This document shows, in pieces, positions 1-64,000 of a stretch of 64,000 nt of DNA. The first letter of the stretch is position 1, and every line of letters begins with the position of its first letter. The DNA comes from Planctomycetota bacterium (GTDB lineage Bacteria > Planctomycetota > UBA1135 > UBA2386), in contig OZ245838.1 of the NCBI GenBank assembly GCA_965228735.1, positions 3,584,001-3,648,000 on the forward strand. Reading direction: 5' to 3'. A model generated the notes under the pieces. It was given only the letters and a program-made list of their open reading frames with translations, was not told the DNA's origin and did not search any database. A program made the position numbers and the translations under genes.

Positions 1-1279
1 CGGCAGCGGCGGCGTCGAGCCGGCAACGCCCGCGACCGGGAGGCCGGAACAGGCCCCGGCCGCCGCGACCGGCAACGCCGGCGAGCCCGCCCAGGGCACG
101 GGCGACACCCAGGCGACCGGCTCCGGCATGGTCGCGCCCAACAACGCGCTGACGGCCCCGGGGGTCCAGGGCGCCTGGGATACGTTCACGGCCGCCTGGA
201 GCCAGGACCCGAACAACAACGAGTGGAACACGGCCCTGGCCGACATCGCCAAGAACGGGCGGTATCGCAAGAGCCCGCGCAGCACGCTGTCGCTGAGCAC
301 GTTCGACAAGAACGGCGAGGCCGGGGTCAACCCGCCGAGCGGCGCCGCCGGCACCGACAAGATCAACGGCGACGGCCTCGAGAAGATGCTCAAGTACGTG
401 ACGGGCGTCGCCTCCAACGTGGGCGATAACCGCGGCCGCAGCTTCTCCTCCAACCCGCTCGACGACGTCTACAACTTCGAAGGCAACGCTTGGGGCTCGC
501 GCGTCCGCGCCTGGATCGGCGACAACATCACGCTGCGCGTCGGTGACGAGTACACCTACGCCGACGTCTCACGTGTCGTCAGCATCGGCACCGGCGGCTA
601 CTCGATCTCCGAGGAGCACGGCGACACCGACGACAAGACCTACCACTTCGGCAACGCGACGACCTACAGCAAGCACACGGGGAACACCGACTCCGAGTCG
701 CACGTCGAGGGGGACTCCGACTCCTACAGCTTCGTGCACGGCCAGGACACCAGCGTCTCGCTGACGTTCGGCGCCGGCGCGACGTTCTCCCTGCACGTCA
801 GCGCCCGCACCGACAACTCGGTCACGCTCGGCGCGTTCAACTCCAACTCGCTCAAGGTCGGCGTCTTCGGCGGCCTCGAGATCTCCGTCGCTCCCAAGAT
901 CGAGATCGAGATCGGCCTGCAGGTCGGCGCGCTCGACCTGACCGCCTGGCAATGGCAGGTCGGACTCAACCAGTCGAGCATGGTCATGAACAAGAGCGAC
1001 GTGAAGCTCGCGCAGCAGGAGGTCGACCTCAACAAGACGATGGCCCGGCTGCTCGGCACGAAGGCCGCGGTCTCGGAGACGGACAACAAGCTGCTCGAGA
1101 TGCAGAACAAGTTGTCGGCGACCGAGAACGCGCTCAACAGCAACAACGCGGTGCTCGCGAAGGCCATGACGCACCTCAACTGCAACATGGCCAACCTGCA
1201 GATGAACGAGACCAACCTGCAGACCTTCGACCTCGGGCTCCTGCGCTCCAACACGGCCGCTCTGCACAGCATCACCTGA
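1..1279 (+). CDS. C-terminal part of a VgrG-like contractile-injection spike protein (5'-truncated by window edge)
   Basis: The frame of ORF 128..1279 is open back to base 2. It has Gly-periodic beta-strand repeats (HGDTDDKTYH/FGNATTYSKH/TGNTDSESHV...) followed by heptad repeats. It lies directly upstream of DUF2169/pentapeptide/DUF4150/DUF3540 genes, the position VgrG occupies in such modules. Confidence 0.6.
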   Translation, partial: GSGGVEPATPATGRPEQAPAAATGNAGEPAQGTGDTQATGSGMVAPNNALTAPGVQGAWDTFTAAWSQDPNNNEWNTALADIAKNGRYRKSPRSTLSLSTFDKNGEAGVNPPSGAAGTDKINGDGLEKMLKYVTGVASNVGDNRGRSFSSNPLDDVYNFEGNAWGSRVRAWIGDNITLRVGDEYTYADVSRVVSIGTGGYSISEEHGDTDDKTYHFGNATTYSKHTGNTDSESHVEGDSDSYSFVHGQDTSVSLTFGAGATFSLHVSARTDNSVTLGAFNSNSLKVGVFGGLEISVAPKIEIEIGLQVGALDLTAWQWQVGLNQSSMVMNKSDVKLAQQEVDLNKTMARLLGTKAAVSETDNKLLEMQNKLSATENALNSNNAVLAKAMTHLNCNMANLQMNETNLQTFDLGLLRSNTAALHSIT

Positions 1280-1297
1280 GCGAAGGCCGCCACCCCC

Positions 1298-4200
1298 ATG
1301 ATCCACAAGAACCTCACGCCCTTCTTCTGGGGCCCGAAGGTGACCTCGCGCAAACCGCCGCAGGTCGAGATGACCGTGTGCGTGCGCGGCGTGTTCCGTC
1401 TGTCGCCGAACGGGCCGCTCGAGGCGATCGAGGACCCGATGGAGCAGGGGTTCATGACCGGCGACACGTTCGCCGAGGCCGACCTCGATCAGACCGGCCC
1501 GCTGCACTACGCGAGCGACTTCGCGGACTGGAAGCTCAACGCCGAAGCGCTGCTCAAGGGCGCCGCCTGCCCGCCGGGCGGTCCGGGGCGCGAGTGCACC
1601 GTGCGGTTCGCGGTCGGCGACTGGCACAAGAGCCTGCGCGTCGTCGGCCCGCGCGCCTACAAGCCGGGTCTGCTGCTCGGCGGCAAGGCGAGCGAACCGC
1701 AGCTGTTCGACCGGATGCCCCTGACCTGGGAGAACGCGTACGGCGGCCCGGGCTACGCCGACAACCCGGCCGGCCGCGGGTTCGAGGGCGAGGAGCTGCC
1801 CACGGTCGAGTACGCCGATCAGCCGGTGAAGAAGGTCGGCCAGAAGAACGTCGCGCCCGCGACGTTCCTGCCCGTCAGCCCGCGCTGGCCGTCGCGCGCC
1901 GGCAAGCGCGGCAAGAACTACGGCGCCGCCTGGCGCAAGCAACGCGCGCCGTTCTTCGCCGACGACTTCGACTGGACGCACTTCCACTCGGCCGCGCCCG
2001 ACCAGCAGCTCGACGGCTACCTGCGCGGCGACGAAGAGATGACGTTCGAGAACCTGCACCCGCAGGCCGAGCGTTGGAGCCAACGACTCCCGGGGCTGCG
2101 CATCCGGGCGTTCGTCAAGACGCTCGACGGTCAGATCGTCGAGCCCGAGATGAACCTCGACACGCTGTTCGCCGACCTCGACGACGGCAAGCTCTACCTC
2201 ACGTGGCGCGGCCTCAGTCCGATCCGGGAGATCGACATGACGGACGTCGGCGCCGTCCTCATCGCGTCCGAGCCACTGACCGAGCCGCCCCGGCCCGAGC
2301 AGGTCTACCTCGACCAGCTGCAGGAGTTCGAGGCCGACCCGGTCGGGATCAACGCCGCGCTGCCGCCGGGCTTCATGATGGTCGCCGACGCCGTCGAGGC
2401 CGCGGAGCAGGCGGAGCTCAACGAGACGCCGATGCCGGACCTGCAGGCCGTCGCCGACAACCTGCCGGAGGACTGCCCGTTCCCGCCGTGGTTCCTCGCG
2501 GCCGTCGGCGGCAACGACGACCCGCTCGGCGTGATGGACGCGATCCCCGAGGAGCTGCGCTCGGCCAACCCGCTCGCGGGCGTGGCCGGCGAAGCCGGTC
2601 AGGTCGCCGACCCGAAGAAGATCAAGGAGCTGCAGGACGCGGCCGGCGAGGTCGCGACCGACCCGGCCGCGGCCGTCAAGGTGCTCGGCGCGCTCGCCGG
2701 CATGCTGCCGCCGGAGAAGCAGGCCCCGTTCAAGGCCGGGCTCGAACAGATGCAGAGCGCGTTCGAGACGATCGAGTCGAGCCAGGGCCCCGACTTCCTG
2801 AAGAAGGCGGTGAAGGAGGCCCCGAGCGGCGAGGCCAAGAACGCGGCCGAAAGCTACGCGGAGCTCACGGACCAGGCGGGGCAGGGCCTCGACCAGGCCG
2901 GCGACGGCGGCGCGGCGGCCAAGGCCCAGCTGGAACAGGTGCCGACGGACCTCGACGCCGCGGCCAAGGAACCGCTCGCGACGCTCGACGACATCGAGCT
3001 GCCCGAGGTTCCGGAACTTCCGGACACGGACGCCGAGCTCGCCGCACATGCGGAGAAGCTCGCGACGGACGAGGCGAGGCTGCGCAAGAAGTTCGGCGAC
3101 CACCCGATGCTCGGCATGTTCGACCTCGGCCGCAACATGATCGAGACGGCGCCGCGCGCCGGCGACCTCGTGCCCGACTTCAGCCCGCTGCTGTCGGAGC
3201 TCTCGCGCGTCGAGGACGTGCTCGCGGCGCAGGGCCTGTCCGCGGCGGCGCTCGCGCCGCTCAAGCGGCTGACGGGCAAGGTCAACGCGCTCGTCGACGA
3301 GCTCCCGCAGCCGACCCCGCTGCCGGATGGCGAGTTCGTGCGGCAGGATCTGCGCGGCCGCGACTTCAGCGGCCAGGAGCTCGAGGGCGCCGTGTTCTGC
3401 AAGTCGGACCTGACGGGCAGCAAGTTCGTCAACGCGAAGCTCACGGGCGCCGACTTCCGCAAGGCCGACCTGACGGGCGCGGACCTGACCGGCGCCGTCC
3501 TGACCGACGCCGACTTCAGCGGCGCGCGGCTGCCCAAGGCAACGCTGCGGGACGTCCACGCCACGGGCGCCAACTTCGGCAACACGGAGCTCGGCCAGGC
3601 CGACGCGAGCGGCGGCGACTTCGGATCCGCGAAGTTCACCAAGGCGATGGGCGTGAAGCTCGTCCTCGCGGGCGCGAAGCTCGAGAACGCCGACCTGCGC
3701 TTCGTCGACTTCTCCAAGGCGGACCTGCGCGGCGCGACCATGACCGGCGCCGACCTGTCGTTCTGCACCTGCGCCGGGGTGAAGGCCGACGGCGCGGACC
3801 TCAGCGACGTCGTGTTCGACATGGGCAAGCTGACCAAGTCGCGGCTCGCGGGCGCGAAGCTCACGGGCGTCCGGAGCAACATGGGGTCGTTCGTCGGCTC
3901 GGACCTCTCCGACGCGGACCTCAGCGGCTGCGCGTTCGAGAAGGTCGACCTGATGAAGGCGAAGCTCGACCGCGCCGACCTGCGGAACGCCAGGCTCGTG
4001 CAGCTCACGCTGCGCGACACCCAGGCGACCGGCGCCGATTTCCGCGGCAGCGACATGTCACGCTGCTCGGCGACGGGCGCCGCCAGGTTCGTCGAGTGCG
4101 ACTTTCGCGACGTGACCGGCAATCGCTCGGTGTGGATGGACGCCGATCTGTCGCGCTCCAATTTCCGCCACAGCACGTTCCTGCACGCGTTCTTCCAATC

Positions 4201-4477
4201 CTCGCACGGTGAGGACGTGGACTTCACGGCCGCGGTGCTCGCCCAGGCGAGCTTCCGCAAGGTGAAGTTCGAACGCGCCTCGTTCGCCTACGCGGACCTC
4301 GCCGGCGTGATCTTCCAGGACGCGATTCTCGATGACGGCGACTTCCGATCGGCCAACTGCTACGACGCCAAGTTCCTCGGCGCGAAGGCCGTGCGCTGCA
4401 GCTTCGAGGACGCGTTCCTCGTCGCCGTGCAACTCGACGATCCCGATCAACAGCAGCCCGGAGGGGCGACGGCATGA
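1298..4477 (+). CDS. DUF2169 T6SS adaptor domain + helical linker + pentapeptide repeats (TagAB-like)
   Basis: DUF2169 motifs (SDFADWKLNAE, MPLTWENAYGG, NPAGRG, FDWTHFHSAAPDQQL, LDTLFADLD) in the N-terminal ~315 aa; A(D/N)LxG-type pentapeptide repeats from ~3330 to the end. Confidence 0.9.
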   Translation: MIHKNLTPFFWGPKVTSRKPPQVEMTVCVRGVFRLSPNGPLEAIEDPMEQGFMTGDTFAEADLDQTGPLHYASDFADWKLNAEALLKGAACPPGGPGRECTVRFAVGDWHKSLRVVGPRAYKPGLLLGGKASEPQLFDRMPLTWENAYGGPGYADNPAGRGFEGEELPTVEYADQPVKKVGQKNVAPATFLPVSPRWPSRAGKRGKNYGAAWRKQRAPFFADDFDWTHFHSAAPDQQLDGYLRGDEEMTFENLHPQAERWSQRLPGLRIRAFVKTLDGQIVEPEMNLDTLFADLDDGKLYLTWRGLSPIREIDMTDVGAVLIASEPLTEPPRPEQVYLDQLQEFEADPVGINAALPPGFMMVADAVEAAEQAELNETPMPDLQAVADNLPEDCPFPPWFLAAVGGNDDPLGVMDAIPEELRSANPLAGVAGEAGQVADPKKIKELQDAAGEVATDPAAAVKVLGALAGMLPPEKQAPFKAGLEQMQSAFETIESSQGPDFLKKAVKEAPSGEAKNAAESYAELTDQAGQGLDQAGDGGAAAKAQLEQVPTDLDAAAKEPLATLDDIELPEVPELPDTDAELAAHAEKLATDEARLRKKFGDHPMLGMFDLGRNMIETAPRAGDLVPDFSPLLSELSRVEDVLAAQGLSAAALAPLKRLTGKVNALVDELPQPTPLPDGEFVRQDLRGRDFSGQELEGAVFCKSDLTGSKFVNAKLTGADFRKADLTGADLTGAVLTDADFSGARLPKATLRDVHATGANFGNTELGQADASGGDFGSAKFTKAMGVKLVLAGAKLENADLRFVDFSKADLRGATMTGADLSFCTCAGVKADGADLSDVVFDMGKLTKSRLAGAKLTGVRSNMGSFVGSDLSDADLSGCAFEKVDLMKAKLDRADLRNARLVQLTLRDTQATGADFRGSDMSRCSATGAARFVECDFRDVTGNRSVWMDADLSRSNFRHSTFLHAFFQSSHGEDVDFTAAVLAQASFRKVKFERASFAYADLAGVIFQDAILDDGDFRSANCYDAKFLGAKAVRCSFEDAFLVAVQLDDPDQQQPGGATA

Positions 4478-6609
4478 GCTGGCAAACGCTCGATCGTGAC
4501 GCGGTCCTGCTGCGGAAGCAGAACGGGGAACCGCTCGCGCACTGCACGCTGTCCGACCTCGACCTCGCCGGCGCCGACCTGTCCGGCATGGACCTCTCGG
4601 GCGCCGTCCTGGAGCGCGTCGACCTGCACGGCGCCGATCTGTCCGGCTGCAAGATGGCGGGCGCGACCGTGTATCAGTGCAACCTGGAGGGGTGCAAACT
4701 CGACGGCGCGGACCTCGCTCAGATGCACTGGCTCGAGGACAACCTCGTCGGCGCGACGTTCGCCGGCGCGCGGATGCCCGAGAGCCAGCTCGTCGACTGC
4801 AAGCTCGCGGACGTGAGCCTCGCCGGCCTCGACCTGACGAAGACGGTCATCGCCAAGAGCGATGCGCCGGGACTCGACCTCCAGGGCGCGAAGCTCCGTG
4901 AAGGCTCGATCGTCGGGACCGAGCTGCCGCGCGCCAACCTCGAGGGCGCTGACCTGTCGGGCACGATGGTGCCGATGTGCAACCTCGAGGGCAGCAACCT
5001 CGATCGGATCGAGCTGCAGGGCGGCGGCTTCCCGCGGTCCAGGCTCGCCGGCGCGACCCTGCGCTCGGCCAGGCTGACCGACGCAGCGTTCGCCGATGCG
5101 GACCTGCAGAACGTCGACTTCAGCGGCGCAACGATCGTCCAGACGATGTTCATCAACGCCGACATGCGCGGCGTGACGCTGCCGGCAACCGAGCTGCAGA
5201 GCCTGATGTTCAACGGCTCGAACCTCACCGGCTGCGACCTCTCGCGGACGAGGTTCAGGAAGTGCATGTTCGACGATGCGACGCTCGATGGCGCGACGTT
5301 CGGCGCGACGACGATCCAGGAGTGCATGGCCAACGGCGCGAGCTTCGAGAACGCCGACTTCGGCACGATGCGGCTCGAGAAGATCATCATGGAGCGCGCG
5401 GTCCTGCGCGCCGCCGACCTGTCGCGCGTCACCGTCGATGTGGTCAAGATGCCGAAAGCGGATCTGCGTGCGGCCAAGCTGCCTCAGGACCTCGTGAACT
5501 GTTCGATCGCGAACGGGCAGGTCGATGCCGACGCCCTGCGCGGCAAGAACCTCGAGGGCTGCGACCTGGAGGGCATCGACTTCCGCGGCTACTGCTTCGA
5601 CGACTGCAACCTGCACCGCGCCTCGTTCCGCAACTGCCAGGTCGAGGGCGCGAGCTTCGAGAACGCCAACCTCGAGTGGGCGATCTTCGACGGCTGTGAC
5701 CTGACCGGGGTCAACCTGCGGGGCGCGAAGCTCGGCAGCGCGAGCCTCGGCAAGGCGAAGCTGCCGAACGCCGACCTCGCGGGCTTCGACCTCACGATGA
5801 CGCGCTTTCCTGGCGCGGACCTGTCCGGCACCGATTTCACCGGCGCCAAGCTCTGGATGACGGACCTGTCGGAGTCGGTCCTGCGGCAGGCGAACTTCAC
5901 GAAGGTGAAGTGCAAGAGCACCAACATGGCCTACGCGGACATCGCGGGGCTGATCCTGCAGGACGCGGAGCTGCACTGCGACCTCAGCGATCTCGACTAC
6001 GACCATCTCCCGTTCCAGGGCCAGGTGATGTCACGCTGCTCGTTCCGCGGCGCGGACCTCGACGGCCGCGACCTCAGCGACTGCGATCTCACCGGCAGTC
6101 TGTTCCACATGGCGAGCCTGAAGGGCGCCAACTTCAAGGGCTCCAAGCTGACGATGGCCAACTTCGCCGAGGCCGAGCTCGACGGCGCCAGGTTCGAACG
6201 CGTCGACGGCAAGCTCGCCAACTTCGCGAACGCGCGCCTGCACGAGGCCGACTTCACGGGCAGCAACCTGCGCAACGCGATCCTGCCCGACGCCGACGCC
6301 ACGGGCGCCAACTTCAGCGACTGCGATCTGCGCGAGTCGGTCTGGACGACCGCGAACGCGACGGGCGTGCTCTTCGTCGGCGCCAACCTCAAGCACGCCG
6401 ACATGAGCTATGCCACGCTCGATTCGGCCGTGCTCGAGGGCGCCGATCTCACGTGGGCCAACCTGCACGGCGTGCTGCAGAAAGACACGCAGTGGTCCGG
6501 CGCGCTCCGCATCAAGATGAAGGACACCGACGACGACCGCCTGCACGGCGAGCGCACCTACAAGCCGCCGACCGCGGCCGAGCTCGAGCAGCTCGGAGGC
6601 CACTCATGA
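4474..6609 (+). CDS. Pentapeptide repeat protein (TagB-like)
   Basis: Almost entirely A(D/N)(L/F)xx repeats (ADLSG, ANLEG, ANFKG); ATGA overlap with the upstream gene. Confidence 0.92.
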   Translation: MSWQTLDRDAVLLRKQNGEPLAHCTLSDLDLAGADLSGMDLSGAVLERVDLHGADLSGCKMAGATVYQCNLEGCKLDGADLAQMHWLEDNLVGATFAGARMPESQLVDCKLADVSLAGLDLTKTVIAKSDAPGLDLQGAKLREGSIVGTELPRANLEGADLSGTMVPMCNLEGSNLDRIELQGGGFPRSRLAGATLRSARLTDAAFADADLQNVDFSGATIVQTMFINADMRGVTLPATELQSLMFNGSNLTGCDLSRTRFRKCMFDDATLDGATFGATTIQECMANGASFENADFGTMRLEKIIMERAVLRAADLSRVTVDVVKMPKADLRAAKLPQDLVNCSIANGQVDADALRGKNLEGCDLEGIDFRGYCFDDCNLHRASFRNCQVEGASFENANLEWAIFDGCDLTGVNLRGAKLGSASLGKAKLPNADLAGFDLTMTRFPGADLSGTDFTGAKLWMTDLSESVLRQANFTKVKCKSTNMAYADIAGLILQDAELHCDLSDLDYDHLPFQGQVMSRCSFRGADLDGRDLSDCDLTGSLFHMASLKGANFKGSKLTMANFAEAELDGARFERVDGKLANFANARLHEADFTGSNLRNAILPDADATGANFSDCDLRESVWTTANATGVLFVGANLKHADMSYATLDSAVLEGADLTWANLHGVLQKDTQWSGALRIKMKDTDDDRLHGERTYKPPTAAELEQLGGHS

Positions 6610-7538
6610 TGCCGGCCGCGAACCAGGGGGTCGGCATGAACACCGGCTTCCCCGACGTCTGCGCGACGCCGACGCCCGCCGGGCCGGTGCCGATCCCGTA
6701 TCCCAACATCGGAATGAACGCGATGGCGATGCCGTTCATTCCCAACGTGCTCGTGTCGATGGCGCCGGCGCAGAACATGGGCAGCAAGCCGCTCATGACC
6801 AACGGCGACAACGCGGGCGTCGCCCACCCGATGGTCATGATGCCGGGCGGCACGATGATGGGGAATCCGAAGATCCTCATGGGCGGCATGCCCGCGGGCC
6901 ATCTGCTCAACCCGACCTACGGGAACAACATGAACGACGCGCTCGGCGCGAAGACCGTGCCGAGCGTGACGAACGTCCTGCTCGGCGCGCTCCCGGCCGT
7001 CAGCGCCGACCCCGACGCGGCCGCCCGCCTGCACGGGCGACCCGGCACGATCACGATCGGCGCGGGTGACGTTGCCGTTCTGCGGCTCGACTGCATCACG
7101 TTGACGGGCGATCGGTGGCTCGCCGAACGACTTCAAGGGCTCGCCGTGAGCTCCGCGCGCGGCATCGTCGTCGACCTGCGCGGCAACCCGGGCGGCGCGG
7201 TCGCGACGGCGCAGCGGCTCGCGGCGATCCTCACCGCGATCGGTCAGCCGCTCGCCATCGCGATCGATCTTCGAACGGCGTCGGCCGCCGAGCTGCTCGC
7301 GGCGACGCTGCGCGAGCGCGCGGGCGCCCGCGTGTTCGGCGAGACGACCGTCGGCAAGGGCGTCGCCCGCCTGCATCTGGTGACTGCCGCCGGCGTACGA
7401 CCGACCGGCCCGTTCGTGGCGATGCCCATCGGCGAGCCCGCGGCGTTCCACCTACGCGGCATCGCACCGGACCGCGTGTGCCCGGCCGACGAGGCTGTCG
7501 ACGAAGCGATCCGCTGGCTGCGAGGAACGGCGCGATGA
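6606..7538 (+). CDS. PAAR-like DUF4150 tip protein fused to a C-terminal S41 (Tsp/CtpA-like) peptidase domain
   Basis: N-terminal FPDVCATPTPAGPVPIPYPNIG is the DUF4150 signature. The C-terminal domain has VVDLRGNPGG, TASAAELLA and GETTVGKG. Start ATG 6606 overlaps the upstream stop (ATGA); it lies inside track ORF 5910..7538. Confidence 0.85.
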   Translation: MMPAANQGVGMNTGFPDVCATPTPAGPVPIPYPNIGMNAMAMPFIPNVLVSMAPAQNMGSKPLMTNGDNAGVAHPMVMMPGGTMMGNPKILMGGMPAGHLLNPTYGNNMNDALGAKTVPSVTNVLLGALPAVSADPDAAARLHGRPGTITIGAGDVAVLRLDCITLTGDRWLAERLQGLAVSSARGIVVDLRGNPGGAVATAQRLAAILTAIGQPLAIAIDLRTASAAELLAATLRERAGARVFGETTVGKGVARLHLVTAAGVRPTGPFVAMPIGEPAAFHLRGIAPDRVCPADEAVDEAIRWLRGTAR

Positions 7539-8299
7539 GTGTGCCGCAGAAACCCGGCGCCACCGACTGGCTGCACGTCTACCTGCCGCTCGGCTGCAAG
7601 AACGGCGACAACTGGACGCCCGTCGGCGGCGCGTTCCTGCTGCTCGATCAGCCGATGCTCTGGCTCGTGACCGCGACCTCGGCGATCACGGCGGCAGGCG
7701 GCGCACCGGTGTCCACCTGGGTGCGGACCGCGGACGGCGTCGTGTTGCTCGACGTCACGGACAGTCAGCGGCGTTCGGGGCTCGACTGGATCCACCACCC
7801 CGCGGGCCTCAGCGCGTCGCTGTTCCCCGCCGACCCCAAGTTCAAGCTCAAGGCATTCACCGAAACGCAGTGCACCCGCGTGCGCAACCTGCGACCGCTG
7901 CAACCCGCAGCCGCGATCGGGCAGCTCTATGGTGCCGACTTCGACCCGTCTCCCGCCCGCTCCCCGGCGGTGCTCGACGGCATCGTCTCGGCGGTCGATG
8001 AACGCAGCGGCGCGGTCCTCGCGACGGCGCCGCTGCTGCCGCGCAACGCCGGCGCGCCGTTGCTGCTGGCCTCGCCCTACGGCGGCGACGTGACGCTCGC
8101 GGGCGTGTTGCTCGACAACTCGATCGTCCACGAGGCGGACCCGCGCACGCTGCCCGTCCGACTCAGCCGTTCGATCTGCGTCGACGCCGCGCTCGAGTTG
8201 ATTCGCGGCGACGATGCGAAGACGCAGCGGGCGCGAGTCACGGCGTCCACCGAGTCGGCGAACACGCCGAACGCAGACTCGACCGGAGGCGACTCGTGA
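7535..8299 (+). CDS. Trypsin-fold-like protein lacking the catalytic triad (putative pseudo-protease)
   Basis: GGAFLL..WLVTATSA, WIHHPAGLSASL and PRNAGAPLL..LAGVL mirror the trypsin-like motifs GTGFL..LVTAxH, HP..DxA and PGNSGGP..LxG, with the catalytic residues replaced. ATGA overlap at 7535. Confidence 0.55.
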   Translation: MSVPQKPGATDWLHVYLPLGCKNGDNWTPVGGAFLLLDQPMLWLVTATSAITAAGGAPVSTWVRTADGVVLLDVTDSQRRSGLDWIHHPAGLSASLFPADPKFKLKAFTETQCTRVRNLRPLQPAAAIGQLYGADFDPSPARSPAVLDGIVSAVDERSGAVLATAPLLPRNAGAPLLLASPYGGDVTLAGVLLDNSIVHEADPRTLPVRLSRSICVDAALELIRGDDAKTQRARVTASTESANTPNADSTGGDS

Positions 8300-8811
8300 G
8301 CACGATCCGCGTCGGACCCGCGCGCGTGCTCGAGATCCTTCCCGACGGGCGCCCGCGCGTGCAGCTGCTGACCGGCGACTGCCGGCGGCTCGTCGCGGAC
8401 TGGGCGCTGCCGTTCCGCTACGAGCCAGCCACCGCCGATCTCCTGCTGACGATCCACCGGGGTGATCGGGCGTGGGTCACGGGCGTCGTCACGGGTCGGG
8501 GCCACAGCCGCCTCGCGTTCGCGGGCGATGTCGAACTCGCGGCCACGGGCGAACTCGCGGTCGGCGGCGCCGGTGGCGTCCGCATCGCCGCTCCCGAGGT
8601 CGCGATCCACGCACCGCTCCAGGAATGCGAATCCGAAGAAACCGTTCAACGGATCGGTGATCTGGACACCACGGCTACGCTCGCGCTCGACGAACGCGCC
8701 GGGGAGTGCGAGCGCACGATCGACGGCGACGACGACCAGCTTGCCGCCCGCCACAGCACGGTGGCACGGCATCGGGTGAAGATCGACGGCGAGTTGCTGC
8801 GCCTGAGCTAG
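8296..8811 (+). CDS. DUF3540 family T6SS accessory protein (TagC-like)
   Basis: N-terminal OB-like segment (ALPFRYEPATADLLL...WVTGVV), beta-repeat C-terminus ending VKIDGELLRLS; GTGA overlap; typical context. Confidence 0.7.
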   Translation: MSTIRVGPARVLEILPDGRPRVQLLTGDCRRLVADWALPFRYEPATADLLLTIHRGDRAWVTGVVTGRGHSRLAFAGDVELAATGELAVGGAGGVRIAAPEVAIHAPLQECESEETVQRIGDLDTTATLALDERAGECERTIDGDDDQLAARHSTVARHRVKIDGELLRLS

Positions 8812-8973
8812 CGAGCGAAGGCTGCGGCAACCGGCCTTTCTGCCCGCAAGCTTGCGACACTCACCCGGCATCGGTCTGATCGGCGGTCCCCCCGGACGCG
8901 CCACCCGTCCGGCCTCTCTCATGCCTCGACGTCCGCGCTCGGTCCGCCACGGTGGCCCGGCGCCGAAGCTCCT

Positions 8974-17609: not shown

Positions 17610-18209
17610 ATGGGACGCTTCGACGCCGCCTACTACGAGAAGTTCTACGAGGACCGCAAGACGTGCGTCAGCGACCTCGCGGCGGTCCGGCGCCTCGCGC
17701 GCTTCGTGGCGGGCTACGTGGCCCACCTCGACGTTCCAGTGCGCTCGATCCTCGACGTCGGTTGCGGCGTGGGCCACTGGCGCACCGTCGCCGCCGAGCT
17801 GTGGCCCCGGGCGAAGTATCACGGCGTCGAGGTCAGCGAGTATCTCTGTGACAAGTTCGGGTGGACGCACGCGTCGATCGTCGATCTCGACCCCACGCGC
17901 TTGCGGAAGGACGGCTCGTTCGACCTCGTGATCTGCCAGGGCGTGCTGCAATACCTGCCGGACCGCCAGGCCGCGCGCGCCATCCAGAACCTCGGCGACT
18001 GGTGCGGCGGCGCGCTCTACCTCGAGGCGCTGACGGAACGGGACTGGCGCGAGAACTGCGACCGGAATCGCACGGACGGTGACGTGCACCTGCGGGCCGG
18101 CGCGTGGTATCGCAAACGCCTCGCCCGGCGCTTCGACGCGTGCGGCGGTGGCGTGTTCGTGAGCCGCGAGGCGGGCGTCACGTTGTTCGAACTGGAGGGA
18201 CAGGAATGA
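17610..18209 (+). CDS. Class I SAM-dependent methyltransferase
   Basis: FDAAYYEKFY, ILDVGCGVG, FDLVICQGVLQYL. Confidence 0.88.
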   Translation: MGRFDAAYYEKFYEDRKTCVSDLAAVRRLARFVAGYVAHLDVPVRSILDVGCGVGHWRTVAAELWPRAKYHGVEVSEYLCDKFGWTHASIVDLDPTRLRKDGSFDLVICQGVLQYLPDRQAARAIQNLGDWCGGALYLEALTERDWRENCDRNRTDGDVHLRAGAWYRKRLARRFDACGGGVFVSREAGVTLFELEGQE

Positions 18210-20125
18210 CGACGATGGACTTCTTCGGCCACCAGCAACGCGCACGCTCGGCCTCGAAGTGGCTCGTCGTGCTGTTCGTGCTCGCGGTCGTCTCGATCAT
18301 CGTCCTGGTATACCTCGTCGCGATCGTCACGCTCAACGTCAGCGACGTGCGCGGCGGCGTGTGGCAGCCCGCGGTGTTCTTCGCCGTCGCCGGCGGGGTC
18401 GTCGCGACCGTCGTGATCGCGATGCTGTTCAAGACGACGCAGCTGAGCGCGGGCGGCGGCACGGTGGCCCAGATGATGGGCGGCCGCCGCGTCGACCCCG
18501 CGACCACGGACCATCTGGACAAGGTGCTGCACAACGTCGTCGAGGAGATGGCGATCGCGTCCGGCATCCCGGTGCCCGAGGTCTACGTGCTCGACGGCGA
18601 ACCGGGCATGAACGCGTTCGCCGCGGGCTGGGGCACCGAGGACGCCGCGGTCGCCGTCACGCGTGGCCTGCTCGAGAACCTCGACCGCGACGAGCTGCAG
18701 GGCGTGATCGCGCACGAGTTCAGCCACGTCTTCCACGGCGACATGCGGCTCAACATCCGCCTCATGGGCGTGCTGTTCGGCATCATGTGCCTCACGACGA
18801 TCGGCCGGATCCTGCTCTATTCCGGCGGCGGCCGCGACCGCAAGAACGGCGGCGGGGTGGTCGTCTTCGGCCTCGCGCTGGTCCTCATCGGTTTCCTCGG
18901 CGTGCTGTTCGCGCGGTTGATCCAGGCCGCGGTCTCGCGGCAGCGCGAGTACCTCGCCGACGCCAGCGCGGTCGCCTACACGCGCAACCCGCGCGGCATC
19001 GGCATGGCGCTCGCCAAGATCGGCGGCATCGGCTCCGTCGTCGAGAACGCCCATGCCGACGAGACGAGCCACATGATGTTCGCGACCGGCGTGAAGAGCC
19101 TCATCGGCGGCGCGTTCGCGACCCACCCGCCGATCGTGGATCGCGTCACGCGCGTGCTGCCGGCGGTCAAATCGGTGCTGCAGCAGTCGGAATCCATGGC
19201 TGCCGCGGTCGATTCCGTCGCGCCACCCGCCGGCGCGGCAGGGTTCGCAGGCGGTGCCGCTCGCGCTCCCGGCGCCGCAGCCGGCGGCGTCCGCTCGAGC
19301 GCGTTGCTCGAGCACGTCGGCGACCCGCAGCCCGAGCACGTCGCAGCCGCACGCGAACTCATCGAGCAGCTGCCGCTCGACCTCGTCGCCGCCGCGCACG
19401 ACCCCAACGAGGCGCCCGCGCTCGTGCTCGCGATGCTGTTCGACCGCGACTCCAGGGCCCGCGACGCGCAGCTCGAGCAGCTCGCCGAACGCGACACGCC
19501 CGCGATTCAACGCGCCCGGATGTTCGTGCCCACCCTCGGGCAGGCCGGCGAGCGCGCGCTCCTGCCGCTGCTCGAGATGGCGATCCCCGCGCTCCGTCGG
19601 CTGCCGGCGGCAGAACGCGAACAGCTGCGGCGCACGGCGCGCCACCTCGCAGAGGCCGACGAAGAGATCACCCCGTTCGAGTTCGCGTTGCTCAAGACGA
19701 TCGAGAAGTTCGTGCCCGCGAGCGGTGACGGCGCCCGACCGACGCAGAACCGGCGGCGCCCGACCGCGCTCGCGCAGCACGGCGACGCGATCGCGGTCGT
19801 GCTGTCGACGCTCGCCCGCGCCGGCACCGAGGACGAGGCCGAGATCGAACGCGCGTTCACGACCGCGGCACGTCATCTCGCGATCCCGAGCAACCTCAAC
19901 CTGCTGCCGCCGGCGCAGTCGACGGTCATCGCGCTGGAGCGCAGCCTCGACGAGCTCGAGCCGGTGTCGCCCCACGGCAAACGCAACCTGCTCGCAGCAT
20001 GCGTCGCGGCAGCCGGCGCCGACGGCACGATCCTGCCGAGCGAGGCCGATCTCCTGCGCGCGATCGCGGAGCTGTGGGACTGCCCGATCCCGCTCGTCGT
20101 CAGTCACGCCGCCGCGAACGCTTGA
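18206..20125 (+). CDS. M48 (HtpX-like) membrane zinc metalloprotease with C-terminal extension
   Basis: MDFFGHQQRAR, NVVEEMAIASG, NAFAAG, HEFSH (HExxH), SRQREYLADA, FATHPP; ATGA overlap. Confidence 0.92.
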   Translation: MTTMDFFGHQQRARSASKWLVVLFVLAVVSIIVLVYLVAIVTLNVSDVRGGVWQPAVFFAVAGGVVATVVIAMLFKTTQLSAGGGTVAQMMGGRRVDPATTDHLDKVLHNVVEEMAIASGIPVPEVYVLDGEPGMNAFAAGWGTEDAAVAVTRGLLENLDRDELQGVIAHEFSHVFHGDMRLNIRLMGVLFGIMCLTTIGRILLYSGGGRDRKNGGGVVVFGLALVLIGFLGVLFARLIQAAVSRQREYLADASAVAYTRNPRGIGMALAKIGGIGSVVENAHADETSHMMFATGVKSLIGGAFATHPPIVDRVTRVLPAVKSVLQQSESMAAAVDSVAPPAGAAGFAGGAARAPGAAAGGVRSSALLEHVGDPQPEHVAAARELIEQLPLDLVAAAHDPNEAPALVLAMLFDRDSRARDAQLEQLAERDTPAIQRARMFVPTLGQAGERALLPLLEMAIPALRRLPAAEREQLRRTARHLAEADEEITPFEFALLKTIEKFVPASGDGARPTQNRRRPTALAQHGDAIAVVLSTLARAGTEDEAEIERAFTTAARHLAIPSNLNLLPPAQSTVIALERSLDELEPVSPHGKRNLLAACVAAAGADGTILPSEADLLRAIAELWDCPIPLVVSHAAANA

Positions 20126-20316
20126 CGCGAGGCGATCGGACGCTGCTGCCGGACGTTCGCCGCATCGTCGACGCCCCGATCGAGCGGGGCGGTCCCGCTT
20201 CGAGACGATAGGGGATGACCCCAACACCGGCGGCTGCGCCGCAGACGATGCCCGCCATGCCGTGGCATCCGCCGCGGTCGGCGCGCTTCGGATGCGCCAC
20301 ACGCAGAGGATCGACC

Positions 20317-21039
20317 ATGACCACCCAGACCGCCGCCACCGAACCGCGTTCGATCAACCGACTCGCGCGCACGGTGCACGAACTGCGCACCCCACTCACA
20401 TCCGTGATCGCGACGCTGGAGCTGCTCAAGCTCGAGAGCGTGACTCGTGACGAGGCCGAGGACCTGCTCGAGGGCGCCACCGCTGCCGCCCTGCATCTCG
20501 ATCATCTGATCGGCGACATCCTCGACGAGGAGGCGATCGCGTCGGGCCGTCTGCGCCTCGTGCAGGGCCGCCACCGGGTTCGGGATCTGCTCGACGAAGT
20601 CGCGCGGATCATCGGCCTGCAGGCGATCGATCGCGGCATCCACCTGATTCTGGACGAGCCGGACCTGCGACTGCGCGTCCTGACGGATGAACGCCGTTTC
20701 GTGCAGGTCGCGCTCAACCTCATCGGCAACGCGCTGAAGTTCGCGCCGCGCGGCGGCCGCATCGAAGTACGGGTCCTGCCGTCGAAGAGCGCCGTGCGCT
20801 TCGAAGTGATGGACAACGGTCCCGGCGTGCCGCCAGCGACGCGCGACCAGCTGTTCGTTCCGTTCGCGCCGATCGCGCCGCACGCGCCGGTTCGCGGCAC
20901 GGGGCTCGGGCTGGCGCTGACGAAGCAGCTCACCCAGCTGCTCGGCGGCCAGATCGGGTTCGAGCCGGTGCGGCCGCACGGCTCCTGCTTTTGGTTCGAA
21001 GTCCCGCGCGCCGTTGCGCCGATGCCCGGCGCGACCTAA
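20317..21039 (+). CDS. Histidine kinase (HisKA + HATPase only)
   Basis: HELRTPLTS H-box, NLIGNALKF N-box, DNGPGV, GTGLGL; AGAGG upstream of ATG 20317. Confidence 0.9.
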   Translation: MTTQTAATEPRSINRLARTVHELRTPLTSVIATLELLKLESVTRDEAEDLLEGATAAALHLDHLIGDILDEEAIASGRLRLVQGRHRVRDLLDEVARIIGLQAIDRGIHLILDEPDLRLRVLTDERRFVQVALNLIGNALKFAPRGGRIEVRVLPSKSAVRFEVMDNGPGVPPATRDQLFVPFAPIAPHAPVRGTGLGLALTKQLTQLLGGQIGFEPVRPHGSCFWFEVPRAVAPMPGAT

Positions 21040-21049
21040 TCATGGGGTG

Positions 21050-21877
21050 ATGCGACGCGGACCCGGACCAGGCAGCAACTCCCTCGCAGCCGGTCTCGCG
21101 CTCGCGAGCGTCACGTCGGCGGTGCTCTCGTTCGGGCCCACGGCAACGGCCCAGGCGCCGGCCGTCGAGTTGCCGACGCGCTTCACCAACATCGGCGGCA
21201 CGTTCGCGCTCGACCTGCCGCGCGGCTTTCGCCAACTCGCGCCGAACGAGGCCCGGACGCTCGCCGAACGGAGCGACACTCCGCGCGATCTCCGGACGAC
21301 CTCGCCGCGCGCGTTCTACGCGGTCGGCGACGTCGACAGCTGGCTGCAGGAGGCCATCGCGAGCCCGTGGCTCTACGTGATGGAGCAGGAGCACGAGTGG
21401 CACATCGACGGCGACTTCCCGACGCTGCTGCGCGACCGCTGGACGAGCAACGGCAAGGAAACCGGCACGCAGTACGAGATCAGCGACGTGCGCGAGGCCG
21501 AGATCGGACCGGGCGCGCACTCGGTGTGGCTGGCGCTGCGGACCAGCCGGCCGACGTCCGGACCGGCGGTGCGCAGCCTCGACGTCTACGCGCCGACGGG
21601 CGGGCGCCAGGTCACCCTGTCGTTCTGCGCGTTCGAGCCGGACTTCGCGATCTGGCAGGCGACGTTCGAGCGCGCACTCGCGACCCTGACGTTCTCCCGC
21701 CCACCCCGGGGGGAGGTCAGCATGTCGGATCGGATGTGGACGCCGATCATCACGGGTGCCCTGGTCGGGCTCATCCTGCTCGTGCTCTACAAACACACCC
21801 GCAACCGCACCCGGCAAACCGGCGAACCGGGCAGCGCGCCGGATCGCCCACGAGATGGCCCACACGATGGTCCGTAG
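21050..21877 (+). CDS. Exported protein with C-terminal membrane anchor
   Basis: N-terminal signal-like segment (..ATAQAP) and C-terminal TM (PIITGALVGLILLVLY) followed by basic residues. Confidence 0.65.
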   Translation: MRRGPGPGSNSLAAGLALASVTSAVLSFGPTATAQAPAVELPTRFTNIGGTFALDLPRGFRQLAPNEARTLAERSDTPRDLRTTSPRAFYAVGDVDSWLQEAIASPWLYVMEQEHEWHIDGDFPTLLRDRWTSNGKETGTQYEISDVREAEIGPGAHSVWLALRTSRPTSGPAVRSLDVYAPTGGRQVTLSFCAFEPDFAIWQATFERALATLTFSRPPRGEVSMSDRMWTPIITGALVGLILLVLYKHTRNRTRQTGEPGSAPDRPRDGPHDGP

Positions 21878-22099
21878 AGCCCCCTCGGAGCGGCAACCAG
21901 CCCCGCACCCGGCCCCCCACCCCGGGTCGGTTGCCGCGGACCGTCACCCCGGATCGCCCCCCCGAGTTGAGTCCCGTGCCGGACCAGTTACGATTGCCCC
22001 CGATACACCGAGTCTCGCATCCCGTGGCGCGCTGCGCGACGGGCGGGCTCACCCCAGGCCGAGGCCTCACGCCCCGGCATCGCCCCGCGAGCCGACCGC

Positions 22100-23710
22100 A
22101 TGGTCCGGCTCGCGAACGACCCCCGACCCGTTGCCTTGAACAAGACCCCATCGCGCGAGAGCGAACGTAACCTCGACAAGCCGCTCGTCGAAGCCGGCAC
22201 CCAGTGCCGCAAGCGGCTCTGGCTCGACTATCACCAGCCCGTCGAGACCGAACTCAACGCCACCCGCCAGACGCTGTCCGCGGTCGGTCAGCGACTGCTC
22301 GAGCTCGCGCGCAGCGCGTTCCCGATGGGCGTGCTCATCGAGGAGGACTCGACGACGGCTGCGGCCGAGAAGACGCAGGAACTGCTGGCCGGCGACGCCC
22401 CCGTGCTGTTCGGCGCGACGTTCCAGAAGGACGGCGTCGAGGTCGAGTGCGACATCCTGGTGCGACACAAGGACGGCTTCTTCGATCTCTACGAGATCAA
22501 GTCCGGAACCAAGATCACGCAGCGCTACCTCAACGACCTCGCGCTGCAGGTTCACGTGCTGCAGGCGACGGGCGCCAAGCTCCGCGCCACGTTCCTGCTG
22601 CACCAGAACGCGCAGTACTCCCACACCGAGGACACCGACTTCCCGCCGATGCAGCTGCTGCGCAGTTCGGACGTGACGGCCAAGGTGCAGAAGCAGGTTC
22701 CGCACGTGGCGACCCGCGTCGCGGCGTTCCAGAAGCTCGTGGCCGAGTCCGAGGCGCCCACGCACCCGATGGGCACCTACTGCATCGCGCCGTCGCGGTG
22801 CCCGCACTTCGATGTCTGCGCCAAGGGCGCGGCCAAGAACCCGGTCTACGAACTGCCGGAGATCACGCGCCAGCAGGAAGGCGCGCTCGCGACCGACGGC
22901 CTGACCGACATTCGCGAGCTCGACGCCGACCGCAAGGGGCTGACCTACGCCCAGAAGCGCACGGTCGAAGCCGTCAAGACCGGCGAGCTCATCGTCGAGG
23001 ACTTCGTGCAGGAGGAGCTGCGCGAGTGCGAGTTCCCGCTGCACTTCGTCGCGCTGGCAACCGTCACCGACGCGCTGCCGCGTTTCACGGGCCAGCGGCC
23101 GTGGCGCCAGACGCCGTACGCCTGGAGCGCTCACACGCTGCACGAGGACGGCCGCATCGAGAACGCGTCGTTCGCGCTCGCCGACCGCACCGACCCGCGC
23201 GAAGCCGTGATGAAGGGCCTCGGCCGCCACGTCGAGACCGGCGGCACGATCGTGTGCTGGAACTCCGACAACATCGAGAGCATGCGCGCGTTGCTGGACG
23301 ACGCGCCGGCAGCCAAGCCGAGTGTCCGCACCGTTCTCGGCCGGCCGATCGTCGACCTGATGCAGCTGTTCGAGACCGGCGTGTTCCACCCCGAGCTGCG
23401 CGGACACTCGGACCTCGGCCGGTCGGTCGCGGCCCTGCTCGGTGACAAGAGCGGCAAGAAGCAGGCGGTGCAGGACGAGAACGACCTGCGCGAGCTGCTC
23501 GAGCGCACCTTCGCGCCGCGGGTGCGCGCGACGACCAAGCAGAAGGTCGCCGGTCAGATCGAGGAGTCGATGCGGTGGCGGAGCGAGCAGATGCTCGCGC
23601 TGTTCCGCAAGTTCGCCAAGTTCGAGGCGAACGGCGACCAGCCGGAGAAGAAGCGCCCCGGTTCGAAGAGTCCCAGCCCGGCCAAGACCCTGCCGCCGAT
23701 CGAAGAGTAG
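22100..23710 (+). CDS. DUF2779-containing RecB/PD-(D/E)xK nuclease-like protein
   Basis: QCRKRLWL, DIL..LYEIKSGT, DLALQ, YCIAPSRCPHFDVC, then a DUF2779-like region (ALPRFTGQRPWRQTPYAWSAH, DPRE, IVDLM). Confidence 0.82.
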   Translation: MVRLANDPRPVALNKTPSRESERNLDKPLVEAGTQCRKRLWLDYHQPVETELNATRQTLSAVGQRLLELARSAFPMGVLIEEDSTTAAAEKTQELLAGDAPVLFGATFQKDGVEVECDILVRHKDGFFDLYEIKSGTKITQRYLNDLALQVHVLQATGAKLRATFLLHQNAQYSHTEDTDFPPMQLLRSSDVTAKVQKQVPHVATRVAAFQKLVAESEAPTHPMGTYCIAPSRCPHFDVCAKGAAKNPVYELPEITRQQEGALATDGLTDIRELDADRKGLTYAQKRTVEAVKTGELIVEDFVQEELRECEFPLHFVALATVTDALPRFTGQRPWRQTPYAWSAHTLHEDGRIENASFALADRTDPREAVMKGLGRHVETGGTIVCWNSDNIESMRALLDDAPAAKPSVRTVLGRPIVDLMQLFETGVFHPELRGHSDLGRSVAALLGDKSGKKQAVQDENDLRELLERTFAPRVRATTKQKVAGQIEESMRWRSEQMLALFRKFAKFEANGDQPEKKRPGSKSPSPAKTLPPIEE

Positions 23711-23794
23711 GTCGCCCCGCTCTCCGAACCCGCCCGCCCGCCACGTTCTTCCGGCCCGCCCGCCCGCCGGGGTCGCCGGATGGCGCAGCCGGGG

Positions 23795-25624
23795 TCAGTC
23801 GCCGCGGCGCGAGACGATGACGTGATACGGCACGACGCGGCGCCCGGCGGCAGCGCCTGCCCCTCCGTCGTCGGCCGGCGGCCGATCCCCGTCGATGAGC
23901 AGGACGCGCAACGTCGCGTTCCCGGCCGGCACCTCGACGTCCTCGAAGACGATCGTGTCCGTCGGGCCGGCGAGGCGCATCTCGCGCTCGATGTCCCCGA
24001 CCCGCAAGACCGCGCGCACGTCGCGCAGCGGTCGCCGCGCGATGACTCGAATGTCGTGCCGGTGATCGCCCGCGAAGCTCAACAGCCACTCGCCATCGCT
24101 GCCCCAGCCGTTGCCCGCGAGCCGTCGCCAATCCTGCTTGGTCAACACGGTCTCCGGCGCGAGCCCGCTGCCCACGACGATGCGCGGCGGCGCGTAGTTG
24201 TTCGGCCGAGTCGCCGACACATCGGCGAACCAGTCGTCGTAGAACGACAGCATCGACCGCACGACTTCGGGATGCTCGCTCGCTACGTCCGACGTCTCGG
24301 CAGGGTCCGCAGCGAGGTCGTAGAGCTGCCACGGGGCATCGGCGTTCTCCGGTTCCCGCCGCCCGAAGCCCGTCGGCCGCACGAGCTTGAACCGCGGGCC
24401 GCGCACGGCGACGTGATGCCCATGCAGCGGGGTGTCACCGCGGTGCACCTGCAGGACGAGGGACCGTTCCGGCCAATCGTCCGATTCGACGTCATCGCGC
24501 AGGAGCGGCGCGAGGCTCGTGCCGTCGAGCTTCAACGCGGCCGGCGGCGTGACGTCTGCGAACTCCAGCAGGGTCGGAACGATGTCGATGTGGGCCCCGA
24601 ACCCGACGCGGCGCGGGCCCGGAACGACCCGGCCGGGCCAGCGCACGAACAGCGGCGACCGGATGCCGCCCTCCCAGACGGTGCCCTTCGTGCCGCGCAA
24701 CCCGCCGTTGAAGCGCGGCTGCTGCGGACCGTTGTCGTGCAGGTAGACGACGATCGTGTCGTCTGCGCGGCCGCTCGCCTCGAGCGCCGCGAGCAGCCGC
24801 CCGACGTTGTGGTCGATGTTCTCGACCATCGCATACACCGCCGCGACCTGCTCGCGCTGGTCGGAGCCCTCCGGCAGCACGGCGGCCAGGTCGCGCCCGA
24901 GGTACTTCTCGCGCAGAGCGTCCGGCACGTCGTGCAACGGCGTGTGCGGCGCGTTTGGCGCGAGGTAGACGAAGAACGGGTCGTCCTTCGCGGTCTCGAC
25001 GAAGTCGATCGCCGCGTCGAAGTAGACGTCCGTGCAGAAGCCGCTCGTGCGCACCGCGCGGTCGTTCTCGAACAGGATCGGGTCGGTGTAGCGGCGCGCG
25101 TTCTCACGCGGCTCCGACGGCTGCGCGAGCCCGCCGCCGCGATGGACGAGCGACGTCTCGAAACCCTGATCGGACGCGCGCATCGGGTAGCAGTCACCGA
25201 GATGCCACTTGCCGAAGATGCCGGTGCGATAACCGACCGATCCGAGCATCTCCGCGATCGTGGCCTCGCCCGGATCCATCATCGAGCGGCCGATCCACGT
25301 GTCGATGACGCGGGTCCGGTAGGCGTAGCGCCCGGTCAACAGCGACGCGCGCGTCGGCGAGCAGACGGGGCTCACGTAGAAGTGCTCGAGGCGCGCACTT
25401 TCGCCCGCGAGCCGGTCGAGATTGGGCGTGTCGAGCACGGCGTTGCCGTGGCAGCCGAGATCGCCGTAGCCCTGGTCATCGGTCATGATGACGATGATGT
25501 TGGGGCGAACCGCCGGCGTGGGTTCCGGCGACGACGCGCACCCACTACAGGCAATCAGCGCCGCGACGAGGAGCCCGAAACCGATGATCGACGGGGCGCG
25601 GTGGCGAGAGTAGTCAGGTTTCAC
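23795..25624 (-). CDS. Arylsulfatase (formylglycine-type), exported/lipoprotein
   Basis: PNIIVIMTDDQGYGD, CSPTRASLLTG (CxPxR), GKWHLG, DNG, KGTVWEGGIR; GTG start 25624 overlaps the RDD stop. Confidence 0.93.
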   Translation of the reverse strand: MKPDYSRHRAPSIIGFGLLVAALIACSGCASSPEPTPAVRPNIIVIMTDDQGYGDLGCHGNAVLDTPNLDRLAGESARLEHFYVSPVCSPTRASLLTGRYAYRTRVIDTWIGRSMMDPGEATIAEMLGSVGYRTGIFGKWHLGDCYPMRASDQGFETSLVHRGGGLAQPSEPRENARRYTDPILFENDRAVRTSGFCTDVYFDAAIDFVETAKDDPFFVYLAPNAPHTPLHDVPDALREKYLGRDLAAVLPEGSDQREQVAAVYAMVENIDHNVGRLLAALEASGRADDTIVVYLHDNGPQQPRFNGGLRGTKGTVWEGGIRSPLFVRWPGRVVPGPRRVGFGAHIDIVPTLLEFADVTPPAALKLDGTSLAPLLRDDVESDDWPERSLVLQVHRGDTPLHGHHVAVRGPRFKLVRPTGFGRREPENADAPWQLYDLAADPAETSDVASEHPEVVRSMLSFYDDWFADVSATRPNNYAPPRIVVGSGLAPETVLTKQDWRRLAGNGWGSDGEWLLSFAGDHRHDIRVIARRPLRDVRAVLRVGDIEREMRLAGPTDTIVFEDVEVPAGNATLRVLLIDGDRPPADDGGAGAAAGRRVVPYHVIVSRRGD

Positions 25625-26226
25625 GAGAGCTCGTTCTCGGTCGCGCCCGAGGCGCGAACGACCATCGTAGCAGTGACTCGGTCGTGCACCGTCCGCCGCC
25701 GGGAGTCGGCAATCAGCGCGATCGCGTAGATCAGGAGGAGCACGTACGGCGCCATATAGGTCCAGCGCCATTCGCCGGTCTCCCACCCCAGAAATTCTCC
25801 CGTCGAGCGGTCGACGAACGGGTTGTGCGGCAGATTGAGCGCGAGGTGCGCCGTCTCCCACGGCAGCAGCTTGATGATCGAACGCAAGACGCCGCGGCCG
25901 AGCGCGAACACCGCGCCATCGGTCGTGACGGTCCGCAGCCCGCACACCCGCTTGCCGATCGTCGCCCTCGCCGGCCCGCGGTCGAACCACGCGAAGTAGA
26001 GCATCGCGGGCGCCGAGATCGTCACGAGCACGTAGAGCTCGATCGCCCAACCCTGCCCGCGCCAACTCGTGTCGAGCTCGGATGCGAGCGGCGCGAACGC
26101 GAAGAACTGCGCCGCCATGAGCACGCTGTAGAGCAGCGTGCAGTCGAGCCAGTAGGCCAGCACGCGGCGCAGGATGCCCGCCGGCCGGCCGATCCCGACG
26201 CCATCATCCGAATCGAACGCCGTCAT
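25621..26226 (-). CDS. RDD family membrane protein
   Basis: AGILRRVLAYWLD, ATIGKRVCGLR, RRTVHDRVTATMVV. Confidence 0.88.
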   Translation of the reverse strand: MTAFDSDDGVGIGRPAGILRRVLAYWLDCTLLYSVLMAAQFFAFAPLASELDTSWRGQGWAIELYVLVTISAPAMLYFAWFDRGPARATIGKRVCGLRTVTTDGAVFALGRGVLRSIIKLLPWETAHLALNLPHNPFVDRSTGEFLGWETGEWRWTYMAPYVLLLIYAIALIADSRRRTVHDRVTATMVVRASGATENELS

Positions 26227-27803
26227 TCGCCCGTTCCCCCGGTGCGAGCCTGCAGCCGTCGTTCGACCAGGCCGAGCCCCGCGTCAGCGAGGACGGCGAG
26301 CAACGCGGCCGGGACGGCGCCGCTGAGGATCAGCGCGTGATCATCGAGATACAGTCCCTCGACGATCGGTCCGCCGAGTCCGCCAGCACCGATGAACGCC
26401 GCGAGCGTCGCGACGCCGATGCTGATGACGGTGGCCGTGCGAATCCCGGCCATGATCGTCCGCGCCGCCAGCGGCAGCTGCACGTGCAGGAGGATCTGCC
26501 GCGGCGTGAGTCCCATACCGCGCGCCGCGTCGACCAGGTCGGGATCGACCTCGACGATGCCGGTGTAGGTGTTCCGCAGGATCGGCAGCAGCGCGTAGAG
26601 CAACAGCGCAGTCACCGCGGCTTCGACGGACAGGCCGAAGACGGGAATCATGAAGGCGAGCAACGCGAGGCTCGGCACCGTCTGCATCACGCCTGCGAAG
26701 CCGAGCGCGAACCGCCCGAACTGACGCCGCCCGACGATCGCGATGCCGGTCGGGATCGCGACCGCGGCCGCGAGCAACACCGCGATCAGCGTGAGTCCCA
26801 GGTGCTGCAGCCCGAGCCACAGCGTGGCGACGGAGAACACGAGCTCGAAGAACCCCGGGCGGGGCCGCGCGTCGACCTCGTCCGCGGCCTCGAGCAAGCC
26901 CTCGGCGACCAGGAACTCCCGCGCCACCGCGGCCGCGTCGCGACCGTCGACCTCGACCCCGACGTTGAGAGCCTGCGCGGTCGCGTCGTCGATCCGGAAC
27001 GCGAGACGCCGGAGCACGACCGCGACCTCGGGATGGTCGCGCAATACCGCGCCGCGCACCACCGGTGCGGCGTGGTAGGGCGGGAAGAACTGCCGATCGT
27101 CGTCCAGCACGCGCAAGCCGTAGCGCAAGAGCTTGCCGTCCGTGCTGTAGGCATCGATGACATCGATCGCGCCGGACTGGATCGCTTCGTAGGCCAGGCT
27201 GTGCTCGACCGTGCGAACCGAGCCGAACTCGAGGCCATAGGTCGCGACGAGACCGCGCAGACCGTCCGGCCGACTACCGAATTCGAAACCGAATCCGGCG
27301 CGAAGCCGGTCATCGTGCGCCAGCAGGTCCGAGATCCGCACGATGCCGAGCTCGGCGGCCCTGGCCTCGGTCATGGCGAGCGCGTAGGTGTTGTCGAGCC
27401 CGAACGGCTGCAACCACTCGAGGTCGAACTCGTCGCGATAGCGCTGCTGGACCCGCAGGAACGCCCGCAACGGATCCGTGATCTTGCCGGCCTCCCGGAG
27501 CACGGTCGCCCAGCCCGTGCCCGTGTACTCGGCGTAGAGATCGATCTCGCCGGCGCGGACCGCGGCCTGACAGACCATCGTGCCCGTGAGCCCGAAGCGG
27601 CGTTCGACCGCGAGGTCCGTGTGTTCCTCGAGCATCTGCGCCATCAGCTCGCCGAGGATCACCGACTCCGTGAAGCTCTTCGAGCCGATGACGATCCGGG
27701 CGGGCGCCGCACCGGCCGCGTCACTCTGCGCGGCGAGCGGCACGCTGACGGGCGCGAACGCGAAGACGGCGGCCCACCAGGCGGCGCGAACGAACGCGTT
27801 CAC
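26223..27803 (-). CDS. Osmoprotectant (glycine betaine/choline-type) ABC transporter, fused substrate-binding + permease
   Basis: IGSKSFTESVILGE, EYTGT, FFPPY, then permease QTVPSLALL, DAARGMG, IGAGGLG. Confidence 0.93.
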   Translation of the reverse strand: MNAFVRAAWWAAVFAFAPVSVPLAAQSDAAGAAPARIVIGSKSFTESVILGELMAQMLEEHTDLAVERRFGLTGTMVCQAAVRAGEIDLYAEYTGTGWATVLREAGKITDPLRAFLRVQQRYRDEFDLEWLQPFGLDNTYALAMTEARAAELGIVRISDLLAHDDRLRAGFGFEFGSRPDGLRGLVATYGLEFGSVRTVEHSLAYEAIQSGAIDVIDAYSTDGKLLRYGLRVLDDDRQFFPPYHAAPVVRGAVLRDHPEVAVVLRRLAFRIDDATAQALNVGVEVDGRDAAAVAREFLVAEGLLEAADEVDARPRPGFFELVFSVATLWLGLQHLGLTLIAVLLAAAVAIPTGIAIVGRRQFGRFALGFAGVMQTVPSLALLAFMIPVFGLSVEAAVTALLLYALLPILRNTYTGIVEVDPDLVDAARGMGLTPRQILLHVQLPLAARTIMAGIRTATVISIGVATLAAFIGAGGLGGPIVEGLYLDDHALILSGAVPAALLAVLADAGLGLVERRLQARTGGTGE

Positions 27804-28552
27804 CGCGCCCCCCCACCGGACTGACTCGCGAGGAACTCCGCGACGAACGGATCGGCCGGGGCGTTCTCGAGCTCCTCCGGGGTGCCGGTCTGGACCAGCC
27901 GACCCGCGTTCATGACGGAGATGCGTTCCCCGAGCCGAAACGCCTCCGCGAGATCGTGGGTCACGAGCAGCACGGTCTTGTGGACGCGGGCCAGCAGCCG
28001 CGTGAACTCCTCATGGATGCCCGCGCGCGTGATCGGATCCAGCGCGCCGAACGGCTCGTCCATGAGCACGACCTCCGGATCGAGCGCGAGCGCCCGCGCC
28101 ACCCCGACGCGCTGCCGCTGACCGCCCGACAACTCCGCGGGATACCGCTCCGCGAACTCGTCCGGCGGCAGGTTCACGAGCTCCAGCAGCTCACCGACGC
28201 GAGCGCGGCACGCCGCCGCGGAACGGCCTTCGAGTTCGAGCAGCAGCGCGACGTTACGCGCGACGGTCATGTGCGGGAACAGCCCCCCGTTCTGCACGAC
28301 GTAGCCGATGCGGCGCCGCAGCGCGATCACATCGGCGACTGCGATGTCCTCACCGCCGACCCGCACCCGCCCCGCCGTCGGTTCCTCGAGCCGGTTCACG
28401 AGCCGCAACGTCGTCGTCTTGCCGCAGCCGCTCGTGCCGAGCAGGCAGTGCGTCTCACCGCTCGTCACCGTGAGATCGAGGTCGGCCACTGCGGTGACGG
28501 TCTCGCCGCGCGCGCCGACGAACGTCTTGTGGACTCGTTCGAACTCGATCAC
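27800..28552 (-). CDS. Osmoprotectant ABC transporter ATP-binding protein
   Basis: GTSGCGKTT, LSGGQRQRVG, LMDEPFGALD, VTHD; GTG start at 28552. Confidence 0.93.
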   Translation of the reverse strand: MIEFERVHKTFVGARGETVTAVADLDLTVTSGETHCLLGTSGCGKTTTLRLVNRLEEPTAGRVRVGGEDIAVADVIALRRRIGYVVQNGGLFPHMTVARNVALLLELEGRSAAACRARVGELLELVNLPPDEFAERYPAELSGGQRQRVGVARALALDPEVVLMDEPFGALDPITRAGIHEEFTRLLARVHKTVLLVTHDLAEAFRLGERISVMNAGRLVQTGTPEELENAPADPFVAEFLASQSGGGAR

Positions 28553-28562
28553 CGGCGCCCGT

Positions 28563-29303
28563 TCATTCTGCCCGCACGAGCTCGCGTTCGACCACGGCGA
28601 CGACGTCGTCGACCGTGGCACCCGACGTCTCGACGACGAGGTCGGCCTGCCGATAGAGCGGTTCGCGCTCCGCGAGGATCCGGCGCAGGTCGGCGAACGC
28701 ACGTTCGTTGTCGGCCATCGGCCGCGTGTCGCCCTGCGCGATGACGCGCTCCCAATGATCCTCCGGACGCGCCCGCAGCCAGACCGTGCGCGCGCCGCTC
28801 CGCAGCAACGCGAAGCTCGCATTGTCCGTGACGATGCCACCACCGACCGCGAGCACGCTCGGCGGTCCCGCGAGGTTGTCGGAGAGCACGCTGCGCTCGG
28901 CGTCGCGATAGTAGGCCTCGCCGTGCAGCTGGAAGATCTCGCCGAGTTGCAGGCCGGTCGCGCTCTCGACCCGATCGTCGAGTTCGACGAACGCCCGACC
29001 GAGCCGCTGCGCGAGCGCCGCGCCGACCGTGCTCTTGCCCGCGCCCCGCAACCCCAGCAGCGCGACGTGCCGCGGCGTCCCGGACAACTCGGTCAGCAGC
29101 GCCGCGAGTTCGACCCCGAGTGCCTTGGCGAGGCTGCTGAGCCGCAGCAGCGACGGATTCGCGCTGCCGCCCTCGACATCGGCCAGGAACCGTTCGCTGA
29201 TGTCGGCGCGTTCGGCGAGGTCGCGACGGCTCCACTGCCGCCCGGCACGCAACGCGCGCACGGTGTCACCGAGCCGTTTCAGCAGCGGATGTTCGCGCGC
29301 CAC
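28563..29303 (-). CDS. XRE HTH + shikimate-kinase-like transcriptional regulator (BzdR/BoxR-like)
   Basis: N-terminal HTH (SRRDLAERADISERFLADVEGGSANPS), then ALLGLRGAGKSTVG, GGGIV, RVIAQGDTRPM. Confidence 0.88.
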   Translation of the reverse strand: MAREHPLLKRLGDTVRALRAGRQWSRRDLAERADISERFLADVEGGSANPSLLRLSSLAKALGVELAALLTELSGTPRHVALLGLRGAGKSTVGAALAQRLGRAFVELDDRVESATGLQLGEIFQLHGEAYYRDAERSVLSDNLAGPPSVLAVGGGIVTDNASFALLRSGARTVWLRARPEDHWERVIAQGDTRPMADNERAFADLRRILAEREPLYRQADLVVETSGATVDDVVAVVERELVRAE

Positions 29304-29312
29304 CGGTTCCGG

Positions 29313-30869
29313 TCAGTGGTAGTAGAACTCGCTCGAGTTCACGATCACGTTGCCGGTCGTGCCGCCGCCGAACAGCTGCACCTGACCCTGCGGCGTGCGG
29401 AAGCGGGCCGGGCCGGCCCGCGGAATCGTCATGGGCGGACCGAGCGCGAACGTGCCGCTGCCGACCGAGTAGATCTCGACACTGTCGAGCGGCACGGGCG
29501 TGAGGATGTTGCCCGCGGCGCCGCCGGCGAGCATCAGGTCGCCGTTGTCGAGCACCCAGCCGCGGTGATAGCCGCGCGCGACGTTGAGCGGCGCGATCCC
29601 GGTCCAGGTGTTGGCCACGGCATCGTAGATGCCCGACGCCGCCGTCGGAGTTCCGAGGTTGGTCAGCGACAGGGCGCCGATGCCACCCGCGAACAGATAC
29701 CTGTCGTTCGGTAGCGGCACGGGCTCGAGCAGCGAGCGCGTCGCGTCCATCGTCGGGCCCGCGACCATCGTGCCGGCGCCCGGGTCGAACAGGTCACAGC
29801 TGTCTTCGACGCGCGTCAGGTTGATGATGAACGTGTACCAGCTCACGCCGCCGGCGAGCAGCACCGTGCCGTTCGGCCGCAGGATCGCGACGTGACCCGC
29901 GCGCGGCACGCTGAGGTCGGCGGCCGGACTCCACGTGTCGGTCGCCGGATCGTAGATCTCGGTCGAGTCGACGATGTCGAAGATCGCCGACAGCTGCGTC
30001 GGCGTGACGGTGAGCGCATCGAACCCGCCCGTCACGAACACCCGGCCGTCGGGCAGCAGCGTCGCCGTGTGCCCCATGCGCGGCGAGTTCATCGACGCGA
30101 CGAGCGTGAACGAGTCCGTGGCCGGGTCGTAGATCTCGCAGCTGCTCTGCGGGTTGTTGAACGCGTCCACGCCGCCGACGAACAGCGTGCGACCATCCGG
30201 CAACGCCGTCTGCGTGTGCAGCGACCGCGGATCGTTCATCTGCGGGCCGAGCGTGAACGTGTCGGTGAACGGGTCGTAGATGCCGGTCGTGCGGTGCGCG
30301 TTCTGCGCCAACAGCTGGCCGCGCGCTCCCCCGACGACCATCCATCGCCCGTCCGCGCGCCCAACGACCGTCGCGAACGCGCGTTCGTCGGGGAACGTCA
30401 CCCCGCGGTCGCGAAACGTATTCGCGATCCCGAGGCGGATGATGCCGGGATTGCTGATCTGGTCGACGATCGGCACCCCCCCGCTCAGGGTGACGCCCTG
30501 GAAAAAGATCGGCAGGTCTTGGAACGACGGCACCGAGGCGAGCGGCAGCGGCCCGACGGCGAACCGCTGGTTGAGGTCGGTCAGCCCGAGCCACGACAGG
30601 CTCAGCAGCTCCGTCCCCAACTGCATGGAACGCGGGTCATTAGGGTCGAACACCGCGAGCGGCGTCGGCCCTTGCGAGAACGACGGGATCACCGCAGCGA
30701 ACTGGAACGGCGCGGTCGATGGCGCCATGTCGAACGCGAGATCGCCGGGCGTCGAACCGCCCACGACAGTGAGTTGCAACGCCTGGGCCCGCAGGGCGCA
30801 GGCGCCGGCGAGCCCGGCGAGGACTGCGAGGGCGCAGGTTCGGGCGCGGATCGAGGGGGGGTTCAACAT
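29313..30869 (-). CDS. Secreted Kelch-repeat beta-propeller protein
   Basis: Signal peptide; repeated R..HTAT.LPDGRV.V.GG...EIYDP motifs. Confidence 0.88.
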   Translation of the reverse strand: MLNPPSIRARTCALAVLAGLAGACALRAQALQLTVVGGSTPGDLAFDMAPSTAPFQFAAVIPSFSQGPTPLAVFDPNDPRSMQLGTELLSLSWLGLTDLNQRFAVGPLPLASVPSFQDLPIFFQGVTLSGGVPIVDQISNPGIIRLGIANTFRDRGVTFPDERAFATVVGRADGRWMVVGGARGQLLAQNAHRTTGIYDPFTDTFTLGPQMNDPRSLHTQTALPDGRTLFVGGVDAFNNPQSSCEIYDPATDSFTLVASMNSPRMGHTATLLPDGRVFVTGGFDALTVTPTQLSAIFDIVDSTEIYDPATDTWSPAADLSVPRAGHVAILRPNGTVLLAGGVSWYTFIINLTRVEDSCDLFDPGAGTMVAGPTMDATRSLLEPVPLPNDRYLFAGGIGALSLTNLGTPTAASGIYDAVANTWTGIAPLNVARGYHRGWVLDNGDLMLAGGAAGNILTPVPLDSVEIYSVGSGTFALGPPMTIPRAGPARFRTPQGQVQLFGGGTTGNVIVNSSEFYYH

Positions 30870-31050
30870 TCGGCCTCCGCTCTCCAGTATGCGGCATCGG
30901 GCCCGGGTTGGCACCCCGATCGACCTGGGCTCCATGGCAACGCCAAAAGAGCTCAAGCAGGCGTCAGGGAAAACCCGATGTTCGGGGCACAGAATCAACG
31001 CCCGGGCCCACGAGCGCACGCTTGATCCGGTTGCCCCGAAACGGTACCTA

Positions 31051-31265
31051 GGGCCCGGCGTTGTTGCACCCAACGCGATACAGCTCTCTGTTCTTTGTCT
31101 CGAACCGATTTACCTGGGCGGCTGTCGTGATCGCTCGCAGATCACGGGAGCCACGGTTCACGTAGGGGCTCTCCTCTCCTTGGTCGGGGGCTCGCTCTCG
31201 ACCTCCCCTGCAAGGCATGGAATTTGAGAACCGGCCGGCGGATTCGTCCGCCGGCCGGATTTTTT
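31051..31265 (+). ncRNA. Candidate structured non-coding RNA (possibly 6S-like)
   Basis: Lower-GC intergenic segment with nested helices (gtgatc/gatcac, ggct/agcc, ttctttgtct/aggcatggaa), ending in a strong terminator; boundaries approximate. Confidence 0.35.
31231..31265 (+). terminator. Rho-independent terminator
   Basis: ccggccggcgga-ttcg-tccgccggccgg followed by attttt. Confidence 0.75.
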
Positions 31266-31385
31266 CGCAGGCCCAGTTTTTTGCAGGCCCAGTAGTTAGG
31301 GCAGGAATCTCCGGGTGCAGGCGGGCCGCTCGCGTCTTCTCCAGTTGCACGACCCCGCTCCCCGGCCAATCACGTTCTCCGACGC

Positions 31386-31925
31386 ATGCCCATCTACACC
31401 GGCACAGGCGATGACGGCGACACCGGCTTGTTCAGCAGCCGGCGCGTGAGCAAGGATGACCCCCGCATCGAGGCATACGGCACGATCGACGAGCTCAATT
31501 CGGTGCTCGGACTCGTTCGTGCCGAAACGCTGCCCGACGGCCTCGATGATCGCCTCGCGTCGGTCCAGAGCGCCCTGTTCGAACTCGGCGCCGATCTGGC
31601 CACGGAAGGCGGGCGCGCCAGCGTGCCCCGCATCGAACCGGCGATCGCCGAACTCGAGGCCTGGATCGACGAGTCCGAAGCGCAGCTGCCGCAGCTGACC
31701 TCGTTCGTGCTGCCGGGCGGTTCGCGCGCAGCGGGGCTCTTCCACGTCGCGCGCACGGTCGCGCGACGCGCGGAACGCCGCTACTGGTCGCTGCGGCGGC
31801 TCGGTACCGAGGTTCCCGAGCAGATCGGCGTCTACCTCAACCGCATCTCCGACCTGTTCTTCTCGTGGGCGCGGCTCGCGAACCGCGCAGCTGGCGTCGA
31901 CGACACGCCCTGGCGCCGCGGGTGA
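31386..31925 (+). CDS. pduO: ATP:cob(I)alamin adenosyltransferase (PduO-type)
   Basis: IYTGTGDDGDTGL, RIEAYGTIDELNS, FVLPGG, ARRAER, YLNRISDLFF. Confidence 0.93.
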   Translation: MPIYTGTGDDGDTGLFSSRRVSKDDPRIEAYGTIDELNSVLGLVRAETLPDGLDDRLASVQSALFELGADLATEGGRASVPRIEPAIAELEAWIDESEAQLPQLTSFVLPGGSRAAGLFHVARTVARRAERRYWSLRRLGTEVPEQIGVYLNRISDLFFSWARLANRAAGVDDTPWRRG

Positions 31926-31998
31926 TCCGGCCGGGATGATCCAGCCCGGATAGCTTCAGCTGGCGACGGCCGCAGCCGCCGGTTGCGGGCACTCGAGT

Positions 31999-32934
31999 TC
32001 AGCGACGACGCCGCAGCACGTGCACGTCCTGATACAGCCCGAGCGCGGCCGGCACGCAGCCGATCACGTCGACGCCGAGCTCCGCGAGGGCGCTGCCCCA
32101 GACGTCGCGCGCGAAGGTCTCCGTCAGGAACGAATTGCCGTAGTCCGGCGCCACGCCATCCGCCCGTTCGATCGATGCAGCCGACAGGTTGCGGTGCACG
32201 AAACCCGTCGTGCAGAGCTGCCGCATCAGGCCGGGCACGTCCGCCGCGTCGATCTTGAGCACCTTCTGGTGCTGCGCCGATCGCGCCGTCAACGCGAGCG
32301 CGAACGCGCCATGCGTCGAGGCGAGGATCATCCCGCCGGGCCGCGTGACCCGCGCGAGTTCGCGCAACCAGGCGAGCCCCGGGTCGCGGTCGAGATGGCT
32401 GAACACGGAGAGCGCCACGGTGAGGTCGACGCTGTCGTCGGGCAGCTCGAGCGGGGGCGCCGTCGCGTTCACGAAGAACCGCCCCGGCAACTCGGCGCGA
32501 CACCACTCGATCGCCGCAGCCCGAACGTCGGAGCCATGAATCGTCGCGTCGGGCAACGCCATCGCGAGCCACCGCGCCAGCCGGCCGCAACCGCACCCGA
32601 AGTCGAACACGGCCTCGAGTTCACCGAGGTCACGGTCGTCGAACAACGCGAACAGCTCGGCGACGATCCGGTAGTCCTGCAGCCCCGTGTAGAGGTGCCC
32701 GCGCGGGTCCATACCGCCGCACGCGGTCGCCCGCAGCTCGGCGGGCGGCAGCGGCGGGAAGAACCGGGCGATGCGCTCGTCCTCGATCGGCCCATTGGAG
32801 TAGAGCCATTCGCAGAACTCGGGACTCGTCGCCGACGGAAACGCCCGCTGCAGGTCCGGGCGTGCCGCGTGCACGGCACCGCCGATGCGGATGAGCTCCG
32901 GATCGCGGGGTGCGAGGCGCTGGAACGGATGCAT
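31999..32934 (-). CDS. Class I SAM-dependent methyltransferase
   Basis: VFDFGCGCGRL, SVFSHL, WLRELARVTRPGG. Confidence 0.85.
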   Translation of the reverse strand: MHPFQRLAPRDPELIRIGGAVHAARPDLQRAFPSATSPEFCEWLYSNGPIEDERIARFFPPLPPAELRATACGGMDPRGHLYTGLQDYRIVAELFALFDDRDLGELEAVFDFGCGCGRLARWLAMALPDATIHGSDVRAAAIEWCRAELPGRFFVNATAPPLELPDDSVDLTVALSVFSHLDRDPGLAWLRELARVTRPGGMILASTHGAFALALTARSAQHQKVLKIDAADVPGLMRQLCTTGFVHRNLSAASIERADGVAPDYGNSFLTETFARDVWGSALAELGVDVIGCVPAALGLYQDVHVLRRRR

Positions 32935-32972
32935 GCGTGGCCCATCGCCCGGTTGGCGGTCGCCCGAATCGT

Positions 32973-33031
32973 GGGCGCCGAATTCCCGGGCGCCGAACTC
33001 CCGGGCGCCGAACTCCCGGGCGCCCTTTCCC
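32973..33031. repeat. 15-bp intergenic tandem repeat (gggcgccgaa(t/c)tccc) x3 plus a degenerate fourth copy
   Basis: Read directly; units start at 32973, 32988, 33003 and 33018. Confidence 0.85.
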
Positions 33032-33082
33032 TGGGCGGCCGAATCGAGAGCGGCCGACGTGGTCGGCGGCCGCTTCTCCGAA

Positions 33083-33406
33083 CTAGACCGGGCCCGCGGC
33101 CGTGCGGCCGAGGCGGCAGGCGCGGCGCAGCCACATCATCGCGCGCTCGACTTCGCGGGGGCCCGTGACCGGGATCTCGACGAACTCGCGGCTGTGCGGA
33201 TCGCCGTCGTCGGGCATCCGCTTCGCGCCGATGATCTTCAGCGCTTCCGTCACTTGCGGCGGCGCGAGCTTGACGACGACGCCCTTCTTGCCGAGATACG
33301 CAAACACCTGGCCACGGACGAAGAACGAGTCCTTGCCGTCCTTCTTCTCACGGTTGACATCCTTCCAGGCGCAGAGCCGTTCAACAATGGTGGCGAGTGG
33401 ATCCAT
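33083..33406 (-). CDS. Small hypothetical protein (TfoX/YjbR-like fold)
   Basis: FFVRGQVFAYL..VVVKL..EFVEIPV..WLRRA pattern. Confidence 0.6.
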   Translation of the reverse strand: MDPLATIVERLCAWKDVNREKKDGKDSFFVRGQVFAYLGKKGVVVKLAPPQVTEALKIIGAKRMPDDGDPHSREFVEIPVTGPREVERAMMWLRRACRLGRTAAGPV

Positions 33407-33644
33407 GCTATCTTTCGGTATTTATGAGGGTTTGCGCGGCTCGACTGCCGCCTGACCAGGTCCTCTTAGGCCACGCGGGCCGAATCCGAGGGGCAAACAG
33501 TATACCGACTCGCGCGGAAGACGCCATGACCGAGTGCCGGATCGGCGCGCGAGGGCGCACCGAGCCCCCTCTGCGCGCCCCTTCGCAATCCGCGGGCGCC
33601 TCGCCAACCGGCCCTAAGCTACTGCTTCGGAGGGCCTTCTGACT

Positions 33645-34589
33645 CTACCGCCGCAGAAACAGATTCTTGGTCACGAGCCAGACCATCGCCGGATACTCGT
33701 CGAGCCGGCGCCGCAGATACTGGATCGCCATGTCCCAGCCAACCGCGAACGGGACGTACAATCGTGCCCGGATCCCGCGCCCGACGAGGTCACCCAGGAT
33801 ACGGTCACGCGGAACCCCGTAGAGCATCTGGACCTCGTAGCACTCGGACCCGACCCCGACGCGCGGCACGACCTCGTCGACGAAGCGCTGCAGGCAGGCC
33901 CGGTCGTGGGTCGCGAATTCGACGTAGTGGCCGTTCTGCAGCAGCCGCTCGGCGAACTCGAGCATGCGCTCCTTCATCGCCGGCTTGTCGGTCAGCGCGA
34001 CCTCGGCCGGCTCCTGGTAGATGCCGATCACGAGCCGAACGCGCAGCCCCTGCGGCAGCCGGTCGAGGTCGGCGGCGGTGCGGTGCAACCGCGTCTGTAG
34101 CACCCCGCCGACGTGGGTGTGGCCCGCAGCGTGCAGCCGGTCGAGCAGATCGAGTGTGAAGTCGGTCCACGCCCGCCCTTCCATGTCGATCGACACGTCG
34201 ACGCCGCGCTCCTTGGCGCGTTCGACGATCCGCTCGATCGCGGCCACCGCGCCCCGCGCGTCACCGTCGGGCAGCGGCTTGGTCGTGTAGGACGACGGCT
34301 TGAGCGAGAGGGTCGGGCGGCCCGCGGGCGGCAGGCCGGAATCGGCCACCGCGTCCACCATTTGGAGATACGTGTCGAGGTTGGCCTGCGCCTGGGCGTC
34401 CTCCTCGATGTCCTCGGCCAGCAGATCGAGAGTTGCGGTGAGCTGCCGATCCCGCCACAGCCCCTCGACCACCGTCATCGCTTTGGCCAGCGAGTCCCCG
34501 GCCACGTAGGGCTTGGCGAAGAACCGGACGAGCGGAGCGGGGATGAGTCGGATGAGGGGATTCACGGCGTCGACGGCGACTGCTGGCAC
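33645..34589 (-). CDS. Monofunctional proline dehydrogenase
   Basis: YVAGDSL, TLDLLAE, LSLKPS, IDME, ATHD, YEVQMLYGV, RLYVPF..YLRRRL; start uncertain (GTG 34589 or 34565). Confidence 0.9.
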   Translation of the reverse strand: MPAVAVDAVNPLIRLIPAPLVRFFAKPYVAGDSLAKAMTVVEGLWRDRQLTATLDLLAEDIEEDAQAQANLDTYLQMVDAVADSGLPPAGRPTLSLKPSSYTTKPLPDGDARGAVAAIERIVERAKERGVDVSIDMEGRAWTDFTLDLLDRLHAAGHTHVGGVLQTRLHRTAADLDRLPQGLRVRLVIGIYQEPAEVALTDKPAMKERMLEFAERLLQNGHYVEFATHDRACLQRFVDEVVPRVGVGSECYEVQMLYGVPRDRILGDLVGRGIRARLYVPFAVGWDMAIQYLRRRLDEYPAMVWLVTKNLFLRR

Positions 34590-34773
34590 TGATAGCTCGC
34601 CGGACTTCGCACACAAGCGCCCGTAAGCCCCTCGCTTTCGAGACTTTGGGACGAACGGACGCGGGCGATCGCAACGCCGGAGGCCCGGAGCCGAGGCGAT
34701 CGGCCCGGCGGGCCGAATCATGCCGCCGCTAGCCCCGGAAAGCGAGCGCGAGCGCCGACCCCCGAACGCCATG

Positions 34774-34787
34774 TTGAACATGTTCAA
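34774..34787. promoter_or_regulatory. Palindromic operator 1 (TTGAACATGTTCAA), likely TetR site
   Basis: Perfect 14-bp AT-rich palindrome, repeated at 34831, upstream of an operon ending in a TetR gene. Confidence 0.75.
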
Positions 34788-34830
34788 AAATCTGGCAGGA
34801 CACCGAAACACGAGCCGCCGACACGAGTTT

Positions 34831-34844
34831 TTGAACATGTTCAA
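34831..34844. promoter_or_regulatory. Palindromic operator 2 (TTGAACATGTTCAA), likely TetR site
   Basis: Identical copy starting 57 bp after the first. Confidence 0.75.
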
Positions 34845-34901
34845 GAACGCCCACACCCAAGCCATCAGTCCGATTCCGGAGGCCTTCGGGAGCACTCAGC
34901 C

Positions 34902-35342
34902 ATGACGCCAACTCTCTACACCTACGCCGCTTACCTGCTCATCAGCATCGGCTTGACCGGCTGGGTCGGCCGCACCCTGCACCGCAACGGGCGGCCGTTC
35001 CTGCTCGACGTGTTCCGGGACCGCGACGACCTCGCCGACTCGGTCAACCACCTGCTGCTCGTCGGCTTCTACCTCGTCAACCTGGGTTACATCACGTTCG
35101 CCCTCAAGGTCGCCGAGAAGGTCGCGGACGCGACCGCGGCCGTCGAGGTGCTCTCGCAGAAGGTCGGCCTGGTGCTCGTCGTGCTCGGCGCGATGCACTT
35201 CCTCAACCTCTACGTCTTCAGCCGGATCCGCCGCCAGGCGACCCTGCGGCACGCCGCCCGCCCGGTTCCGCCCGATGGCCACCTCACACCCGCGGGTGCC
35301 GGTGTGGCCCCACCGCCGCCCTTGCCCGACGAGGGCCAGTGA
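34902..35342 (+). CDS. Small integral membrane protein
   Basis: Three TM segments; LADSVNHLLLVGFYLVNLGY, LGAMHFLNL; GGGAG upstream. Confidence 0.8.
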   Translation: MTPTLYTYAAYLLISIGLTGWVGRTLHRNGRPFLLDVFRDRDDLADSVNHLLLVGFYLVNLGYITFALKVAEKVADATAAVEVLSQKVGLVLVVLGAMHFLNLYVFSRIRRQATLRHAARPVPPDGHLTPAGAGVAPPPPLPDEGQ

Positions 35343-35349
35343 GCCGGCG

Positions 35350-35706
35350 ATGACGGACCACGTCGAGCTCACCGTCTACTTCGACGGCGACTGCGGCTTC
35401 TGCCGCCGCGTCGCCGGCTGGCTCGATCGCCAGCCCAAGTTCGTGCCCGTCCACTGCGTCGCGGCGCAGCGGGCGGCCGCCGCCGGATGCGCGTTCGACC
35501 TCGACACACTCCTCGCGCAGGTCACGGTCGTCGCGAGCGATGGCGCATGGTATCGCGGGACCAAAGCCTGGCTCGTGGTGCTCTGGGCCCTGCAGAATTA
35601 CCGTGGCTGGTCGCTGCGCCTCGCCGCGCCCGAACGCCGCAAGCACGCCGAACGGCTGTTCGCGGTGATCACGGGCCTGGCATCGCTGACGAAGTCCCGC
35701 ACCTGA
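35350..35706 (+). CDS. DCC1-like thiol-disulfide oxidoreductase (DUF393)
   Basis: TVYFDGDCGFC (DxxCxxC) at the N-terminus. Confidence 0.85.
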   Translation: MTDHVELTVYFDGDCGFCRRVAGWLDRQPKFVPVHCVAAQRAAAAGCAFDLDTLLAQVTVVASDGAWYRGTKAWLVVLWALQNYRGWSLRLAAPERRKHAERLFAVITGLASLTKSRT

Positions 35707-36389
35707 CCACTGCCTTGCGAACAGAACGCACAGAACGCGCCGAACGGACCAAAGCCACGATCGTGAGTGCCGCGCTCGAACTGTTCCGCGACCGCGGCTA
35801 CGAGGCGACGACGATGCGGATGGTCGCGGAGCGCGCCGGCGTCTCGGTCGGCAACGCCTACTACTACTTCCGCGGCAAGGACATGCTCCTGCAGGCGTTC
35901 TACCGCGAGATCCACGACGCCGAGATCGCCGCCGCGCGCCCCGTGCTCGAGCGGGAGCACAAGCTGCCACAACGGCTGCGCGGCGTCATGCACAGCAAGC
36001 TCGAGGTCATCGAGCCCTACCACCGCTTCAGCGCGCTCATGTTCCGCAGCGCGGCCGATCCGGAGAGCCCCCTCAACCCGTTCCATCCCGCGGGCGCGCG
36101 CATTCGCGCGGCCGGCGAAGCGTTGTTCACCGAGGTGGTCGCGGGCGCGCGGCCCGGCCTCAGCGCCGACCTGCGCAAGGAGCTGCCGCCGCTGCTGTGG
36201 AGCTATTCGATGGGGATGATCCTGTTCTGGATCTACGACCGCTCGCCCGAACGTGAGGCCACGCGCCGGTTCATCGATCGAACGACGGACGTGATCGCGA
36301 CGGCGCTGCGGGTTGCGAGCAACCCGCTGATGCGGCCGCTGCGGCGCAAGGTGCTCGACCTCGTCCGGGACCTGACGCCGGCGCCTTGA
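35703..36389 (+). CDS. TetR family transcriptional regulator
   Basis: ALELFRDRGYEATTMRMVAERAGVSVGNAYYYFRGK; start uncertain (CTG 35703 or TTG 35715). Confidence 0.92.
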   Translation: MTTALRTERTERAERTKATIVSAALELFRDRGYEATTMRMVAERAGVSVGNAYYYFRGKDMLLQAFYREIHDAEIAAARPVLEREHKLPQRLRGVMHSKLEVIEPYHRFSALMFRSAADPESPLNPFHPAGARIRAAGEALFTEVVAGARPGLSADLRKELPPLLWSYSMGMILFWIYDRSPEREATRRFIDRTTDVIATALRVASNPLMRPLRRKVLDLVRDLTPAP

Positions 36390-36477
36390 GGTCCAGCCCG
36401 CCTGCCCGCCCGCCCTCCTGTCCGACGCCCTCGCAGAAGTCGTTCGACGACAACGACCTGGGACGCCACGCCCGCCG

Positions 36478-36547
36478 TGCACAATCAAAGCACCAGCTCA
36501 GTGCGGCGAGCCTGGGCGCCCCATGCACAATCAAAGCACCAGCTCAG
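36478..36547. repeat. 24-bp direct repeat x2 (tgcacaatcaaagcaccagctcag), 22-bp spacer
   Basis: Exact copies at 36478-36501 and 36524-36547. Confidence 0.85.
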
Positions 36548-37452
36548 ACGAGCGCAATCGCGATCGGCGCGGCCAGTTCCGCGACCCGGGCCGGGTCCAC
36601 GGCGAGTTCGACGAACGGCAAGAACTCGGAAACGAGCAGGTCGCGCCGCACTTCGAAGCACAACGTCCGTCCTGGATGGCGGTCGGCGAACTCATGGGCG
36701 AGTGATGCCGGGTGCAGCGAATAGACGCCGTTGCGTTCGACCTGTCGTCCGACCGAGGCGAGCTCCTGCTCGACGCGTGCGGTGAGCGCCGGGTCAGCCA
36801 GCTCGCGCCCGTCGGGGTCGTGCGTGATCAGGTCGATCTCGGCGCGCAGCGGCCAGTCGGTCGGGCGGTCGTAGGCTTCTCGCAGTGCTGTGACGATGTT
36901 CTCGTCGACCGCGACGTCGAGGCTGCGCGGCGCGTACGTGTGGACCATGAGGCCATGACCCGGCTGGCCCTCCGCGCACACGAACTCGAACGCAGCCGCC
37001 GCGACCTCACGATAGCTGGCGTGCAGCTCGAGCAGCAGCCGCTGATCGGCGACGGAACGAATCCACGGCGGCAGGCCGGGCGTCATCTGGCCGGGCTCCG
37101 AACCGCTCGGCAGCGCGTTCGGGTCGAGGCGCCGATTGCAGTCGACGAGCGTGCGTGGGATCTCGCTGCGGATCACGAGCGCCGCGCGTTCGGGCCGCTC
37201 TGCAACGACACTGGCCGCAATCGCGCGCGCGAGTTCGGGCGCGCCGACGTCGGTGTTGGTGAAGAAGAACTCGATCAGGTCCGCGCGGATGTCTGAGTCG
37301 AGGCGAGCGCGGAGCTCGGTGAAGTGGTGACCGCGCGTCGCGCCGTGTGGCACTTCGAGCAGGAGGTCGGGGCGGGTGTCCGCGGCGGCAGCCGCGCCGC
37401 GCACGATCTCGACGGTGCAGACGCCGGGGAGGGAGCGGATCGCGGGATGCAT
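36544..37452 (-). CDS. N-formylglutamate amidohydrolase-like zinc hydrolase
   Basis: LEVPHGA, TDVGA, PRTLVDCNR, VHTYAP, CFEVRRDL. Confidence 0.75.
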   Translation of the reverse strand: MHPAIRSLPGVCTVEIVRGAAAAADTRPDLLLEVPHGATRGHHFTELRARLDSDIRADLIEFFFTNTDVGAPELARAIAASVVAERPERAALVIRSEIPRTLVDCNRRLDPNALPSGSEPGQMTPGLPPWIRSVADQRLLLELHASYREVAAAAFEFVCAEGQPGHGLMVHTYAPRSLDVAVDENIVTALREAYDRPTDWPLRAEIDLITHDPDGRELADPALTARVEQELASVGRQVERNGVYSLHPASLAHEFADRHPGRTLCFEVRRDLLVSEFLPFVELAVDPARVAELAAPIAIALV

Positions 37453-37530
37453 CAGGTCCCCGGCTTAGCGGCGGCGCGCCGCGCGGCCAAGCGGTTTCGA
37501 TGGGCTCCGCGCGACTGCCGGTCGCGCGTT

Positions 37531-39393
37531 CTACCGCAGGCGCAGAACGAGCGGACGCTCGCGTGCGGCGACCTCGAACTCGCCGGTCTCGGCCCCCGAT
37601 CGGGCGAGCTTCGCGCGCCATTCGAGCGTCTCGAGCGGCAGGAACGGCAGGTCCAGGCGGCCGCGCTCGTCCGTCCGGAGGGACTGCCAGTCCTTGGCCA
37701 GGCGCTCGGCGAGCATGTGCTGCACGCGCTGCAGCGCCGATTCGCTCGCGCTTGCGCGCGAACCAGCGACGCGAATCCGCGCGTCGGCGACCGGCTCACC
37801 GTCGTCCCCACGAAGCTCGACGGGCATCGTGCCGAGCGGCGACAGGCGCAGCTGCACCTCCGCGCCGTGCGCGTCGATCGAAAACTCCTGCGCGTCGTGA
37901 CCCGCGGGCGAGAGCGTCACCGCGACCCATCGCCCCCGACCGAGCCGGACCGCACCGCGACCGGCGGAGTCGAGCGCGAGGCGAAACGCCGAATCGCGCT
38001 GCCGCGCGAGATCGCCGCCGGCGCTGACGACCGTGACGACCGCGCCGCGCGCGGGACCGCCGCTCGGGTCGAACGCCTGCACGTTCAACGTGCCGAGCCG
38101 CGGCGGCCCGTCGTCGTTCGCGAGGAGCGCCGGCGACAGGTCCGGCGGGAACGTGCGTCCGGCAAGGGCCTCGAACACCATCGTCGGCGCGCCATCGGAC
38201 GGCACGATGATGAGCCGCAGCGAGTGCACGTCGTCGGGCACGTGATCGAACGTGAGCACACCATCGTCATCAGCGGTCGCGAAGAACGTACGGGGATCGT
38301 GGCGGTAGCTCGCGCCGGCGCGCAGTTTGCACTTCGCGACGAGCTGGGCGACGCTGCCCGGAGGCGCGGATCGCGGCGCCGATCGGAGCAGTTCGACCCG
38401 TGGCAGAGTGAACACGAGCTCGTCGGCGTCGTGCTTCTTGATGCGCTGATCGTCGCGATACGAAACCCGACCGCGAGAACCGCCGCCGACCCGCGCGCGC
38501 CCCGGCGCATCGACGTAGAGCATCATCGGGGCGACGGCCGACGGCCGCGTGCGGAGTGGGTTCGTCGGCGAAGGCACGACGACGGTCACGCGACCATCGG
38601 CGCCCGTCACCCCGACATCGCGGAGCCGCTCGATCGGCGGTTCGCGCCAGGCGTCCGTCGACCAGCTGCCGCGCGCCCCGGCCTTCCACTGCACGCGAGC
38701 GCCGACCACGGGCGCGCCCGTTTCGTCGATCGCGCGAACCGTGAGCTCCGCCGGCGCGTGCAGCAACAGATGTCCGCCCGACGACTGCGACGCGAGCAGC
38801 TCGCCCTGACCGCCTCGCAACTCGGCGAAGGCGTCGTCGATCGGCGGCCGCAACCAGCCGTCGGCCGTTCCGAGCACGCGTTCGACGCCGGGGCGCGGGG
38901 TGACGTAGGAGATCGTCAGGGGGCCGTGGTCGGCCCAGAGCTCGGCATCGGGCCAGTCATGCGTGACCTCGACGGCCGACTGCCGTTCACATCGGAGTTC
39001 GAGCAACGCCCCGGCGCCGAAGTAGTCGCTCGTCGGCGCGAACAACACCTCGCCGGCCGCGCCGCCGGGCAACGGCGCCACCGCCCAGGCGACGTAGCAC
39101 AGCCCCGGCAACAGCCGCGCGCGCGCCCGACCGCGCGCATCGGACGCGACGACCTGCACGTCGGGCCGCAGCACGCGTTCATCGAGCGCGGGATTGCCGC
39201 CGGCGAACGTCACTTCGGCGCCGGCGACGGGCACGCCATCGGGGCCGAGCACGCGCACGAACGTGGGGCGTCGCGGCACGGCCGGCGGGTCCACCTGCGC
39301 AACCGCCGAGCCCGCGGCGCCGAGCGCGCACGCCGCGATCAGGACCACCGAACGGCCAGATGGCGAAGAGGCGAACGCGAACAACCGAGACAT
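37531..39393 (-). CDS. Secreted protein with carboxypeptidase-regulatory-like beta-sandwich repeats
   Basis: Signal peptide; repeated V.GPDG.PV.GA.V and SD..G.. motifs. Confidence 0.7.
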   Translation of the reverse strand: MSRLFAFASSPSGRSVVLIAACALGAAGSAVAQVDPPAVPRRPTFVRVLGPDGVPVAGAEVTFAGGNPALDERVLRPDVQVVASDARGRARARLLPGLCYVAWAVAPLPGGAAGEVLFAPTSDYFGAGALLELRCERQSAVEVTHDWPDAELWADHGPLTISYVTPRPGVERVLGTADGWLRPPIDDAFAELRGGQGELLASQSSGGHLLLHAPAELTVRAIDETGAPVVGARVQWKAGARGSWSTDAWREPPIERLRDVGVTGADGRVTVVVPSPTNPLRTRPSAVAPMMLYVDAPGRARVGGGSRGRVSYRDDQRIKKHDADELVFTLPRVELLRSAPRSAPPGSVAQLVAKCKLRAGASYRHDPRTFFATADDDGVLTFDHVPDDVHSLRLIIVPSDGAPTMVFEALAGRTFPPDLSPALLANDDGPPRLGTLNVQAFDPSGGPARGAVVTVVSAGGDLARQRDSAFRLALDSAGRGAVRLGRGRWVAVTLSPAGHDAQEFSIDAHGAEVQLRLSPLGTMPVELRGDDGEPVADARIRVAGSRASASESALQRVQHMLAERLAKDWQSLRTDERGRLDLPFLPLETLEWRAKLARSGAETGEFEVAARERPLVLRLR

Positions 39394-39524
39394 CCGGTCG
39401 CACTGTAGCCGCGGCTTCGGGCCGGCGGAATCGCCCACCGCAGCGCCCGCTCGGAACCAGGGTTCGACCGGGAAACTCACCGTAGCCATTCAACCCCGAG
39501 CCGAATCGTGCCGATCTCACGGAC

Positions 39525-40019
39525 ATGTCGTTCCCCCGCCGACCGCTCAGCATCCCGGGCCTCGGCCCGCTCCTCCTGCTCGCGGCGTGCGGCGCCGAGG
39601 CCTCGAGCTCGGTCGATCGAGCCGCCGCGATGCAGGTCGTCACGGACCTGCAGTCGGCGCTGCGGAACGGCGACGAATCGGCCTGCTATCGCCTCGTGAC
39701 CTCGGAGTCGAAGGCCGCGATCGCCGAGCTGCCGTGGGCCGAACTGCAGACCCGGCAACCGCTGGCCGTGCTGCGGGCCGACCGCGACGGCGCGGGCTAC
39801 CGCGTCACGGTGCGTGACCCCAATCAGGGGAACCTCGAAGCCGAGATGATCGTCGCCCGCGAATACGGCCGGTTCGTCGTCGACCTCGTAGCGACTGCCG
39901 GCCTGACCGCCGAGTTCACGGATCGGCCGCTCGAACAGCCGATCTTCGAGCCCGAGGAGCTCACGCCGCGCGACCTCGATCGCATCCGGCAGAAGCAACT
40001 CGCGACGCCGCCGAAGTAG
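39525..40019 (+). CDS. Hypothetical lipoprotein
   Basis: Lipobox-like LLLLAAC after a basic N-terminus. Confidence 0.7.
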   Translation: MSFPRRPLSIPGLGPLLLLAACGAEASSSVDRAAAMQVVTDLQSALRNGDESACYRLVTSESKAAIAELPWAELQTRQPLAVLRADRDGAGYRVTVRDPNQGNLEAEMIVAREYGRFVVDLVATAGLTAEFTDRPLEQPIFEPEELTPRDLDRIRQKQLATPPK

Positions 40020-40119
40020 GCGGCGCCGCGGAACCCGGCGCCGATCGGACCGCCGTGGGTCAGAGTGGCCATCCCAATCCGGGCGGGAACTCCCGGCGGG
40101 TGCGCCGTAGCATCCCGGC

Positions 40120-41058
40120 ATGAGCGACGTTCTCGACACCTTGATCCTCGGCTCCGGCCCGGCCGGCTACACCGCGGCGATCTACGCCGCGCGCGCGAAC
40201 CTCAACCCCGTGCTGCTCGCGGGCCCGCAGCCCGGCGGCCAGCTGACGATCACGAGCGACGTCGAGAACTATCCCGGGTTCCCCGATGGCGTGATGGGGC
40301 CGGAGATGATGGAAATGTTCAAGAAGCAGGCGGCGCGCTTCGGCACCGAAGTGCTCGAGGAGCTCGGCACCGAGGTCGACCTCAGCGAACGCCCGTTCAC
40401 GATCAAGACCGAGAGCGGCAAGGTCTACAAAACGAAGACGCTGATCATCTCGACGGGCGCGAGCGCCATCTATCTCGGCCTCGAGAACGAGACCAAGCTG
40501 CAGGGCCGCGGCGTGTCGGCGTGCGCGACGTGCGACGGATTCTTCTTCAAGAACAAGAAGGTCTACGTCGTCGGCGGCGGCGATTCGGCGTGCGAGGAGG
40601 CGACGTTCCTCACCAAGTACGCGAGCGAGGTCAAGATGGTCGTGCGCCGCGACGAGATGCGGGCGTCGAAGATCATGCGCGACCGCGCGCTGAACAACGA
40701 CAAGATCGAGGTGCTGTGGAAGCAGAACGTCACCGACGTCCTCGGCGTCGACGAAGGCAAGGTCACGGGCGTCGAGCTCACCCACAGCGACACTGGCGAG
40801 AAGCAGAAGGTCGACGCGGACGGCCTGTTCCTCGCGATCGGCCACAAGCCGAACACCGACCTCTTCAAGGGCGTCCTCGACATGGACGACACGGGCTACA
40901 TCAAGACCGTGCCGGGCAAGACGGCGACCAACGTCGCGGGCGTGTTCGCCGCGGGCGACTGCCAGGACAGCTTCTACCGGCAGGCAGTGACGGCGGCGGG
41001 GACCGGGTGCATGGCGGCGATCGAGGTCGAAAAGTTTCTCGAGACCGAGGGGCACTAG
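40120..41058 (+). CDS. trxB: Thioredoxin reductase
   Basis: ILGSGPAGYTAAIY, GVSACATCDG, VVGGGDSA, AAGD..YRQAVTAAG. Confidence 0.97.
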   Translation: MSDVLDTLILGSGPAGYTAAIYAARANLNPVLLAGPQPGGQLTITSDVENYPGFPDGVMGPEMMEMFKKQAARFGTEVLEELGTEVDLSERPFTIKTESGKVYKTKTLIISTGASAIYLGLENETKLQGRGVSACATCDGFFFKNKKVYVVGGGDSACEEATFLTKYASEVKMVVRRDEMRASKIMRDRALNNDKIEVLWKQNVTDVLGVDEGKVTGVELTHSDTGEKQKVDADGLFLAIGHKPNTDLFKGVLDMDDTGYIKTVPGKTATNVAGVFAAGDCQDSFYRQAVTAAGTGCMAAIEVEKFLETEGH

Positions 41059-41155
41059 CCCGCGGCCGCCGCGGGGCTCACGACACTTCGACGGTGACGC
41101 CGGCAGGCAACACGTGCCGCAGCTTCGTCGCGAGCGCATCGCGCGCGGCGTCGTG

Positions 41156-41270
41156 TGGCTGTACCGAACCCGTTTCGAATCCGCCACACGCACGTCGATG
41201 CAACAGCGGGCGTGCGCGCTGGTTGGCGCGCTACCGGGGTGGCGGATTCGAAACGGGTTCAGTACGGCCA
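41156..41270. repeat. 32-bp inverted repeat (2 mismatches) with 51-nt loop between convergent genes
   Basis: tggctgtaccgaacccgtttcgaatccgccac (41156-41187) versus gtggcggattcgaaacgggttcagtacggcca (41239-41270). Confidence 0.85.
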
Positions 41271-41271
41271 T

Positions 41272-43134
41272 CTACTGGCCGCGGGTGACCGCCGCCCTGG
41301 CATTGGCCTTGCTGAGGAAGAGGATCGCGAAGCACGTCGCGTCGATCTGCATGTCCGCGGCGCAGCCGCAGGCGAACGCGCCGCTTCTCTGCTGCTCGGC
41401 GATGAGCTGCAGCGCGCCCTCGTAGTACCAGTCGCGGCCGTCGAGCCAGGCGATGTCGGCGAGGTGGCAGCTGCGTTCGAGGCAGTAGAGGTAGTAGTAC
41501 CAGTGAAAGCGCCCGCGCTCGCCGAAGCCCGGGTTGCAGCGCAGAGACAGTTCGCGGCTCAGCCAGGCGAAGCCGTCATCGATCGCCTGCGCGATCGCGC
41601 GGTCGAGCTTGCGGTCCTTGCGGGCACCGGCCGCGGCGAGACCGTCGCGTGCGAGCAGCAGGCCGCTGACACCCGCAGCCGTCATCGACCCGAACGGTGG
41701 CTCGTCCGGGTGCACGTACGCGAACCCGCGACACGACGCGCGCACGCTGCGACTCGCGGTCGCGGTGTCCTCGGCGCGACGCGCATCGTCCGGCGTCGTG
41801 ACGTCATAACCCAGGCGGCCGCTCGGCGGGCACTGCACCGCGAGCAGCTGGCGCGCCGCGGCCGCGAACGCCGACGCGTCCACTGTCAGCCCACACGCCT
41901 GCGCCGCGCGCAGACCGAGCAGGCCGTACTGCTGTACCGAGGTGTCGTAGCGCGGGCCGCGCACGTAGTTGAACCGCAGCAGATCGAGCGGCTGCCCGCG
42001 CGGGTCGACGCAGCCGAGCAGCCGATCCAGCCACTTCTGCGCCGCCTTGGTTTCACGTTCGGTCAGGCCGCCGCGCGCTCTTCGATCCGGATCGACCGCG
42101 AGCTTGCCGTAGGCCATGAGCGCGGCGGCGAGGGTGTAGGCGTCGACGAGGCGACGACGGCGCAGCGCGTCGAACCCGGCCGCGACGACTGCGTCATCGG
42201 ACGGCACGTGCGCCGCGAGCAGGGTCAGCAGCGCGAGCGCGAGCCGGCCGCTGCCGTAGCTACGGTTCTCGTCGACGCGACCGTCGAGGTAGCTGCGGTC
42301 CTTCTCGATCGCGGCGCGCACGAACTTCGCCCCGTTCTCGATCGCGCGCGCCACCCGCAGGCGAAAGTCGAGGTCGCCGCTATCGCGCGTGGCGACTTGT
42401 TCCCAGGCGTCCTCGACGACGATGCGGCGGAACTGCCGCTCACCGACCTCGACCACGAGATCGATCGAACCGGCGAAGCGCGTCACGAGCCCGCGTTCGG
42501 TGTCGACCGTGCGCATGATCTCAATGTCGCCGCCACCGCTCCGCACGCAGAACGCGCGCAAGAGATCGCCGCGCGGCCGGCGCAGGCGCACACTGCCACG
42601 AAGCGCCTGGCTCGCGTCCGAATCGCTACGGCGCCAACCGCCGCTGACGGTCACGTCGCCGTACGGCACGACCGATTCGAACCGGCCACCGCTCCCCCCG
42701 AGGTCGCAGGCAACCGCGCGCAGCACGTCGCGCAGATCGCGCACCGCACCGGTGAGCGACCGGCGGTCCTTCGTGAGCTCGCCGGCGCAGACGAACGGCG
42801 CGGGCAGCACGCTCGGCACGAAGCGCTCCGGCATGCTCGCCGCGCATTCTGCTCCGGCCGCCGCGCTCTTGCTGCGCACCACGGCGCTGATCCGGGCCGC
42901 CGTCGCCGTGCGGCGATACTCGACCGCGCCGCGCTCGGGCACCTGCCACGTCGCCTGCGCCGCCGCGCCAGCACCGACGAGCAGCCAGCCGGCGGCCACC
43001 GAGAACACGCGCCAGCCTACGCTGGAGAGCAACAGAACGCCGAACGCGATCCTCGACCGCACCCGCCCCGACCTCGAAGAGTTCTCCACAATGCGACAGT
43101 GCGGCGAGCGGGGGATGATCGTCGACTCCGGCAA
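41272..43134 (-). CDS. Secreted protein with C-terminal prenyltransferase/cyclase-like alpha-alpha toroid
   Basis: DTSVQQYGLLGL, GSMTAAGVS, WYYYLYCLER..DWYYEGA..QQRSGAF..TCFAILFL; true start probably later (~43008). Confidence 0.7.
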   Translation of the reverse strand: MPESTIIPRSPHCRIVENSSRSGRVRSRIAFGVLLLSSVGWRVFSVAAGWLLVGAGAAAQATWQVPERGAVEYRRTATAARISAVVRSKSAAAGAECAASMPERFVPSVLPAPFVCAGELTKDRRSLTGAVRDLRDVLRAVACDLGGSGGRFESVVPYGDVTVSGGWRRSDSDASQALRGSVRLRRPRGDLLRAFCVRSGGGDIEIMRTVDTERGLVTRFAGSIDLVVEVGERQFRRIVVEDAWEQVATRDSGDLDFRLRVARAIENGAKFVRAAIEKDRSYLDGRVDENRSYGSGRLALALLTLLAAHVPSDDAVVAAGFDALRRRRLVDAYTLAAALMAYGKLAVDPDRRARGGLTERETKAAQKWLDRLLGCVDPRGQPLDLLRFNYVRGPRYDTSVQQYGLLGLRAAQACGLTVDASAFAAAARQLLAVQCPPSGRLGYDVTTPDDARRAEDTATASRSVRASCRGFAYVHPDEPPFGSMTAAGVSGLLLARDGLAAAGARKDRKLDRAIAQAIDDGFAWLSRELSLRCNPGFGERGRFHWYYYLYCLERSCHLADIAWLDGRDWYYEGALQLIAEQQRSGAFACGCAADMQIDATCFAILFLSKANARAAVTRGQ

Positions 43135-43156
43135 CGCGCGGCCTACGATCGTGCGG

Positions 43157-43300
43157 ATGCTGGCTCACCTCACTCCCCTCGAAGCCCCCGTCGTCTGGTT
43201 CGCGTTCCTCGCGGGCGTCGTCGCCGGCGTCGTCGCGACGCTGCTGCTGGTCCGCCACCGTCGCCTGCGACCCGCGCCCGAGACCAACCGCGACGCATGA
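43157..43300 (+). CDS. Small single-TM membrane peptide (47 aa)
   Basis: MLAHLTPLEAPVVWFAFLAGVVAGVVATLLLVRHRR..; stop overlaps the thyX ATG. Confidence 0.55.
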   Translation: MLAHLTPLEAPVVWFAFLAGVVAGVVATLLLVRHRRLRPAPETNRDA

Positions 43301-44916
43301 GCTACACGGACTTCGAGAAGCAGCTGCTGTCGAACTACTTCTCCGTCGTCGACGGCGAGGAGCACGCGGACATCTACCTCGTGCACGGCCTGCCGCAGGA
43401 GGTCGCGGCGACGCTCAACGGGGTCTACTCCCGTTCGAGCAAGTCGATGCGCGATCAGTTCCTCGATCGGCTGAAGAAGGGCCTCGAGGCGCAGGGCAAG
43501 ACGCTCGCCGACATGCCGCTGCCGGCGAGCAGCGATCCGCTGTCCGAGGTCATGGCCGACAAGGCCGGGCAGTTCCTCAAGACCTACGCGATCGACCACG
43601 GGCACAACTCGCTGCGCGAAGGCGCGGTCGTGCACCTCGCGGTCGAACGCGTCTCGCAGCTCGTGACGCGCTTCATCCAGCGCGAACGTCGCTGCAGCTT
43701 CGAGGAGTCGTCCACGCGCTACATCTCGTTCTCCAAGGAGAGCCACTGGCGCGATCCCGACGTCATGGCTCGAGGCGGTGAGATCGCCGCGGACTACGAG
43801 GCGATCCTCGACGAGACGTTCACGCTCTATCAGAAGGCGTCGCAGCTGCTGCTCGCCCATCTCGAACGGCAGCGCCCGCTGCAGCCCGGCGAGAACGAGG
43901 GTGGCTGGCGCCGCGCGCTCAAGGCCGAGGCGTTCGACGCCGCCCGCTACCTGCTGACGCCCGCGATCTCGACCAAGTGGGGCATGGTCGCCGACGCGCG
44001 CACGCTGAGCGACGTGATCTCCGAGCTGCTGAGTCATCCGCTGAACGAGTTCCGGCTCGTCGGCGAGCGCATGCTCGAGCAGGCCGAGAAGGCCCTGCCG
44101 ACCCTGCTGCGCCACGCCAAGGACAACGCGTTCCAGCGCGCGCTGCAGAAGACCGCGCCGCTCGCCGTGCGGGATCTCGGGATCGCCGAGCCGGCACCGC
44201 ATCGCGGTCCGGCCAAAGCCCGCACGACGCTCCTCGGCTACGACAGCGAACTCGACGATCGCCTGCTCGCCTCGCTGCTGTACGAACGCAGCGGCCAGCC
44301 GTTCGAGACGCTCGTCGACGCGGTGCGCGGCAAGACCGCGACCGAGCGCGAAGCGCTGTTGTCACGGCTCATGGCCGACCGCGGCAAGCACGACGCGTGG
44401 CCGCTCGCGCTCGAGGGCGCCGCGCCATTCGACTTCGAGGTGCTCGTCGACTTCGGCGCGTACCGCGACATCGGTCGCCATCGCAAGAGCCTGCAGCAGC
44501 AACAGACGATGACGACGGTGCACGGTTTCGCGGTGCCGCCGCTGATCGTCGACGCCGGCCTCGAAAAGGAGTACGTCGACGTGCTCACGCGGACGGCCGA
44601 GCGCCAACAGCGGATCGCGCGGGAGTTCCCCGACGCGGCCGCCTACGTCACGCCGTTCGCGTTCCTGCAGCGCATCCGCATCCAGTTCGACCCGCGGCAG
44701 ACGGCCTACTTCATCGAGCTGCGCAGCGGCCCCGAGGGTCACTTCAGCTACCGGCAGGTCGCGCTCGACATGTTCGCGCACGTCAAGCGCACGTCACCGC
44801 TGTTCGCGCAGTTCATCCGCGCGCAGGAAGGCGGCGCCTTCCTCGGCCGCCTCGACAGCGAGCTCACCGCGGACGAACGTCGCGCGCGCCGGATGGAGGC
44901 CGCGGGCGACGCGTAG
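43297..44916 (+). CDS. thyX: FAD-dependent thymidylate synthase, tandem-domain form
   Basis: GHNSLRE, FEESSTRY, DAARYLL in the first half; DFGAYRDIGRHR, YFIELRS..GHFSYR in the second. Confidence 0.88.
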   Translation: MSYTDFEKQLLSNYFSVVDGEEHADIYLVHGLPQEVAATLNGVYSRSSKSMRDQFLDRLKKGLEAQGKTLADMPLPASSDPLSEVMADKAGQFLKTYAIDHGHNSLREGAVVHLAVERVSQLVTRFIQRERRCSFEESSTRYISFSKESHWRDPDVMARGGEIAADYEAILDETFTLYQKASQLLLAHLERQRPLQPGENEGGWRRALKAEAFDAARYLLTPAISTKWGMVADARTLSDVISELLSHPLNEFRLVGERMLEQAEKALPTLLRHAKDNAFQRALQKTAPLAVRDLGIAEPAPHRGPAKARTTLLGYDSELDDRLLASLLYERSGQPFETLVDAVRGKTATEREALLSRLMADRGKHDAWPLALEGAAPFDFEVLVDFGAYRDIGRHRKSLQQQQTMTTVHGFAVPPLIVDAGLEKEYVDVLTRTAERQQRIAREFPDAAAYVTPFAFLQRIRIQFDPRQTAYFIELRSGPEGHFSYRQVALDMFAHVKRTSPLFAQFIRAQEGGAFLGRLDSELTADERRARRMEAAGDA

Positions 44917-44938
44917 TCGGGCCCGCCTGGCCGTCCGC

Positions 44939-47077
44939 TCAGCGCAAGAACACGTCGCACGGGTTCGCGGCCACGCCGCTCGTCAACGTGCTGTCGTCGA
45001 AGACGAAGCTGACGAACGTCAGGCGCACGCCGGCGAACTCGCTCGGCAACGGAGCGTAGGCGCTGAAGTCGAGCACGGCCGTCGCGTTGCCGCTGCCGTC
45101 GAGATCGGCGAGGAAGCCCTGCAGTTCCGGCGTGAACCACGCCGCGTTGACGACCCCGAGCAACCAGTCGGTCTGCACCGGCAGAGACCCGGTGAGGAAC
45201 GGGGTCGGCGGCAGGTGACCACTCATTCCGAACGATACGAAGTACGGCCGGGAGGCATGGCTCTCGCCACCGCGCACGAAGATCTCGAGCGGCGCGGCGG
45301 TCGTCAGATCGAAGTGCGTGCGCTCCGCGACGAGCTTGGGTCGCACGGGTTCGAGCGGCAGGTCGAGCCAGGACGCCTCGGCGCTCGTCGCGCCCCGGTG
45401 CACCACGTCGACGCGGAAGTTGACGAAGCGCGGCGCGACCTCGAGCTGCCGCACCATCGGCGCTTCGCGCAGCCACAGGTTGCGGAGTCGCAGGCGCACG
45501 GTCGTGCCGGCCGGCAACCGCGCAGCCACCGGCGGCAGCACGAGCGTGTGATCCTCGGCGGTCAGCGGGGTGCTGCCGCCCGCATGGACCGCGCCCGAGC
45601 ACAGCATGACCTCCTCGGCGCTGCCCGGTACCTCGACCGTGAGCAGCGCGGCGATCATCCAGTCGGGTGCGTGCGGGACGACGTGCAACCGCAGTCGGGC
45701 CGCCGCCGCGAGATCGGACTCGGCGACCGTCACGTAGGAGTAGACCGCCTCGTCGAGCGGACACTTCGTGAGCACGTTCGCAGGATTGCGCTCCGCGGAG
45801 ATCGTCAGGTACGCGTTCGCCGTGAACGTCGGATCGATGACCTGCTCGATCGACTCGTGCGGCGCCGCCGTCGTCGGCGCCGACGTCGCCAGCTGGCCGC
45901 CCCCGGTCAGCCACAACCGCGTCGGGTTCGCTGCCGTCAACGGGTCGCCCGAGTGGGCCCGACTCCACGCGTGCTGCGGATCATCGCGTTCGGCTGCGGT
46001 CAACGGCAGTTGCGATTGCACGAACGGGCGCTCGAGCTCGACCTCGTTGGGTTCGTCCCAGAGCCAGCGATCGAGCCAGCGCAGGTAGGTCGCGTCGCGG
46101 AAGTCGAACTCGAGATCGTTCGTGGGTGAGTTGTGTCCGCCGGTCGTCAGGATCGCGCGCGTCGGACCGGCCATGGTCGCGAGCGACTCGAGGCCGAGCA
46201 GCGGCGCGTTGATCCGATCGTGATACGAATGCACGTAGAGCGTCGGCACCGTGCTGGCCGCAAGTTTGGTCGCGAGCGTGCGCCCCTCACCCGCGAACAT
46301 CGCAAGCAACGCCGCGGGGTCCTGGTTCTCGAACGCGGCTCGCGCCGCGAGCAGGAACGCGGAGTCCAGCGGCAAACCGGGATAGCTGCCGGCGAGCGCC
46401 TCGACGAACCACGAGCTCCACAGCCGACCGCCGCGCAGCCAGTCGTCGGCGTTCTCCGCGGCGTAGTCGCTGGCGATCACGCATTGCACCGTCGGGAACG
46501 TCAGCGCTGCTCGGCCCGGAACGGCGAGCGGCAGGCCGGACCACGCGGCCGCCGCCCAGGCGTGGGCACCGCCCTGGCTGCTGCCGATCACCGCGAGCCG
46601 TGACGCATCGACGAAGCCGACGGCCGCGGGTTCGTTCCCGACGTGGAGCACCTGCTCGGCGAGGTCACAGCGCTCGACCGGCCCCCAGAGCGTCGAACCC
46701 GCGCCGACATGGCCGGGGTTCTGTTGCGCCGCCTGGCCCTGACCGCGCACGTCGTAGGCCCAGACCGCGTAGCCCCGGGATGCGACCTCGAGCTGCAGCC
46801 CGAGCGCGGCTGCGCGCGTGCTGCCGAGCGGGTGCACGAAGACGACGAGCGGCCAGCCGCAGGTCGGCGGTGGCGCGTCCGGCCGCACGAGCGTCGCGAC
46901 GGTCTGGTAGCCGTCGGAGTAGGTGACGGGCAGGACCGCGTCGATGTGCGTCGGAAAGCCGCCCTGCGGCGGCGTCGGTCGCGGGCAGGCCTGGGCCATC
47001 GTCGCGGCGACGAACGTGACGACCGCCGTCACGACCGCGGCGGCATGGACGGCAAGGAGGCGAGAGGCAAACGGCAT
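44939..47077 (-). CDS. Secreted CocE/NonD (X-Pro dipeptidyl-peptidase-like) alpha/beta hydrolase
   Basis: PLVVFVHPLG, YDVRGQG, GSSQGG nucleophile elbow, GGH; C-terminal beta domains. Confidence 0.8.
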   Translation of the reverse strand: MPFASRLLAVHAAAVVTAVVTFVAATMAQACPRPTPPQGGFPTHIDAVLPVTYSDGYQTVATLVRPDAPPPTCGWPLVVFVHPLGSTRAAALGLQLEVASRGYAVWAYDVRGQGQAAQQNPGHVGAGSTLWGPVERCDLAEQVLHVGNEPAAVGFVDASRLAVIGSSQGGAHAWAAAAWSGLPLAVPGRAALTFPTVQCVIASDYAAENADDWLRGGRLWSSWFVEALAGSYPGLPLDSAFLLAARAAFENQDPAALLAMFAGEGRTLATKLAASTVPTLYVHSYHDRINAPLLGLESLATMAGPTRAILTTGGHNSPTNDLEFDFRDATYLRWLDRWLWDEPNEVELERPFVQSQLPLTAAERDDPQHAWSRAHSGDPLTAANPTRLWLTGGGQLATSAPTTAAPHESIEQVIDPTFTANAYLTISAERNPANVLTKCPLDEAVYSYVTVAESDLAAAARLRLHVVPHAPDWMIAALLTVEVPGSAEEVMLCSGAVHAGGSTPLTAEDHTLVLPPVAARLPAGTTVRLRLRNLWLREAPMVRQLEVAPRFVNFRVDVVHRGATSAEASWLDLPLEPVRPKLVAERTHFDLTTAAPLEIFVRGGESHASRPYFVSFGMSGHLPPTPFLTGSLPVQTDWLLGVVNAAWFTPELQGFLADLDGSGNATAVLDFSAYAPLPSEFAGVRLTFVSFVFDDSTLTSGVAANPCDVFLR

Positions 47078-64000: not shown

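Follow-up and report, generated by a model that had tools for sequence, protein, structure and literature searches.

Gene content of the locus

The window (the whole stretch of 64,000 nucleotides analysed here) opens with the 3′ end of a vgrG gene (1–1279) that begins upstream of it; this and the genes listed next lie on the forward strand. It is followed by tvpAB (1298–4477), encoding a tip chaperone composed of a DUF2169 domain (PF09937, 256.8 bits) and pentapeptide repeats, tvpB (4474–6609), encoding a pentapeptide-repeat protein, a gene for a 310-aa fusion of a PAAR-like (PIPY) spike tip with an S41 protease domain (6606–7538), a gene for a trypsin-fold pseudo-protease (7535–8299), and tvpC (8296–8811), encoding a DUF3540 protein; the tvp genes were assigned from Pfam matches and the Serratia work (PMC13373197). 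The fusion ORF overlaps both neighbours through ATGA.

The order vgrG-tvpAB-tvpB-tip-tvpC with a DUF4150 tip places this module in class III of the Tvp systems, known from TvpAB, TvpB and TvpC with VgrG1-Paar1 in Serratia marcescens (PMC13373197) and identical to synteny type C of PMC11883445. Genes for VgrG, the DUF2169-pentapeptide protein, the pentapeptide-repeat protein, DUF4150 and DUF3540 are common to both loci, but the planctomycete locus differs in having an enzyme on the tip, an inserted trypsin-fold gene and a second DUF3540 gene upstream of vgrG. All 13 type VI secretion (T6SS) core genes, tssA–M, were found directly upstream of the module above curated cut-offs, together with tagH and tagF; the ORF behind clpV had no usable match in the Atlas. 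In the genome, which is 93% complete, DUF4150 and vgrG were each matched once and PF05488 not at all. A search for DUF4280 gave no signal in any control genome and so carries no weight. By the former searches, no PAAR-type tip other than the fusion was found, and the gene lies beside the only vgrG found, whereas the vgrG of the Serratia class III system is an alternative one. VgrG is about 1000 aa long and has a variable, low-complexity tail. When VgrG tails were inspected as Tsp-type degrons, several ended in nonpolar residues and others did not.

The region 6300–8500 is present in its entirety in one contig in each of two other sequencing runs, with no differences or gaps; these are near-identical, so the DNA analysed here may itself come from either one. 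In a coral metagenome run, contigs extend over most of the stretch almost unchanged, and no RNA data set was listed as containing it. A homolog with 95% identity was found. An assembly artefact is unlikely given the identical contigs elsewhere, this homolog, and a short motif spacing (see below) that is common to 21 fusions.

Architecture of the fusion protein

The spike-tip domain of the fusion comprises residues 1–126 (6606–6983); PF13665 (DUF4150) matches residues 10–110 with 88.8 bits (cut-off 31), and the P(I/V)P(Y/F) motif, as defined in PMC11883445, is represented by PIPY at residues 29–32 (6690–6701). A short linker (residues 127–144, 6984–7037) takes the place of a PDZ domain and leads into the S41 core (7038–7523), for which PF03572 scored 54.1 bits (cut-off 24). 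The core contains the DLRGNPGG motif (residues 190–197, 7173–7196), TASAAE (224–229) with the predicted nucleophile Ser226 (7281–7283), and GKG (250–252) with the predicted general base Lys251 (7356–7358). The Ser and Lys are 25 residues apart and align with SASASE...GKG of Helicobacter pylori CtpA and Bacillus subtilis CtpB. No PDZ domain was detected in the fusion protein, whether by Pfam or with a custom profile based on the linkers of 52 CtpA-like housekeeping proteins, nor was there an export signal, the N-terminus being the tip domain, which has no hydrophobic stretch.

The structure model (pLDDT 91, about 95 in the tip domain) has active CtpB as its top fold match (Z 20.1, rmsd 2.7 over 172 residues), with model residues 128–306 aligned to CtpB residues 89–478. 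In both fold searches, the matches listed were taken up by the S41 half, leaving no room for a match of the tip domain to the conical fold of a solved PAAR. The PF03572 match and the core fold thus assign the protein to the S41 family. The preliminary description, which had read the gene as a PAAR-like tip joined to an S41 protease, with Ser and Lys spaced as in C-terminal processing proteases and no PDZ domain in between, is borne out on each of these points.

As a family, S41 proteases are familiar as gated enzymes with housekeeping roles. The fusion shares the core fold, the DLRGNPGG motif and the Ser/Lys spacing with the S41A proteases CtpB (4C2C), CtpA of Pseudomonas aeruginosa and H. pylori, and Escherichia coli Prc, but lacks their signal peptide, N-terminal helical or dimerization part and PDZ domain. 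It also has 25 residues fewer before the Ser: the distance from DLRGNPGG to Ser is 36 in the fusion, as against 61 in 82 of the 100 relatives measured. Matched by position, the missing residues are likely the counterpart of the β-k/l hairpin of CtpB, a 27-residue insertion (PMC3808539). The protease cap, placed in CtpB at helix a3 and strands a, n and o, fits the gap less well than this hairpin does. A helix predicted at residues 138–143 may take over the part of the cap helix of CtpB, confidence being low at residues 126–133.

The remaining difference concerns the active site. CtpB works by a Ser-Lys-Gln triad, and the Q338E replacement abolished its activity (PMC3808539); the position of Gln338, four residues after the Lys, is occupied in the fusion by Arg255 (7368–7370). 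The dyad described earlier as intact is therefore present and conserved, but calling it intact overstates the case. The same applies to "ungated": the PDZ domain is indeed absent, yet PDZ deletion makes CtpB constitutive while it inactivates Prc (PMC6686036), and NSR is a known example of an S41 enzyme that has none (PMC4698656). NSR (4Y68), a fold match of the fusion model with Z 16.1, is made up of a helical bundle, a cap and a core, and its description mentions no PDZ domain; unlike the fusion, it is anchored in the membrane, relies on a Ser-His dyad and has a defensive role.

Distribution and conservation of the fusion family

Retrieval of relatives yielded 252 sequence clusters from Myxococcota and Planctomycetota, so the family has at least 252 members. 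Ser and Lys are both retained in 241 of 244 fusions, including 20 of the 21 that lack the hairpin, and the glycines corresponding to G196 and G197 in 250 of 252. Gln at Lys+4 is far less constant (145/244 overall, 3/21 among hairpin-less members), and a PDZ domain is present in just 18 of 244 fusions, 12 of which have Glu in place of Gln. Among 15 hairpin-less sequences with a median identity of 41%, 15 of 161 S41 positions are invariant, among them S226, E229, G250, K251, G196 and G197. This pattern supports selection on the Ser and Lys of the S41 part. RBP3, to our knowledge a non-catalytic S41-fold protein, keeps a similar Ser motif with the Lys absent at that place in four modules.

Compared with six related loci, the S41 part is 38–45% identical, the tip 75–80% and the other genes mostly 45–59%; in the one pair for which dN/dS was calculated, it was about 0.3 for the S41 part and 0.01 for the tip. 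The S41 part thus diverges faster than its neighbours, a pattern that relaxed selection also fits.

Fusions of this kind are not new. PAAR_E1-Peptidase_S41_CPP proteins from Sorangium cellulosum So ce56 and Chondromyces apiculatus are listed in six rows as predicted "Peptidase toxins" (PMC8651086, supplementary file 2), and a further one, S. cellulosum AGP36489.1, is mentioned in PMC8285248; the entries in both sources are predictions only. The Sorangium and Chondromyces proteins likewise have two domains (327–378 aa), and Sorangium and Polyangiaceae fusion loci show the same Tvp neighbourhood as the planctomycete locus. In contrast to the single-copy planctomycete fusion, which has neither hairpin nor Gln, the myxobacterial fusions retrieved keep the hairpin (spacing 61–62 in five of six loci), occur in 2–4 copies per genome and have no trypsin-fold neighbour. 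Some class III Tvp loci have a tip standing on its own, with S41 missing: one (L117) in a genome of the same genus and others in the Sorangium and Polyangiaceae genomes themselves (L143, L145, L146). In genome G186 (L158), the fusion lies behind clpV and no tvp gene adjoins it. A scan of genome contigs, covering 2 of 64 parts, recovered mostly housekeeping S41 genes, 2 of 80 loci being fusions. In a FastTree tree of 135 columns and 107 sequences, which included random samples of the ordinary fusions (40) and of housekeeping genes (18), all fusions grouped together with weak support (0.68); the tree supports no statement on origin or order of events. Judged by the sequences compared, the planctomycete branch is marked by loss of the 25-residue hairpin, loss of the triad Gln in most members and addition of a triad-less trypsin-fold gene.

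The downstream trypsin-fold gene

A triad-less trypsin-fold gene follows the fusion in all 12 loci found through the fusion. It is present in planctomycete-type loci, whereas six Sorangium and Polyangiaceae fusion loci share no downstream gene, so that nothing in them stands out as a cognate immunity gene. The product of 7535–8299 is modelled as a two-barrel trypsin fold (pLDDT 90, pTM 0.87) with Foldseek matches to Esp, HtrA1 and MucD (E 3e-8), and has no signal-like N-terminus; a sequence comparison of the family with solved structures gave no match. All 24 sequences lack the His-Asp-Ser triad: WL(V/I/L)T is not followed by His, and N-x-G-x-P contains no Ser, the triad positions being assigned by sequence motif rather than by structural overlay. 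An Umb1 chain ranks 27th among the fold matches. UmbA of the Streptomyces umbrella toxins likewise has a trypsin fold with an incomplete triad and is encoded in a toxin locus, and triad-less trypsin domains are adaptors in umbrella toxin particles (PMC11062931); the planctomycete protein, however, has no lectin domain, and the likeness seen is one of fold. When the whole fusion was modelled in complex with the trypsin-fold protein, no controls being folded, the score was 0.01 (mark 0.32), which we count neither for nor against an interaction.

Possible functions of the fusion

We consider it slightly more likely than not that the fusion is an injected, fast-evolving T6SS protease effector that cuts proteins in target cells. 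By Pfam, an enzyme domain is placed on the C-terminus of a spike protein, an arrangement in which toxins are frequent on PIPY domains (PMC11883445). The fusion appears to be the PIPY-type tip of the sole T6SS spike found, its gene being part of the vgrG-tvpAB-tvpB-tip-tvpC module that follows the complete core. By analogy with Serratia and Vibrio, TvpAB would shield the PIPY surface and TvpC would hold the pre-complex until VgrG takes over, which would put the protease on every fired spike. Conservation and the predicted model show that a CtpB-like core retains Ser226, Lys251, Glu229 and the GG pair. With no PDZ domain there would be no C-terminal recognition, so the enzyme would cut within extended segments, as an endopeptidase with a Ser-Lys dyad; that it is both active and ungated we infer. 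The proposal of a specialised effector thus stands as the best reading in its T6SS spike context, although its novelty was overstated, the architecture having been catalogued in Sorangium and Chondromyces. Several observations speak against an effector: Arg at Lys+4 where Q338E kills CtpB, the inactivation of Prc by PDZ loss, the want of an evident immunity gene in the six myxobacterial loci, and a divergence that would equally fit relaxed selection.

Some of these observations could mean that the wider family is active while the hairpin-less planctomycete branch is weak or dead and kept as a binding module, carrying, for example, the trypsin-fold protein or different cargo on the tip. Such a role, which we regard as unlikely, would be in keeping with the scarcity in the branch of a Gln essential in CtpB, with the missing PDZ and hairpin, and with a neighbour that is itself a pseudo-protease of the kind serving as adaptor in umbrella particles. 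Yet Ser and Lys are among the few invariant S41 positions, while RBP3 has no such Lys, and the family seems tolerant of Gln loss because Glu replaces it in two-thirds of the PDZ-bearing fusions. It is less likely still that the protease acts on the spike itself, trimming TvpAB, TvpB or TvpC at assembly or cutting the VgrG tail after firing and so freeing a hidden toxic piece. VgrG C-termini meet the tip in PAAR-VgrG spikes, and the S41 domain would probably be tethered at that point, next to the long variable tail; a role on the cell's own proteins would also explain the missing immunity gene in myxobacterial loci. A cleaved VgrG peptide has been proposed for Serratia VgrG1, with no protease known for the cut (PMC13373197). 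The earlier alternative of spike maturation or cleavage of the pentapeptide chaperones is nevertheless weakened by the class III loci with stand-alone tips, because of which assembly would generally be independent of the protease, as well as by an S41 part less conserved than its supposed substrates and by the G186 fusion with no tvp gene beside it. A non-killing job outside or on cells seems very unlikely, be it the digestion of proteins on the surface of prey, algal hosts or animal hosts, or the inactivation of peptides, in the way that NSR cleaves a peptide antibiotic. The coral contigs and the myxobacterial loci without an immunity gene would suit it, but those PIPY fusions that PMC11883445 names as characterised act as effectors against bacteria.

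Returning to the injected effector, the weakest step concerns the downstream protein, which might be a partner of the protease in the cytoplasm, either restraining it or serving as its chaperone. The resulting proposal, a new effector-partner pair in which a minimal Ser-Lys S41 endopeptidase without PDZ, hairpin and Gln travels on each fired spike and is kept in check, or else loaded, by a dedicated cytoplasmic pseudo-trypsin, is offered tentatively, as a possibility on the doubtful side. We know of no trypsin-fold pseudo-protease described as an immunity or gating protein, and no functional study of PAAR-S41 fusions was found in the literature searched. While the fusion itself is not new, the planctomycete form with its pseudo-trypsin gene is an addition. 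If the pair exists as proposed, no S41 weapon of a T6SS would have been characterised before it. As the only tip found in the genome, the fusion would define what this T6SS delivers. The PAAR-S41 family would have moved onto T6SS spike tips and mostly shed the PDZ domain; if active, it would represent a new class of protease effectors and a natural test of how far an S41 protease can be reduced with respect to PDZ, hairpin and Gln.

The PAAR-like-S41 fusion gene

The PAAR-like-S41 fusion is a real, well-supported feature, encoded by a single ORF of 310 aa (6606-7538, + strand) that has ATGA overlaps with both the upstream tvpB and the next downstream gene. When 6300-8500 was compared with four sequencing runs, two had the segment on a single contig with zero differences, the third covered it piecewise, and the fourth covered part of it, with one low-depth difference. 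Pfam bore out the preliminary description of a DUF4150 tip fused to an S41 protease, as PF13665 (Tox-PAAR-like, the same family as DUF4150; residues 10-110, 88.8 bits) and PF03572 (Peptidase_S41, 54.1 bits) both scored above the cut-off. The solved relatives nearest in sequence include CtpA, CtpB and Prc, and Ser226 and Lys251, 25 residues apart, align with SASASE...GKG of these proteases, in agreement with the Tsp/Prc-type spacing described earlier. Likewise, no PDZ domain was found in the fusion by Pfam or by a profile from 52 housekeeping linkers.

The AlphaFold2 model (150-sequence alignment; pLDDT 91, pTM 0.74) has one weak stretch, residues 126-133. Its best Foldseek matches were CtpA and CtpB, and for residues 128-306 active CtpB came top in a wider structural aligner (Z 20.1, rmsd 2.7, 172 residues), so the expected S41 fold is predicted; both match lists are taken up by the protease half and speak for that half. 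The residue offset between the fusion and CtpB shifts by 25 between DLRGNPGG and Ser, and the 25 absent residues likely match the beta-k/l hairpin, described as aiding CtpB dimerisation (PMC3808539). The same paper gives the CtpB triad as Ser309-Lys334-Gln338 and reports that Q338E abolished activity, whereas the fusion has Arg255 at the Gln338 place. Loss of PDZ is reported to make CtpB constitutive but Prc dead (PMC6686036). The Ser-Lys dyad and the lack of PDZ stand, but the terms "intact" and "ungated" are not established, because Arg255 replaces the triad Gln and PDZ loss cuts both ways.

Distribution of the fusion family

Relatives were taken from the best 120, 120 and 150 matches of sequence searches; among these matches (373 proteins), at least 252 have both domains and at least 15 the tip alone. 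After eight fusions missing one of three motif columns were dropped, 244 of those among the matches listed remained for motif counts. Ser and Lys are kept in 241 of them, a share perhaps inflated by searches seeded with the query fusion and its motifs; Gln at Lys+4 is kept in 145, the hairpin is missing in 21, and PDZ is present in 18. Among the PDZ-bearing fusions (L133:8001-9272, protein P0033 and their kin), 12 of 18 carry Glu where the triad Gln would be, the same change that kills CtpB.

Named members belong to Myxococcota (Sorangium, Polyangiaceae, Minicystis, Byssovorax) and Planctomycetota, the close named homologs being planctomycete, so the host is probably a planctomycete as well. 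Whole genomes of 60 relatives yielded the full fusion in 2 cases, and 7 of 401 genomes of the phylum (G000 included) gave a match at E <= 1e-60. TssM and TssC scored above the cut-off in four of five carrier genomes, the fifth being a fragmented draft. At one locus (L158, G186:C454) the fusion lies directly behind clpV with no tvp genes alongside. In the Sorangium and Polyangiaceae loci (L004:2695-5112, L005:3495-5255), ORFs of 370-590 aa occupy the slot before tvpAB; they have no VgrG Pfam match but show a weak likeness to the tail of the window's VgrG (E 7e-4), and are possibly stand-alone spike extensions.

The type VI secretion locus

The DNA upstream of the window carries tagH, tssJ, K, L, M, tagF, tssA, B, C, hcp, tssE, F, G, clpV and vgrG, every one matching above its curated cut-off. 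The order continues from vgrG with Pfam-assigned genes for a DUF2169+pentapeptide protein (1298-4477) and a pentapeptide protein (4474-6609), the fusion, an unannotated gene (7535-8299) and a DUF3540 gene (8296-8811), the same layout as that described for class III Tvp (PMC13373197) and synteny type C (PMC11883445). The genome, 93% complete, has one DUF4150 match, one vgrG match, no PF05488 match, and eight S41 genes besides the fusion.

A second DUF3540/tvpC copy precedes vgrG (L002:17720-18313 = C1:3581720-3582313; PF12059, 67.6 bits), a duplication also seen in genome G013. Behind clpV is a 239-aa gene (L002:16982-17701; C1:3580982-3581701) with no Pfam and no usable Atlas match; it is kept in G013, and in locus L169 a homolog separates the fusion from the trypsin-fold gene, so this 239-aa gene may belong to the Tvp module. 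Directly after the module, 8974-9558 (+) encodes an ECF-type sigma factor (TIGR02999, 120.5 bits, slightly below the cut-off), such a gene also lying directly downstream in Polyangiaceae fusion locus L137. Homologs of an unannotated 547-aa gene (9622-11265, +) lie 3' of tvpC in several related loci, so it may be linked to the T6SS. The low-GC stretch at 55640-60661 (-) is an ordinary rRNA operon (16S, 23S, 5S).

The downstream trypsin-fold gene

The product of 7535-8299 has no Pfam match; Atlas suggests trypsin-like families (0.97), and its predicted structure (pLDDT 90) resembles those of Esp, HtrA1 and MucD (E ~3e-8 to 5e-8). At what we take, from the trypsin motif, to be the His and Ser places, all 24 aligned sequences have other residues. 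No signal-like N-terminus was seen, and the protein is a candidate cytoplasmic partner of the fusion. Umbrella toxins are described as using triad-less trypsin domains as adaptors (PMC11062931).

Every one of the 12 distinct hairpin-less loci with downstream DNA has this gene directly 3' of the fusion; all 12 were found through the fusion, and three of them are near-identical (L123, which has no downstream DNA, was left out). It also follows the fusion in L133 and L165, is absent behind six Sorangium/Polyangiaceae fusions and in L130, L132 and L164, and has no room in L131 and L162. In the reverse check, strong matches occurred in 5 of 201 genomes, all five with the fusion just upstream. These counts establish the two genes as a conserved pair but do not demonstrate co-evolution, because kin loci are not independent.

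Possible roles of the fusion

We consider it somewhat probable that the fusion is a tip-fused protease effector. Tvp proteins would load the PAAR-like tip onto VgrG, firing would deliver it with the protease core, and the predicted Ser-Lys core may cut extended segments of its targets. A quick tree clusters the hairpin-less planctomycete-type sequences at support 0.95, with a further sequence joining at 0.80. Across 15 of them the S41 part has a median identity of 41% and 15 of 161 positions invariant, among others G196, G197, T224, A225, S226, A228, E229, G250 and K251. In local alignments with six related loci, identity is 38-45% for the S41 part but reaches 75-80% in the tip, with most values for the remaining module genes at 45-59%; in the pair L116/L122, dN/dS is ~0.3 in S41 and 0.01 in the tip. 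Rapid change at the surface around a constant active site is compatible with an effector and also with relaxed selection, and with Gln at Lys+4 in only 3 of the 21 hairpin-less fusions among the matches listed, the fusion in this branch might instead be a weak or dead binding module. RBP3, a protein of S41 fold not known to be catalytic, keeps a similar Ser motif but is missing the Lys, so the retained Lys is a stronger indication of catalysis than the Ser motif; we regard a binding module as unlikely.

Stand-alone tips at loci of this kind, both in a genome of the same genus and in myxobacterial genomes, weaken the idea that the S41 core processes parts of its own spike, suggested earlier as spike maturation or chaperone cleavage; we retain it as a rather less likely reading. 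A non-killing extracellular role of the S41 core appears the most improbable.

The effector architecture has already been published as a prediction. PMC8651086 (supplementary file 2) gives the label "Peptidase toxins" to six PAAR_E1-Peptidase_S41_CPP proteins from Sorangium cellulosum So ce56 and Chondromyces apiculatus, which go undiscussed in the main-text passages and section 9 of that paper; PMC8285248 mentions that one Sorangium representative of PAAR4 has an S41 domain at its C-terminus, and "S41" is absent from the first 300,000 characters of PMC3482391. A literature search, with most subscription papers outside its scope, found no functional study of a PAAR-S41 fusion. The architecture is thus a catalogued, predicted kind of specialised T6SS effector, to which the present fusion adds a planctomycete host, a minimal core, its place as the sole tip found in the genome, and a pseudo-protease as candidate partner.
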